Of a DNA stretch of 64,000 nt, positions 1 through 64,000 are shown in pieces (within the stretch, counting starts at the first letter, position 1; each line of letters opens with the position of its first letter). The stretch spans positions 1 through 64,000 of the forward strand of contig JBLIRP010000007.1 of assembly GCA_049472355.1 (NCBI GenBank), given 5' to 3'. The notes under the pieces were generated by a model. That model was not told the DNA's origin. It was given only the letters and a program-made list of their open reading frames with translations, and made no database searches. The stretch is from a bacterium (GTDB taxonomy: Bacteria > SZUA-182 > DTGQ01 > JAFGSM01). Made by a program: the position numbers and the translations under genes.

Positions 1-2
1 CC

Positions 3-1892
3 GAAGCCTTGGACAACCTGGAACAGAATACAAAGCTCCTTCGCCGTGAGCGCCGGCGGGAGGTCTACTTTTACGAAATCGCCAGTGAATTTCTGGTTGA
101 GTGGATCCGGAAGAAGGCCCAGGAGCGGCAACGCCTCATGGACCGGAAAAAACTCGAAGAAGCCCAGCGCCGGGCAGAAGAGCAGGCCAGAACTGCGGCG
201 CGTTTCCGCCGATTCACCATAGCGCTGGTGATCCTGTTGCTTCTTCTGGTGGCAGCCGTTCTCACGATATGGAACATGTTCGGGCGGGCCAAGACACGGA
301 TCCGTTTTGCATTCTCACGCCAATTGGCTGCTCAATCCCTCCTTCAAATGGATGCAAAATTTGACCTTGCCTTGCTCCTGAGTGTTGAAGCGACCCGCAT
401 AGCCGATACTCTGGAGGCTAGGGCTGGCTTGCTATCGGTCCTGCAGAAAAACCCCAGGCTCATTCAGTTTTTACATGGCCACGAGGGCCTAGTCTTGAGC
501 GTGGCCTTCAGCCCTGATGGCACGCGTCTGGCCTCGGCAGGCTCTGACGAAACGATCTGGCTGTGGGATGCAGCAACGGGCCAATCCCTTGGCCAGCCTC
601 TTACTGGCCACCAGGGCTCGGTCTCAAGCGTAGCCTTCAGCCCTGATGGCACGCGCCTGGCCTCGGGAAGTTGGGACGAAACGATCCGGCTGTGGGATGC
701 GGCAACAGGCCAGCCCCTTGGCGAGCCCCTGCACGGCCACGAGGGCTCGGTCTTGAGCGTGGCCTTCAGCCCTGATGGCACGCGTCTGGCCTCGGCAGGC
801 TCTGACGAAACGATCCGGCTCTGGGATGCGGCAACGGGCCAATCCCTTGGCCAGCCTCTTACTGGCCATGAGGACTCGGTCTCAAGTGTAGCCTTCAGCC
901 CGGACGGCGCACGCCTGGCCTCGGGAAGTTGGGAGGAGACCATCCGGCTCTGGGATGCGGCAACGGGCCAACTCCTTGGCGAGCTCCTGACTGGCCATGA
1001 GGGCCCGGTCTTGAGCGTAGCCTTCAGCCCGGACGCTACGCACTTGGCCTCAGCAAGCGGCTATGACGAAACGATCCGGCTCTGGGATATGGCAAGCGAA
1101 GAGCCCCTTGGCGAGCCCCTGACTGGCCATGAGGACTCGGTCTTGAGCGTAGCCTTCAGCCCTGACGGCACGCGCCTGGCCTCGGGAAGCTCTGATAAAA
1201 CGATCCGGCTGTGGGACATGGCAACGGGCCAGCCCCTTGGCGAGCCGCTGCATGGTCATGAGAAAGAGGTTTGGAGCGTAGCCTTCAGCCCGGACGGCAC
1301 GCTTCTGGCCTCGGGAAGCTGGGACGAGACGATCCGGCTCTGGGATGCGGCAACGGGCCAGCCCCTTGGCGAGCCCCTCCATGGGCACGAGGGCCCAGTC
1401 TCAAGCGTAGCGTTCAGCCCGGATGGCACGCGCCTGGCCTCGGCAAGCCTAGACTTAGACATGAAGATCCGGCTCTGGGATGCGGCGACGGGCCAGCCCC
1501 TTGGCGAGCCCCTTACCGGCCACAAGAGAGAGGTTTTGAGCGTAGCCTTCAGCCCGGACGGCACGCTCATCGCTTCGGCAAGCTATGACGAAACGATCCG
1601 GCTTTGGGATGTGGCAACGGGCCAACCCCTTGGCGAGCCCCTTATTGGCCACCAGAGTGGAGTCTATAGCGTCGCCTTCAGCCCGGACGGCACACTTCTG
1701 GCCTCGGGAAGTTGGGATAAGACAATCCGGCTCTGGGATGTGAGCTTGGAGTCATGGCAAGCCCGAGCCTGCCGCATTGCCAATCGGAACCTCACACTTG
1801 AAGAGTGGAGGCAATATATGGGGGATGAGCCATATTGCAGGACATGTCCGGATTTGCCCCCCGGAGAGGGTGCAGAGGCCCCTTCCATTTGA
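3..1892 (+). CDS. WD40-repeat protein, 5'-truncated by the window (TM helix then 10 WD40 repeats; likely the C-terminal part of a STAND/nSTAND NTPase protein)
   Basis: Ten ~43-aa GH..V.SVAFSPDG..LAS...D.TIRLWD units. Upstream YEIASEFLVEW resembles the helical end of nSTAND domains. Has a TM segment (FTIALVILLLLLVAAVLTIW) and the C-terminal 'AC.IANRNLT.EEW.QY...PY..TCP' tail typical of this class. Confidence 0.9.
   Translation, partial: EALDNLEQNTKLLRRERRREVYFYEIASEFLVEWIRKKAQERQRLMDRKKLEEAQRRAEEQARTAARFRRFTIALVILLLLLVAAVLTIWNMFGRAKTRIRFAFSRQLAAQSLLQMDAKFDLALLLSVEATRIADTLEARAGLLSVLQKNPRLIQFLHGHEGLVLSVAFSPDGTRLASAGSDETIWLWDAATGQSLGQPLTGHQGSVSSVAFSPDGTRLASGSWDETIRLWDAATGQPLGEPLHGHEGSVLSVAFSPDGTRLASAGSDETIRLWDAATGQSLGQPLTGHEDSVSSVAFSPDGARLASGSWEETIRLWDAATGQLLGELLTGHEGPVLSVAFSPDATHLASASGYDETIRLWDMASEEPLGEPLTGHEDSVLSVAFSPDGTRLASGSSDKTIRLWDMATGQPLGEPLHGHEKEVWSVAFSPDGTLLASGSWDETIRLWDAATGQPLGEPLHGHEGPVSSVAFSPDGTRLASASLDLDMKIRLWDAATGQPLGEPLTGHKREVLSVAFSPDGTLIASASYDETIRLWDVATGQPLGEPLIGHQSGVYSVAFSPDGTLLASGSWDKTIRLWDVSLESWQARACRIANRNLTLEEWRQYMGDEPYCRTCPDLPPGEGAEAPSI
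477..1739 (+). repeat. Ten highly similar ~129-bp WD40 coding repeats
   Basis: Near-identical DNA units such as gccttcagcccggacggcacgcgcctggcctcgg and acgatccggctctgggatgcggcaacgggcc recur about every 129 bp. Confidence 0.9.
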
Positions 1893-2232
1893 ACCATCTT
1901 GGCCAAACACACATTGGCTACACCAATGAATAAAACGAATTTTCACGGTAAAGATATACCAGACTGTTTATCACCCTTTTTACCACATTGGGGAGAGACT
2001 CACCTTGTGCATATATTTTGATATCAACAGGTTATCCCCGTAATAGATGCTTGGTGCTGGCACGTATGCTACCCCATTAACAGAAACCATTGGGAAATAC
2101 TAAGCCTTTTCACGGGATCATTGGTCGCGAGGCGAAAAAAATGGATCTTCCACCCCGATAAGATAAGATTACGCCTTGGTCAAGGAAAAAGATATAGATG
2201 CTATGCGAAAAATGGAAATTTGCTTTATCTTG

Positions 2233-3003
2233 TCACTCCGGGAGCAGGTCTGCGTAAGTTACTTTCACGAGATGAATATAGTCATCAGCGTCGAGAATGA
2301 TATTTAATAAAGCAAGCCTCACTGAAAGAAATCGTTTTACGCCCTGAATCGTAGAATCTGTAAGCCGATTTTTATAGGCAGCAACAATTTCGGTCATGGC
2401 AGCTTCGTTTGTTCTCGTTAAGTCCACATAAAGCATATCTATATACTCACCACCCCTAATACCTATTGGTTTTATTACAGAAATTAAAAATGGTCCGGGG
2501 TTCATTGCCGTTTTGCGCAGATTCTCATCATTAGCCTCAGCGCCTATTTTGGTCATGATTGATTGTGATAAACTATCGTTTAAACTCTCTGTTTCATCCC
2601 CTTCCTTTTTTTCAGAACACGGAATAAGAAATAAATTATAATCAGACGGATTAAAATCTAGAGAATAGTCCTCGACGGATAGGGTCGATGAGGTTATGGC
2701 CTCAACAAGTTTTTCGTATCTGCTCCACGCATCGAAATCTGTCTTGTCGCTGTTAATGAGAACATAGGTATAGATTGCATAATCGGAGGGTTCTTCCCCT
2801 ATTTTGTATAGGGGCTTCCACAAGTGAGCCCTTGGTCGCGCCATCATCGCCGGCTCTTCACCTGGTAACCCAACCGGCTCTTCGCCTGGTAGCCCCGCCT
2901 GCCGTCCATATGTCGCACAACCTGACGCTATAACCATTAGAGTTACTATTGCTATTACGAGAATTGTAATGCGATTCTTATAAGAAATATCAATTCTTCT
3001 CAT
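2233..3003 (-). CDS. Hypothetical lipoprotein
   Basis: 256-aa ORF with a hydrophobic N-terminus ending in lipobox-like IASGC, followed by a duplicated GLPGEEP. Confidence 0.7.
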   Translation of the reverse strand: MRRIDISYKNRITILVIAIVTLMVIASGCATYGRQAGLPGEEPVGLPGEEPAMMARPRAHLWKPLYKIGEEPSDYAIYTYVLINSDKTDFDAWSRYEKLVEAITSSTLSVEDYSLDFNPSDYNLFLIPCSEKKEGDETESLNDSLSQSIMTKIGAEANDENLRKTAMNPGPFLISVIKPIGIRGGEYIDMLYVDLTRTNEAAMTEIVAAYKNRLTDSTIQGVKRFLSVRLALLNIILDADDYIHLVKVTYADLLPE

Positions 3004-3202
3004 CTTTCTTCCCTCCTAAGCTACGCTTATGAAGAAACCGGTCTATAAGGATTGCCACTAAAAGCGATATGAAAACAGCCAATGTAATTACTTCACCCAA
3101 TGAGACTTGCGGGTATACCAATTTAAAAATTGTGATAAGAATAATGCCAATAACAACAGTAAGAATAGCTATCCTGCGTTTCCTGTTTTCCGTCTCGGGC
3201 AT
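2990..3202 (-). CDS. Small two-TM membrane protein
   Basis: 70 aa, two hydrophobic helices, GGAGG Shine-Dalgarno upstream; overlaps the next gene's start. Confidence 0.65.
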   Translation of the reverse strand: MPETENRKRRIAILTVVIGIILITIFKLVYPQVSLGEVITLAVFISLLVAILIDRFLHKRSLGGKKDEKN

Positions 3203-3431
3203 TTCAACCCCTCCGTGGCTCCTTAATATTCTTTGTATAACTTATAAGACTCACCAATTGCTATTTGCTATCAATTGCTGCCGATATTAGGTCCAAGGTT
3301 CATATTTCATCAGGTCATTTCAATTCCATGACGTCCGGTCCAGTCAAAAAGACCCCACTTCCGAGTCTATACAGAGATTTTTATTATTTGGGTCCTGATG
3401 TGTCAGGGGCCAGATTTTTTTATAGCCATTA

Positions 3432-4361
3432 CTACGTCTCCTTCGATTTTTCAGGAACCCGACCGGCCCCTCTTAGATTTGTGACCTTGTTCAGCAAATC
3501 GAACCAAAAAGGTGCACCCATTGAAACGGCAAATACCGTGATGATTAAGCCTAAGAACTTCAACAGCCCCTCCCCGAAAGTCTTTGGTGCTGTAGCTACA
3601 GACCATCCGAAGGGGAGCGCGAGGTCCTGAAGTCTTTGAATAGACCCGACCAACTCTCCTTTTTTTTTGATATCTTGGATCCCTTCAATATAGCTTCCGG
3701 CAGATGTAACCATTTCCTGACGCAACACCGAGCTTTGCCAAAGTCCCTTTGTGATAGCGATCGTGTCGGCGTTCATTGCCACGATAAGAATTGACGAAAG
3801 AATCAACAAAATGATCTGCACCCGGCGTTTATACCAGCCGGACACCCGCTCCATCGCACTGTCATACCAGTCTTCAATATTTTTCCGCACCTTTTTAATG
3901 CTTCTATCCGAGGCGTCGATGAGCGTCAGTAATGCGGTGCGAATATCCGCATCCGGCAATTTCGCAACGTTGCTCCATATCTCATTAAAGCTTTGTTCAT
4001 CCACAGATGATGACATTGTTTGATCGTGAGCTCCGGGATTCGGCTCTTCCCCCGGTTTTTCTTTGGCAGGCGCAACGGCACTGAGCAATGCCAGGGCAAA
4101 ATCGCGTGAAGGGATATACGAAGGTTTTACAGTCCCCCCTTTCGAGGGTTCTTGGCCAAGGCTTTTAATAAGAGGATGTTTATAAAATTGTTCCCGTATC
4201 TTTTCATCACCGATAAGGCGTAGGATACCCTTCTCCAAGGTTTTTGCCCGTGAGTGTAAAAACTGGGCCAGTATCTCGTTCAATCCGGAACAGACAATAC
4301 TTAACAGAACATAGAAGAATACCAAAGCGATTGCAATTTCAATGAAAATCGACCCGAACAT
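3432..4361 (-). CDS. Conserved hypothetical integral membrane protein
   Basis: 309 aa with several TM helices and motifs PSYIPS, W.D..M.RVSGWYKR and GAPFWFDLLNK. AAGGAG SD upstream. Confidence 0.8.
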   Translation of the reverse strand: MFGSIFIEIAIALVFFYVLLSIVCSGLNEILAQFLHSRAKTLEKGILRLIGDEKIREQFYKHPLIKSLGQEPSKGGTVKPSYIPSRDFALALLSAVAPAKEKPGEEPNPGAHDQTMSSSVDEQSFNEIWSNVAKLPDADIRTALLTLIDASDRSIKKVRKNIEDWYDSAMERVSGWYKRRVQIILLILSSILIVAMNADTIAITKGLWQSSVLRQEMVTSAGSYIEGIQDIKKKGELVGSIQRLQDLALPFGWSVATAPKTFGEGLLKFLGLIITVFAVSMGAPFWFDLLNKVTNLRGAGRVPEKSKET

Positions 4362-5173
4362 TGTCTCTCTCCTTTCGATAAAGCTGATTACACGGCTTTG
4401 GCATCACAAGCCTGATATGACTTCGCCTCATTCTTCACCCGGCCTCCTTCGACCGGAAGAAGGCTGCCTTACTTGCACATGGAAAGATGTTCGTTGAGTG
4501 CATGGATTTAGAAAAGTATATCGAATGACGTTTACGACCGCAAAAAGAGTGCGGGAAATTCCAATCCTTGGCTGGGTATTCTGTGCCACAAATTTCAGCC
4601 GAAAGGCCTCGGGGCTTGCCGGCAAAGAAAGTGAACTGCTAACAAGGAGATGACGCATTATTCTGACCGTACGCAACTTTAACAGAGCGTTTCGAATGGA
4701 AGATCGGGGACTACCCAAGTGGAGAGATCGGATCTGATGGTTAATTTAATCTATCAAATCGTTTTTAATCAACCCAGCCTGGACAAGCCGGAAGCAAATA
4801 GGTTCTCGAATTTTCTGCCCAAAAGCACGAAATCCGGAACTAAGGCACTAATGAATGGATTTACATTGATGCGGCAAGTGCACATTCGTTCAATACGATA
4901 TCTCATAATTACCTGATTTGTCAATAGAAGACGGCAATAGATAGGATTTGTGTACTGTTGACACGATTGGCATGGTTTGTATATACTTCGTGTATTCAGA
5001 GAGAATTCATCCCATAGTCTCCTTTCATACGGGCAGTTGTCTGAAAGGCAGCAGCGTCGAGCATACACCCTATGACATACACTCAGTAAAATGTAATCCC
5101 TGATCGCACGGGGAGAATAGTTGATGTATATCCGTAGCCTTCGATTAAAACCTCAAAGGGAGGGATAGCGCGC

Positions 5174-5533
5174 ATGGCTGACTGGAGCAAGAATAACAGG
5201 GCATGCAAAACCACATGGTTCACCTTGCATGTATTGAACCAGAACGACAAGCCATTCAAGGACTCCGGCAATGTCAGAATGAACGAATTGACCTTTTGGA
5301 ATCAGAGCGTAAGCGCTGAGATGCGTCAGATTCAAGCTCGTGCCCTAAGCATTCAGATGCACAACAACTTTACCATGATCAGGAGGGCGAAGTTAGAGGA
5401 TGGGGTAGAGCCGGAAAAGGCGATCGGAAGCATGGTTGATGTACTCATGAATGGATCAAAGACGATCAGCGATTTTGCCGGTGTCATTGATGAAAACTAT
5501 CTTTTTCTGGGGGAGAAAAGCGATGACATTTAA
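5174..5533 (+). CDS. Hypothetical protein
   Basis: 119-aa ORF with GGAGG SD; its stop overlaps the start of the next gene. Confidence 0.65.
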   Translation: MADWSKNNRACKTTWFTLHVLNQNDKPFKDSGNVRMNELTFWNQSVSAEMRQIQARALSIQMHNNFTMIRRAKLEDGVEPEKAIGSMVDVLMNGSKTISDFAGVIDENYLFLGEKSDDI

Positions 5534-6683
5534 GCGTCTCACTATAGTTGTCCTGGTTTTTTTCTTTTTTCTTAGCGTCAATTTTCATGCCCATGCCCAG
5601 GAAGAAGATGCGATTTTAAAGGAATCGGGCTTAAAATCAAAGCTCATCGATTTGATCATAGACAATCCGGGTACCATCAACAAGGTCATTATTGATATGA
5701 TCAAAGAGGATTCTCCACTCAGAAAGATAGTCGATAATGTAGAGATACGGCTAAAAGCCTTTGATTCCGACACCGAAGAGGATAACGGATCATTAGGATT
5801 CAGCTATACCTACTCCAAGGATATTGCGCGTTATAATTTTTCCCAGCAAAAGAATGCGCGGCACACCAGTCTTGCCCTGAACTTTTCCTCTGAGGGAAAT
5901 GTCGCCTTTGACAGGGAGATCAATCCTGAAGATTTCATGGATACAGACCTCTCTCTCCTTTTGTTTCATTCCACGGGAGGCGTAGATTCGGCTTCGGCGG
6001 ATGTATCTGACCTGCTCAACGAACTTGAAGATATTGCCGTTGAACAGCCGACCAGGGAGGATCTTTTGAAAAATAAGGCTGTTCAGGAGGCTGTCCGCAT
6101 CAATCGGTCCCATCTTTCAACGCAGATTTATACGGAGCTATCGGTAGATGCCGGCATGGAATCAAATCAGTCATTCACCAAAAAGCAGTATTACTATGGC
6201 CTCCATGCGGGCCTGGATGTCAAGGCATGGAATCCGGATTCAACGCTTGCAAAATACAACATACTGGATTATCCCTTTGCCCTTACTCGATACCTCTTAG
6301 GCAACGATCCCAAGTGGATGCCCAGGGGTTCGGTATTGCCGACCCTGCTTGTGGGCATCGACCAGGTCAATCCCCAGGACAATGACCCACGGGAACTGGC
6401 AGGAGACGATACGGATTTTGCACGGATTCGCATGGAAGCCTCCTATAGGACCCTGGTTGGTCACATGAATGGTCACTCCACGTTTTTTGAAATGAATTTT
6501 CGGTACTACCAGGAGTTGGATCCTGTGGACACAATCAAAGATGCCACTCTGGATCAGTATACGAGCTTGAGCGCAGCCCTGCTTCTCCCGAGGGGGATGT
6601 ATATCAGCTATGCTACGGGGAGGCTTCCACTGGATGCCGAAGAGGACAGGGTCTATGAATTAGGATTCCGCTATTCCTTTTAA
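5523..6683 (+). CDS. Secreted protein, possibly an outer-membrane beta-barrel
   Basis: Start moved to MTFKRL (5523). Signal peptide ends AHA|Q; C-terminus YELGFRYSF resembles a beta-signal. Confidence 0.7.
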   Translation: MTFKRLTIVVLVFFFFLSVNFHAHAQEEDAILKESGLKSKLIDLIIDNPGTINKVIIDMIKEDSPLRKIVDNVEIRLKAFDSDTEEDNGSLGFSYTYSKDIARYNFSQQKNARHTSLALNFSSEGNVAFDREINPEDFMDTDLSLLLFHSTGGVDSASADVSDLLNELEDIAVEQPTREDLLKNKAVQEAVRINRSHLSTQIYTELSVDAGMESNQSFTKKQYYYGLHAGLDVKAWNPDSTLAKYNILDYPFALTRYLLGNDPKWMPRGSVLPTLLVGIDQVNPQDNDPRELAGDDTDFARIRMEASYRTLVGHMNGHSTFFEMNFRYYQELDPVDTIKDATLDQYTSLSAALLLPRGMYISYATGRLPLDAEEDRVYELGFRYSF

Positions 6684-6829
6684 CAGGATAGTATCGTCCG
6701 GGTGCGGGGCGTCGGGGATGTGCCTTGGACCCATGTGGAAGATGTAATGGGCTGAGTGGGTGACACAACGGGTGCCCGTTTTATGAATGAAGGACCGGTC
6801 AACGCGACGATGGACGGTGGGAGGTCTGT

Positions 6830-7537
6830 CTATAGGTCCTTTTTGTTACCCTTCCAATTCTGGAATGGTTGGCCGTGGCCGGGGATGATGATATCGGCGA
6901 TGCATTTTATTTTTTCCATTGACTCCAGGGCGACCTCCTTGGACAGAAAATCTCTGTTGTAGGGATAGATCGAATCCGCATCGTAATAGCATTTGGATAC
7001 GATGGCATCCCCTGCGGCCACGAATTTCCAGCCCCTGAAATCAATGACCACGGCGTGATGGGACCCATTGTGACCGGGCGTATGAATGACGGAGAGTCCT
7101 TCATGCCATGGACCACCCTCCTGCAACTCCACTAATCGTGATGAAAATGCGAAACGCCCGGAGAGATGGCGCACCTCCTCCGCAGGAATGCCTGCAAAGG
7201 CGATGGTGGCACTTTCGAATAACGGCAGATTGCCGAAATGGTCATGATGCCAGTGTGTGATGAACACCTCGTTGATATCGGAAGGCCGCAGGCGGTGATG
7301 CCTCAATAAGTCCGTCATCTCCATCCTGTTTTGCTCAATATTGCCGGTGCTCAAATCGTATTCATTTCTAAATCCCGTATCAATCAAGATATTCAGTTCC
7401 TCTGTCTGGACAAGCACTACCGATGACTCACCGTTCACGCCAAGGAGCTTTTTGACTTCGTACAATTCCGCATCCAGCTCCTCTCCGCATTGAAAAGCAA
7501 GGCTTCCGGATCGAATGATGGCGACGTTCTTGATCAT
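6830..7537 (-). CDS. MBL-fold metallo-hydrolase
   Basis: Motifs LIDTG, THWHHDHFGN (HxHxDH), HTPGH, AGDA, IIPGHG. Confidence 0.9.
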   Translation of the reverse strand: MIKNVAIIRSGSLAFQCGEELDAELYEVKKLLGVNGESSVVLVQTEELNILIDTGFRNEYDLSTGNIEQNRMEMTDLLRHHRLRPSDINEVFITHWHHDHFGNLPLFESATIAFAGIPAEEVRHLSGRFAFSSRLVELQEGGPWHEGLSVIHTPGHNGSHHAVVIDFRGWKFVAAGDAIVSKCYYDADSIYPYNRDFLSKEVALESMEKIKCIADIIIPGHGQPFQNWKGNKKDL

Positions 7538-7971
7538 GGCCGGTGTATTCTCCCCTCAATTTCCCATGGCAACGTAAGGACCCTTAGATATCTATCTAAA
7601 CCGAGATGGTCATCATTTGTCAATGGCATTTGTCAATGGGATGCTGAAGGAATTGTTGGGCAGTCGAATGCCTTTTCTTTCAGCGGAATCTATTATATCC
7701 TGCAACCGATATGGCAAAAGACGGCTGTCAGCAGGCCAAGGATCATGTGGGTCTGTTGGTAAAGGTAATCCATGAGAATAAGACCGTGGAACGACTTGGT
7801 ATGAACCTTCAGACTCGGTGCGAACTTCCAGGAGCGTATTCAATTTTTCTTGGGGCACACGTAGTATTGGTTGGTCATCCCCCGGTACTTATGTATCAAC
7901 CATTCGGGGATGGGCCGGGTTCCCCGTTATCCGGTGCGAGGCAAAGGTGCAAGACTTGCACTGATGAGTGA

Positions 7972-8940
7972 TTAGTAGAAAACCCAACAGCGCGTATCCC
8001 CGCGGTTGCGGAAGATGAAATTGTAATGAGCGAGATCCTCCGGGGTGAGCACGATCTGCTGTTCGGTACCGCGCAGGTTGTTGAACCCGATGATATTGGT
8101 ATGGATGACGGGGAAGGGCACCGCATAGGGATCATCCCTCGTATCGGTCAGCTCGATGGCGCATACATCCACCACATCAGGGGTATCGCTTGTGAGACTG
8201 ATCCTGTTTCGTATGACATAATTGAAGGCGATATTTTCCGCTCCGGGGTATCCCCAGCGAAAATCCGCATACAGCACAATACCGGTGCCGTTGTACCCGC
8301 CGCAGTCATCCTCCTTAACGTAGAGGGTTCCTTTGATTTTATTGTGGGATACGAGGTTGCACGTGATGGACCCGCCGGACCGTTCGCCCAGAAGGATCCC
8401 GATGCCTCCCCCGCATGCGGTGCTCAGGTCGGTGATGACGTTATGACGGATTATCCAGTTGCTCCCGTGCCAGTTCGAGACCCCCTGGATGGGGTTCAGC
8501 ATCGAGCAGTGCGATACCGTAACATTATCGGCCCCCCTGCTGAAGACGGGGAATTCCACGTTCTTGAATCGCAGGTGGCTGATTTCTGCGCCGCTTCCGG
8601 CACCATCACCTTCAAAGAAGAATCCGATCGTTAACGGCGGTTCCGGCCTCAGCAAGGGCCCGCAATCGATCACCGCATCGCATTTCCCCTGGATTTTGAC
8701 TGCCTTCGTTATGACAGCGCCACAGTGACTTCCCGGCCCCACCTTGATGGTGTCTCCATCCCTGACCACATCACTGTCGATCGCCTCCTGAATCGTGGAG
8801 AAGTCTCGTGGCACATGGTACACACTATTCCTGGAGAAGTCTCGCCGGACATGGGACACCCTGGCCAAGCCAGGGGAAGAGATAAGCAATGAGGTCATAA
8901 GAATGCTTGCCATAAGGGCTGTAATACAGTGCCTTTTCAT
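7972..8940 (-). CDS. Secreted right-handed parallel beta-helix (pectin-lyase-like) protein
   Basis: Signal peptide from MKRH (8940, GGAGG SD). N-terminal 'VPRDFSTIQEAID...GDTIKVGPG' and repeated I.HN.I motifs. Confidence 0.75.
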   Translation of the reverse strand: MKRHCITALMASILMTSLLISSPGLARVSHVRRDFSRNSVYHVPRDFSTIQEAIDSDVVRDGDTIKVGPGSHCGAVITKAVKIQGKCDAVIDCGPLLRPEPPLTIGFFFEGDGAGSGAEISHLRFKNVEFPVFSRGADNVTVSHCSMLNPIQGVSNWHGSNWIIRHNVITDLSTACGGGIGILLGERSGGSITCNLVSHNKIKGTLYVKEDDCGGYNGTGIVLYADFRWGYPGAENIAFNYVIRNRISLTSDTPDVVDVCAIELTDTRDDPYAVPFPVIHTNIIGFNNLRGTEQQIVLTPEDLAHYNFIFRNRGDTRCWVFY

Positions 8941-9356
8941 CGTAAACCTCCCTATGATAATTTTGCCCAAATCGTTGGTGCCGATGAAATTGTATGGGTT
9001 ACCCCGCTTCGATCACCACACGTGTGTTGCAGGGTATCCATTGTTACCTCTCATCCATTGAATCTCATTTGTCATGACTTCCGTGTGCTGTAAATGGGGC
9101 TATGTATCGTGAGCGATCAAGGGCACACATTATATCCTGCGTAAATAGTAAAGATGCGCTGGTATGTACCGGATGAAAAAGGGTACGCTTTACGAAGGAC
9201 AACCCACGAAGGATAAAGCATGATGGAGGGAAAAATCTTTTCTGTATAAAGTATACTTCTCTATTGAATATATTGTCAAAGGGGCCGTTTAATGGTGCCG
9301 TTTAATGGCCCTTCAGGCCGTTTATATCATGCTGATATGTTCGAGAAAAGGGTTGC

Positions 9357-11915
9357 TCACTGTCTCGGCAAGTCCCTTGTCCGGGTCCCGCAGAGGAATC
9401 GCAGCAGCGGCGTTTGCCTCCGGGATTCCTCCCATGTGGTGACCCGGCAGGTTGCCCCGTCGGTGTGCAGGGTGATCGCACCGTGGAGGTCCGTGCGATA
9501 GATCATGGTAGGCAATGATTGGAGCCGCTCGATGGTGGATGGTGCGGGCAGCGGATACCAGCTATTGCGCCTGGTGGAGAGGATGGTTATCTCCGGTGAC
9601 ACCGCCCTCAGAAACGGAAGGGTGCACGAATGTTTGCTTCCGTGGTGGGGGGCCTTGAGCACGGTGGAGGCAAGCACCCCTTCCGGCAGCCGGTCCACCA
9701 GGTATCGCTCCGCCTCCTTTTCGATGTCGCCGGTAAACAGGAGCGAGACCTCTTGGAAGGTGACCTTGAGGACCATGGAATGGTTGTTGATCCGGCTGTT
9801 TTCCCCGCGCGGGCTTACGATGGATTCCCTATCGGGCGGATGCAGGCAGAGGACCTCCACCGCAGGGGGAATGGATATAAGGTCGCCGGGCCTGAGCACC
9901 CGTTCCCTGGTCCCCTGCGCGGCCATGAGTGCAGCAAGTTCCCTGTAACGCTCATCACTGCGCGTGACCTCCGCAACCCATACCTCATCCACAGGGAAAT
10001 TTCCGAGCACGGCAAAGAGCCCGTTCAGGTGATCCGGATGGGGGTGGCTGACGGCCACGGCGCGTATCCGTGTCACCCCCTTGGACCACAGGAAGGGGGT
10101 GAGGATCAACTCCCCGATATCGAATGAGCGATCGTAGGTCCCGCCGCCGTCGATGATGATGTTCTGTCCTTCCGGGCACCGGATGAGCGCCGCGTCTCCC
10201 TTGCCCACATCCATGAAGGTCACCTCCATGATATCCCCCGATGGAATGGTTGGAATGAGAATGGTCTTCACCGGGAAGAAGGACACGACTACCAGGAGGG
10301 ATATGCCCAGAAAGGGGGCAAGCCGTGACGTGCGGCGAACGTATCCCCATACCGCACAGCCCAGGGCAAGGTAGAAGAGCATGATGCCCCACAGGGGAGG
10401 GGATGGGACGGGAAGGAAGGCCCAGGATCGGGCGCCCAGGTACGAAAGCACCGTGAGCAGCATCCGAATCCCGAATCCGCTCGCAGCCATGAGTGGGCGG
10501 GCCAGGGAGTGATGGATGGGGATGCACAGGGTGGCGATGAGCCCCGCAGGGACAATGAGGCTCAAAAGGGGCAGGATGAGGGGGGTGATGAGGATTCCTC
10601 CCGGGGAGAGATAATGAAAATACATGGCGCATAGGGGGGCGGTGATGACAACGGCCGCCGTGGACACGAAAAACAGGTCGAACCCCCTGCGTATCCGGGG
10701 ATGCCCGGCCAGCAGAGGGGGGCGATAGCGGATCGCTCCGATCACCCCAAGGGTTGCGAGAAAGGTGAACTGAAAATCGATCGCAAGGATGGAGAGGGGC
10801 CGCCACAGGAGAATGACCAGTGCCGCCCAGGCCAGGGTGGTGAAATACTCGTGCAGGCGGTCGAAGAAGTACGCCACCAGGTAGAGTGCGATCATGATCA
10901 ACGCCCGCACGGTCGACAGCCTCATCCCGGTGAGCAGGGTATAGAAGGAGAGGGGGAGAACGGCAACCAGGGACATCACCCGCGAATACGGTGCGATGCG
11001 TGATATGGCTGCAAGCCATTTCACCGGTATAGCCCTTTTTCCCAAGCGTAGCAGGGCGAGACAGAAAAGGAGCACGAACCCCAGGTGGAGGCCGGATACG
11101 GCAAGCAGGTGCATGGTCCCGGTGCGCTGAAAGGCCCGGGTGACCGGCGGGGGGATGTCCCCGCGTTCCCCCAGGACAAGGGCGGTGAACACCGCTGCGG
11201 CCTCCTCATCGCGTATGGCCGACCCGGCGAGGCGGGATGCCTCCCTCCTGAGACGGATGATGCCCCCGATGACGCCCTGGGATGCGGAGATCCTCTCTAT
11301 CCTCTCTTCTTTGCTTATCGAGCCGGTGGCATATATCCCCCGCCGCTCCAGATACCGGCGATAGTTGAACGTGTTCTCGTTGCGGAATCCGACAGGCCGG
11401 CGAAGGTTGGTCGATGCGGTGATGCGGTCCCCATAATCGAAGTCCGTGTGCATATCGTACAAGTTCAAGTAGACCCCTCCCCTGACCGGAAGAGCTGGTT
11501 CATTGGGGGATATCATCAGAGAATCAACTGCAACAGCGAGCCTTTCCCGTCCGGGAAGGTCCCGTTTGGGCCTGCAAATGACGCCGGAGATGGTGCAGGG
11601 GAGACGTCCCTGAACATAGTGGAGAAGGTGGTGCCGATCCCCTTCAAGGAGACTGGGATGGGAGTATGAGGGGGCGAAGAAACCGAATGAGAGGAGCACT
11701 CCTCCTAAAAGGATCACCAGGAAGAGCCACGCGGTGTGATGAGATTCCCGGAACCGGAACCACCGGAATATGCTCAGGAACAGAAGGAGCCCCACACAGC
11801 CGAGGATCAGGCATGCGGTTTTGGGGATTACAGGGTGATGAAACGAAAGCTGGGTGCTGAACAGAATCCCTGCGCCATAGAGCATCAATGCCCATGCGAG
11901 GGGCCTGTTGTTCAT
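9357..11915 (-). CDS. comEC: DNA internalization competence protein ComEC/Rec2
   Basis: Competence domain (HLLAVSGLH), many TM helices, and a C-terminal MBL domain (DVGKGDA, SHPHPDH, FTGD, PHHGS). Confidence 0.95.
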   Translation of the reverse strand: MNNRPLAWALMLYGAGILFSTQLSFHHPVIPKTACLILGCVGLLLFLSIFRWFRFRESHHTAWLFLVILLGGVLLSFGFFAPSYSHPSLLEGDRHHLLHYVQGRLPCTISGVICRPKRDLPGRERLAVAVDSLMISPNEPALPVRGGVYLNLYDMHTDFDYGDRITASTNLRRPVGFRNENTFNYRRYLERRGIYATGSISKEERIERISASQGVIGGIIRLRREASRLAGSAIRDEEAAAVFTALVLGERGDIPPPVTRAFQRTGTMHLLAVSGLHLGFVLLFCLALLRLGKRAIPVKWLAAISRIAPYSRVMSLVAVLPLSFYTLLTGMRLSTVRALIMIALYLVAYFFDRLHEYFTTLAWAALVILLWRPLSILAIDFQFTFLATLGVIGAIRYRPPLLAGHPRIRRGFDLFFVSTAAVVITAPLCAMYFHYLSPGGILITPLILPLLSLIVPAGLIATLCIPIHHSLARPLMAASGFGIRMLLTVLSYLGARSWAFLPVPSPPLWGIMLFYLALGCAVWGYVRRTSRLAPFLGISLLVVVSFFPVKTILIPTIPSGDIMEVTFMDVGKGDAALIRCPEGQNIIIDGGGTYDRSFDIGELILTPFLWSKGVTRIRAVAVSHPHPDHLNGLFAVLGNFPVDEVWVAEVTRSDERYRELAALMAAQGTRERVLRPGDLISIPPAVEVLCLHPPDRESIVSPRGENSRINNHSMVLKVTFQEVSLLFTGDIEKEAERYLVDRLPEGVLASTVLKAPHHGSKHSCTLPFLRAVSPEITILSTRRNSWYPLPAPSTIERLQSLPTMIYRTDLHGAITLHTDGATCRVTTWEESRRQTPLLRFLCGTRTRDLPRQ

Positions 11916-12046
11916 GGGGCCATCCTCGTGCGCTCAGGGGGAAGAGCCATGCAAGATGGTTTTAGCCGTGCTCTCAGAATGAATTGTCAGACCATTTCGT
12001 GCCCTGATGTTACGATCGATCGCGAATACATGCTCAGGTTTTTAAC

Positions 12047-12529
12047 TCAGGATTTATCAAGTTCCTCTTTGATTGCCTCTAACTGAACAATGACGTGATT
12101 GTCTTTTGGCCTCGCCAGGGCCTTCTTCGAAACGATGAGGGCGTTGATATCCAAAACCCTGCACGTTTTCCCATAGAGTTCTACCTCGATAGACGAATGC
12201 ACCAGATCATGAAATTTTCCCAGCCCCGTTATCTCGCCCAGCATATCCACGTCGCCCAGATCCGTATGAAGATAGAGATTTCTGTAGTTACTCAATGAAC
12301 GAGGTGTTTCGTGCAGGGGCGGGGTTTCGGGATGCATCCGGTGCACGGGATGATAAGGGGCTATTGCCTTTAGTATCCTGGAGGCATTCTCTTCTGAAAA
12401 ATTTACACAGATATCCAAGTCCTTTGTGACATAGCTCGCACCATGAATAATTGAGGCATATCCGCCGACAATGATGAATTCGACCTTATTCTCTATCAAG
12501 ATCCTTAAGATCTTTTCCAAGTCGAGCAT
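12047..12529 (-). CDS. Nucleotidyltransferase family protein (putative toxin)
   Basis: IVGGYA..IHG....TKDLD Pol-beta-like motif and a C-terminal K.AL.RPKD. Confidence 0.8.
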   Translation of the reverse strand: MLDLEKILRILIENKVEFIIVGGYASIIHGASYVTKDLDICVNFSEENASRILKAIAPYHPVHRMHPETPPLHETPRSLSNYRNLYLHTDLGDVDMLGEITGLGKFHDLVHSSIEVELYGKTCRVLDINALIVSKKALARPKDNHVIVQLEAIKEELDKS

Positions 12530-12701
12530 AGTACTGCTTTCCTGCTGCCTTGAGGGTTAAACGGAATTCCAATGCCTTCTGGTGTTCAACAACCCGCTCG
12601 TGAGGGGTCAATTGTAGATTATACCGTATGATGGACATATCAAATCCGCATTTTTCTGCCGAACGCCAGGCCGTTTCTGTAACCATCCCTTCTTTATTCA
12701 T
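12486..12701 (-). CDS. Small protein co-encoded with the nucleotidyltransferase (putative antitoxin/partner)
   Basis: 71 aa with motif D.S.IRYNL.LTP.ER; overlaps the nucleotidyltransferase start. Confidence 0.65.
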   Translation of the reverse strand: MNKEGMVTETAWRSAEKCGFDMSIIRYNLQLTPHERVVEHQKALEFRLTLKAAGKQYYARLGKDLKDLDRE

Positions 12702-12725
12702 GGTTTATAGGACCTTCGATCAAAA

Positions 12726-13088
12726 TCACTCAATTTCCAGTTCACGTGGCTCCAATAATATATTGATTCCATCGAGGATTGTGCGAACCTTTCCTGCATG
12801 AAGCGTTCCTATCTTTTCCGTTAATTGTGACTTGTCTACCGTGAAAATTTGAGAGATATTGACGACGCTTTGCTTAGGCAGATTGGCTTCTCCACGTTCA
12901 AGCAGGACATTCCCGGGCGCACGTGCACGCTTAAGATTAGAGGTCAATGCACAGACCACAACGGTATTGATGCGACTGCGATTGAACACATTGTTCTGGA
13001 CCACTACGTGGGGATGTCGGAAGGAAGGTTCTGAACCTATAGGATCACCAAGCTCGATCCAAAATACATCGCCTTGATTGATTACCAT
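12726..13088 (-). CDS. mazF: Type II TA toxin, PemK/MazF endoribonuclease
   Basis: QGDVFW...P.GSEP...HP.VVVQNN.FN.S.I.TVVV..LTSN...SVVN.SQI.TVDK. Confidence 0.93.
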   Translation of the reverse strand: MVINQGDVFWIELGDPIGSEPSFRHPHVVVQNNVFNRSRINTVVVCALTSNLKRARAPGNVLLERGEANLPKQSVVNISQIFTVDKSQLTEKIGTLHAGKVRTILDGINILLEPRELEIE

Positions 13089-13357
13089 TCGTCCTCTACT
13101 ATTCGTTTATGGGAACTTCGCATATGCCTCTGGAATTCTTTCTCTGAAGGAGCGGGGGCATCATCGTAGGCCGCATCGATTCTCTCAAGCAACTGTCTGC
13201 TCTGATAACGGTGTATGAAATCTTTTAATGCAAGCATGAACAGACGGCTTCTGGATATATGCATTTCTTTGGCTAATGCCTCGGCCTGTTCAAAGAGTGA
13301 CTCTTGAATAGATATGGCGGTCTTTACATTCGATGTTTTCTTAATACCATTTTTCAT
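13082..13357 (-). CDS. Ribbon-helix-helix antitoxin (MazE6/ChpI-like)
   Basis: KTAISI...LFEQAE.LA....ISRSRL...AL; overlaps the toxin start. Exact start uncertain. Confidence 0.85.
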   Translation of the reverse strand: MKNGIKKTSNVKTAISIQESLFEQAEALAKEMHISRSRLFMLALKDFIHRYQSRQLLERIDAAYDDAPAPSEKEFQRHMRSSHKRIVEDEW

Positions 13358-13484
13358 ACCAAAAGTATAACTATTTAATGTTATGATGTCAAGATCGCTC
13401 ACTATTTAAATAATCGAGATGTATTCACCGGCAATGATGAGAATCGGTCTCATTTTTTATCAAGATTCGTAGGATTTCTCAAAG

Positions 13485-16400
13485 TCAGGCATGATCCGGT
13501 AAACAGTCGTCGGAAAAGGTATTTCCTGCGGGGGGCTGCCGTTCCATGAACTGGTGGGCCTGGTGCATGAACGCCTCGAGACGGGTGCGGGTAGTGCTCT
13601 GTTCCTGGCCGTCATAGGCCATGTTCAGGTAGGGAAACATCCCCCGTTCCTCGCGTACCCGTTTCAGGATCGCATTGGCGATGGTGCCCGGCATGCACGT
13701 GAACGGCATGATGTTGATGATCCCGCATATCCCCTTGCACGTGAAGTCGATGGCCTTTCCGACACTGAGTATGGCCTCCCCTTCGAAGGAGTGGTGGAGG
13801 TACTCCGCGCTGTTTTTCAGGAGATCCTTAATGGAGGGATCATGGGCATGGGGGAGCAGGTCCTCGAATATCCTGGCCGTTCTTGTCTCGTCGCGTCGTT
13901 GCACCGCGTCCTTGATGCAGATGCTGCAGAACCGGTTGATATTGCGGTTTTGGATGCTATGCCGTTTGCTCGTATAGTTGATGTAGAGAAACCATTCCGC
14001 AATGGGGGGGAGCCATACCTCACCGCCCAGTCTTTCGATCTCGGCGACAATATTATTGTTGCTGAACCGGTTGGACCGCACGAAGATCTCTCCCACCACC
14101 CCCACCACCGGTTTCCGGAGGGAGCGGTCGACCTTGACATCCCTGAGCTGCGCGGGCAGTTTTTTCAACACGGGGAAGAGGGACCTTTTCTGCCGGATGG
14201 CCTCGCATATATCGGTGAGCGCCTTCCGGTACACCTGCTCCGTTTCACCGGCATTGACCTCGTACGGCCTGGTATGGCGGAGCCATTTGTCCAGGAAGTC
14301 GACGGCGACCACCCCCTGCCATGCCCTCCTCACAAAGCCATCCCCGGCAAGCCCCAGTTCCTTGTAGAATTCCTCTCCCTGGATGGGGGAAAAGATCGGC
14401 ACATTCGGGAATCCCAACTCGTCGAGGATAAGACGGTGAAACATGCTGTACTGCCCGAACCGGCAGGGCCCGTCACCCCCCGGCATGAAGAAGGCGGATT
14501 TCTCGGGATCGAATTCGGACGACATGGCGGTCTTTATCATATCCCCGGTGGTGACGATGCAGGGATAGCATTCCTTCCCGGAGGTGTATCGTCTCCCCCA
14601 CACGCGGGATTCCTCATGGGATTCATCCATGACCTTGGCGCGTACCCCGGAGCTTTCGAATGCGGCCTGGATCACGTGGGCGTGGTCGCACATGTAAGGG
14701 ATGTAGAGCAGCCGGTCCCTTTCTTTGATCTGGGGCGTTCTCACCACGGGCCCTTGGTGCTGCACGTCTCCCTTGATGTTTTCGAGGCTGTCCGCAAAGG
14801 CCTCACACCGGGTGATGGCCCCCGCATCCGCGCTGTGTTCGTCGATCTCCATCTGGAGGTAGGGCTTGCCCTCCATTTTTGTGCTGAAGAACTTGGCAAT
14901 GAAGGAGTCTGGGCCGCAGCCGAAATTGGTCAGGTACACGGCAAAGAGCCGGGGATCGTGCCGGATGATCTCCGCTGCGGCAAGGATTCTCCTGCCGTAC
15001 CGCCAGTACATGTTCGGCCAGTCCCGGGCGATATCCACCGAGGCGAGGGGGAGAAAGTCGAGGGGGAGAACGGTAAGCCCCAAGTCCCTGAATATCTTCG
15101 GAATTTGGAGATTGATCCCCTGGTCGCACCCGTTGTAAGGCCTGCTCACAATCACCATTGCCTTCTGATCGGGGGGAATCGCGGAGAGGATCTCCCTTCC
15201 CCGTTGTGATACCGCCTCGTAGAATCTCCTCTGGCTGGTCAATGCCATATAAATGGCCTCCCTGACGGCGTATCCCCTGAAACCGAGTGCCTTGCCGATC
15301 TTGAGGAGGGTAGTGGAAAGGTGCCTCTCACCCCAGTCGAGCTGCACCACCGGGTGGAGGAGTTTCACCCGGTGCTGCGCCATATCGATGGCGGATTGAA
15401 TGGTATAGGGTATGGTTTGCACGTAGGGGCAGTTGAGGTTGGTCCTCATGGAGTGGTTTCCGGTCCGGCTCTCGTGTGGCATGCTGATGACGCTCGGCAA
15501 AAAGATGTATTCCACCTGCTTCTTGATGAGATCCAGGATATGCCCGTGGGCCACCTTGATGGGAAAGCAGGTCTCGGCGACCACGGCCTGAATGCCCAGG
15601 TCGATGATGGGCTTGTTGGTATGCCCGGAGAGGATGACCTCGCACCCGAGCTGTTCAAAGAAGGCCTTCCACAGAGGCAGAAGCTCATGGTAGAAGAGCG
15701 CCATGGGAAGGCCGATCCGGGGGCCGCCCCTCTTTGAGGGAGGGCCGAAGTACTCCCTGTGCAGCAATGATTCCCGCTCGGCAAAGAGGTCGGGGATGTC
15801 GGCCCGTTCCCTTCGGCGCTTCTTGACATCGAAACGCTCGCATCTGCTTCCGTAGAACAGGGGGTCCTCGCCTTCCACGACGACCTTGCGCACCTGACAC
15901 ACATTCGAGCATCCCTTGCATTCGAAGCTTTCCACTGCATAAGGGCGGCGGCTGAGATCGAATCCCTTGAAACCCGACTGGGTCCAGTGGCGCTTTTCCT
16001 TTGCGATGAGGGCCACGCCGATGGCCCCGGTGACCTCGTGATGGGGAGGGACGATGATCGGTTTTCCGAGCACCTGCTGGAAGGCGGCGATAACCGCCTT
16101 GTTGAAGGCAACCCCTCCCTGGAAGAAGATCCTGGTGCCGATGGACCGCTCGCCCACCACCCGGTTGAGGTAGTTATAGCAGATGGAATAGGCAAGCCCC
16201 GCAATCAGGTCATTCTTGGGGGCGCCCTGTTGCTGGTGGTTCACCAGGTCGGTCTCCATGAATACGGTGCAGCGGTCCCCGAGTGAGACCGGGGCATCCG
16301 CCCGGAGGGCGATGTCCCCGAATTCCTCCTTGATGCTGATCCCGAGTTTCTCGGCCTGTTCCTCGAGGAAGGAGCCGGTGCCTGCTGCACAGACCTTGTT

Positions 16401-17942
16401 CATCTCGAAATCCACCACCGCGCCGTTTTCAAGACGGATGTACTTGGAGTCCTGGCCCCCGATCTCGAATATGGTGTCCACATCGTCGTCGATGGCCGCC
16501 GCAGCGCGCGCCTGGGCGGTGATCTCGTTCTTGACGATGTCTCCCCCCACGAAATCCGCGATGAGATACCTGCCCGAGCCGGTGGTGCCGACCCCGAGGA
16601 CCTCGATGCGGTCGCCGATTTCGCGGCCGATCTCGTCGAGTCCCTGTCGGACGGCCTCGATGGGACGGCCTGCGGTCATCAGGTACCGTTTGGCGAGCAC
16701 CCGTCCATCCTCATCGATGGCAACCACATTGGTGCTGATGGAGCCGATATCGATCCCCAGGTAGGCCCCGATCAATGCATTGGGTTTGCCGTGTTGTCCC
16801 TGCGATGCGCATCCCTGCGCATTCCCTTCCATATCATGCCGGGGGGAGCAGGACGAGGTCTTCCCGATGCCTTCTCCTTCGCAGTCGAAGGCGGGCTGGG
16901 ACACGCTGCCGACGACATCGCGCAGGCAGGGAAGGGAATTTTTCCGGTAGGATGGCCGTTTGAGATGCCCCTCCAGCCGGGCAATGAGTCCTGGAAGGTC
17001 CACGGAATCATGGGATCGTTCCGGACCCTTCCCTGTATTGCCCGGAATGCCCTCGCCAGGGGCCTGCCGGGCGGTGCCCCGGGTAATTGGCGTTTTCTCC
17101 CTCGTGAATGCCCTGTCCTTGATGCCGAGTATGCAGGCGCCGATCGCCCCCATTGCCCCGTAATGCTCGGGGATGATCAACTCACCGGGATCGAGGTTCA
17201 ATACCGACTCGAATGCCCGTATCATGCCCCTGTTTGCTGCCACACCCCCCTGGAAGCTTATGGGTTTATGAAATATCTTCCCCCTCCCGATGCTCCCCTT
17301 GAAATTTCTGGCCATGGCGAAACACAGGCCGGCGACGATGTCGTAATCGGTGGTTGCCTCCTGCTGGAGATGGATCATGTCCGATTTGGCAAAAACGCTG
17401 CACCGTCCCGCTATGCGGGGGGGGGTAGCGGATTTGAGGGCCAGGCTGCCGAATTCCTCGATGCTCAAACCGAGACGGGAAGCCTGCTGGTCAAGGAACG
17501 AGCCGGTGCCTGCGGCGCAGATGGAGTTCATGGAAAAATCATCCACCCGGATCATGTTGAGCCGTTCGTCCCGGTCCAGGCAGATGAGCTTCGAATCCTC
17601 ACCCCCGATTTCTATGATTGTCCTCACCTGGGGATAGAAATGAGCGGTTGCCCTGGCCTGTGCGATTACCTCGTTGACGGTGTGGGCGTTCAGGGTTTCC
17701 GCCAGGAGCGCCCTGGCGGAGCCTGTTCCCATGATGTGGGAGATGCGGCGTGAGTAGGGGCCTGAGGAGAGGTCATCGAGGATATCGGCGATGGTCGAAA
17801 AGGGCTGGCCTTTATGGCGGATATAGGCTGTCCGGAGGATGGTGCACTCGGTATCCACAAGCGCCATATTCACGCTCACCGATCCCACGTCAAGGCCAAG
17901 CAGGACGTGTGAACCGTGCATACAACCAGGGCGTTTCGCCAT
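13485..17942 (-). CDS. Acyl-CoA dehydratase activase fusion (two BadF/BadG/BcrA/BcrD ATPase domains, a DUF2229-like region and an HgdD-like C-terminus)
   Basis: Two repeats of GxDxGS / EIGG.DSK / MN..CAAGTGSFL; C.GC.N.C, ETCFP.K, NFGCGPD and PFTCMP. Start assigned to MAKRPG after a GGAGG SD. Confidence 0.92.
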   Translation of the reverse strand: MAKRPGCMHGSHVLLGLDVGSVSVNMALVDTECTILRTAYIRHKGQPFSTIADILDDLSSGPYSRRISHIMGTGSARALLAETLNAHTVNEVIAQARATAHFYPQVRTIIEIGGEDSKLICLDRDERLNMIRVDDFSMNSICAAGTGSFLDQQASRLGLSIEEFGSLALKSATPPRIAGRCSVFAKSDMIHLQQEATTDYDIVAGLCFAMARNFKGSIGRGKIFHKPISFQGGVAANRGMIRAFESVLNLDPGELIIPEHYGAMGAIGACILGIKDRAFTREKTPITRGTARQAPGEGIPGNTGKGPERSHDSVDLPGLIARLEGHLKRPSYRKNSLPCLRDVVGSVSQPAFDCEGEGIGKTSSCSPRHDMEGNAQGCASQGQHGKPNALIGAYLGIDIGSISTNVVAIDEDGRVLAKRYLMTAGRPIEAVRQGLDEIGREIGDRIEVLGVGTTGSGRYLIADFVGGDIVKNEITAQARAAAAIDDDVDTIFEIGGQDSKYIRLENGAVVDFEMNKVCAAGTGSFLEEQAEKLGISIKEEFGDIALRADAPVSLGDRCTVFMETDLVNHQQQGAPKNDLIAGLAYSICYNYLNRVVGERSIGTRIFFQGGVAFNKAVIAAFQQVLGKPIIVPPHHEVTGAIGVALIAKEKRHWTQSGFKGFDLSRRPYAVESFECKGCSNVCQVRKVVVEGEDPLFYGSRCERFDVKKRRRERADIPDLFAERESLLHREYFGPPSKRGGPRIGLPMALFYHELLPLWKAFFEQLGCEVILSGHTNKPIIDLGIQAVVAETCFPIKVAHGHILDLIKKQVEYIFLPSVISMPHESRTGNHSMRTNLNCPYVQTIPYTIQSAIDMAQHRVKLLHPVVQLDWGERHLSTTLLKIGKALGFRGYAVREAIYMALTSQRRFYEAVSQRGREILSAIPPDQKAMVIVSRPYNGCDQGINLQIPKIFRDLGLTVLPLDFLPLASVDIARDWPNMYWRYGRRILAAAEIIRHDPRLFAVYLTNFGCGPDSFIAKFFSTKMEGKPYLQMEIDEHSADAGAITRCEAFADSLENIKGDVQHQGPVVRTPQIKERDRLLYIPYMCDHAHVIQAAFESSGVRAKVMDESHEESRVWGRRYTSGKECYPCIVTTGDMIKTAMSSEFDPEKSAFFMPGGDGPCRFGQYSMFHRLILDELGFPNVPIFSPIQGEEFYKELGLAGDGFVRRAWQGVVAVDFLDKWLRHTRPYEVNAGETEQVYRKALTDICEAIRQKRSLFPVLKKLPAQLRDVKVDRSLRKPVVGVVGEIFVRSNRFSNNNIVAEIERLGGEVWLPPIAEWFLYINYTSKRHSIQNRNINRFCSICIKDAVQRRDETRTARIFEDLLPHAHDPSIKDLLKNSAEYLHHSFEGEAILSVGKAIDFTCKGICGIINIMPFTCMPGTIANAILKRVREERGMFPYLNMAYDGQEQSTTRTRLEAFMHQAHQFMERQPPAGNTFSDDCLPDHA

Positions 17943-18322
17943 AGTTTTCCCTCCCCGTCGACATTTGATCAAAAACGAGATTTCGGCGCCACGATCATTG
18001 GCATATTCATGATAGGAAATCTTATTATATAGAGAATGCGTCCGTTTAATCAAGGGACAGGGAATGATTGTTGTTCATTCCATGAATTGCCGGATCGATC
18101 GGCTTTACAAGGGAGGAAGAGATATACTATAGTTAGCGGGAACGGATAGGTAACGGATTTGTAAGTGTCCGCGAGCAACAGGATTGAGGGGTGTAACCAT
18201 CCGGTCTTGTTGGACGAGATATTCTGAACCTCTGGCTTGCAGATTTCCAGGATCGGGATTGCGGTGGCCGGACGCTCCGGGCACCATGCAATGTCCCGGC
18301 GTAGGGGAAAGGACAAGGATTC

Positions 18323-19114
18323 ATGGGATATGCACAGCCTGTTATCCTGGGGATAATACAGGGATTGACGGAATTCCTCCCCGTCAGCAGCTCCGGTCAT
18401 CTGGTCCTTGCGGAGCAGATGCTCACAAATTTTCAAAGGCCGGGTGTATGCCTGGAAATCCTTCTCCACATGGGCACCCTCATATCTCTCGTTGCTTACT
18501 TCAGAGGGGACCTGCGGGGCATCCTTGCCGATCTTTTTGTGGCAAAGGGTGAAAAAGGCGCCCCTGGACGGAGGTGGGCCCTGTTGATCGTGCTGGGGTC
18601 GGTTCCCACCGCCCTGATCGGCTTTTTGTTCGAGGGGTGGTTCGAGAGGATGTTCACCAGCGTCTCCGCGGTGGGGATCAGTCTGATGATCACCGGGCTC
18701 CTGCTCTGGTTTTCGGATCGCGTCAAGGGAAAAGAGAAGGGGATTGCCCGGATGACGGTGTGGGATTCCCTTGGGATCGGTTTTGTGCAGGGCCTTGCCA
18801 TCACCCCGGGTATTTCGCGGTCCGGTTCCACCATTGCCATGGGGATTTTTCTGGGACTTGATCGCGACACCGCCGCGCGATTCTCCTTCCTGCTTTCCAT
18901 CCCCGCGCTCTGCGGCGCGCTGCTGTTCAAGCTGAACGAGGTCTGCCGCCTGTTTTCCTTCAATTGGATCGGGTATATGCTGGGTGCGTGCACCGCCGCG
19001 GTGGTGGGATACCTAAGCATTATCGTGGTCCTGAGGATGGTCCTGCTGAAAAAGCTCTCCCCCTTTGCCTATTACTGCTGGGCCGTTGCCGTGATCGCCC
19101 TGTTTCTGGCATGA
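18323..19114 (+). CDS. uppP: Undecaprenyl-diphosphate phosphatase
   Basis: QGLTEFLPVSSSGH and PGISRSGSTI motifs. Confidence 0.96.
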   Translation: MGYAQPVILGIIQGLTEFLPVSSSGHLVLAEQMLTNFQRPGVCLEILLHMGTLISLVAYFRGDLRGILADLFVAKGEKGAPGRRWALLIVLGSVPTALIGFLFEGWFERMFTSVSAVGISLMITGLLLWFSDRVKGKEKGIARMTVWDSLGIGFVQGLAITPGISRSGSTIAMGIFLGLDRDTAARFSFLLSIPALCGALLFKLNEVCRLFSFNWIGYMLGACTAAVVGYLSIIVVLRMVLLKKLSPFAYYCWAVAVIALFLA

Positions 19115-19137
19115 GGGGGGCAATTATCGGATTTCAT

Positions 19138-19166
19138 TTGGCATGTTTCCCGTTTGAGGGTATAAT
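19138..19166 (+). promoter_or_regulatory. Putative sigma70 promoter for ftsK-lolA
   Basis: TTGGCA-N17-TATAAT, about 65 bp upstream of the ftsK ATG. Confidence 0.55.
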
Positions 19167-19231
19167 GATCCATGGCGTCATGGATGCGATATTGAGCAAT
19201 CGGGAGCGGCGGTAAATGATGCGGGGGGAAT

Positions 19232-21403
19232 ATGATTTCATTGAAAGGTGAGCGTATCTTCCAGGAGGTGGTCGGACTCTTCCTGATTGCCCTCACCATA
19301 TTCCTCATCCTCAGCCTGGTCTCCTATTCCAAGACCGATCCCTGCCTGAATGTGGCCTGCGGAGGCGATGCGGCGAAGGTGCACAAGGTTTCCAACTACG
19401 CCGGCCCCCTGGGCGCGATAGTCGCGGATGTGCTGATACGCTTCTGGGGGCTCACCGCCTTTTTCATCCCTCTGATTACCCTTGTGTTCGGTGCGCACAT
19501 CATGGCGATGAAGCCCATCGCCCGTAAATGGACGGTATTCCTGGGGATCGTATTCATCCTCTTTTCCACGCCTCCCCTGATCTCATTGCTTTTTTCCAGG
19601 CAGGAGTTCACGATATTCGGACTCACCCTGGCCTCCTCCGGGTGGGTGGGACGCTCCATTGCCCGGGATCTTTTTGAGTTTTACATGGGGCTCCCCGGCG
19701 CCTATCTGGTCCTCGTTACCCTATGGGTGGCGGGGGCCATGATGTTGACCCGGATTTCCCTGGTCAGCCTGGGCGGGGCCATAGGCTACTGCATGCGCAG
19801 CAGTGCGTACTTTATTCGCTCCCGGTTCAAACGGCAGGATCACCTTGCGGACAAGGTCCCGGTCATGCCGAAGGAGTCCGCCCGGAAGAGAAGGCAAACA
19901 GCGGAACAGCCCGTGACTATCCAGGTTGCGGATGCCGAGGAGAAACCCCCCGAATTCAATCGTCACCACCTCCTTCCCCCCTTCGGCCTCCTGCGCAAGG
20001 CGGAGAAGAATCCTCAGAAAAAGGCGGAGGTGCAGCGGGAAATCACCAACAATTCCCGGCTCCTCGAGACCAAGCTGCTCGATTTCGGCATCGAGGGGAA
20101 GGTGGTGCAGGTGCATCCGGGGCCTGTGGTCACCCGCTATGAATTCGAGCCTGCCCCCGGGATCAAGATCAATCGCATCTCCAATCTCTCCGACGACCTG
20201 GCGCTTGCCATGAAGGCGCTTTCGGTGCGGATCGTGGCTCCGGTGCCGGGAAAATCGGTGGTGGGCCTCGAGATTCCCAACTCGCGGAGGGAGATCGTGG
20301 TGCTGCGCGACATCCTTTCATCAAAGGAGTTCAGAAACGCGGATTCCAAGCTTGCCCTTGCCCTGGGCAAGGACATCGCAGGCAAACCCTATGTCACCGA
20401 CCTTGCCCGGATGCCGCACCTGCTGGTGGCGGGGGCGACCGGATCGGGCAAGAGCGTGTCCGTCAACGCCATCATATGCAGCATCCTGTTCAATGCGACC
20501 TCGGATGAGGTGAAGTTCCTGATGATCGATCCCAAGAGGCTGGAACTTGGCATCTATAACGACATCCCTCACCTCCTGGTGCCGGTGGTGATGGAGCCGC
20601 GACAGGCGGGAAATGCGCTCCGCTGGGCCACCGAGGAGATGGATAACCGATACCGGCTGCTTTCCGACAAGGGGGTCAGGAATATCGATCAATACAATGC
20701 CCTGGTGGAGAGCGGGGTGATGGCAGAGGATGATGATGAACCGCTGGAGAAGCTCCCCTATATCGTCATTGTCATCGATGAGTTCGCGGATCTGATCCTG
20801 ATAGGGGGTAGGGAGGTGGAGTCGCTCCTCACCCGTCTTGCCCAGATGGCGAGGGCGGTGGGCCTGCACCTGGTGATCGCCACCCAGCGTCCCTCGGTGG
20901 ATATCATAACGGGGCTCATCAAGGCCAATTTCCCGTGCCGGATCTCCTTTCGGGTCTCCTCAAAGACCGATTCACGAACCATCCTGGACCAGAACGGAGC
21001 TGAAAAACTCTTGGGCATGGGTGACATGCTCTTTATCCCTCCCGGGTGTTCGGAGCTGGTGAGAATCCACGGCTCCTCGGTCACCGAGGAGGAGATAAAT
21101 TCCCTGGTGGATTTTCTCATACAACAGGGTCCCCCGGAGTACGATACCTCCATCATCAGTGATCGCACCGAGGATGAGAAGGAGGCCGATTCCTCGGAAT
21201 ACGATGAGCTTTACGACCAGGCGCTGGACCTCGTGGTCAAGACGAACAAGGCCTCCATATCGATGGTCCAGAGACGACTTCGGATCGGGTATAACAGGGC
21301 CGCCCGGATGATCGAGTTGATGGAGCGGGACGGCGTGGTGAGCAAGCCCGAGGGGAGCAAACCCAGGCAGGTCCTGGTGAGGAAGGAACATGAGGCCATA
21401 TAG
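19232..21403 (+). CDS. ftsK: DNA translocase FtsK
   Basis: N-terminal TM region, MPHLLVAGATGSGKS Walker A, IDEFAD Walker B, ATQRPSVD, and gamma domain QRRLRIGYNRAAR. Confidence 0.97.
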   Translation: MISLKGERIFQEVVGLFLIALTIFLILSLVSYSKTDPCLNVACGGDAAKVHKVSNYAGPLGAIVADVLIRFWGLTAFFIPLITLVFGAHIMAMKPIARKWTVFLGIVFILFSTPPLISLLFSRQEFTIFGLTLASSGWVGRSIARDLFEFYMGLPGAYLVLVTLWVAGAMMLTRISLVSLGGAIGYCMRSSAYFIRSRFKRQDHLADKVPVMPKESARKRRQTAEQPVTIQVADAEEKPPEFNRHHLLPPFGLLRKAEKNPQKKAEVQREITNNSRLLETKLLDFGIEGKVVQVHPGPVVTRYEFEPAPGIKINRISNLSDDLALAMKALSVRIVAPVPGKSVVGLEIPNSRREIVVLRDILSSKEFRNADSKLALALGKDIAGKPYVTDLARMPHLLVAGATGSGKSVSVNAIICSILFNATSDEVKFLMIDPKRLELGIYNDIPHLLVPVVMEPRQAGNALRWATEEMDNRYRLLSDKGVRNIDQYNALVESGVMAEDDDEPLEKLPYIVIVIDEFADLILIGGREVESLLTRLAQMARAVGLHLVIATQRPSVDIITGLIKANFPCRISFRVSSKTDSRTILDQNGAEKLLGMGDMLFIPPGCSELVRIHGSSVTEEEINSLVDFLIQQGPPEYDTSIISDRTEDEKEADSSEYDELYDQALDLVVKTNKASISMVQRRLRIGYNRAARMIELMERDGVVSKPEGSKPRQVLVRKEHEAI

Positions 21404-22127
21404 GGTATCCGCAGGTCGGGTGGTACAGGTGTATGCGGCGATCATTCTCATGGGGGCGTTCCTTGCGGGGTTTCACCCTGTGGGAATCGCCGCGGAAATC
21501 ATCCCCGGCGTGCTGGAGGGGTTCACGGGGTGGTATGCGACGGTGCGCTCACTCCGGGCGGATTTTCGCCAGACCACCTTTAATCCCCTCTGGGGGGAGA
21601 AGCAGGAGGCGCAGGGGGAGTTCTGGTTCAAGAAGCCGGGGTTGATGCGCTGGCAGTACACGATGCCGCAGAAGGATGTCATCACCATCAGCGAGGAGGG
21701 TCTGTGCTGGTACATCCCCGAGGATGAACAGGTGATCAGGAAGAGCAAGGAGGATGCCTTCACCACGGTGAGCCCCATGTCGCTTCTCGGCGAGAATATG
21801 GAATTGGAAAAGGATTTCGAGATAACCGGCATGGAGGAGATACGGGAAGAAGGGGAGGATGAGAAGGGGAAGGCACGCCGGGTCGTCGGGTATGTCATCC
21901 ATATGAAGCCGCGCAACGAGCAGATGCCGGTCACACGAGTCGATATCGAGGTGCGGGCGGAAAAATTTTCCCTGGCCGCCATATCGGTTGAAGAGCCATC
22001 AGGGAACACCAACCGGATCGCCTTCGAGGCCCTTGCGAAAAACCCCGAGGTGCCCGCCGACCTCTTCCGCTTTGTGCCCCCGCCGGGCACGAAGGTCATA
22101 ACCCCCAAGGATTTCCCTGCCCTGTAA
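21390..22127 (+). CDS. lolA: Outer-membrane lipoprotein carrier protein
   Basis: Signal peptide, ADF.Q, KKPGLMRWQY, F.F.PP.G; follows ftsK. Confidence 0.9.
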   Translation: MRPYRVSAGRVVQVYAAIILMGAFLAGFHPVGIAAEIIPGVLEGFTGWYATVRSLRADFRQTTFNPLWGEKQEAQGEFWFKKPGLMRWQYTMPQKDVITISEEGLCWYIPEDEQVIRKSKEDAFTTVSPMSLLGENMELEKDFEITGMEEIREEGEDEKGKARRVVGYVIHMKPRNEQMPVTRVDIEVRAEKFSLAAISVEEPSGNTNRIAFEALAKNPEVPADLFRFVPPPGTKVITPKDFPAL

Positions 22128-22129
22128 GA

Positions 22130-22912
22130 CTATCGCTGTTCCGCCTCTCCGGTCATGGGCACGAACCGGACCGGGGCGATCTTTTCCTCGCGGAGCCCCT
22201 CCGGGGTCTTCCTGATCCGGTAGAGGTCCTGGCTTTGCGATCCCACGGGTACAACGAGCACCCCGTCCACGGCGAGCTGATCGATCAGGGGGGCAGGGAC
22301 GTGGTCCGGGGCCGCGGTAATGATGACGGCGTCAAACGGGGCCTCCTCGGGCCATCCCTGGTATCCGTCTCCCGCCCTCACATGGACGTTTGTGTATCCC
22401 ATGCCCTCCAGTCGTTCAGCGGCAGTTCGCGCCAGATCATCAACGATCTCGATGGAAAAGACCTCATTGGCGATCTCCGCGAGGACGGCGGCCTGGTATC
22501 CGGACCCCGTACCGATCTCCAGCACCTTTTCACCTCCGGATAGTCCGAGCAATTCCGTCATCAACGCCACGATATATGGCTGGGATATGGTCTGACCATG
22601 GCCGATGGGCAGGGGGTAGTCGTTATAGGCCATATACCGGAGGTGCGGCGGAATGAACAGATGACGTTTCACCGTGCTCATTGCATCGAGCACGAGGGGA
22701 TCTCCAATGCCCCGGGCCTTTATCTGGGTTTCCACCATACTGTTACGAGACATCGCACATGAATCGATTTCCTGTGTGGTGTTCCTTTCGTGAAAAACGC
22801 CTTTCGGGGATGAGTTACACCCTGAAATGAGTGAAAGGACGGGCAGGACCACCATCGGCAGAACGAAAAAAGGATCTGACCCATGCTGAAACAGCCTGAA
22901 GAAAAAGGACAT
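22130..22912 (-). CDS. pcm: Protein-L-isoaspartate O-methyltransferase
   Basis: GQTISQPYIVA, VLEIGTGSGYQAA, GDGY.GW.E.APFD, VRFVPM. Start at 22912 fits AAGGAG spacing; 22921 is an alternative. Confidence 0.95.
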   Translation of the reverse strand: MSFFFRLFQHGSDPFFVLPMVVLPVLSLISGCNSSPKGVFHERNTTQEIDSCAMSRNSMVETQIKARGIGDPLVLDAMSTVKRHLFIPPHLRYMAYNDYPLPIGHGQTISQPYIVALMTELLGLSGGEKVLEIGTGSGYQAAVLAEIANEVFSIEIVDDLARTAAERLEGMGYTNVHVRAGDGYQGWPEEAPFDAVIITAAPDHVPAPLIDQLAVDGVLVVPVGSQSQDLYRIRKTPEGLREEKIAPVRFVPMTGEAEQR

Positions 22913-23439
22913 CAGCACCATCTCCTTACATTGTTATTGTAGCCCATATCCTGGTTGAAGGTCAATACAACGGCGGCTATGGCATCAATGTGAACCCGAA
23001 CACTCCATTCACCGATGAGGATACACGGATCACTGAGCGATCTGTGCGGTGCAGGTGGCCTTTCAATGCGATTGTCGATTTTATGCGATAATTCCCAGCA
23101 TCGTGCTGCGAGGAGAAGTTATTGCCTGAGCGTCTACAGACATATCCCCTCATGACGATGCAATTTCGAAGTTGGGATCACCGGGGAAACACGCCGTGGG
23201 TGGACAAACGGGGTATGAGGGATTATAGTAGATATATGCCGATCACGGGGTCATACAGCCCTTCGGGCGAAGCTGCTCAACCCATTGCGGCAGAAAGGCA
23301 TTGGAGGGACCCTCCCCCTTCCCGCACGGCATTGATTAATCGTCTCAAGGGGCATCATGCCACGTTTTGCAGGCAGTGACCGCATACGTGTATTCATGAT
23401 TTACGCAGGTGTTTCTACAACGTTTGGGAGAGGATTTCC

Positions 23440-23952
23440 ATGGGCTGGTTGACGATTTATACATTCCCTGATTCTGTTTTGAAGAAGAAGGCGCAGGACG
23501 TTGAAAATATAGACCAGCGGATGCAGCGGTTGATCAAGGATATGACCGATACGATGTATTCGGCACCGGGTGTCGGGCTTGCCGCTCCTCAGGTGGGTGT
23601 CAGCTCACGTCTGGTGATTGTGGACCAATCGTTGGGAAAGGGACGTGCGCCACTTGTCATGATCAATCCGAGGATCATATCCTCGGAGGGCTCCACCTTC
23701 GAGGAGGAGGGATGTCTCAGCCTGCCGGAGACCTATGGACAGGTAAAACGGTCAAAGGTGATCGAGGTGGAATTCACCGACCCGACCGGAAAAGAGGTCC
23801 GTATGGTGGCGGAGGACTTTCTGGCCAGGGTGTTTCAGCACGAAATCGATCACCTCAACGGCATGCTTTTTATCGACCGCATGGGGCGTTTGCGGCGTGA
23901 TTTTTTACGGATGCGGTACCTAAAAAGGATGAAAAAGAAGAGCGATCTGTGA
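23440..23952 (+). CDS. def: Peptide deformylase
   Basis: GVGLAAPQVG, EGCLS, QHEIDHLNG. Confidence 0.97.
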   Translation: MGWLTIYTFPDSVLKKKAQDVENIDQRMQRLIKDMTDTMYSAPGVGLAAPQVGVSSRLVIVDQSLGKGRAPLVMINPRIISSEGSTFEEEGCLSLPETYGQVKRSKVIEVEFTDPTGKEVRMVAEDFLARVFQHEIDHLNGMLFIDRMGRLRRDFLRMRYLKRMKKKSDL

Positions 23953-24920
23953 CAATGCGGGTCCTTTTCATGGGAACCCCGGATTTTGCCTGTCCTGCAC
24001 TGGATGGGCTGGTAAAGGCGGGGGTGACAGTGATCGGGGTATTCACCCAGGCGGACCGACCGAAGGGGAGGGGCCAGGCGTTGACATCCCCGCCGGTCAA
24101 GCAGGCGGCGCTTGCCCATCACCTCCCTGTATTTCAGCCAACCGGACTCTCGCACGAGGCCGTCGGCGCCACCTGGGCCGATCTCAATCCCGACGCGGTG
24201 GTCGTTGTCGCCTATGGATTCATCCTTCCCCCCTGGATCCTCCACGGACCCCCCATGGGGTGCATCAATCTGCATGCATCGCTGCTGCCCCGCCATCGAG
24301 GCGCCGCCCCCATCAATTGGGCCGTTATACGGGGGGATGAGGAAACCGGGGTGACCACCATGCTCATGGACGAGGGTATGGACACCGGTCCCATCCTCAT
24401 GCAGGAAAGTATCCCCATAACACCGGAGGATACCGCCGGAACGATTCACGACAGGCTTTCCCTGGTCGGCGCCGACCTGGTTGTCAAAACCCTCGATGGA
24501 TATCGGCAGGGGATCGTCATCCCGAGGAAACAACCGGATGAGGGGGCCACCATGGCGCCGAAGCTCGACAGGGAAATCGGAAGGCTGGATTGGACCAGGG
24601 ATGCTGTCTCCCTGTGGAACCTCATACGGGGAATCAATCCCCATCCGGGTGCATTCACCTTTCTGCACGGCCGGATGATCAAGATCTGGTATTCCCGGCC
24701 CGTGGAAGGGGACGCCGGCAATGCCGAGCCGGGCATGATCACCGATGTCGATCCCCGGCAGGGGGTGATCGTCCAGGCGGGAAAGGGACGGATTGCCTTA
24801 TTGGAGGTACAGCCTGAGAATAAGAAGAAGATGAGCGCCCAATCCTTTCTCAGCGGTTATCGGGAGCAATTGATCGGCGAGGTTTTCACACGGTTCGGTG
24901 GCACAGGAGATGCACGCTGA
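23949..24920 (+). CDS. fmt: Methionyl-tRNA formyltransferase
   Basis: FMGTPDFA, NLHASLLPR.RGAAPI; overlaps def. Confidence 0.97.
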   Translation: MTMRVLFMGTPDFACPALDGLVKAGVTVIGVFTQADRPKGRGQALTSPPVKQAALAHHLPVFQPTGLSHEAVGATWADLNPDAVVVVAYGFILPPWILHGPPMGCINLHASLLPRHRGAAPINWAVIRGDEETGVTTMLMDEGMDTGPILMQESIPITPEDTAGTIHDRLSLVGADLVVKTLDGYRQGIVIPRKQPDEGATMAPKLDREIGRLDWTRDAVSLWNLIRGINPHPGAFTFLHGRMIKIWYSRPVEGDAGNAEPGMITDVDPRQGVIVQAGKGRIALLEVQPENKKKMSAQSFLSGYREQLIGEVFTRFGGTGDAR

Positions 24921-24968
24921 CCCTTTTCACCGCCGTTACCCGAGCATGGATGCATACAACTGCAGGGC

Positions 24969-25790
24969 ATGAATGTGCAACGAACAGACAAGAGATATGC
25001 AAATACACGGGAGATGGTCTTCATCCTTCTCCTGGTGGGTTTTTTGGGGTGCATAGGAGCGGGTGCCTATGGATTCTGGAAGCTCACCGGTCCCGGCCTT
25101 TCCCAGATCCATCCCGTGCTTCCCCGGGTCATAGGATTCCTTCTGACCGCGGCCTTTTTCGTCATTACACTGGGGATTATGTTATTTCTCAACATCATCC
25201 TCTTTGGACGCAACACCCTGTTTTTTAATCCCATTCGCATGCTCCTCTCGCGATACCTTTTCCCGGTTATCGTGGTGCTGGGACGGGTATTCCGGATTCC
25301 TGAGGATATGATGCAATGCTCCTTCATTGATATCAATAACCGTCTGGTCCGGATCAAGGGGGTGTCGGTGCGGCCTGAAAAGCTCATGATCCTGCTGCCG
25401 CAGTGTCTTCAAAACGACGATTGTGACTTTCGGATTACCAAGGACATGCGAAGTTGCCGAAGGTGCGGCCGCTGCCAGATCGCCGAGATCGTCCCCCTGC
25501 TTGAACAGAACGGCATTGCAGGCTGGGTGGCGACCGGGGGGACCCTGGCGAGAAAGCACGTGACGGACTTTCGGCCTGATGCCATCATCGCGGTGGCCTG
25601 TCCCAGGGACCTTTCGAGCGGCATCATCGATTGCCTTCCCATTCCGGTCTACGGCATTCTCAATCAGAGGCCCGAAGGCCCCTGTGTGAACACGCTGGTG
25701 GATATGGATGAGGTCCGGTGGGCGATCCGGCACCTTGTCCTGCCCGGAAGCCTTGATGGAAAAAAGGGGGTTGCATCGCAGCCCGAGTGA
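24969..25790 (+). CDS. DUF116-like membrane protein
   Basis: Two TM helices, LLPQCLQ...C, C..CG.C, ATGGTLAR, AVAC.RDL, GPC.NT; follows fmt. Confidence 0.85.
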   Translation: MNVQRTDKRYANTREMVFILLLVGFLGCIGAGAYGFWKLTGPGLSQIHPVLPRVIGFLLTAAFFVITLGIMLFLNIILFGRNTLFFNPIRMLLSRYLFPVIVVLGRVFRIPEDMMQCSFIDINNRLVRIKGVSVRPEKLMILLPQCLQNDDCDFRITKDMRSCRRCGRCQIAEIVPLLEQNGIAGWVATGGTLARKHVTDFRPDAIIAVACPRDLSSGIIDCLPIPVYGILNQRPEGPCVNTLVDMDEVRWAIRHLVLPGSLDGKKGVASQPE

Positions 25791-25817
25791 TCCCTTCGGT
25801 GATGTCGAGAATACGAT

Positions 25818-26045
25818 ATGAATGATTTATCCGCTATCGGGAGATTCATCGTCATAACCGGTTTTATCCTTATCGCGTTGGGGGGCATACTCATCCTGGC
25901 GGGCAAGGTCCCCTTCGTCGGCAGGCTTCCCGGCGATATTCACATCAAACGGGACAACCTCGACGTGTACCTCCCCCTGGGAACGTCCATTCTCATAAGC
26001 ATCATCCTGTCCCTTCTTCTCTATATCATCAGCAAGATCCGGTAA
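25818..26045 (+). CDS. DUF2905-like small membrane protein
   Basis: GRLPGDI and Y.PLGTSILIS motifs. Confidence 0.88.
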   Translation: MNDLSAIGRFIVITGFILIALGGILILAGKVPFVGRLPGDIHIKRDNLDVYLPLGTSILISIILSLLLYIISKIR

Positions 26046-26192
26046 GACCGGGTAGCCGGGGTCAGCAATGCCGATTTTGACAGCTTCATTATCGTGAGCG
26101 TACATGTCTGCCTGCACTCCCTGCCCAAGGATTCAAAATCAGAATTCCTGATCGGGAATGAGGTTTGTACACGACCTTCACCCTATGACTCG

Positions 26193-26228
26193 AAAAAAAA
26201 AGGGCTGCGTCCGAAAGGACGCAGCCCT
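26193..26228 (-). terminator. Rho-independent terminator downstream of the Gly/Tyr-rich gene
   Basis: 12-bp stem agggctgcgtcc-gaaa-ggacgcagccct, followed by a long T run on the minus strand. A second hairpin (aatcaggac...gtcctgatt, 26232-26275) is adjacent. Confidence 0.85.
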
Positions 26229-26301
26229 ACAAATCAGGACCTCATCTGGGGGGGAATAGATGGGTAGTCCTGATTGTGATGTTGTTCAGTGTGTTAACCT
26301 C

Positions 26302-27153
26302 CTAAAAAAGCAGCCCGCCTCCGAGCCCTAATCCGAGCCCTCCGAGTCCCAGGCCAAGGCCTCCCATCCCTAGACCAAGCCCTCCGAGCCCCATACCAAA
26401 GGGGTCGATCATGCTTAAACCTAAACCCAGACCATAGCCGCCCATTAAACCGAGGCCGCCGTACATGCCAAGGCCGCCATAGAGACCGAGGCCGCCGTAG
26501 AGTCCACCCATTAAACCAAGGCCGCCGTACAGTCCGCCGTACATGCCGAGGCCGCCGTACAGTCCGCCGTACATGCCAAGGCCGCCGTACAGTCCGCCGT
26601 ACATACCGTACCCGGTTCCGTACATACCGTACCCGGTTCCGTACATACCGTAGCCGCCATAGCCGCCGTAACCACCATATCCACCGTAACCACCATATCC
26701 ACCGTAACCGCCGTACTGGGGATATCCGTAGCCGCCGCCGTAGCCGCCATAGCCACCGTAGCCGCCGTAGCCACCATATCCACCGTAACCGCCATAGCCA
26801 CTATACCCATAGCCGCCGTACTGGGGATATCCGTAGCCGCCGCCGTAGCCGCCATAGCCGCCGTAGCCGCTATAACCACCATATCCACCGTAACCGCCAT
26901 AGCCACTATACCCATAGCCGCCGTACTGGGGATATCCGTAGCCGCCGTAGCCACTATAGCCATAACTGCTGGGGTAGTAACCGGAGGAGCCGTAATAGCT
27001 GCTTGAAGGGTAGTATCCGGAGTAGCCGTAGCTTGATGAGGGGTAATATGAGGAAGAAGAATAATAGGCGAAGCCGGGCGAGGCCAGGAACGCTACTATG
27101 ATTATTATGATCAAAGAGAAGAAAATTTTTTCACATCTATATGATAACTTCAT
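26302..27153 (-). CDS. Secreted Gly/Tyr-rich low-complexity repeat protein
   Basis: AAGGAG SD, 29-aa signal peptide (PGFA|YY), blocks of SSY, GGY, GMYGTG, GGLY and GLG; has its own promoter and terminator. Confidence 0.85.
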   Translation of the reverse strand: MKLSYRCEKIFFSLIIIIIVAFLASPGFAYYSSSSYYPSSSYGYSGYYPSSSYYGSSGYYPSSYGYSGYGGYGYPQYGGYGYSGYGGYGGYGGYSGYGGYGGYGGGYGYPQYGGYGYSGYGGYGGYGGYGGYGGYGGYGGGYGYPQYGGYGGYGGYGGYGGYGGYGGYGMYGTGYGMYGTGYGMYGGLYGGLGMYGGLYGGLGMYGGLYGGLGLMGGLYGGLGLYGGLGMYGGLGLMGGYGLGLGLSMIDPFGMGLGGLGLGMGGLGLGLGGLGLGLGGGLLF

Positions 27154-27316
27154 AGATCCAACTCCTTTAACCGAATCTTACCATTCTTTTGCGAACATCC
27201 ACAAAAAACGCTATCTCTTATGAATCAGTTACAAGCCACCCCCTTTTCACTACATTTTGTTAAGACATCGAATATACTAAAACGTTCCCAAACACACTGT
27301 GTTCTTCCACATATAA

Positions 27317-27332
27317 TGCAAAAAAAATGCCA
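27317..27332 (-). promoter_or_regulatory. Putative sigma54 (-24/-12) promoter for the Gly/Tyr-rich gene
   Basis: Minus strand reads TGGCATTTTTTTTGCA, an exact GG-N10-GC with TGGCA and TTGCA flanks, about 165 bp upstream of the ATG. Confidence 0.65.
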
Positions 27333-27430
27333 TACGCGTGCATGCAGAAGGGAATACACTACGCCTGTTAAAAGGCGAATGGAGAGGAATGAATCCGGTG
27401 CGAGCGCAGCAGGGTAATGAACAGGCGAAA

Positions 27431-28279
27431 TCAGGCCCCAGCCATGTTTCTGAGCCGGGCGATCCGCTCCTCGGTGGAGGGATGGGTGCTGAAGAGATTC
27501 TGTATCCCGCGTGCGCTGAGGGGATTCATGATGAACATATGGGCGGTTGATGGATTCGCGCGCATCGGGATCTGCCTGTTCGCCATCTGGAGCTTCCCTA
27601 ATGCACTTGCCAGGCCGAGTGGTGTGCCGCTTATCCTCGCCCCCTCTGCATCCGCCGCAAACTCCCTGGATCGCGAAATCGCCATCTGTATGAGCATTGC
27701 AGCAATAGGAGCCAGGATCATCATGATCAGAGAAGCGATCACATTCCCCTCGCCCCGGTTGTCCCGGCCGCCAATGCCGCCGAATATGAGCGCCCATCGA
27801 GCCATCGATGCAAGAAAGGTGATTGCCCCGGCAATCACGGCGGCGATGGTCCCGATGAGGATATCGCGGTGCTGGACATGGGCCAGTTCATGTGCCAGCA
27901 CCCCTGCGAGCTCTTCCCTGGTGAGCATTTCACGAATACCTCGGGTCACGGCGACTGCGGCATGTTTTGGATTCCTGCCGGTGGCGAAGGCATTCGGTGT
28001 CGTCTGCGGGCATATATAGATTCTGGGCATGGGAAGACCCGCGCGTTGCGCCAAACCTGAAACGATATCGTACAGCTCGGGGTCCTCGCCCCTGCCTATC
28101 TCCCGGGCCCGATACATCTTAAGTACGATCGTGTCGCTGAACCAATATGAAAAAAAATTCATAACGACTGCAAGGACCAGGGCGACGACCAGGCCCTGCC
28201 GACCACCCAGGGCGCCTCCGGCCAGCACCAGAAGCACCGTGAGTGCAACCATGAGTAGTGTGGTTTTAACCGCATTCAT
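27431..28279 (-). CDS. htpX: Zinc metalloprotease HtpX
   Basis: [14 protein letters not shown] (HExxH), SRSREF.AD, FSTHP..EERI. Start MNAVK after AAGGAG. Confidence 0.96.
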
Positions 28280-28311
28280 TGCTGTTTCTCCTTTCATTCC
28301 GTGGTATAGGT

Positions 28312-28416
28312 ATGCATTGTCTTATGTTGTATGCATTGCCTTATGTGAATGCATTGCCTTATGTGAATGCATTGACTTTATGCGTATGCATTGACTTTAT
28401 GTGAATGCATTGCCTT
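28312..28416. repeat. Six tandem 18-19-bp repeats (ATGCATTG.CTT...) between rsmE and htpX
   Basis: ATGCATTG begins at 28312, 28331, 28349, 28367, 28386 and 28405. Confidence 0.9.
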
Positions 28417-28451
28417 TTGGCATCCTTTTGCCTTTTTATATTTGTTAGAGG

Positions 28452-29507
28452 TTAAAGATCACCCCATTCGTATTGGCATACGGCCACCGCCATCAGTGCC
28501 GCCGTCTCAACGCGCATGATGCGGTATCCGCAGGAGATGATGCTGAATCCTGATTCCCGTATCATGTCAAGTTCATACGTGGTAAAACTCCCCTCCGGCC
28601 CCACAAGTATGAGAATCGAATCGGGCCTTTTCACCCCGGAAAAGACATCCCTCATGTGTTGAGGCGGATCAGCCCCCTCCCATAAACAGATTTTAAAATA
28701 TTTATCAGCTCTCTTCAGCCGAGGGGCTTCCCTTGACGAAGACTTCAGCCGAGGGGCTTCCCTTGACGAAGACTTCTGCAAAGGGGCCTCCCCCGCTAAA
28801 GACTTCAGCCGAGGGTCTTCCCTTGACGAAGGCTTATGCAAAGGGTTTTCATCTTGTAAAGACCTTTGCCAAGGGTCTTCCCCTGACGAAGGCTTATGCA
28901 AAAGTTCTTCCCCCTGTGAAAGTTTTTGCGAGGGTTGTTCCCTTGGCAAAAGTTTTTCCCCTTGCGAAAGGTCGTTACCTTTCAACGGCCCTTTCCCAGG
29001 CAAAGGGCCTTCCCCTCGTACCAGCCCCTCCCCGTGTAAGAAATCCTCGAGTGGCTGCGGGGGGGCAAGGCAGGGGATATCTGTTCTGCCGGACTGTTTC
29101 GCCGCCTCGATGACGATCCGATCCCATCGCCGCCAGCGATGATGACTCAGGGATGTGGTGCGCGGGGAAAAGCTTCGTTCGGTCTGAAGCGGATATATGC
29201 AGTCCACACCCAACTCGGTGGCCTTTTGCAGGATGATCTCGATTGCGGAATACCGGGGGATTGCCTGTGCGAGCATGATCCTGGGCCGTGATCGAGGTGG
29301 CGGAGGTTCCTCGTTGAGGATTTTCAGCGTTGCCCGGGCCCGGGTCATCTCCAGGATTTCCGCCCTGTAGCGAAGTCCCGAGCCGTCGGTAACGTATATG
29401 CAATCACCGGGTTCAAGCCTCATGACCCGGAGATGATGCACCTCGTCCCCGGCAAGGGTCACCGGTGACGACAATATCCGTTCCGAAACGAAAAAAAGCC
29501 TCGGCAT
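28452..29507 (-). CDS. rsmE: 16S rRNA m3U1498 methyltransferase RsmE with an internal repeat insertion
   Basis: HH.RVMRL..GD, QKATELGV, EAAKQSGR, VGPEGSF, RIMRVETA. Confidence 0.9.
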   Translation of the reverse strand: MPRLFFVSERILSSPVTLAGDEVHHLRVMRLEPGDCIYVTDGSGLRYRAEILEMTRARATLKILNEEPPPPRSRPRIMLAQAIPRYSAIEIILQKATELGVDCIYPLQTERSFSPRTTSLSHHRWRRWDRIVIEAAKQSGRTDIPCLAPPQPLEDFLHGEGLVRGEGPLPGKGPLKGNDLSQGEKLLPREQPSQKLSQGEELLHKPSSGEDPWQRSLQDENPLHKPSSREDPRLKSLAGEAPLQKSSSREAPRLKSSSREAPRLKRADKYFKICLWEGADPPQHMRDVFSGVKRPDSILILVGPEGSFTTYELDMIRESGFSIISCGYRIMRVETAALMAVAVCQYEWGDL

Positions 29508-29571
29508 GCTTCCCTTTTCAGTACCTTCCGCAGCAGGGATGCAATCCCTTTATGCGGCCGGAGGCCTGAAA

Positions 29572-31509
29572 TTACTTCTTGTCCTCGTCGACCACCTCGA
29601 AGTCGGCATCCACCACGTTCTCGCCTTCATGTCCCGGCTGTGCCCCACCCGCTGATTCTGCGGACGCCTGAGAGGCGCCCTCGGGCTGACCATGTTGCGC
29701 GGAGGCCTGGGCATACATCTGTTCGGCAAGCTTGTGGGATGCCTTGGTGAGTTCATCGATGCCCTTTTTGATGGCATCGGCGTCGCTGCTCTCATCCTTG
29801 AGTTTCTGAAGCCGGGTCTTTGCCTCCTCGATTTTCGACTTATCCGCCTCCGAGATCTTGTCTCCGAACTCATTGAGGTTCTTCTCGATCTGAAAGACGA
29901 GGGAGTCTGCCTGGTTTTTCGCCTCGGCAAGCTCCTTCTTCTTTTTGTCCTCGGATGAGTGTTGCTCGGCGTCCTTGACCATGCGCTTGATTTCCTCTTC
30001 AGTGAGGCCGCTCGAGGAGGTTATCTGGATGTTCTGCTGCTTTCCGGTTGCCATATCCTTGGCGGACACATTGAGGATGCCGTTCGCATCGATGTCGAAG
30101 GTGACCTCCACCTGAGGAATCCCTCGCGGCGCAGGGGGGATGCCCACCAGATCGAACCTTCCGAGGCTCCGGTTATCGGCCGCCATTTCCCTCTCGCCTT
30201 GCAGCACGTTGATGCTCACCGCGGTCTGGTTGTCGGCCGCTGTGGAGAAGATCTGGGTCTTTCGCGTGGGAATGGTGGTATTCCGGTCGATCAATTTCGT
30301 AAACACGCCCCCCAGTGTCTCGATGCCGAGGGAAAGGGGGGTCACGTCGAGCAGGAGCACATCCTTGACATCGCCGGTGAGCACCCCGCCCTGGATAGCG
30401 GCGCCCACTGCAACCACCTCGTCGGGGTTAACCCCCTTGTGCGGCTCCTTGCCGAAGAATTTCTTCACCGTCTCCTGGACGAGCGGCATGCGGGTCTGCC
30501 CCCCCACCAGGATCACCTCGTCGATTTCCGAGGCTGAAAGGCCGGCATCCTTGAGTGCAAGGCGGCAGGGTTCCACGGTTTTTTCCACCAGGTCGCCCAC
30601 CAGTTGTTCCAGTTTTGCCCGGGTCAGGGTGATATTGAGGTGCTTGGGTCCTGAGGCATCGGCGGTGACAAAGGGAAGGTTGATGTCGGTCTGCACCACG
30701 GTGGAGAGCTCGCATTTGGCCTTTTCCCCGGCCTCTTTCAGACGCTGGAGCGCCATCTTGTCCTGCCGCAGGTCGATCCCCTGGTCCTTCTTGAATTCGT
30801 CGGCCAGCCAGTTGATGATCCTCTGGTCGAAGTCATCCCCGCCCAGGTAGGTATCCCCGTTGGTGGACTTCACCTCGAAGACCCCCTCGCCCAGCTCCAG
30901 TATGGAGATATCGAAGGTGCCGCCGCCAAGGTCGTAGACCGCGATCTTTTCATCCTTCTTTTTGTCCAGTCCATAGGCAAGTGAGGCGGCGGTCGGCTCA
31001 TTGATAATCCTGAGCACATTCAAACCGGCGATCCTGCCCGCATCCTTGGTTGCCTGCCGCTGGCTGTCATTGAAGTATGCGGGAACGGTGATCACCGCAT
31101 CCGTCACCTTTTCACCGAGATAGTTTTCCGCAGTCTCCCGCATCTTCTGGAGAATCATCGCGGAAATCTCCGGGGGGGTATACCGTTTCCCCACGGCCTC
31201 GATCACACATTCGTCGTGTTTTCCCTGGGCGATTTTGTACGGAAGGACCTTTATGGCCTTCTTGACCTCGTCACTGTCGAATCGCCGGCCGATGAGCCGC
31301 TTGACCGAGAATATGGTATTGCTCGGGTTGGTGATTGCCTGGCGTTTGGCAATCTGGCCTACGAGCCGTTCACCCTTGTCCGTAAAGGCCACAACGGAAG
31401 GGGTTGTCCGATTGCCTTCCGTGTTTTCAATGACCTTCGGTTCACCCGCTTCCATGATAGCCACGCATGAATTCGTGGTGCCAAGATCGATGCCGATGAC
31501 CTTTCCCAT
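29572..31509 (-). CDS. dnaK: Chaperone DnaK
   Basis: [25 protein letters not shown]. Confidence 0.99.
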
Positions 31510-31618
31510 CTACTATTCCTCCCTCCTGTTATAGGATCTCTTTGTAATTTCATCTGAAAATCATTTTCATGCTTCTTTGTGAGCCAAAGGCTCATATGCG
31601 TTTCCCTTTCCCTTTCCC

Positions 31619-31766
31619 TTCTACCTTCTACCTTCTACATTCGATATTCGCAGTTTCATCCGGCTCATGAATGTTTCACTTCTACATTCTACATTCTACA
31701 TTCGATATTCTACATTCTACATTCGATATTCGATATTCTACATTCTGCATTCGATATTCGCAGTTT
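31619..31766. repeat. Heptanucleotide tandem repeats (TTCTACA/TTCGATA) between grpE and dnaK
   Basis: Run ttctacattctacattctacattcgatattctacattctacattcgatattcgata...; ttcgatattcgcagttt occurs twice. Confidence 0.85.
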
Positions 31767-31800
31767 TTTTTGTAATCGCTTAGCATCATATAGTATCACC

Positions 31801-32412
31801 CTATCGCTGATGGTCATGCCCGCCTTCCGTGGTTTTCTTCCCCTCGGGCCTTTTGGCCACGGTGACCATGGCCGGTCTGATAAGGCGGTCGTTCAAGAAA
31901 TACCCTTTCTTATGTTCCTCCATGACCATGTTCGGTTCGTGTGCATCCGTCTCCAGATGCAACATCGCCTCGTGCTTGCAGGGATCGAATCGCTCCCCCA
32001 CCGCGCATTCGTACGTGAGGCCCTCCTTTTCAAGGGTGTCCTTGAGCTGCTTATGGATCAATTTGATCCCTTCGGAGAAGCGCTCAAAATCCTTTGATTC
32101 TTCCGCGGATTTTATGGCAAGTTCCAGATGGTCGAACACGGGGAGCAGGTCCTTTACCAGCCGTTCGAGGGCGTATTTGTAATATTCGCACTTCTCCCGC
32201 TCCATTCGTTTTTTAAAATTTTCGAATTCCGCATGAAGGCGGAGATACTTGTCATACAATTCCTTGTTCTTTTCCCTTTCCGCTGCAAGTTCCCTTGATA
32301 ATGACGCCACCTCACCTCCTCCGGGAATCTCTTGGCCTCCAGGGGTCCCCTGGCGAGAGGATTCCGCGTGTTTCTCGGATGGATCAATAGTGTGATCCTC
32401 GGGTACGACCAT
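31801..32412 (-). CDS. grpE: Nucleotide exchange factor GrpE
   Basis: AEFENFKKR, FDP..HEA, KGY.L.DRLIRPA.V.V. Confidence 0.96.
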   Translation of the reverse strand: MVVPEDHTIDPSEKHAESSRQGTPGGQEIPGGGEVASLSRELAAEREKNKELYDKYLRLHAEFENFKKRMEREKCEYYKYALERLVKDLLPVFDHLELAIKSAEESKDFERFSEGIKLIHKQLKDTLEKEGLTYECAVGERFDPCKHEAMLHLETDAHEPNMVMEEHKKGYFLNDRLIRPAMVTVAKRPEGKKTTEGGHDHQR

Positions 32413-32432
32413 CGAGTTTTCACCCCCTTTAA

Positions 32433-33491
32433 TCAATGCATCTGCATAAAGATGCTGGTTAGTGTCAAGGCCATTTGATTGACCGTCCAGATGACCTCCC
32501 GGTAACGCATGCGGGTCGGACCGATCACCCCGACCATACCCCGGACGCGCGGACGAATTTGATACGGGGACATGACGAGACTGCAGCCCGCCAGGTGCGG
32601 ATCAGGATTTTCCGCACCTATGAGGACCTTGACCCCTTCCTCCCCTTCAAAGGAATCCATGATTCGGATCAACCGCTCCTTTTCTTCCACGGTATCAAAG
32701 AATGATCGCATCTTCTTCAGATCTGCAAAATCGGGCTGGTCCAGGATATTTACCCAGCCATCCACGTACATGTCGCACGTTTCCTCCTGCTCGATGGCAT
32801 TCTTGCTCATCTGAATGGATTGACGCTCGAACTGATCATAGAGAAACTTCTCATCCGACATAAACTGGTGTATCTTGGCCTTGATCTCGGAGAGACTGAG
32901 TCCCTCAAATTGATCGTTGACGTAGCGCGACATCTTGTCGAGCTGTTCCTGGGGGATGATCTCCTCCGTCTCCACCATCCGATTGAACACCAGTCCGGAT
33001 TGAGACACGAATATGGCCATGCACTGGCGCCCGCCCATAGATACAAAATCGATATGTTGCAGGGTAAGCTGGGATTTTTTGGGCACCGTTACAATCCCCA
33101 TATACCGCGACAGCTCCGAAAGTATCGAGGATATCTTGGAGAGCATGGCTGCCCGTTCCTTGATTTGAAACAATATGGACAGCAGGCACTGTTCGGTCCC
33201 GCACGATTCCGCCTCCTTGTTCAGGCATGCCATGAGATGATCGACAAAGAAGCGGTATCCCTTTTCCGTGGGCACTCGTCCCGCCGAGGTATGCGGATGG
33301 GTCAGAAATCCCTTTTCCTCCAGATCGGCCATGATGTTTCGAATCGTGGCCGGAGACCAGTCCACGTCGAGCTTCCTGCTCAGGGTACGCGATCCCACCG
33401 GTTCAAAATGATTGATATAGTGGGATATCAGTGTAAGAAAGATGAGTGTTTCCCTTTCGGTCAAGATTCGTGATTGTTCCATACGCGTCAC
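32433..33491 (-). CDS. hrcA: Heat-inducible transcription repressor HrcA
   Basis: EPVGSR.L, SPATIRN.MADLE..G.L..PHTSAGRVPT, GVIGPTRM.Y. Start is GTG 33491 or ATG 33482. Confidence 0.97.
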   Translation of the reverse strand: MTRMEQSRILTERETLIFLTLISHYINHFEPVGSRTLSRKLDVDWSPATIRNIMADLEEKGFLTHPHTSAGRVPTEKGYRFFVDHLMACLNKEAESCGTEQCLLSILFQIKERAAMLSKISSILSELSRYMGIVTVPKKSQLTLQHIDFVSMGGRQCMAIFVSQSGLVFNRMVETEEIIPQEQLDKMSRYVNDQFEGLSLSEIKAKIHQFMSDEKFLYDQFERQSIQMSKNAIEQEETCDMYVDGWVNILDQPDFADLKKMRSFFDTVEEKERLIRIMDSFEGEEGVKVLIGAENPDPHLAGCSLVMSPYQIRPRVRGMVGVIGPTRMRYREVIWTVNQMALTLTSIFMQMH

Positions 33492-33581
33492 ATTCCTTTT
33501 TATAAGGTATCAGAGGCAATTGACACCGGAATCATCTTTTCCCTACCATCGTGTGCACTGGCAGGACTTAGTGCCAGCAAA

Positions 33582-33713
33582 GACGGCCTCGTAAAAAATC
33601 GCCTGCCTGTCACTGCGGCGAAAGCCGGAGTCCAAAACCATTTAGAAACACCAGATTCCATGTCAGGCATGGAATCACGGAATAGGGTAAAATCGACTTT
33701 TTACGATTCCATC
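33582..33713. mobile_element. ~130-bp MITE/REP-like element in the hrcA leader
   Basis: Imperfect 19-bp terminal inverted repeats (15/19 match) and internal hairpins (cggcgaaagccg; gattccatg-tcagg-catggaatc). Confidence 0.55.
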
Positions 33714-33803
33714 AGTAAACATCCCCTAATATAATACCGAATGGATTTTTTTTCAAAAAATTGTGCCGGATGGATAGTGAGCAATGAATAGTATGGTAAT
33801 GCA

Positions 33804-33830
33804 TTAGCACTTTTAAACAAAGAGTGCTAA
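33804..33830. promoter_or_regulatory. CIRCE operator (HrcA binding site)
   Basis: TTAGCACTT-N9-GAGTGCTAA, one mismatch to consensus, upstream of hrcA. Confidence 0.95.
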
Positions 33831-33838
33831 CCTCGCAA

Positions 33839-33867
33839 AAAATAACAAGAAACAACCACTTTGTCAA
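33839..33867 (-). promoter_or_regulatory. sigma70 promoter of the hrcA operon
   Basis: Minus strand TTGACA-N17-TATTTT with an extended TGn, immediately upstream of the CIRCE. Confidence 0.7.
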
Positions 33868-33971
33868 GGATGATCGTGAATGGTCGCCTTGACGGGGAGA
33901 CCGGTCGTCGCAGGGATTGTTCATTGCGGCGGTGGGTTGTGAAAGGGGTTTTGTTTAGGGTATAATACGAT

Positions 33972-34778
33972 ATGGAAAACTGTCTGTTTCAGGAGCTCTT
34001 GGCGATTATGAGTCGTCTTCGGGGAGAAGGGGGATGCCCCTGGGACCGGGAACAGACTATTGAATCCCTCAAGCCTTTCCTGATCGAAGAGTGTCACGAG
34101 GTCATCGAGGCCATTGAGGAAGGAGATCCGCACAAGATACAGGAGGAACTGGGCGATCTGCTGTTCCAGATCATCTTTCTGGCACAGATCGGAAAGGAAC
34201 AGGGGACATTCGACATCGCCCGTATCCTGACCACGATATCCGAAAAGATGATCCGCAGACATCCCCATGTTTTTTCCGATGATACGGCCAGCCATCCATC
34301 CGAGGTATTGGCCAGGTGGGAAGAGATAAAGCGGATGGAGGATGCGGAGCGGAAGAAGGGAAGGAACGCCGGAAATGGTCCCTCCTCGGTCTTGAATGGA
34401 ATTCCCAAGGGACTGCCCAGTATGACCTATGCCCATCGGGTCCAGGCAAAGGCATCGCGGGTCGGTTTTGATTGGCCGCTGCTGGATGAGGTGATGGTGA
34501 AGCTTGATGAGGAGATCGGAGAATTTCGTGATGCCGTGGCAGGGACGGACCCCAAGAAAATCGAGGACGAACTCGGCGACGTGCTTTTCACCATGGTCAA
34601 TATCAGCAGATTCCTGCGGATTGATCCCGAGGGCGCCTTGAGGAGTACGGTGCGGCGATTCATCGAGCGTTTTCAGGCGATGGAGCGGGTGGTTACCGAA
34701 CGAGGGAAAACGATGAGCGAACTCGACATACATGCATTGGACCTGATCTGGGAGGAGGTAAAGAACAAAATATCTTGA
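33972..34778 (+). CDS. mazG: Nucleoside triphosphate pyrophosphohydrolase
   Basis: GCPWDREQT, EELGDLL, RRHPHVF, GFDW, DELGDVLF. Confidence 0.96.
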   Translation: MENCLFQELLAIMSRLRGEGGCPWDREQTIESLKPFLIEECHEVIEAIEEGDPHKIQEELGDLLFQIIFLAQIGKEQGTFDIARILTTISEKMIRRHPHVFSDDTASHPSEVLARWEEIKRMEDAERKKGRNAGNGPSSVLNGIPKGLPSMTYAHRVQAKASRVGFDWPLLDEVMVKLDEEIGEFRDAVAGTDPKKIEDELGDVLFTMVNISRFLRIDPEGALRSTVRRFIERFQAMERVVTERGKTMSELDIHALDLIWEEVKNKIS

Positions 34779-34885
34779 CAACATCGGCGTTATTGTTCTA
34801 TAACTTGTTCTGCACATGGATCACGTGTTGATTGACGATATGCTTTATCCCTTTGTGCTATAATTCAAAGAGTGAGGGAAGAGAA

Positions 34886-35119
34886 ATGATAAAAGAGGTG
34901 CTTCAGGAGATTGTGAAGGCTATTGTGGATAACCCTGAACAAGTTAAAGTCAGCGAGATTGACGGGGATCAGACGGTGATACTGGAAGTGAGCGTGGCCG
35001 ATGGGGACCTTGGCAAGGTGATCGGCAGGAACGGGAGAACCATTACCGCAATCAGAAGCATCCTCGCGAGCGTCGGCGGCAAAAACGGGAGACGGTATGT
35101 GTTGGAGCTTGTTGAATAA
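34886..35119 (+). CDS. khpA: KH-domain RNA-binding protein KhpA
   Basis: MIKE....IVKAIVDNPEQV, DLGKVIGRNGRT (GxxG). Confidence 0.92.
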   Translation: MIKEVLQEIVKAIVDNPEQVKVSEIDGDQTVILEVSVADGDLGKVIGRNGRTITAIRSILASVGGKNGRRYVLELVE

Positions 35120-35270
35120 TGCACGGAGGACGACGTACGGCTGCTGCGGCACACATGGGCTCCATCAGTAAGCAGTTGTTGGGATTCATTCAACGAATAA
35201 GGGAAAAACAATGCTTGGTGGCATGGGTTGCAACATCGAGAATATTGAGCACGATACCAGCAGGGATGTA

Positions 35271-36119
35271 ATGAAACACAAGAAGATGCTTGACATCGCA
35301 CCGGACTGGGGGAGACTCGGTGATGAGGCACGCAGGGAGATCCTCAAGATTTTGGCAAAGGCGGGGTCCGGTCATACCGGGGGCTCGCTCTCCTGCGTCG
35401 AGATTCTGCTGGCGCTGTATTACGGGAAGATGCGCCACAATCCTCAAGAACCCGAATGGCCCGACCGGGATCGCTTCGTTCTCTCCAAAGGGCATGGTGC
35501 GCCGGCCCTCTATGTGATTCTGGCTCAACAGGGATATTTTGATTGTTCTGAATTGAATTCGCTCAGGTGTCTGTGCGGGAGACTGCAGGGGCATCCCTAT
35601 AACTGCACAACCCCCGGCATCGAGATTTCCACCGGATCGCTGGGACAGGGGCTTTCTGTGGCTAACGGTATGGCCCTGGCCGGAAAACTGGACAAGAAAC
35701 CGTATCGGGTGTATGTGCTGCTGGGTGACGGCGAAAACCAGGAGGGGCAGGTATGGGAGGCAGCCATGTCCGCCGCCCACTATCACCTGGACAATCTGTG
35801 TGCGCTCATCGATTATAACAAGCTCCAGATAGACGGCGCCCTGTGTGATATCATGGGCGTGGAACCATTGGAGGCCAAATGGCAGGCCTTCGGCTGGTCC
35901 ACCTGCCAGGTGAACGGCCATGATGTCGACGAGATACGGATGGCGCTTGACCGGGCGGAGGATGTAAAGGGCAAACCCTCCATGATCATCTGCCATACCG
36001 TGAAGGGAAAGGGTGTCTCATTCATGGAGAACAAGGTCGAATATCACGGCGTGGCCCCTTCACCCGAGGAGCTTGAACGCGCGCTTGCCGAACTAACTCG
36101 CGGAGGGAATGCGGAATGA
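35271..36119 (+). CDS. Transketolase, N-terminal (TPP-binding) subunit
   Basis: GHTGGSLS, RDRFVLSKGH, LQGHP, GSLGQG, GDGE..EGQVWEA. Start uncertain (35211-35286). Confidence 0.93.
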   Translation: MKHKKMLDIAPDWGRLGDEARREILKILAKAGSGHTGGSLSCVEILLALYYGKMRHNPQEPEWPDRDRFVLSKGHGAPALYVILAQQGYFDCSELNSLRCLCGRLQGHPYNCTTPGIEISTGSLGQGLSVANGMALAGKLDKKPYRVYVLLGDGENQEGQVWEAAMSAAHYHLDNLCALIDYNKLQIDGALCDIMGVEPLEAKWQAFGWSTCQVNGHDVDEIRMALDRAEDVKGKPSMIICHTVKGKGVSFMENKVEYHGVAPSPEELERALAELTRGGNAE

Positions 36120-37072
36120 TGCTTGGTACACGGGATGTTTATGGTGATACCCTGGTGAAGCTCGGGGAGCGGGATACAAACATCGTGGTGCTGGATGCCG
36201 ATCTTTCGGCGTCAACGCGTACGTGTAAGTTCGCATGCGCGTTTCCGGACCGTTTTTTCAACATGGGAATCGCCGAGCAGGATATGATTTCCACCGCTGC
36301 CGGGCTCGCCAGTTGCGGAAAGATCCCCTTTGTCAGCACCTTCGCCGTGTTTTTAACCGGCCGGGCATGGGATCAGGTTCGTCAATCCGTATGCTATTCG
36401 GATCAGAATGTCAAACTGGTCTCCACACACTCAGGAATCACCGTAGGTGAGGACAGCGCCACCCACCATGCCAATGAGGATATAGCGCTCATGAGGGCAT
36501 TGCCTGGTATGACCGTTATCTGTCCTGCGGACGGTATAGAGACCGCGCAGGTGATCGAGACGGTGGCCCGTCGTAAGGGACCTGTCTATGTCAGGCTCGC
36601 GCGGTGTAAATTCCCCGTGATCTATGACGATGCCTATCGATTCGAGCTGGGCAGGGCAAGCATGCTCAGGGATGGTACCCATGCGACCATTATCGCCATC
36701 GGAATCATGGTTTCAAAGGCGCTGGAGGCGGCCGAGGCACTGGAGAGGGAAGGAATCCCGGTTCGCGTGCTGAACATGTCCACCATAAAACCCATCGACA
36801 CCCAGGCCATCATCGATGCGGCCCGTGAGACCGGCGCCATCGTCACCGCCGAGGAGCACTCCGTAATCGGCGGTTTGGGGAGCGCCGTGGCGGAAGTGGT
36901 CGTCGAATCCGACCGCCCATGCCCCATGAAAAGGATAGGGGTGCGGGACTGTTTCGGCGTTTCCGGAAAGCCCGATGAATTGCTGGAGCGTTTCTGTTTG
37001 GGGGTTCGAGATATCATTGAAGCAGCGAGAGGGGTCATTCAACGGAAATCCCGCTCCCAGCCTCCTACATGA
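36116..37072 (+). CDS. Transketolase, C-terminal subunit
   Basis: DADLS.ST, NMGIAEQ, TIKPID, EEHSVIGGLGSAVAE. Confidence 0.93.
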   Translation: MMLGTRDVYGDTLVKLGERDTNIVVLDADLSASTRTCKFACAFPDRFFNMGIAEQDMISTAAGLASCGKIPFVSTFAVFLTGRAWDQVRQSVCYSDQNVKLVSTHSGITVGEDSATHHANEDIALMRALPGMTVICPADGIETAQVIETVARRKGPVYVRLARCKFPVIYDDAYRFELGRASMLRDGTHATIIAIGIMVSKALEAAEALEREGIPVRVLNMSTIKPIDTQAIIDAARETGAIVTAEEHSVIGGLGSAVAEVVVESDRPCPMKRIGVRDCFGVSGKPDELLERFCLGVRDIIEAARGVIQRKSRSQPPT

Positions 37073-37078
37073 CGGGTC

Positions 37079-37762
37079 ATGGAATGCTTCTCCCATGCAC
37101 CGATCATTCAAATGTACCACGTCTGCAAGAGGTTCAAGCACAATAGCCGTGCCTTGGATGACATCAGCGTCGAGATACGCAGCGGCGAGTTTATCTTCCT
37201 GACCGGACCGAGTGGGGCAGGGAAGACGACCTTTCTGAAACTCCTTTTTGTCGAAGATGTTCCTACTGCGGGCCACATCATTGTCCTGGGAAGAAATCTC
37301 AGCCGGGTCAAGGAGTCAAACCTTCATCACCTGAGACGTCAAATAGGTGTTGTATTTCAGGATTTTCGACTGCTCAGGAACCGCACCATCTTTGAGAACA
37401 TCGATTTTGTCCTTCGTCTTTACGGACATCCCCCGAAGGTGCGGAAAAAAATGGCGTGGCAGACATTGAGTATGGTGGGACTGGAGAACCGAATCGATGC
37501 ATACCCCCTTGAACTTTCCGGGGGGGAACAGCAGCGGATCGCCATCGCCAGGGCACTGGTCAACAATCCCCCGCTCATCCTGGCTGATGAGCCCACAGGG
37601 AACCTTGACGTGCAGCGGGAAGAGGAGATCATGGCGCTTTTCAGGAAGATCAACATGCAGGGGACGACCCTCGTGGTCGCCACCCACAATCAATCCATCA
37701 TATCGAGGATGGGAAAACGGGTGATCACCCTTCACCAGGGCCGGGTGGTAGGAACGCATTGA
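37079..37762 (+). CDS. ftsE: Cell division ATP-binding protein FtsE
   Basis: [35 protein letters not shown]. Confidence 0.95.
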
Positions 37763-37817
37763 TAAAGGATGAAGGATGAAGGATGAGGGAGGAAGGAGGC
37801 CAAGGAGGCCAAGGACG

Positions 37818-38774
37818 ATGAGCGGAAAAGTGCCACGAACCGATTCGCAGCCTGCTCCCGTTAAGGCGCGCAAACGGTTTCAGATCGCACACCGGGTGTG
37901 GGTTTTCCTGTACAGCCTTCAGGACGGTGTCCACAATCTCAGAAGGGGCGGCATTACCGGTTTCGTCTCGGTCATTACCATCTCCTTTACCATGCTCAAT
38001 GTGGGACTCTTTTTTCTCCTGTGGATTAACATCTCCCCGTTGCTTACGGGATGCCTCGATGCGGTGAAGGTGGTGGCCTACCTCAAGGAGGGCATCGGCG
38101 AAGAAAGGGTTGTCCTTTTAACCAGCCAACTCAACGCCATGAAGGAGATCAAGAAGGTCACCTTCGTGACCAAGTCGGAGGCAATGGAACGGTTCAGGGA
38201 ATCACTCGGTGAGGATCGTTTCCTTCTGGAGGGACTTGGGGAGAATCCGCTGCCTGCATCCTTCGAGATGATCATCGATGACACGGCGGGCATCGGCGCA
38301 CTGGATATGGTGGCGGAGAAGCTCTCACTGTTCGGCGAATTCGAAGAGATACAAAGCGGCAGGGAATGGGTCCGCCGGCTTTCCGTTTTTCTCTTTCTGA
38401 TAAAGGTGGTTGGATTTCTGGCGGGGGGCGTCCTGATCTTCGTCTCCCTGTTTATCATCTCCAATACCGTTCGATTGACCTTTCTCAATCGCAAGGATGA
38501 GGTGGAAATCATGCGCCTGGTGGGTGCGCATCGATGGTTCATCAAGACCCCATTTTTGCTGGAGGGCATGATAAACGGCCTGTTGGGGAGTGTCATTTCC
38601 ATCGGTCTTCTCTATCTGCTCTATCAATTGATACGGTATCAGTTGCACCCATATCTATTGGATATCATCGGGCTGTTCCGGCTCTCCTTTCTCCCCCCGA
38701 CGCTCATGCTCCTCCTGGCAGGTCTGGGAATGGGGGTCGGCGGGGTGGGGAGCCTCTTTTCCTTGAAGGTCTGA
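37818..38774 (+). CDS. ftsX: Cell division permease FtsX
   Basis: NPLPASF, ISNTVRLT...R.DEVEIMRLVGA...FI..PFLLEG. Start moved past the upstream heptamer repeats; uncertain. Confidence 0.93.
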   Translation: MSGKVPRTDSQPAPVKARKRFQIAHRVWVFLYSLQDGVHNLRRGGITGFVSVITISFTMLNVGLFFLLWINISPLLTGCLDAVKVVAYLKEGIGEERVVLLTSQLNAMKEIKKVTFVTKSEAMERFRESLGEDRFLLEGLGENPLPASFEMIIDDTAGIGALDMVAEKLSLFGEFEEIQSGREWVRRLSVFLFLIKVVGFLAGGVLIFVSLFIISNTVRLTFLNRKDEVEIMRLVGAHRWFIKTPFLLEGMINGLLGSVISIGLLYLLYQLIRYQLHPYLLDIIGLFRLSFLPPTLMLLLAGLGMGVGGVGSLFSLKV

Positions 38775-38778
38775 TGCC

Positions 38779-39936
38779 ATGAACGGACGAGCCACGGGAA
38801 TGTTTCTGATGTGTACGGCCCTCATGCTGTGGCCTTGTGCACGGGTGTCGCAGGGGGAGGAGCCTTCCTCACTGCGGAAGGAGAAAAGCAAACTCAAGGG
38901 GCTTGAAGAGGATGTCGCAAAGACCAGAAAGGCGGTCAAGGAGCAACGAAAAAAGGAAGGCTCCATCATGGAGCAATTGGATGCCATCGACAGGGAGTTG
39001 GAGAAAAAACGGAGAGAACTTGCCATCTATGAATTCAATCTTGCCCACAACCGGAAAAAGGAACAGGAGATCGAGGCGCAGCTCCTGAAGATCGAGAAAG
39101 GGGTTGCGGAGAAACTGGATCACCTCAAGGGGAGATTACGGGCCATATATAAGTCCGGCGGCATAGGTCTCATGAAGGTCATTTTTTCCGCCGATTCCGT
39201 GGATCAACTGATACAGTCCATGACCCTGATGCGTTACATTGCCCAGTCCGACGCAAGGGACGTGGCTGAACTGAGGCGTCAAAGGGAATTGTATTGCACG
39301 AGGACACGGGAGCTCGAGGAGTATGCATCCAGTGTGAATAGTTACAAGGAGCAGGCATCCAGAAAAAAGGGGATACTCGAGAGGCAGCAGGGAGAACGAT
39401 ATGCCCTCCTTGAATCCGTCCGAAGAAACAAGGAGAGACAGATTGCGCTGCTCAATGGCCTGGAGCGTCAATCCAAAGAACTGCGCAGGCTCATCGAGCG
39501 TTGGGGCGCCGGAAAGGCGGCCGATGGCGATTTTACTGCGCTCAAGGGCAAGCTTATCTGGCCGGTTGAAGGGAAGGTCCTGGTTCCGTTCGGCCTGCAC
39601 CATGATTCCCGGTTGGACCGGAAGATACTCAATAACGGAATCGACATCGGCGCACCCTTGGGGAGTGATATCCTGAGCGTGGGTGCCGGAAAGGTCGTCT
39701 ATGCGGGGTGGTTTCTGGGGTATGGCAAATTGATCATCATCGACCACGGCAACGGGTACACCACCATTTATGCACACACCTCGGAGATCGCCGTACAAGA
39801 AGGACAACCAATCAAGGGCGGGGAGCGGATCGGGTCGGTCGGCGATACCCATTCGTTACGGGGGGCGGAACTGTATTTCGAGATTCGTCATAACGGTCAA
39901 CCCCGTGATCCCCTTGTATGGCTGAGCCGGCGGTGA
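38779..39936 (+). CDS. envC: Murein hydrolase activator EnvC (coiled coil plus M23/LytM)
   Basis: Long coiled coil, KGKL.WPV.G, NGIDI, IIDHG.GY.T.YAH, LYFEIR; follows ftsEX. Confidence 0.9.
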   Translation: MNGRATGMFLMCTALMLWPCARVSQGEEPSSLRKEKSKLKGLEEDVAKTRKAVKEQRKKEGSIMEQLDAIDRELEKKRRELAIYEFNLAHNRKKEQEIEAQLLKIEKGVAEKLDHLKGRLRAIYKSGGIGLMKVIFSADSVDQLIQSMTLMRYIAQSDARDVAELRRQRELYCTRTRELEEYASSVNSYKEQASRKKGILERQQGERYALLESVRRNKERQIALLNGLERQSKELRRLIERWGAGKAADGDFTALKGKLIWPVEGKVLVPFGLHHDSRLDRKILNNGIDIGAPLGSDILSVGAGKVVYAGWFLGYGKLIIIDHGNGYTTIYAHTSEIAVQEGQPIKGGERIGSVGDTHSLRGAELYFEIRHNGQPRDPLVWLSRR

Positions 39937-40057
39937 TTCGATGAAAGTCGCCAAGAAGAAGGACTTGCCGAATAACCGATAAATAGTATATGCTTCTACA
40001 ATAAAAATTTATTCCCATTTTCTCATATGATGATTTTTAACATGCAAGGAGAAGAAT

Positions 40058-41422
40058 ATGGAGCAGCATAAGAATCAGGGAGTGAAATTACTCGTCGTTG
40101 TGACATCGATTACGGTCTTTGTCATCACCATCCTCCTTTGTCTCAACGGCTTTATGGCAGGGGTGTACGCCAAGGACAAGACCTATGAGAACCTCAAGGT
40201 CTTTAGTGAGGCCATAACGTATATCCAGGAAAACTACGTGGACGAGGTGGATGAAGGCCAGGTCATTTCCGGCGCCATCAAGGGGATGCTCAAGGACCTC
40301 GACCCGCACAGCTCCTACATGACCTCTGACATGTACAAGGAGATGCAGGTGGATACGCGGGGCAGGTTCGAAGGGATCGGCATCGAGATAACCATAAAGG
40401 ATGAGCAGCTCACCATTGTCTCCCCCATCGAGGGGACCCCCGCCTTTGAGGCAGGGTTAAAGGCCGGTGACCTCATTCTCAAGATCGACGATGCCCCCAC
40501 CAGGGATATGTCGCTTTCCGAGGCAGCAAAACAGATCCGGGGCCCCAAGGGGACCAAGGTGACCCTGACCATATGGCGCAAGGGGTTCGAAAAGGCAAAG
40601 AAATTCACCATCACCCGCGGGGTGGTGAAACTGGAAAGCGTCTATTCGAAGACGATGGAAGACGGCAGGATCGGATATATCAGGATCCGCCAGTTTCAGG
40701 AAGACACCACCAAGGACGTGAAATCCGCCGTCAAGGAGATCAATGCGGACTCCCTGGAGGGACTTATCCTCGATATACGGTTTAATGCCGGGGGGCTTCT
40801 GAATGTGGCGGTTGATGTGGCCGACATCTTCCTGCCGAAGGAGGCCGTGATCGTGAGCACCAAGGGGAAGGTGAAGGAACAGAGCATGGTCCTGAAGTCG
40901 AAGAACGATCCCCTGATCCCTGATTACCCGATTGTCGTCCTGGTCAATGCAGGAAGCGCCAGTGCCTCGGAGATCCTTGCCGGGGCGCTCAAGGACTGGA
41001 ACAGGGCGGTGGTGCTCGGCACCAAGACATTCGGCAAGGGATCGGTCCAAACCATCTATCCCCTGTCCGATGGGTCCGCCATCCGATTGACCACGGCGAA
41101 ATATTACACCCCAAAGGGGACCAGCATCCACGGCGAGGGGATCACCCCGGATATCCTGGTGGAAAACCTTCTGCCTGACGACAAGAAGAGGATACTCTCC
41201 GAAGAGCATGCCATCCGCGAAAAGGACCTCATCGAGATGGACAGGTCATCCAAAAACAATGATCAGCCCCCTGCCGACGCGGAGGGACCTGCGGAGATGC
41301 AGGAGGAGAATGAGGAATCGAAGGAAGAGGGAGAGGGAATGGGATACATTGAGGATCTGCAGCTCCAGAGGGCGATCGACATCATCAAGGCAAACCGGAT
41401 CTTTTCGCTTTTTAAGAAGTAA
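40058..41422 (+). CDS. ctpA: S41 carboxyl-terminal processing protease
   Basis: LDPHS.Y, PDZ GIGI, SASASEI.AG, TFGKGSVQ. Confidence 0.93.
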   Translation: MEQHKNQGVKLLVVVTSITVFVITILLCLNGFMAGVYAKDKTYENLKVFSEAITYIQENYVDEVDEGQVISGAIKGMLKDLDPHSSYMTSDMYKEMQVDTRGRFEGIGIEITIKDEQLTIVSPIEGTPAFEAGLKAGDLILKIDDAPTRDMSLSEAAKQIRGPKGTKVTLTIWRKGFEKAKKFTITRGVVKLESVYSKTMEDGRIGYIRIRQFQEDTTKDVKSAVKEINADSLEGLILDIRFNAGGLLNVAVDVADIFLPKEAVIVSTKGKVKEQSMVLKSKNDPLIPDYPIVVLVNAGSASASEILAGALKDWNRAVVLGTKTFGKGSVQTIYPLSDGSAIRLTTAKYYTPKGTSIHGEGITPDILVENLLPDDKKRILSEEHAIREKDLIEMDRSSKNNDQPPADAEGPAEMQEENEESKEEGEGMGYIEDLQLQRAIDIIKANRIFSLFKK

Positions 41423-41443
41423 GAGACACCCGGTCCGTATGCA

Positions 41444-42493
41444 GTGGCGACAAAAAAGAAGCTGAAGAAGAAAAGGAGCGGGGGCAAGAAAAGGCGTAAG
41501 CAGCGTAAGCCCTCGAGCCACAAGGTTATGTGGCTCAGCCTTGCGCTCATTCTTCTCTCAATGATCAATCTGATCTTTCTCGATACCCTGATCGGCTTCC
41601 GGACCGGCGGGCATTTTCTTCCCCGGTGTATCCATGCCCCGGTGGCAGCGCTTTTTTCGCCGAGGCGCCCGAAATCCGCCCATGATAAAGAAGCGTGGGA
41701 TGCTGTAATCCAGCCTCCTGCTGAGGATTTCATCAAGGAAACACCCAAGCCTCCGGCAGGGAATTTCATTCCGGAAGCGACCAGGCCCCCTGTGAAATCT
41801 CCGTTGCCGCGAAAGGTGGCCCCGTTGCGCGGACACCGGGTGGCCCTGGTCATCGACGACCTCGGCTACAATATTGCATTGGCGGAGGCCCTGTTCGCCA
41901 TCGACATACCTTTGACCGTGTCCATTCTTCCCAACCTGCAATACACCCATGCCATCGCCCGGAGGGCCGTGGAAAGGGGCAAGGAGGTCATCCTTCACCT
42001 TCCCATGGAACCATACGACTATCCGAACGCCCAGGTTGAAGAGGGGACCCTCCTGACCACCATGGATGATTCGCAGATACGGCGGCTCATTGAGAAGTCC
42101 TTGGTGGGGCTTGATGGTGTGGTAGGGGCAAACAATCACATGGGATCGCGCATGGTGGAAGATGAAGGGAAGATGCGGGTCATTCTTGAAGAGATGAAGA
42201 AACGGGGGTTATTCTTTTTGGACAGCCGCACCTCACCCCGGAGCATGGTATATGACCTTGCACGGAGTATGGGGGTAAAAACGGCGAAGCGGCATGTATT
42301 CCTTGACGGCAGGCATACCACCGCCTACATCAGACGTCAGCTCGACAAGGTTGCCAAGGTTGCCCAGGAAAACGGCTGCGGGATTGCCATCGGTCATCTG
42401 CATCCCACGACACTGGAGGCGCTTCGCACCCATCTCCCCCGGCTCGCCGAACGGGGGGTTCAATTCGTACGGCTCTCGGAGGTTGTGGAATGA
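41444..42493 (+). CDS. Divergent polysaccharide deacetylase (YibQ-like)
   Basis: IDDLG, HLPMEP, NNHMGS, FLDSRT, AIGH. Confidence 0.92.
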   Translation: MATKKKLKKKRSGGKKRRKQRKPSSHKVMWLSLALILLSMINLIFLDTLIGFRTGGHFLPRCIHAPVAALFSPRRPKSAHDKEAWDAVIQPPAEDFIKETPKPPAGNFIPEATRPPVKSPLPRKVAPLRGHRVALVIDDLGYNIALAEALFAIDIPLTVSILPNLQYTHAIARRAVERGKEVILHLPMEPYDYPNAQVEEGTLLTTMDDSQIRRLIEKSLVGLDGVVGANNHMGSRMVEDEGKMRVILEEMKKRGLFFLDSRTSPRSMVYDLARSMGVKTAKRHVFLDGRHTTAYIRRQLDKVAKVAQENGCGIAIGHLHPTTLEALRTHLPRLAERGVQFVRLSEVVE

Positions 42494-43515
42494 GGGTGCT
42501 CCTGGCGATAGAAACCTCGTGTGATGAAACCGCCGCAGCGGTGGTGCGCGACGGCACCTCCGTACTCGGCAACGCGCTTCATTCCCAGATACCCGACCAT
42601 CATAAGTACGGGGGGGTGGTGCCTGAAATCGCCTCCCGGAGGCACATAGAAACCATCATTCGGATTATCGCCATGGCCATGGACGAGGCGACGCTGACCC
42701 TCCAGATGCTCGACGGAATCGCCGTTACCGTGGGCCCGGGCCTGATCGGTTCGCTCCTGGTGGGTCTTGCGGCTGCAAAGGCGATCGCCTTCGCAGCCGA
42801 TCTTCCCCTTATCCCCGTCGACCACCTGGAGGGGCATATCTATGCCTCCCTGCTCACCTGTCCGGACATCCCCTTCCCCTTTGTCAGCCTCGTGGTCTCC
42901 GGGGGACATACCGATCTGTATCTCGTCAAGGACCACGGGAAGTATGAGCTCCTGGGCCGGACAAGGGATGATGCAGCAGGGGAGGCATTCGACAAGGTCG
43001 CCAAATTCCTTGGGCTGGGCTATCCGGGGGGGCCGGTTATCGATGAATTGGCCAGGAAGGGTGACCCGCATGCGATCACATTTCCCAGGGCGCATCTGGA
43101 AAGGGATTCCCTTGATTTCAGTTTCAGCGGACTCAAGACCGCCGTGTGCAACCATATCCGGTTTGAGCAGGGCCCGGGAGAGGGCATCGGACACGATCCG
43201 GCATCGGTTGCCGACATTGCGGCGGGATTTCAGGAGGCGGTGGTGGATGTCCTGGTGTCCAAGGCAATGGAGGCAGTCAGGAGGACGGGGGTCCGTGCCC
43301 TGGCGGTAGGCGGCGGCGTCGCCTCAAACAGCAGGTTGCGGGAACGGCTTGACTGTGCATGCAGGGAACAGGGGATCATCATCGTTATCCCGGCTCCCCG
43401 GTTGTGTGTGGACAATGCCTGTATGATAGGCGCCGCCGGGTTCTTCAATCAGGCCCGGGCCACCCGTGACTGGAGCATCACCGCACAGGACACCCGTGTT
43501 TGGGAGATCCTTTAA
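42490..43515 (+). CDS. tsaD: tRNA N6-threonylcarbamoyltransferase subunit
   Basis: IETSCDET, GGVVPEIASR.H, HLEGH, SGGHT, DDAAGEAFDKVA. Confidence 0.97.
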   Translation: MRVLLAIETSCDETAAAVVRDGTSVLGNALHSQIPDHHKYGGVVPEIASRRHIETIIRIIAMAMDEATLTLQMLDGIAVTVGPGLIGSLLVGLAAAKAIAFAADLPLIPVDHLEGHIYASLLTCPDIPFPFVSLVVSGGHTDLYLVKDHGKYELLGRTRDDAAGEAFDKVAKFLGLGYPGGPVIDELARKGDPHAITFPRAHLERDSLDFSFSGLKTAVCNHIRFEQGPGEGIGHDPASVADIAAGFQEAVVDVLVSKAMEAVRRTGVRALAVGGGVASNSRLRERLDCACREQGIIIVIPAPRLCVDNACMIGAAGFFNQARATRDWSITAQDTRVWEIL

Positions 43516-43552
43516 GGCGATAGCGCAAGCTTATGCAAACACTCCACGCAAT

Positions 43553-43589
43553 TGTGAAAAAATATACATAGTGTGCAAAAAATCAGATA
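43553..43589 (+). promoter_or_regulatory. Tandem putative enhancer (UAS) sites
   Basis: TGT-GAAAAAATAT-ACA (TGT-N10-ACA) and TGT-GCAAAAAATC-AGA, 19 bp apart and about 200 bp upstream of the sigma54 site. Confidence 0.45.
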
Positions 43590-43762
43590 TGGCTCTCGGG
43601 AGGGTATATTCCCCGTATATGTCCTTGGGCCCGTTTCATTAATCGAAAGGCCCCGGCCCTCTCCAATCCCTTTGGAGTAAATTCCTTACCATGTGCGCCT
43701 TTTTAGGGCTGCACTCAATAATTTCCCATCATCAGGGGGCGATTGAAGCGGCCTGTTTTCAA

Positions 43763-43778
43763 TGGTATAGAAATTGCT
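43763..43778 (+). promoter_or_regulatory. Putative sigma54 (-24/-12) promoter
   Basis: TGGTATAGAAATTGCT (GG-N10-GC), about 70 bp upstream of the activator ATG. Confidence 0.7.
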
Positions 43779-43848
43779 TCTTCAAACCCTGAAAGGTTAA
43801 ACATAGTTGGTTGTAATAATTGATCTGGTCTCGGGGGGAAGTACGCAT

Positions 43849-44847
43849 ATGTCATACGACAAATATTTTGACAGCCTTATCGGTAAAAGCGAGCAGATAA
43901 AAAAGATATGCCGTCTCATAGGTCTCATCGCCAAAACCAAGTCGACTGTCCTCATTCAAGGCGAGAGCGGCACCGGCAAGGAGGTTGTTGCGAATGCCCT
44001 ATATCGCCACAGCCTCAGGCACTGTGCACCCTACGTTAAGGTCAACTGTGCAGCGGTGAGCGAAACCCTGCTGGAAAGCGAGCTTTTCGGCCACAAGAAG
44101 GGATCGTTCACCGGCGCCTTCGAGGATCGTAAGGGATTCTTCGAGCTGGCAAACATGGGAACAATTCTGCTCGATGAGATAGGCAGCATGCCCTTGAGCG
44201 GTCAGGCAAAACTGCTGCGGGTGCTTCAGGAGGAAGAAATAACACCGGTGGGAAGCACGAGGAACATCAAGATTGACACCCGGGTGGTTGCAACCACCAA
44301 TGTCGTCCTCAAAGAGGCGACCAAGAAGGGGCATTTTCGAGAGGACCTCTTCTACCGTCTGAGCGTGGTGACCATCTTTTTGCCCTCCCTCAGGGAACGA
44401 AAAGAGGACATCCCCCTGCTCACCGACTACTTCATAGAGCACTATAACGAGAACCTGAACAAGAAGGTCAAGGGCATCACCGAAGATGCCATGGAATATC
44501 TCATGGATTACGATTGGCCGGGAAATGTCCGCGAGCTGAAGAATGTGCTCGAAAACGCCATGATCATGGCGGAGCGGGATTACATTGAATTGGATTCCCT
44601 GCCTTCGCTCCAGTTGCGATCCTACCATCAACCCTCAGGCCACATGGACGTGCAGACCTCCGATCTCAACCTCCGGAATCAGCTCAAGGTGTATGAGCGG
44701 CTCATCATCCTGAGCGCCCTCCAGAAGAGCAAATGGGTCAAGAGCAAGACCGCCAAGCTTCTCGGAATCGACCGGAGAAACCTCGGCTATTTTATCAGAA
44801 AGCACAACATTGTCTTCCCCGACGACAGCCAGCATTGGGAAGACTGA
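43849..44847 (+). CDS. Sigma54-dependent activator (AAA+ plus Fis HTH) lacking an N-terminal sensory domain
   Basis: [44 protein letters not shown]-terminal HTH. The AAA+ domain begins about 10 aa after the start. Confidence 0.93.
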
Positions 44848-44980
44848 TCCTCCGCGCCCTTGTGCCCTTTGTAATGAAGTTATACTACCTGCGCCGTGTT
44901 CACTATCGGGACGCCGGTGAAGCTGCGCAGACATGTCTACTCGTGATGATCAGAGTCGAAACGAGCATTGCCGTTTTTTA

Positions 44981-46282
44981 TTAGAAATGCTGTTCAAGGG
45001 ACAGGGAGAAACCCTCCTGCGTGAGGAAGTGCCCCTCGATGGTGAGGAGCAGCGAGGGAGTAAGGGAGAATCCTATACCCGCATACGCGCCGATGTCCTC
45101 TTCCTGCTCCACTTCATCGCGGAATAACCGGTACGTAAGGGCTGGGTCAAGGTTTTCCAACTGGTGCCGATCGGTGTCCTCCTCATACATGAAGTATACC
45201 CCTCCCCCATAGAGGGACCATCGTGGCCGGGCAATGCCCACCTCAAGCATCCCCATAACCTCCTCCCAGGTGGTTTCCCTTCTCCATCTATTCCCGAGAT
45301 CCGACGTATACTCCTCTTCGGCGTCACCGCTCATGTAGTATCCCTGGAGGGCTGTGTATAATCCCGTGGATCGAAACGAGAGGAGGTTGATGCGCATTCC
45401 ACCGCCATAGGTAAGTCCCGGTTCAGAGGGCTCGTCGTAAGAAGCGCCGATATCCGCATAGATCTCCCAGTAATCGGTCAGCCCGAGACGCATGCACAGG
45501 GTGGTCAGGTGCAGGGTGGTTGGAAAGTCATCCTTTTCCTCGCTCCCGAGGGTGACGGGGGTGATCCCGGTCGAGGTGATTTCAGTCCGCCTGGTGACCA
45601 GGGTATACACCTCGCGAAATCGGTGTTTCAACCCCACGGCGAATCGGCCCCCGCGCATATTTCTTCCTCTCTGCCGGCGGGTTTTAGGGGCCTTTTCGAT
45701 CTTCTCCATGGGCGGCGGAGGCGGGGGAGATGGGCCTGCTGCGGGGGGACTTGTTTCGGCCGGTGAAGGCACGGCGGCGGAGGCAATAGCAGGGGGCGCC
45801 GCTGCGGCGGCAACGGGAGGTGGAACTTCGGGGGCCGGGGGAGGCACTTCCTTCGCGGGAGTTGGTATTACTTCAGGAGCGGGTGGAGAAGAGGGGCGTT
45901 TAATTTCTTCGAGGTTGCTGGATAGCGGCTCATTTTTTCTGATGATCTTGGCATAGTCGCTGACGCGCTTCTGTCGAATCTCACGGCCCATCAATTCCGC
46001 GTCTAAACGCACGGAAAACGGTCCCACATAAACCCTGTACCAGTACCCGCTTTGTGGAATCTCCACCCCCCGCACTACGGTGGGCAGTCCCATCCCGCCC
46101 AGTTGCTTCACACTGTCTGTTGCATTATTCCATGATTGGAAGGAGCCGACATGGAGGTAGTAGTAGGTGATGCTTCCGTGACAGAGCGAGGGAAGAAGGA
46201 TGATGAGGGAGAGGAGAATCAGGACGAAGGATAGGTGCAATCTGGGAAAAGGGGGCCTTCCGATCATCCCGTGAATTCCCAT
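44981..46282 (-). CDS. SPOR domain, Pro/Ala-rich linker and putative outer-membrane beta-barrel
   Basis: Signal-like hydrophobic stretch, YYLHVGSF...NA and WYRVYVGPF (SPOR), polyproline linker, amphipathic strands ending SLSLEQHF. Start uncertain. Confidence 0.75.
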   Translation of the reverse strand: MGIHGMIGRPPFPRLHLSFVLILLSLIILLPSLCHGSITYYYLHVGSFQSWNNATDSVKQLGGMGLPTVVRGVEIPQSGYWYRVYVGPFSVRLDAELMGREIRQKRVSDYAKIIRKNEPLSSNLEEIKRPSSPPAPEVIPTPAKEVPPPAPEVPPPVAAAAAPPAIASAAVPSPAETSPPAAGPSPPPPPPMEKIEKAPKTRRQRGRNMRGGRFAVGLKHRFREVYTLVTRRTEITSTGITPVTLGSEEKDDFPTTLHLTTLCMRLGLTDYWEIYADIGASYDEPSEPGLTYGGGMRINLLSFRSTGLYTALQGYYMSGDAEEEYTSDLGNRWRRETTWEEVMGMLEVGIARPRWSLYGGGVYFMYEEDTDRHQLENLDPALTYRLFRDEVEQEEDIGAYAGIGFSLTPSLLLTIEGHFLTQEGFSLSLEQHF

Positions 46283-46640
46283 AGGTTGTTTACGGCCTTC
46301 GTCATTGCATCTCTCCATGTGTCGTGACGCATTGGAAATGGATACTGATACGGCAACGATGGATGTGACATCATTCAAAGACGTGGCACAGCGAACAGGG
46401 TGCGCGTGAACACAGGCACTGTCCATTTTTTCCGGCAGGAAAGCCGTGGTGCCGCTCGGGGATTATGTATAAATCCACAGCTTCAGAGATAGCAAGGGAC
46501 GCCACATCCGTTCTCCTCATATTGGCATAAATGTATCACATATGCAAGGTATGTATCCATGAATCCGGCAATTCTCATTTTGAGTCATTATACCGGGAGC
46601 GATCCCTGTGCAGGATGGGTCTATGCAATGAACGGGGGAC

Positions 46641-46669
46641 CGGAGGGGGAGTGACGCACTCCCCCTCCG
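46641..46669 (-). terminator. Perfect 13-bp hairpin just downstream of the FNYG-repeat gene
   Basis: cggagggggagtg-acg-cactccccctccg; no clear U tract. Confidence 0.55.
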
Positions 46670-46676
46670 CAGCGAT

Positions 46677-47960
46677 TTAATCGGGTGTATACTTGGTCGC
46701 CTTGAATGTGCCCACCATGGAATAATCGTTGGTCCCCTTCACGGTAAACTGGCCAAAGAACCAGTTATCGTAGATTCGAAGATTGTTGAACGTCCAGACA
46801 TAATCACTGATCAGATTTGAAATATCGCTGAGGAGCTCATCCCCGTCGATATTGAGGTAATGAAGCATTACCCACTTGTTGTACTTTTCGATCCACCCGG
46901 TAACCTTCACCGGCATGATGTCCCCATCCCAGGCCGGATAATCCTCCACGTTCCAGTTATTGACCTGGGCGGTTCCCTCAACCTTGCCCCCCGTCATGAT
47001 CTGTTTGGTGATATGGAATTTGATATCCCCTGTCGTTTCGATTATGACGTATCCGTTGGGATCGTTCATCACAACCCCATTGGGATCGGTTGCAAAGGCC
47101 TCCCATGTCCCCGACCAGTGACCGCGCAGGTCGGGAATGTCCTGGGGTTTCCCGTAGTATTCAGAGGTGTCGGGTTCTTCGGGTTCATTCGACTTCGAGG
47201 ATTTCTGTGTTGTGGAATATGGATTGAAACCGTAAGGATTGAGTTGAAACCCACCGTACCCGGGAATCCCTCCGGCGAATCCGCCTGTCATGCCGAATGC
47301 CGGAACGCCGAAATTCCCTATGCCTGCACCGAATCCGGCGCCGTAAGGCATCCCCGCTCCCAAACCAACCGGTGAAAATCCCCCGGGCATTCCGCCAAAA
47401 CCGTAGCTGGGGATCCCAAGACTGAAGGCGCCGCCGAAGCCGGATGCCCCATAGTTGAAGCCGCCGCCGAGGCCCGGGTTAAAGCCGCCGAGGCCGGCCC
47501 CCCCGTAGTTAAAGCCGGTGCCGTAACTGGGATTGAAACCGCCGAAGTTGGTATTGAGGCCGGAGGTCCCGTAGTTAAAGCCGCCGAGGCCCGGGTTATA
47601 GCCGCCAAAGGCGGAGGCCCCGTAGTTAAAGGCGCCGCCGAGGCCGGGATTGAATCCGGAGGCGCCGTAGTTAAAGCCGGTGCTGTATCCGGGGAAGGCG
47701 CCGCCGAAGCCGGATGCCCCATAGCCGTATCCGCCCCCGAAAACGGGATTGAAACCGCCCCCGAAAACGGGATTGAAACCGCCCCCAAAGCCCGGGTATG
47801 CACCAAATCCGCTGCCGGGAACACTGAAGGGGCTCGGGCCGAATGTCCCGAAGGCTGGAAATTGCGCAAAGGCACCGGGCAGTTGGAAACCACCGGCGAG
47901 AAAGACCAGACAGATGAAAACGATGATATGGGAAAACAACCTGACCTTTTTGATATTCAT
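46677..47960 (-). CDS. Secreted protein with a Gly/Phe/Asn/Tyr low-complexity N-terminal region and a globular C-terminal domain
   Basis: Start MNIKK, signal peptide AFA|Q, repeats of GFNPVFGG, FNYG and NPGLGG, then an acidic beta-rich domain (DLRGHWSGTW). Confidence 0.8.
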   Translation of the reverse strand: MNIKKVRLFSHIIVFICLVFLAGGFQLPGAFAQFPAFGTFGPSPFSVPGSGFGAYPGFGGGFNPVFGGGFNPVFGGGYGYGASGFGGAFPGYSTGFNYGASGFNPGLGGAFNYGASAFGGYNPGLGGFNYGTSGLNTNFGGFNPSYGTGFNYGGAGLGGFNPGLGGGFNYGASGFGGAFSLGIPSYGFGGMPGGFSPVGLGAGMPYGAGFGAGIGNFGVPAFGMTGGFAGGIPGYGGFQLNPYGFNPYSTTQKSSKSNEPEEPDTSEYYGKPQDIPDLRGHWSGTWEAFATDPNGVVMNDPNGYVIIETTGDIKFHITKQIMTGGKVEGTAQVNNWNVEDYPAWDGDIMPVKVTGWIEKYNKWVMLHYLNIDGDELLSDISNLISDYVWTFNNLRIYDNWFFGQFTVKGTNDYSMVGTFKATKYTPD

Positions 47961-48559
47961 ATGTATTCCCCCCGAATCTGTAGAATCAAGAGATGCAAAA
48001 TATAACGAGCTCAACGAAAAACAGCGACGAACCGATGCCCGTGGTAAGAATGTATCCCTCCCGGTTGTTGGAGGATGGTGTCCGTCGTCTGCGTTTCGGT
48101 AATCCTCGCAGGGAAGAAATTGTTTCACTATGTGTAAAAAAGTCATACCCCCCTTCTGCCGGTGATTCGATTATACTCGTTCCGGCACGATATCTATTTC
48201 CGTATGCCGGAAGGATTGTCTGCCCTGGTTGTAAGCGCAGAGGGATCGTATCCCTCAGGTTCGACGCCGGGTGTACCCTGCGCATTACAGCCTGAGAAAA
48301 CGATATAACGCTATAAGGATATACCAGAAGATAGACGACAAAGATTCCATTCCATTACTCACACTATAATGGGTTGCTCGCAATATCGAGCAATTACATG
48401 GGGGAATCCGCCCCTGCTTTTTGTGACTCGATCCCTGCAGGGGCGGCATGGTGTCCCTGATGGTATTTCACCCTCCTACAGGCAGGGGAACGTTTCGCCG
48501 ATAAGTAAGGAGGGAACACGGCCGTCGGACTGCACTGCACTATATGATTCCTATATGCC

Positions 48560-49414
48560 ATGTCGGAAAGGGGAAAGAAAACAATACGCAAGGGTCTGAG
48601 GGAGAAACTCTCCCGGATGAAGAGGAGAATTGTAACTGTGCTCCTCTCTCCGGTTATCATCTTTAAAAGGCTCTGTTTCTGGATCGGTTTCGCGATCCTC
48701 CTCATTGCCGTGGGTATCGCTTTCATGGTGTTCCTCTTTTTTCATTCCCTGCCCGATATCGCGGGCATGGAATACAGGCAGGTGAGGCGTATGGCAAGGG
48801 AACGCGTCTATGAGAGGCTGGAGGATAAAAAAAAGATGTACCGGTGGGTGAACCTTGCGTCGGTCAATAGGGACCTCATCTATGCCGTTATCATGAGCGA
48901 GGATGCGGATTTTTTCCGTCACAGCGGCATCAACCTCGATGCATTGATCAACTCACTCGCGGAGAACATCAAGCGCAGGGAGTTTGCCTTCGGAGGGAGC
49001 ACCATCAGTCAGCAGACGGCCAGGAACATATTTTTGGACGACACCAAGAGCGTGATGAGAAAGCTGAAGGAGCTTTGCATAACCCGCAGGATGGAACGTA
49101 GGTTTACCAAGAACGAGATACTGGAGTTCTATCTCAACAGTGCCGAATTCGGTCCCGATATCTTCGGGGTAAATGCCGCGTCCCACTATTATTTCAGCAA
49201 ACCGCCTTCGGTGATCAATGCAGCGGAAGGTGCGTTCATGGCACTGATGCTGCCTTCACCGCGCAAGAACCACTACCGGCTTTACCTGAACAAAAACCTC
49301 TCCGGGCAATGGAAGAGAAAGCTCCGACGGGTATTACGGGATATGTGCACCAGCGGGTTCATCAGCGAGAAACAATACCGTTCCTATCTCAATTACCGCT
49401 ACTTTCCGGGCTGA
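48560..49414 (+). CDS. mtgA: Monofunctional peptidoglycan transglycosylase (GT51)
   Basis: SEDA.FF.H.G, GGSTISQQ.ARN, RKLKE, KNEILE.YLN. Confidence 0.88.
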   Translation: MSERGKKTIRKGLREKLSRMKRRIVTVLLSPVIIFKRLCFWIGFAILLIAVGIAFMVFLFFHSLPDIAGMEYRQVRRMARERVYERLEDKKKMYRWVNLASVNRDLIYAVIMSEDADFFRHSGINLDALINSLAENIKRREFAFGGSTISQQTARNIFLDDTKSVMRKLKELCITRRMERRFTKNEILEFYLNSAEFGPDIFGVNAASHYYFSKPPSVINAAEGAFMALMLPSPRKNHYRLYLNKNLSGQWKRKLRRVLRDMCTSGFISEKQYRSYLNYRYFPG

Positions 49415-49570
49415 ATACACCGCAGCCCCCGCAGGGTCGATTTCTTCAGGCATATTGGGTGGAGCCTGCCGTAGGGCGTTTGCTCATGCCGGGGGGTATC
49501 AGGTCCGAACGACGGTAAGGATCATCCCTGTTTGCGACTGCTGGTATAATGCTCGTGGTTCGAGAGGCGA

Positions 49571-50326
49571 TCAGTTCCGGGTGGAGGTCTCCATGAGGCG
49601 GAAAACGATGGGGACTTCTATACGAATGGACTCCTCCCGTATATCGGAGGGAAAGGGAGGGTAGGGATCCCCCGCTTTTACGTTTTCGATGGCCGCCTGG
49701 TCGAGCATGGCGTAGCTCGAACTTTCGGTCACCCTGATATCGCCGAGCCTCCCGTCCCTGAACAGGAGGAATCCCAGCCTCACCGAACCTTCGATTCCTT
49801 GCCTTTTTGCTGCCGGGGGGTACGTGCGGATTTCCTCGATGCGCTGGTAAATCAGGGCCAGATACGCCTCGATTTTTTCATTGAAGGAGGACCGTGATGA
49901 CAACACCGTGGGGATGCGAGGGATATGAACATCCCTGGCGCCGTGAATGATATCCTGGACAGTGGTGTTCGCATAGGGACGAGGAGGTGCGTGGCGCATC
50001 GGCTGTGCCGTCCGGATCACTGAAGGGGCGTGCCCGCTCTCGCGGATCTGCCGAGGGCGGGGAAGCGATGTCTGCGCAATCAAGGGTTTTGTTTTCGATG
50101 CGGGTGCCGCATGATCCTTCAGGGGGGGAGCTTTCGGTCGAGGGATATCCTGCGGGGTGGAAATCGCAGGGAGCATCACAAGATCGACCTTGATACAGTC
50201 TCTATGCACCGCTGGTGAGATCATCCGTCCGCATACGCCAAGAAAGACGCCATGGATGAGGAGGGAGGCAAGCACAGCGATCCGGATTGCAGTATTGGTT
50301 TGACGATTATGTCCCATATGAACCAT
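49571..50326 (-). CDS. tonB: TonB family energy transducer
   Basis: N-terminal TM with S...H motif, Pro-rich linker, YP..A...GIEG.V, SS....LDQAA. Confidence 0.85.
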   Translation of the reverse strand: MVHMGHNRQTNTAIRIAVLASLLIHGVFLGVCGRMISPAVHRDCIKVDLVMLPAISTPQDIPRPKAPPLKDHAAPASKTKPLIAQTSLPRPRQIRESGHAPSVIRTAQPMRHAPPRPYANTTVQDIIHGARDVHIPRIPTVLSSRSSFNEKIEAYLALIYQRIEEIRTYPPAAKRQGIEGSVRLGFLLFRDGRLGDIRVTESSSYAMLDQAAIENVKAGDPYPPFPSDIREESIRIEVPIVFRLMETSTRN

Positions 50327-50339
50327 CCCCCTGAGTCAT

Positions 50340-51542
50340 TCACGGCATCATGGAGTAATACTCCATCCGGCTGCCATGGCCGGCGCCCTCCTTGTGCAGT
50401 ATGTTTCCGTTTGCATCGTAGTGCTCCCACACATCCGGTTTCCCGTTTCCCGTCGTATCCTGCGCTATGCCGGAGATTGCCCCGTCTCGATAGTCGATCC
50501 ACATGTCCACTCTCCCATCCGCATCCCTGTCCATTCGGCATTTCCTGACCATGCCTGCCTCGTAGTCACACCAGCAGTCCTTTGTCCCGTCCGCATTCTC
50601 GTCAGTGATGCCCTGCCGTATCGCCCCCGCATCATCGTAGAAGAACTCCACATCAGGGACCCCGTCCCCGTTTTCATCCCTGGTTTCCCGGATCACTATC
50701 CCTCCCTGAAAAAAGGAGGTGCGGTCAAACCTTCCATCCGCGTCGGTATCCTTGTCCGCTTTTAGCATTGTGCCGTTGCGGTATTCCTGGATTTCATCGA
50801 TCCTTCCGTCATAATCCGCGTCCAGTTTTTGTTCCTTCACCAGGCCGTTTTGATCAAAGAAGAGCCAGGTGTCCACTTCCCTGTCTCCGTTTGCATCCCT
50901 TTCCTGCCGGGCATGATTCCCGTCGATATAATAGTCCCAGACATCAATCACCCCATTCCGATCCTTGTCCTTGCGGACCTCGGCGAGGATTCCTTCGGCA
51001 AACACCATGACGAGATCCATATTCCCGTCAAGGTCCGTATCCCGTTCCTCCTGTTCCACCCTTTCTGCGTCGTCGAGGAGTATCCGGACATCCGGTTGCC
51101 CGTCATGATTCTCGTCGAGCTGGGTCTTGAAAACCTTGTCTTCCGCATTCAGATAGACCCACTGGTCGACGTTTCCATCCCGGTTTCTGTCCTTTTCCTG
51201 CCGGCAATGCCTGTCTCCATCGAAGAAATCCCAGGTGTCCGGAATCCCGTCTGCATTGGTATCCCGGGTGACCAGCACCGGCTTCTCTCCCTGGAAGTGC
51301 TGCCATGTATCCACGTTGCCGTCGAAGTCGGCATCCATCTCCACCCTTTCCAGATGTCCCCCCGGGGAATAGTGTCCCCATAGGTCCGGTGCTCCGTCCC
51401 GGTTCGTGTCCTCCGTGTAGCGGGGTTCGTTACCGACCCTGCCGGAGGGGGCGGGGAAAAGAGGGGATTCGGCGAGCAGAAGAATCAACACGACGACAGT
51501 GATCCCGCTCATGGTTTTTCCTGGCCTTATGTCCATATGCAC
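50340..51542 (-). CDS. Secreted protein with 14 Dx[DN]xDG-like Ca-binding repeats
   Basis: Signal peptide, then ~22-23-aa units with a D.[DN].DG..D.W consensus. Confidence 0.8.
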   Translation of the reverse strand: MHMDIRPGKTMSGITVVVLILLLAESPLFPAPSGRVGNEPRYTEDTNRDGAPDLWGHYSPGGHLERVEMDADFDGNVDTWQHFQGEKPVLVTRDTNADGIPDTWDFFDGDRHCRQEKDRNRDGNVDQWVYLNAEDKVFKTQLDENHDGQPDVRILLDDAERVEQEERDTDLDGNMDLVMVFAEGILAEVRKDKDRNGVIDVWDYYIDGNHARQERDANGDREVDTWLFFDQNGLVKEQKLDADYDGRIDEIQEYRNGTMLKADKDTDADGRFDRTSFFQGGIVIRETRDENGDGVPDVEFFYDDAGAIRQGITDENADGTKDCWCDYEAGMVRKCRMDRDADGRVDMWIDYRDGAISGIAQDTTGNGKPDVWEHYDANGNILHKEGAGHGSRMEYYSMMP

Positions 51543-51610
51543 CTGCCTCCTGCAAGCATATGCCAGTATACCCTTTTGCGGGCGCCAAGGAAAGTGATGG
51601 TTTTGGTTTC

Positions 51611-52216
51611 TCAGGGAGTGTCGGGGATCGGGGAGATGAGGATCCTGCTGGTCCCCATGGTTGAATGGCGTATGAGGTGTGCGATAAGGATGGTGCCCTT
51701 GTTTTTCAACACCCTGGTCATCTCGAGGAGGGCCTTCCGTTTATCGGGAAGATTGGGAAAGACCGCAAAGCAGATGATCAGGTCGCAGAAATCATCCGGG
51801 AGGGGGATGTGCTCGATGTCGGCCTGAATGCAGAGGAGGGGAACCTTTGTCTTCTTTTTTTTTACCCTTTTCAGGGCATTGTAGGAGCGATCCATGGCGA
51901 ATATTCTGCCGTCCCTTCCCACCTTCCGTTTGAGCAGGGGGGGAAGAATTTCCGTTTTTGTGCCGATGTTCAGGACACATGAGCCCCTTTTGACGGTAAA
52001 TCTGGACACCAGATTGCAGGTGCGCTCCATGACCTCTTCCGGGTACCACGCCGCTTCCAGGATCTCGGCATGTTTTCCGTTTATGATATCCGTTTTGCTC
52101 AATGTGTATGCTCTCTTCAAAGGGATCAAGAGACGTCTTATCCCGTCTTTTTCCCGGATGTGCGCCAACGCCCGCCATCTAAAGACAGCACGGGATTCGG
52201 ATATACCACCTATCAT
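51611..52216 (-). CDS. Class I SAM-dependent methyltransferase-like protein with degenerate motif I (possibly inactive)
   Basis: AD.E.IPLPD...DLI.C...FP and EM.RVLK..G present, but motif I reads VLNIGTKTE. Confidence 0.7.
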   Translation of the reverse strand: MIGGISESRAVFRWRALAHIREKDGIRRLLIPLKRAYTLSKTDIINGKHAEILEAAWYPEEVMERTCNLVSRFTVKRGSCVLNIGTKTEILPPLLKRKVGRDGRIFAMDRSYNALKRVKKKKTKVPLLCIQADIEHIPLPDDFCDLIICFAVFPNLPDKRKALLEMTRVLKNKGTILIAHLIRHSTMGTSRILISPIPDTP

Positions 52217-52368
52217 GATATTCGTCTAAAAGGGCGCAAAGCTTCATGTTTCCGGGACATAAGCCAGGGGAATTTGTCTCGTGGCAGCCATGCCCTTATA
52301 ATTACCACAAGGTTTTTTTACTATTCTCTCGGATTGCAGGTTTTCGAACGATCCGGTCCGAATGAGGA

Positions 52369-52590
52369 ATGGTCGTGAAAAGATTGGTCATTGTATTCGG
52401 CGTTATCCTGGCGGTTTCCGCACTGATCGTCTATTACTGGAGGGGATATTTTTCGGGTTCTCCCCGGCGCGCCGCGCCGCACTTCTCGATCCCATCCAGG
52501 CATTGCGGTATGAATGAGCCGGAGTTATCCCCCTGTCACCACTTCCGTAGTGAGAAGTATGGTGCAGACGTCTGTTGCGGCCTTGTATGA
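52369..52590 (+). CDS. Possible small single-TM protein
   Basis: 73-aa ORF with a hydrophobic N-terminal helix, filling the gap between two genes; weak support. Confidence 0.3.
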   Translation: MVVKRLVIVFGVILAVSALIVYYWRGYFSGSPRRAAPHFSIPSRHCGMNEPELSPCHHFRSEKYGADVCCGLV

Positions 52591-52598
52591 ACGATACA

Positions 52599-53837
52599 CT
52601 ACCAGCCGAGTCCGGGAATCCCTCCATAGCTGATGCCTCCGGCGCTGATAAAGCCACCCTCCACGGCGCCGCCTCCTCCAAGACCAAAGGCCGCACCGGG
52701 ACCGATGCCTGCGCCGAACAGGGGCCCTCCGCCCATGAGGAAGCCGCCACCCATCAAGCCCAAGCCGCCGCCGAACAGGCCCAAGCCGCCGCCGAACAAG
52801 CCCACGCCGCCGCCGAACAAGCCCACGCCGCCGCCGAACAAGCCCACGCCGCCGCCGAACGGCATGAAGAGCCCTCCAGCCGCTGACAAATCGCCCGTGC
52901 CTTCAAACACTCCACCTACGGGAACCATGGCACCCAGACCGAACAGACCCAGGAGGCCGGCGCCCGCTGCAGCGGACTCGGGAAGCTCGTTCACCATGGC
53001 ATAGCCGGTGGCAATGCCGGGGCCCGTTACCGTGCCTGTTTCCACGTTGCTGACATCTGCGCCGAAGTACCAACTGGTGGGATTTGCCTCGTTATAGTAA
53101 GCGAAATTCGGAACGAATGCCATCCCTTCCTTGGTGTATGCATAGTCCCACCCCCATGCATTGTTCATGGCGGAGGCTTCTTCCCCATAGGTCTCCAGTG
53201 CCATCACACCCCTGAGGTGGTTGCTCACTCCCATCAAGTCGATGGGCATGGGGAGGCCGAAGGATGCGTGAGATACACTCGTGCCGCTCCCGGTAACCGG
53301 CAGGATACCCATTGCACCGGCGCCCTGTGCCGTATTGACGGATGTGCCGTAGTAAAACCAGGGCATGCTGATCTCCCTGCTCAGGTGGGTGGCAGAGCCC
53401 AGGGGGGTGGAGACCACAGAGGTGTCGGAGCTGAACCCCCCGTACGGTGAGGCCACCTTGTTGTACTGCCCGGTTGCCACAGTGACGGGATCAGCGTAAT
53501 AGGCGCTTCCCTTCTGGTAATTCATCCCCAGGATATCGCTGTACATCATTGACTGGGAACCGGCCTGGCTGATGATATCGGCGTACGAGGACACGGATGT
53601 GGCCTGGGTGGAAAAGGGGGTGGTTAACGTTCGCTCATCAAAGGTATAGCGACTCAAAAGGTCGAAATATGAGCCCGAATTCTGCGTGGTGACGCCGAAT
53701 GGATTCGCGGATACCACGGAAACACTGGAGCCGAGTGAAGGAAGTTGTGCCTGCACCGGGGCTGCGATAAGGCTCAGCACACAGAACGATGCAAGCACGG
53801 CAAAGACCGCACGCTCCAAATACCCTTCCTTGAGCAT
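52599..53837 (-). CDS. Secreted Ser/Thr/Tyr-rich protein with a C-terminal FGGG(V/L)GL repeat tail
   Basis: AGGAG SD, start MLKEG, signal peptide VQA|Q, 21-bp tandem repeats at about 52755-52865. Confidence 0.82.
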   Translation of the reverse strand: MLKEGYLERAVFAVLASFCVLSLIAAPVQAQLPSLGSSVSVVSANPFGVTTQNSGSYFDLLSRYTFDERTLTTPFSTQATSVSSYADIISQAGSQSMMYSDILGMNYQKGSAYYADPVTVATGQYNKVASPYGGFSSDTSVVSTPLGSATHLSREISMPWFYYGTSVNTAQGAGAMGILPVTGSGTSVSHASFGLPMPIDLMGVSNHLRGVMALETYGEEASAMNNAWGWDYAYTKEGMAFVPNFAYYNEANPTSWYFGADVSNVETGTVTGPGIATGYAMVNELPESAAAGAGLLGLFGLGAMVPVGGVFEGTGDLSAAGGLFMPFGGGVGLFGGGVGLFGGGVGLFGGGLGLFGGGLGLMGGGFLMGGGPLFGAGIGPGAAFGLGGGGAVEGGFISAGGISYGGIPGLGW

Positions 53838-54136
53838 GATACATCCTCTCCTTTCTGCAATGAATATACAATGTTCAGCAGTGGTCATATCGTTTCTCAC
53901 CGGGGACATCGCATGGTCGTCGGGCGATCATGAGCCGATTGGTTGGCCATAATAGTATACATTATATAATATAGCACATTTATTATTTTTTATAAATAGC
54001 GGTGGGACTTCCCCGGCACTTCGGATTTTGACATGCACCCGGCCTGATGATTAAAAACGGGAATTGCTGCACCCTCTCACCCGCCGAGGAATGATGTCAC
54101 GCCGGAGGGGTCAGTTCGTAGTCGGACTTCGAAGGG

Positions 54137-55543
54137 CTACCGGTACACGGTGATATCCATGGATTTTTTTGCAAAGGTGTACTGGTGAAAGTGATCCAGG
54201 TAGAAGTTCCCCTTGTCCTCGAAGGGATACCAGACAAGCTCCCGCTTCGTGACCACGAGGGTGTGATCATTATAAAAATTCAACGCCTTTGGATCCTGCC
54301 TTCCCACAACGGCAAAGAGGATGACATCGAGCATCTCCTCCGCCTCGCTCAACGGAAGCGAGGCATTGAATATCTGCGTGTGAGGGAAGGGACCGGCTGG
54401 GGCGACGGGCAGGAGCCTTTGATGACGGTTGATGGTGGCGGCGAGCTTGAGGAGCGCCCGGGCATTCCGGGTAACCAGCGCGGGGACGTATAACCGGATC
54501 GGCCGGCTCGGGTCTTCATTCCTGAGCATGAATCTCCCCATCTTCATTAGGCCGCTGAGGTCCTGGATGGTCTTCAATGAGAGGTTCGCGGCCTTTGAGT
54601 TTGCCTGTACCTCGAAGCGCCAGAAGGGGAGGTATACGGTGCCTGTTTGGGTCCGGGCATTCAGAAGGGTTACGGGGATCGAATGATAATCCCCGTCCTT
54701 GAGGAGCCAGAGGCGGCCGCACATGGCGCAGTAAAAAATGATGTCGAAATCCCCGGCGGGCAGATCATGCCCGCAGTTCTTGCACCGGTGGGAGAGGAGG
54801 TTGATTGTATAGGGATGCCCTCCTGTCTCTTCCTTGACGGAATCCGCGTTTCCCCGCACATCCTCGATCAGGCTTCTGCCTATCCCGTCGATCAGGAAGG
54901 TGCGGGGACCTGTCGGCCCGGTGCACGCGACCCGCATCACCGGATAATAGATCAGGAAGAGATGCTCCCCGATGAGGTGCAATCGCTTGTACACGGCCTG
55001 ACCTGCCTCACACAACAGATTCGTCTCGGCAACCTTTGCCGCCTGGGTGTATGCGGCGTCCCGATCGACCGATGCCGGGAGCACGGTCCCCTTGCCCTTG
55101 AGTGCCGCGCTGTCATAGGGCTCGATGGCCAGCACCTCCGTTCTGACGCTCAGGGAATTGAACGTGCCGGCGAAATCCGGGCAGGCCTGGAAGGAATAAT
55201 ACCATGTCTTGCCGATGGTATCGTTTTCCCCCTTTGTGGTGTATGTGAGATAGAGCATTCCCTTGAAATACCAGAAGGGCTTGTACACGGTGGTGATCCG
55301 GTCTATGGAGAAGACCCCGGGCATGCCTTTCCCTCTGCCCATCAGGGCCTTTCGTATGATGCACTGTATGTCGTGGTTGCTCGGGGTGCGGGGCTGGATG
55401 ATGTATTTGAGGATGTTCCCTCCCTGCTTGATGCGCAGCACGGAGCCGCAATAGGTGCAGGTAAAGGCATAGGCGCCTTCAGGGAAACGGATGGGACCGC
55501 CGCATTCGGGGCATTTTACGGTGACGACGAACGGTGAGCGCAT
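54137..55543 (-). CDS. Zinc-ribbon protein (YdjG-like)
   Basis: CPECGG...CTYCG at the N-terminus, internal CKNCG...CAMCG, Y.PFW motifs twice. Confidence 0.75.
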   Translation of the reverse strand: MRSPFVVTVKCPECGGPIRFPEGAYAFTCTYCGSVLRIKQGGNILKYIIQPRTPSNHDIQCIIRKALMGRGKGMPGVFSIDRITTVYKPFWYFKGMLYLTYTTKGENDTIGKTWYYSFQACPDFAGTFNSLSVRTEVLAIEPYDSAALKGKGTVLPASVDRDAAYTQAAKVAETNLLCEAGQAVYKRLHLIGEHLFLIYYPVMRVACTGPTGPRTFLIDGIGRSLIEDVRGNADSVKEETGGHPYTINLLSHRCKNCGHDLPAGDFDIIFYCAMCGRLWLLKDGDYHSIPVTLLNARTQTGTVYLPFWRFEVQANSKAANLSLKTIQDLSGLMKMGRFMLRNEDPSRPIRLYVPALVTRNARALLKLAATINRHQRLLPVAPAGPFPHTQIFNASLPLSEAEEMLDVILFAVVGRQDPKALNFYNDHTLVVTKRELVWYPFEDKGNFYLDHFHQYTFAKKSMDITVYR

Positions 55544-55560
55544 GCATCATCACTCGTGGT

Positions 55561-56673
55561 TTATTCGATCTTCTGCCCGCAGTTTGGGCAGAATTTCGTC
55601 CCCGGAGGCAGGTCAAGCTTGCAGGTGGCGCATTTTGGCTTCGTTTTTAGATTCTGTCCGCAGTTCATACAGAATGTGGCGTGCACCGGCACCACCTTCG
55701 AACAGTTGGGGCACACGCTGGAGCGCACCATCTGATGGCCGCACCGGTAGCAGAAACGGCTGTTTTCAGGGGTGTAGGCCAGACATTCGGGGCACTGGAC
55801 GGTGGGGATCGAACCGCCGGCAAGGTCTTTTTGCTCGGATGAGAACGCCTTGCTCATGTACCCCGGCATCAGCATCCCCACCCCGAGCCCGATGCCCGCT
55901 CCGGCGCCTGCCGTGCCTGCACCACCCTGGGCGTCCATGGATTTCGCCAGCTTGAATTTGAGGAACTGGTCCAGGTTTTTCACCGCACCCATGCCGCTTC
56001 GCTCGTCGATCATCCGCTGCACCTCTTCAGGAGGGGTCATGGAGGTGATATAGAAATCGAGAAGCTCGATCCCATACTTACCGAATTCCTCCAGGAGCCT
56101 TTGCCTCAATTCAGTGCCGAGTTCCTCATAGTGTTTGGGGAGATCCAGGATGGTCTTCAGTTTTTCCCCCATCAGGTCGTTCAACCTGCATACGATGATA
56201 TTGCGCAGGTACTCCTCGATCTGGGAGGTGGTGTAGGTTGCCTCCCTGCCCACGAGCTGATTGATGAAGAGGAGGGGTTCGGTGATGCGGCAACTGTATA
56301 CCCCGTATCCGCGCAAGCGGATCAGCCCGAGTTCACTGTCACGGAAAGCGACCGGTTCCCGCGTTCCCCACTTCAGGTCGATAAAGGTCTTGTGGTTGAT
56401 GAAATAGGCCTCTGCCTTGAATATGCTCTCGAATCCCCAGGGGGCGCTGAAGAGCTTTGTAATGATCGGCAGGTTGAAGGTGGAAAGGGTATGACGTCCG
56501 GGACCGAAGGAATCGCATGCCTTGCCGTCCCGGTAGAACACGGCGGACTGTGTCTCCCTCACCACAAGTTGGGCGCCCAGCTTGATATCCGCCGATCCCG
56601 CCTCGGGATATCGATAGATCATCTCGGTGGGGGATGGATCGGGCCATTCAATAACCTCCATCATTATAGCCAT
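55561..56673 (-). CDS. SPFH-domain protein (YdjI-like) with C-terminal zinc ribbons
   Basis: QLVVRE.Q.AVF...G, PGRHTL.T.NLP, KWGT..P, and three CxxC...FCxxCG double zinc ribbons. Confidence 0.88.
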   Translation of the reverse strand: MAIMMEVIEWPDPSPTEMIYRYPEAGSADIKLGAQLVVRETQSAVFYRDGKACDSFGPGRHTLSTFNLPIITKLFSAPWGFESIFKAEAYFINHKTFIDLKWGTREPVAFRDSELGLIRLRGYGVYSCRITEPLLFINQLVGREATYTTSQIEEYLRNIIVCRLNDLMGEKLKTILDLPKHYEELGTELRQRLLEEFGKYGIELLDFYITSMTPPEEVQRMIDERSGMGAVKNLDQFLKFKLAKSMDAQGGAGTAGAGAGIGLGVGMLMPGYMSKAFSSEQKDLAGGSIPTVQCPECLAYTPENSRFCYRCGHQMVRSSVCPNCSKVVPVHATFCMNCGQNLKTKPKCATCKLDLPPGTKFCPNCGQKIE

Positions 56674-57288
56674 GGTATGCGTCTCCCTGTTTATGTTTCA
56701 ATATGTTTTATATGTTATGGTACAGCCGATACTTATTGTTCGGATGATTGGGCCTTTACATTCAAGAATTTCGTACCATGGATTTCCATTGCCTGTCGCA
56801 TGGCATCGATCAATCGCGACCAACAACGGGCACTTCATTTCCGCCAAGGACCGTAATGAATAGACTCCGCAGCCGGTCTTAACAATTTGAGGGACTCTTC
56901 ACCATTAACCACGGGGGGATGACACGTTCGATCATGGCCCCCTTCATATCGTTCTCTTTGATTTTTATTGCCATCATGGTAAAATATAAACAACAAATCA
57001 TACGAGAATATTCTTTTGGCCATCATTTCCATGCGTTACAGCTATTCCGCTTATTGCAGTTATGCCTTAACGTCACCATCGCATGGTGCAGCATCGATAT
57101 TAAAAACAGGGTAAAGACCAAAAGAGGGGGGTGAGAGAGAGGTTCTTGAGGTCAGTGTTCTCCTTCCAATAATTCAACTCAATTTTTTTGCCTATAAGGA
57201 GGGAAAAACGACGAGCACAAGGAATGTCTTAAGGCCGATCTTGTCTATGCTTGGTAATGAATGACACCATGTATCAGGAGGTGCTGAG

Positions 57289-57855
57289 ATGCGTGTAAGG
57301 AAAGGATTATTCTACTGGATATTCAGCGGCCTGTTGGTAGGTATGGCCCTTTGTCTGATCGCCGCCCCTGCTGCTCAGGCCCAGAACTGGCAGGCGATTC
57401 CGCCGTATAATCTGCTGTGGCCCCTCTGGTCTCCCATGCTGTCCCCTCCCAATCCCGTGACCGGCGTGCCGACCCCGCTGCTCAGTTCCGTAACCAAAAA
57501 TACGTTTCTTCCCATAGAGCCCATCATGCTCTGGGATCCCGTGCTGCGGGGATATCCTTACGTACTCTATAATATCCCGCAACCCCTTGGCGGGGGCATG
57601 GTCTTCTTCGATCAATACTTCGGGCTCAATCCCTGGCCGCCGCGCTACCTCATCGACCCCATCACCGGCCTTCCGGATCCCATCACCCTTCCCACGGGGT
57701 ATGCGACGCTGTCACCGACGCCGCTCGATCCCTTTGCCGATTTTCTCACGATTGCCAACCTGTATTACCTGGCTCAATATCCGCCCGGCTTGTTTTCCAC
57801 CGGGGTTTCGGGCCTGCTGACAACGGCCGAGATATGGGGCCTGCCGCCCCTTTAA
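57289..57855 (+). CDS. Secreted Pro-rich protein, PPYNLLWPLWSP family, paralog 1
   Basis: AGGAGG-N7-ATG, 31-aa signal peptide (AQA|Q), aligns along its length with the next three ORFs. Confidence 0.9.
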   Translation: MRVRKGLFYWIFSGLLVGMALCLIAAPAAQAQNWQAIPPYNLLWPLWSPMLSPPNPVTGVPTPLLSSVTKNTFLPIEPIMLWDPVLRGYPYVLYNIPQPLGGGMVFFDQYFGLNPWPPRYLIDPITGLPDPITLPTGYATLSPTPLDPFADFLTIANLYYLAQYPPGLFSTGVSGLLTTAEIWGLPPL

Positions 57856-57922
57856 CCACATGGACACCAGGAATATGTATTCGAATTTCGTTTGAGTATT
57901 TGATTGATAAGGAGGATGTGAG

Positions 57923-58489
57923 ATGCATGGAAGGAAAGAAAACCTGCGTTGCGCAGTGCTCATCATTGCGCTCTTCATAGCCGTCATGGTGATCCCCTCC
58001 GGAACCGCCCAGGCACAGTACTGGCAGGCGATTCCGCCGTATAATCTGCTGTGGCCCCTGTGGTCTCCGGCCCTTTCGCCGACGAATCCCGTAACCGGCG
58101 TACCGACCCCGCTGGTAAGCACCCTCACCAGCGGAACGGTTCTTCCTGCTCAACCCGCCCTTTTGTGGGATCCCTCGTATGAATTGCCCTACCTTCTGTA
58201 CAATGTGCCTGTTGCCTATGGCGGCGGCATGGTATACTTTGATCCCTATTTCGGGCTTAATCCATTCCCGCCCCCGTATCTGCTCGATCCCATTACCGGT
58301 TCACCCAATCCCCTGACCCTTCCCACGGGATTTGCATCGCTCTCGCCCACCCCCCTGCAGACCACCAATCTCTTTTATGCAAACCTGCTCTATATATCCG
58401 AGTATCCGTATATTGCCCTGGGGGTGCTCAACAGGATCACCAATCTCTTGACACCCGGCGAGATATGGGGATTGACGCCGTTGATTTAG
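57923..58489 (+). CDS. Secreted Pro-rich protein, PPYNLLWPLWSP family, paralog 2
   Basis: AGGAGG-N7-ATG, 31-aa signal peptide (AQA|Q), shared motifs. Confidence 0.9.
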   Translation: MHGRKENLRCAVLIIALFIAVMVIPSGTAQAQYWQAIPPYNLLWPLWSPALSPTNPVTGVPTPLVSTLTSGTVLPAQPALLWDPSYELPYLLYNVPVAYGGGMVYFDPYFGLNPFPPPYLLDPITGSPNPLTLPTGFASLSPTPLQTTNLFYANLLYISEYPYIALGVLNRITNLLTPGEIWGLTPLI

Positions 58490-58535
58490 TGCCCGACACC
58501 GCCTTGATTGTCGTTTTGTTGTAGGAGGTAGGTAC

Positions 58536-59102
58536 ATGTTATTAAAAAGACAGATCGTGATAAAAGGGGGGACGGGGCTGTTGCTCCTCATCGCCATGTT
58601 TTTGATCGCCTCGCCTGCAGTACAGGCGCAGAACTGGGTCCCGATACCTCCCTATAACCTGCTGTGGCCCCTGTGGTCTCCTGCCCTCTCTCCGCCGGAT
58701 GCCGTAACCGGGATACCGATACCGCTCCTCAACTCGCTCAACAGCCAGACACTGCTCCCCGTGCAGCCGGTGCTTATGTGGGACCCTGTTATACGGGATT
58801 TTCCGTACATGCTGTACAACATTCCCCAACCCTTGGGCGGTGGAATGGTCTTTTTTGATCAGTACTACGGCCTCAATCCCTGGCCGCCCCCGTATCTGAC
58901 CGATCCTGTCACCGGATCGCCTGTTCCCATTACGCTGCCGACGGGGTTTGCCGCACTTTCCCCTACGCCCCTTGATCCCTTTGCCGACTATGTGACCCTG
59001 GCCAACCTGTACTTTCTTTCAGAATATCCGGCGGTTTTATTTCCCACGTCCCTCTCCCGCCTGTTGACAACGGCCGAGCTTTGGGGGCTCCCTCCCCTGT
59101 GA
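58536..59102 (+). CDS. Secreted Pro-rich protein, PPYNLLWPLWSP family, paralog 3
   Basis: AGGAGG-N7-ATG, 31-aa signal peptide (VQA|Q), shared motifs. Confidence 0.9.
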   Translation: MLLKRQIVIKGGTGLLLLIAMFLIASPAVQAQNWVPIPPYNLLWPLWSPALSPPDAVTGIPIPLLNSLNSQTLLPVQPVLMWDPVIRDFPYMLYNIPQPLGGGMVFFDQYYGLNPWPPPYLTDPVTGSPVPITLPTGFAALSPTPLDPFADYVTLANLYFLSEYPAVLFPTSLSRLLTTAELWGLPPL

Positions 59103-59212
59103 GGCAGCGTGCAGGATAAAGGGAAATGTGAGGATACGGTCAAAGGTGTATGACAACGATGTGAGAACAATACAACGATGTAGTATCGCTATGGTAATAA
59201 GGAGGATTTGAC

Positions 59213-59818
59213 ATGAATGGGACGAAAAGCTCATTGGCAAGGGTGGCAATGGCCATTGCCCTTTGTATGTTCGTGGCATTCATCTGCGCCGGCCGGGTTG
59301 GCGCGGTGCCCTTGACCACACTCATCGGAGGGGGAGGTGTGGGGACCACGAACTGGACACAACTGCCCCCCTACAATCTCCTGTGGCCGCTGTGGTCTCC
59401 GGTTCTTTCCCCTGTGGACGCGATTACCGGATTGCCCACGCCTATTGTTTCAAGCGTCAGCAACAACACCATCCTGCCCGTCCAGCCGGCCCTGTTTTGG
59501 GACCCTGCCAGGCAGTTCCCCTTTTTGCTTTACAACATCCCTGAGGTCTTCGGGGGAGGGCTCAGCTTTTTCGACGCGTACTATGGCCTCAACCCCTGGC
59601 CGCCGTCGTATCTCGTTGATCCGCTTACCGGCCTGCCTGCTCCCATCAGCCCTGCGGCCGGTTTTGCCACGCTGTCGCCGACGGCCATCCTCCCCGGATT
59701 CATATTCACCGGGAATCTGCTGTACAGCGAGCAATACGGCATCCCCGTAACGTCCCTGCTCACTGCGGGGGATATCTGGGGCCTGTCTCCCCTGGCCGGT
59801 CTTTTACCGGTGATATAA
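59213..59818 (+). CDS. Secreted Pro-rich protein, PPYNLLWPLWSP family, paralog 4 (N- and C-terminal extensions)
   Basis: AGGAGG-N7-ATG, 31-aa signal peptide (VGA|V), extra VPLTTLIGGGGVGT, shared motifs. Confidence 0.9.
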   Translation: MNGTKSSLARVAMAIALCMFVAFICAGRVGAVPLTTLIGGGGVGTTNWTQLPPYNLLWPLWSPVLSPVDAITGLPTPIVSSVSNNTILPVQPALFWDPARQFPFLLYNIPEVFGGGLSFFDAYYGLNPWPPSYLVDPLTGLPAPISPAAGFATLSPTAILPGFIFTGNLLYSEQYGIPVTSLLTAGDIWGLSPLAGLLPVI

Positions 59819-59852
59819 GGATTTTTTGGGGGGGCTCACATAGAGTCTGTCT

Positions 59853-59889
59853 GGCCATTCGTCGACCTGATCGGCGAATGGCCTTTTTT
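59853..59889 (+). terminator. Rho-independent terminator of the paralog array
   Basis: ggccattcgtcga-cctga-tcggcgaatggcc followed by tttttt. Confidence 0.8.
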
Positions 59890-60212
59890 CTTGCCCATTC
59901 GGCCGCACTCCGGCGCATTGCCGCGTGCTTTCCGAACAAACGCTCATGCCCTTTCAGTGCCCCACGAAGCATGAAAATATGTTTTGATTTTTGGAACAAA
60001 AACTGTCAATTCAAGACCTGATCCCAAGCCTGCATATTTTTCGTAATAAGGAACCATTCCCTTTGCATCGGAACCATCCTACAGCCGCCGTATACCTTGT
60101 GGATCACGGGTACAAGCTCGATGAACGGATCTGGGATCGGGGATTGCATGGATGGTCGAGACGAGAAGAAGGATGACTAACGGTGAAGGGTGATGCGACG
60201 AAGGGATGAGGA

Positions 60213-60992
60213 TTAAAGGTCTTCGATCAATCCTTTGAGTTCGTCGTGCTTCATGGGCCGCAGGATATAGAGAAACTTCTGTGCTGCGAGATCGATCTGT
60301 TTTTTCTTCTTCAGGGGTTTGCCCTTCCCGTCGATGAAGACCATGACCTTGGGGCGGAGGATGAGCCCCTTGTTGACCTTGTCCACTCTTCCTATCTCCC
60401 GTGTGGAGAGCATTACCCAGCTTCCCTCGGGATAGAGACTCAGTTCCTCCAGAAGGATCTTGGTGAGGTGCGGGGGAAAGAACATGTCGCTGTGCAGGAT
60501 GGAGAGCAGGGTCTCGCTGGGGACCATCGCATGACGGTACGAGGGCGGGTGGGTGAGGGCATCGTAGACGTCCGCGAGCCGGATGATCTGATCTATTTCC
60601 TCGTCATAGGTGATCCCGGTGAGCAATTCCTCGGGTAATTCCACGTCCTTTCGGGCATGGGTAAGGGCAAGCAGCCCCAACACCTTGAGCCGGGAGGTTT
60701 CGTATTCGAGCCTGATTCCTATCTTGATGGCAATGAGGCACACATTCAGCGAGTGGGCGAAGATGTAATCCTGTTCAAAGATCTTGCTGGTATAGAGCAG
60801 AAGGGGTTCATTCTCAACCGACAACCGGCAGATAATAAAATCCAGGAGGTTGGAGATGGACCTTTTGACCATTTCATTGTCGGTGGTCCCGGCAAGCCTC
60901 CGTATAATCGAAAGACAGCCGACGTAAATGTTTTCAATCTTCCGGGCGCCGGTTTCCGATATGCCCTTTTTAAGGTATGCCTTTTCCGTCAT
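60213..60992 (-). CDS. Degenerate HD-GYP-like protein
   Basis: HSLNV, LADVYDALT...YR and YPEGS.V.LS..E.G.V are retained; HD is replaced by HA and the HHE/GYP block is missing. Confidence 0.75.
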   Translation of the reverse strand: MTEKAYLKKGISETGARKIENIYVGCLSIIRRLAGTTDNEMVKRSISNLLDFIICRLSVENEPLLLYTSKIFEQDYIFAHSLNVCLIAIKIGIRLEYETSRLKVLGLLALTHARKDVELPEELLTGITYDEEIDQIIRLADVYDALTHPPSYRHAMVPSETLLSILHSDMFFPPHLTKILLEELSLYPEGSWVMLSTREIGRVDKVNKGLILRPKVMVFIDGKGKPLKKKKQIDLAAQKFLYILRPMKHDELKGLIEDL

Positions 60993-61369
60993 TGATTTAA
61001 GACTCTTTCGATCTTGGCTATCAAGTCACCCATATGGGGGGTCTTTCTCACGTAGTCAACCACACCCAAATTGCGGGCCAGCATCTCGTCCTCGTTTTCC
61101 TTGACCGCGGTGCACATGATGATGGGGATGGTACGCGTTTCCTCTATGCTTCTCAGCTTGAGAACGGTTGCCAGACCGTCCAGTTCGGGCATCATGACAT
61201 CCATGACGATGATATCCGGGGACATCTTTTTTGCCTGCTCAATACATTCAAGTCCGTTTTTTGCCTGAGTGACGCTGTATCTGTTGTCAGACAATATTCG
61301 CTTGAGCAAAAGGAGCATGTCCTCATCATCATCCACAACCAGAATCCTATTCTTTTTGCCGAAAAACAT
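60989..61369 (-). CDS. Single-domain response regulator receiver protein
   Basis: ILVVDDD, PDII.MDVMMP.LDG, IPIIMCTA, DYVRK. Confidence 0.93.
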   Translation of the reverse strand: MFFGKKNRILVVDDDEDMLLLLKRILSDNRYSVTQAKNGLECIEQAKKMSPDIIVMDVMMPELDGLATVLKLRSIEETRTIPIIMCTAVKENEDEMLARNLGVVDYVRKTPHMGDLIAKIERVLNQ

Positions 61370-61609
61370 GGTGTGCCCCTCTTCGGTTAAATTATATATG
61401 TATATATATCTATATCGTACATATTACCGTAAATATTTATACCAAAAAGCGGTTCGCGACAAAGGCTTGGGTGGACAGGTGCGGGAATCAGGAGTCGATA
61501 CGTGCGTGGTGCATGGCGGCAGGATGAATGAGCCGGTGAGGAGCAAGGGGTATTTTTATACATTCAATGAGATCGAGATCCATCCCGAAACGTGGTGGGA
61601 ACGGGGAAA

Positions 61610-62566
61610 TCAGTCGTTAACCGACGGTACGTGAGGCCTCTGCTGCTGCATCCAAAAGACATGCCGTATGCGGGATTTCCATTTTTTCATTGCAAGGCCC
61701 CTTTTGAGGGCGGGCAGGCATTCACGCGCAGACCTTTCCCCTGCCGTGATGCAATCATCAATCCTCTTGAAATCCGCCCAATTGATGGACTCCACTGCCG
61801 GTCGGATGATGAAATCGCCACTGGCCAGGCGTCTTGATTTGAGGATGGATCGGGTGATGGCATCAGCCCGGCACACGATGTCAAGGGAGTTCATGTAGGA
61901 TTTCGCGCTTTCCAGGTCCGAGCCCACATCCACGCCGATCACATAGTCGGCGCCCATGGCACATGCATCCTCCATCGGCACCTCCCTGGTCCATCCCCCG
62001 TCGATGCATATTCTGCCGTCAATCCGGATGGGGGGCAATATGCCGGGGATCGCCGCACTCGCCATAACGGCCTGCTTTATGGAACCCTGTGTAATCAGGA
62101 TTTCTTCGCAGGTATTGATATCGACGGTGGTTGCCCCGAATGCCACCTTCGTGTTCGAAATGTCAACGTCATCAAGGACATAACCGATATTTTTGGCGAA
62201 GGTTTCCTCCGAGATAAAGGAAAGCCTGGAGATTGCCATGCCATAGAATATCTTTTTTTTCATAAAATTAGAGAACCGGTAGAATATCCCCTCTCCCTCT
62301 GCGGATGCCTTTTCGGAGTTGGAAAGGAAATCGAATTTCGCCCTTTTGAATTCCTCGCTGCCCAGAAAATCACGGATACGCCCCTCCAGGGACAGGGCAT
62401 CGGGCTGGAGCGCGTACATGGCGCCTATGATCGCTCCCATGCTGCTTCCTACAATCATGTCGGGAAGGATTCCCTCCGACTCCAGGACCTTCAAAATACC
62501 GATGTGGGCCAACCCCCGTGCCGCACCTCCGCCGAGGGCAAGGCCCAATTTAAAATATCTGCTCAC
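61610..62566 (-). CDS. Patatin-like phospholipase
   Basis: ALGGGAARG.AHIG, GSSMG (GxSxG), DGG. GTG start after AGGAGG. Confidence 0.92.
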   Translation of the reverse strand: MSRYFKLGLALGGGAARGLAHIGILKVLESEGILPDMIVGSSMGAIIGAMYALQPDALSLEGRIRDFLGSEEFKRAKFDFLSNSEKASAEGEGIFYRFSNFMKKKIFYGMAISRLSFISEETFAKNIGYVLDDVDISNTKVAFGATTVDINTCEEILITQGSIKQAVMASAAIPGILPPIRIDGRICIDGGWTREVPMEDACAMGADYVIGVDVGSDLESAKSYMNSLDIVCRADAITRSILKSRRLASGDFIIRPAVESINWADFKRIDDCITAGERSARECLPALKRGLAMKKWKSRIRHVFWMQQQRPHVPSVND

Positions 62567-62981
62567 CGTCTTTGCCTCCTGCAAGCGCCGTGGGGATTTA
62601 CCTTCCCCTATCAGGCATATCCCGTTGGGAGAGTATTTCTCAAGGGGCCTTCCGAACGGCTTGCTCACTGGCGAGTGCCCCATGAGGATACAATGCTGAA
62701 ATGTCACAGTACAGTATTACGCAGTATGCGATTACCATTTATAACAAAAAACGATGGAAATATAAATATCGGCGGGGTGGGGCGCACAATCCGATATGGA
62801 CAATAGGGCGAATGATCATTATAATTCATTTTCATTTACGTCATACGTGGTCGGCAATTTAGATTTCGTGACTGTATTGTGGTGAGTAGATATGCCTGCT
62901 CACGCTTGCGGCATAACGATTCGACATTGGAATTGCCGGAGAATTACAGGAAACTGTGGAAGAACGTGAAGGGGAATGCGT

Positions 62982-64000
62982 ATGAAACGACGAAGGATCG
63001 GCATCCTTACCGGCGGAGGTGATTGCCCCGGGTTGAATGCGGTTATCCGTGGGGTGACCAAGACAGCCATTCTGCAATACAACATGGATGTGGTGGGTTT
63101 TTTCGACGGCTTCCTGGGGCTCATGGAGAATCGTTATACCTTTCTGACATACGAAGACGTTTCGGACATCCTTACCCGGGGAGGGACCATCCTCGGCACC
63201 AACAACAAGGCGAATCCCTTTCAGCATGTGGTGATAAGGAATGGCACAAGGATCGTAGATGATGTCTCAGATACGACCATGGGCCATTATCGCGATCTGG
63301 GCCTGGAGGCATTGATCGCGGTGGGGGGCGACGGCACCATGACCATAGCGGGTATGCTGGCGGAGAAGGGGGCGGCAATCATCGGCATCCCCAAGACAAT
63401 CGATAAGGATCTTGTGGAAACCGACACCACATTCGGTTTCGACACCGCCCGGCAGATTGCCACCGAGGGGATCGACCGGCTGCATACCACGGCCGAATCA
63501 CATCACCGGGTCATGGTGGTGGAGGTGATGGGGAGGAATGCCGGATGGCTGGCCCTCGAAGCGGGGATCGCGGGTGGGGGGGACATCATCCTCCTGCCTG
63601 AGCTCCCCTACCACATGGATGAAATCATCCGCGTGGTTCGAAAAAGGGCGGGAAAGGGCAAGCGGTTCAGCATTGTGGTGGCGTCCGAGGGTGCCCGGCC
63701 CGAGGGGGGAGCGCCGGTCATTCAGAGGATCGTGGAAGACAGCCACGAGCGGGTGCGTCTGGGAGGGATAAGCCACTTTATCGCGGAAAAGATAGAAGAC
63801 CTGACGAGTATCGAATGCCGGGTGACCATCCTGGGACATCTTCAGCGGGGCGGCACCCCCAGCGCACTCGATCGGTTTCTCGCCACCCGATTTGCCGTCA
63901 AGGGTATGGAGCTGGCGGCTCAGGGGGATTACAACCGGATGGTTGCCTTGAAGGGTGATGAGATCACCTGTGTTCCGCTCGCTGAGGTTGCGGGAAGGCA
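62982..64000 (+). CDS. pfkA: 6-phosphofructokinase (PfkA family), 3'-truncated by the window
   Basis: Read manually because it is missing from the ORF track: MKRRRIGILTGGGDCPGLNAVIR, GGTILGT, GGDGT, PKTID.D, EVMGRNAGW, LGHLQRGG. Confidence 0.95.
   Translation, partial: MKRRRIGILTGGGDCPGLNAVIRGVTKTAILQYNMDVVGFFDGFLGLMENRYTFLTYEDVSDILTRGGTILGTNNKANPFQHVVIRNGTRIVDDVSDTTMGHYRDLGLEALIAVGGDGTMTIAGMLAEKGAAIIGIPKTIDKDLVETDTTFGFDTARQIATEGIDRLHTTAESHHRVMVVEVMGRNAGWLALEAGIAGGGDIILLPELPYHMDEIIRVVRKRAGKGKRFSIVVASEGARPEGGAPVIQRIVEDSHERVRLGGISHFIAEKIEDLTSIECRVTILGHLQRGGTPSALDRFLATRFAVKGMELAAQGDYNRMVALKGDEITCVPLAEVAGR

Follow-up and report, generated by a model that had tools for sequence, protein, structure and literature searches.

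The PPYN family of small, predicted-secreted proteins is real, conserved and undescribed, and it is confined to, and expanded in, a single uncultured order of bacteria. Four of its genes form a cassette in the window (the whole stretch of 64,000 nucleotides analysed here), which an earlier note, made from the sequence alone, had read as an array of four paralogues encoding structural, surface-building subunits. The paralogy was confirmed within a wider picture, in which the array accounts for four of the 34 family genes of the genome and the domain recurs as a module in large surface-type proteins. The structural role is partly supported overall, since the composition, copy number, fusions and co-distribution of the family all fit it.

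The four co-oriented open reading frames (188, 188, 188 and 201 aa) were found as the earlier note had described them. All four have AGGAGG exactly 7 nt 5' of the ATG, and the array is closed by a single terminator, one strong hairpin with a T run 3' of gene 4. The features of the cassette, in window positions, are:

56674..57275, no strand: divergent intergenic region, with the SPFH/zinc-ribbon gene (55561-56673, minus) on one side and gene 1 on the other
57276..57281, plus: Shine-Dalgarno AGGAGG of gene 1, 7-nt spacing to the ATG
57910-57915, 58523-58528 and 59200-59205: Shine-Dalgarno AGGAGG of genes 2, 3 and 4, with identical 7-nt spacing
57289..57855, plus: gene 1, subtype A; predicted 31-aa Sec signal (57289-57381) and 157-aa PPYN domain
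57923..58489, plus: gene 2, subtype B; predicted signal (57923-58015) and 157-aa PPYN domain
58536..59102, plus: gene 3, subtype A'; predicted signal (58536-58628) and 157-aa PPYN domain; the structure-modelled chain
59213..59818, plus: gene 4, subtype C; predicted signal (59213-59305), extension (59306-59350), PPYN domain and C-terminal tail
59853..59891, plus: intrinsic-terminator-like hairpin and T tail, 13 pairs of which 8 are G-C, with stem and T run at 59853-59883; ends the cassette

The leaders are unrelated in sequence, as had been claimed, with 21-39% identity between paralogues against 56-73% for the mature chains (genes 1 and 3 are 73% identical). Judged by inspection, each leader has a basic start, a hydrophobic core and a cleavage-like end, with predicted cleavage at AQA/Q in genes 1 and 2, VQA/Q in gene 3 and VGA/V in gene 4; among family members of the host genome the first mature residue, assigned in the same way, is mostly Gln. 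When compared with the L001 orthologues by the Nei-Gojobori method, genes 1-4 have dN/dS values of 0.13, 0.20, 0.08 and 0.085. Based on this range of 0.08-0.20, we conclude that the four genes are real and maintained. Promoter-like matches in the divergent intergenic region (three found, 4.0 expected) are not above chance. The divergent neighbours (54137-56673, minus) encode an SPFH/Band-7 protein with C-terminal zinc ribbons and then a zinc-ribbon protein; this pair also lies upstream of the cassette in L001 and L002 and is absent there in L003. Elsewhere in the window, a 400-aa protein with Asp-rich repeats (DxDxDG type) and no Pfam match is encoded at 50340-51542 (minus), adjoining a gene with a TonB C-terminal domain.

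All motifs that had been listed for the four mature chains are invariant in a four-way alignment. The [DN]xxTG.P.P[LI] motif does occur twice per chain and corresponds to a 15-column internal repeat (hhalign E 6e-5) and not to a duplication of the whole domain. The reported residue counts hold as well: the mature chains have no Cys, no His, one Lys across all four and 1-2 Arg each. Charged residues make up 4.5-7% of these chains and non-polar residues 63-68%, and both thresholds are reached by only 3 of 1,641 other non-membrane ORFs of the genome, for which the medians are 24% and 46%. No transmembrane-grade 19-mer is present in the four mature chains, where no 19-residue window exceeds a Kyte-Doolittle value of 1.34. 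Of the 157 columns in an alignment of 111 PPYN members, 56 are strongly apolar and proline accounts for 21. Charge is depleted over the whole chain and not at a single site, and the net charge of the chains is -5 to -7. Invariant residues comprise Trp, Pro, Tyr, Leu, Gly, Ser and three Asn, the polar ones including Asn10, Asn64, Asn126 and Ser17; nowhere in the family alignment is His, Cys, Lys or Glu conserved, nor is any Asp invariant.

The AlphaFold2 model of the gene-3 mature chain, based on the 111 aligned members, has a pLDDT of 94 and a pTM of 0.88. It comprises six strands of 4-5 residues, long proline-rich loops, an 18-residue helix and a short terminal helix. The order of elements is identical in the model of the P0130 domain (~45% identical, pLDDT > 90). 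Judged by these models, PPYN is a folded domain and not a low-complexity chain. The earlier statement that no known family and no catalytic motif could be recognised held in every library searched. Pfam gave no family at E<=1 for genes 1-3, one unrelated weak match for gene 4 and no relevant match over 56 PPYN members; a PDB sequence search gave no match for the cassette proteins; and Foldseek with the model returned nothing in viral models or the PDB. The VIA fold search reached a best Z of 2.5 among 48,161 chains, where unmatched models typically reach 7-8. As modelled, PPYN is a candidate new fold, a blank fold search being, according to the tool, not proof of one.

The host genome encodes 35 PPYN domain copies in 34 ORFs: 32 stand-alone domains, one partial domain and one 4,574-aa protein with two copies. 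The phylum is represented by 20 genomes, 13 of the host order and 7 others. PPYN was matched 10-70 times per genome in all 13 and in none of the 7, nor was it matched in 11 genomes from outside the phylum. A profile search of 1.84 billion representatives recovered 104 PPYN clusters, and a word-index search recovered 135 proteins, with every name 'hypothetical' among the best 120 of the 135. A scan of species genomes gave 64 PPYN loci whose records are labelled 'bacterium' or, for four loci, 'Pseudomonadota bacterium'. Two genomes account for the latter label; they have 14 and 21 PPYN copies, which suggests that they belong to the same lineage under a loose label. A named record with an orthologous cassette, L003, appears in Table S1 of PMC9040765 under phylum SZUA-182, novel class, so the host order probably belongs to SZUA-182. 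No published description of the PPYN motif or of the lineage was found in openly accessible papers. Two near-duplicate blocks, G000:C52:1278-6180 and G000:C82:662-5577, each contain three family genes, a small secreted protein gene and a sulfatase-like gene, and result either from recent duplication or from a mixture of strains.

The four cassette genes group with their orthologues in a quick maximum-likelihood tree of 165 domains, with a support (SH-aLRT 88) that falls short of the tool's star level. Three subtypes are well supported: genes 1 and 3 (99), gene 2 (99) and gene 4 (99). The gene order is A-B-A'-C in L001 and L002 and B-A-C in L003. Based on these subtypes and orders, the cassette reads at the sequence level as a three-type unit with one member duplicated. 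Arrays of three or six genes make up 15 of 31 multi-gene arrays, some of which are cut by locus ends, and 55 of the 86 gene groups in the host genome and fetched loci are single genes. The window cassette and the C82 triplets fall in different branches of the tree, so the three-type layout apparently arose more than once.

The fourth paralogue had been suggested to be a minor or capping subunit. What stands is that gene 4 is a separate conserved subtype with additional tails: a hydrophobic, Gly-rich N-terminal extension of 15 aa (59306-59350) and a hydrophobic C-terminal tail, both kept in the orthologues L001-L003. It is not a universal cap, because close orthologues (E<=1e-55) occur in 4 of 6 genomes of one family, within which the two genomes lacking one are 63% complete, and in none of the 7 genomes that represent the other two families of the order. 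The members at L060:4800-5255 and L061:248-646 are shortened: the central hairpin region is missing, and the ~55 N-terminal residues and the terminal helices are retained. A conserved chimera (G000:C113:974-1606, plus strand; P0209; P0224; L044:2700-3299) consists of a signal peptide, a short HU-like segment, which we take to resemble the first helix of the histone-like protein HU, and then only the N-terminal motif of the family.

PPYN also occurs within large secreted proteins, where its position is N-terminal, interior or near the C-terminus. The 4,574-aa protein combines its two copies with beta-helix, LVIVD, laminin-G and peptidase C25 domains, and other chains combine PPYN with beta-helix/PKD, LVIVD or FG-GAP/BACON domains. 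Cargo of the beta-helix, adhesin and protease type is typical of cell-surface proteins. PPYN is also joined, through a Pro/Thr linker modelled with low confidence, to an eight-stranded barrel. This beta-barrel domain, often placed after such a linker, recurs in secreted proteins of the order (P0121-P0124, P0130, P0146, P0213, P0223 and P0225, with similar tails in G000 C64:25643, C79:26420 and C94:46667); its fold is like those of avidins and OmpA-type barrels, and it has no Pfam match.

Words of the array were found in five RNA runs from two studies, as assembled contigs that report presence only, neither level nor strand, with DNA carry-over possible. Among the matches listed, genes 1, 3 and 4 have contigs without differences, and a less exact contig bridges genes 2 and 3, from the end of the former to the start of the latter. 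In three of four runs, near-identical contigs also lie on the C82 array, an independent array that had no part in finding the runs.

The host cell is diderm, as both Omp85 and LpxC were found. Two GspD proteins score over the curated cut-off in its genome, one of them in a type II secretion-like cluster on C88. GspD is present in 18 of 18 genomes tested, including the 7 without PPYN, and thus has no specific link to the family. The neighbourhoods of PPYN members are unrelated to each other, and no shared assembly, chaperone or pore gene lies beside them. A pattern coding for YGGLYGG occurs 5-130 times per genome in the same 13 genomes of the order and in 0 of the 7 others; as a single evolutionary event lies behind the division into 13 and 7 genomes, this co-distribution counts as a single observation. 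Papers retrieved for GGLYG include ones on squid ring-teeth and turtle beta-protein. A crude filter retrieved 568 signal-bearing ORFs from the host genome, 97 of which start with a charge-poor aromatic stretch. Of these 97, 27 belong to the family; the other 70 include a few false positives and consist largely of Gly/Tyr/Met/Leu or Pro/Phe/Tyr repeats. A charge-poor aromatic stretch is also carried by 25 long ORFs. The window encodes three more predicted-secreted, charge-poor, low-complexity proteins, at 26305-27177 (minus; Gly/Tyr repeats), 46680-48170 (minus; Gly/Phe/Asn/Pro) and 52599-53909 (minus; Ser/Thr-rich with a Gly/Leu/Phe tail), and RNA-library contigs also lie on the latter two. 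A second family of small secreted paralogues, ~130 aa and Tyr/Pro/Phe-rich, is found in G000 at C2:45431, C20:1366, C41:2897, C127:314 and C129:279 and 16294, and two of its members directly adjoin PPYN genes.

We consider it somewhat probable that PPYN domains build a hydrophobic surface coat or matrix. The pre-proteins, with their predicted signal peptides, would be exported by Sec and would adopt the predicted fold in the periplasm as nearly uncharged domains, for which type II secretion is the likely route across the outer membrane. We infer that Trp/Tyr/Pro/Leu surfaces would then make the domains stick to one another and to Gly/Tyr/Pro-rich proteins, that subtypes A, B and C may form a mixed unit, and that fusion to PPYN would bring adhesins and proteases into the layer and tether them there. 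The apolar surface is probably covered by partners, because so small a domain is unlikely to bury all of its apolar columns. Several considerations count against parts of this explanation: a Sec signal implies delivery to the periplasm only, GspD also occurs in genomes without PPYN, the neighbourhoods share no assembly, chaperone or pore gene, and a strict heteromer would not predict the high share of single-gene groups.

Functionally, such a coat would resemble chaplins, BslA or hydrophobins, and the domain would in addition serve as an anchoring module. The chaplins ChpA-H and the rodlins of Streptomyces (PMC8166509) are likewise a multi-paralogue secreted hydrophobic family with short free and longer forms, proposed to make a hydrophobic surface layer. 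PPYN proteins share the chaplin plan of a predicted signal and a hydrophobic domain in stand-alone and fused forms. This is a likeness of plan only, the chaplin domain being absent by Pfam from the four proteins and 56 members. A chaplin is a fibril-forming protein of ~63 aa present in 8 copies, with long forms that bear a wall anchor, whereas PPYN is a predicted globular alpha/beta domain of 157 aa present in 10-70 copies in a diderm host, with long forms that bear adhesin or protease cargo. BslA of Bacillus subtilis is a small secreted folded protein proposed, like PPYN, to assemble by its apolar surfaces into a layer that repels water. There is no sequence match between the two, and BslA is absent from the fold hits and PDB sequence matches, though an unlisted family could escape both. 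BslA is an Ig-type sandwich with a hydrophobic cap, and the short strands and one long helix of the PPYN model look unlike it. Fungal hydrophobins are small secreted folded proteins with eight conserved cysteines, in contrast to the zero Cys of the four mature chains. The sheath protein SH of Methanospirillum hungatei (PMC10593813) provides an example of an anaerobe's proteinaceous outer layer made from one self-assembling protein type; it forms beta-arch, amyloid-like hoops, in contrast to the six 4-5-residue strands and long helix of the PPYN model. No SH-type match to PPYN is among the PDB sequence and fold hits listed. Curli are defined by Gln/Asn-rich curlin repeats and a dedicated CsgG operon. 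Pfam gave no curlin match in the four proteins, no CsgG lies beside family genes, and the genome holds only two partial CsgG-like hits, in frames > 700 aa on other contigs. PPYN lacks the testable membership features of chaplins (the Pfam domain), hydrophobins, sulfur globule proteins, curli and PE-PPE proteins.

Many divergent paralogues would also fit a repertoire of binding domains. It is conceivable, if rather unlikely, that PPYN is a non-polymeric docking domain, each paralogue binding a peptide (for example an aromatic, proline-rich tail), a glycan or a hydrophobic ligand, with fused copies clipping on cargo and the variety of paralogues matching the variety of targets. SLH and dockerin domains are small surface-anchoring modules found at various positions of large secreted proteins, and PPYN is likewise a small module within unrelated large secreted proteins; it differs from them in having no such Pfam match, no Ca-binding or basic motif and a mostly stand-alone occurrence. 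The conserved exposed-type Trp/Tyr/Pro motifs, the persistence of subtypes as orthologous lines under purifying selection, the flexible tether to cargo, the many single genes and the 25 long ORFs with tails as possible ligands are all consistent with docking. However, 32 of 34 genes encode the domain alone, without a second function or an anchor, which is odd for a pure adaptor, and charge is depleted along the entire chain and not at one site.

We regard it as improbable that PPYN envelops a periplasmic inclusion in the manner of sulfur globule proteins. PMC10386293 likens the sulfur globule proteins, such as SgpA-D of Allochromatium vinosum, to keratins and describes them as multi-copy proteins that are exported by Sec, rich in proline and extremely hydrophobic. 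PPYN has in common with them a predicted Sec signal, strong hydrophobicity, proline richness and several paralogues, and a Sec signal by itself ends in the periplasm. In contrast, PPYN is a predicted folded domain and a module of giant surface-type proteins, and fusion to adhesin and protease chains of 1,000-4,500 aa fits the outside better. The SGP domain PF17228 has no match in the four proteins (a whole-genome search, run without a positive control, was also blank), and none of the 20 phylum genomes, of which 11 are >= 90% complete, has a DsrA of the reverse Dsr pathway above the cut-off. The row published for the named relative (PMC9040765) includes none of the genes sqr, fccAB, sox and rDSR.

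Quite improbable is a peripheral membrane or LPS-binding coat, in which the domain would lie on or partly in the outer membrane and need no other proteins. The long apolar helix 115-132 (family mean hydrophobicity 0.32, low moment 0.12) and the near absence of Lys and Arg are in line with it; against it, all 19-residue windows are <= 1.34 on the Kyte-Doolittle scale, the four mature chains have no lipobox Cys, and the negative net charge disfavours binding to LPS phosphates. An enzyme of unrecognised class is highly improbable: the model is compact and has invariant Asn and Ser residues, and a weak language-model neighbour is the PE-PPE domain, which carries a serine-hydrolase catalytic set, but the lack of conserved His, Cys, Lys and Glu argues against catalysis, PF08237 has no match, and the Atlas score of 0.87, a lead only, is under the Atlas's own bar of 0.9 with low recognition (821).

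The coat or matrix reading has precedents as a kind of function; the family, the predicted fold and the tile-plus-tether plan are without precedent as far as our searches reach, and the function is one that we infer. PPYN makes up ~1% of genes per genome across the order, without a family model or a solved-fold match, and probably underlies the order's defining cell structure. The reading predicts a visible coat or matrix in an uncultured sediment lineage and, if true, would mean a new kind of bacterial surface material, of interest as a biomaterial, and a new mode of cargo display. The subunits are small, cysteine-free and easy to express, which makes their structure and assembly accessible without culturing.

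A further, speculative and unlikely extension is that PPYN is the new-fold tile of an order-wide protein 'cuticle', in which cassettes would be heteromeric units, dozens of Gly/Tyr-repeat proteins the filler, and built-in adhesins, proteases and giant multiheme cytochromes (up to 60 heme motifs) would yield an electron-conducting extracellular matrix. Three or more CxxCH motifs occur in 36 ORFs of the genome. Paired heme motifs number 58-107 per genome inside the order versus 3-48 outside, a split that counts once because kin are non-independent. The largest cytochrome gene, G000:C92:11990-21787 (minus strand), encodes a predicted-secreted protein of 3,257 aa, in which 60 CxxCH motifs are accompanied by an aromatic, charge-poor stretch in the interior. 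The gene lies ~200 bases upstream of a family gene, an adjacency that is missing in the orthologous locus L054. More giant multiheme cytochrome genes, with 49, 28, 26, 25 and 24 heme motifs, are found on G000:C67, C80 and C136.
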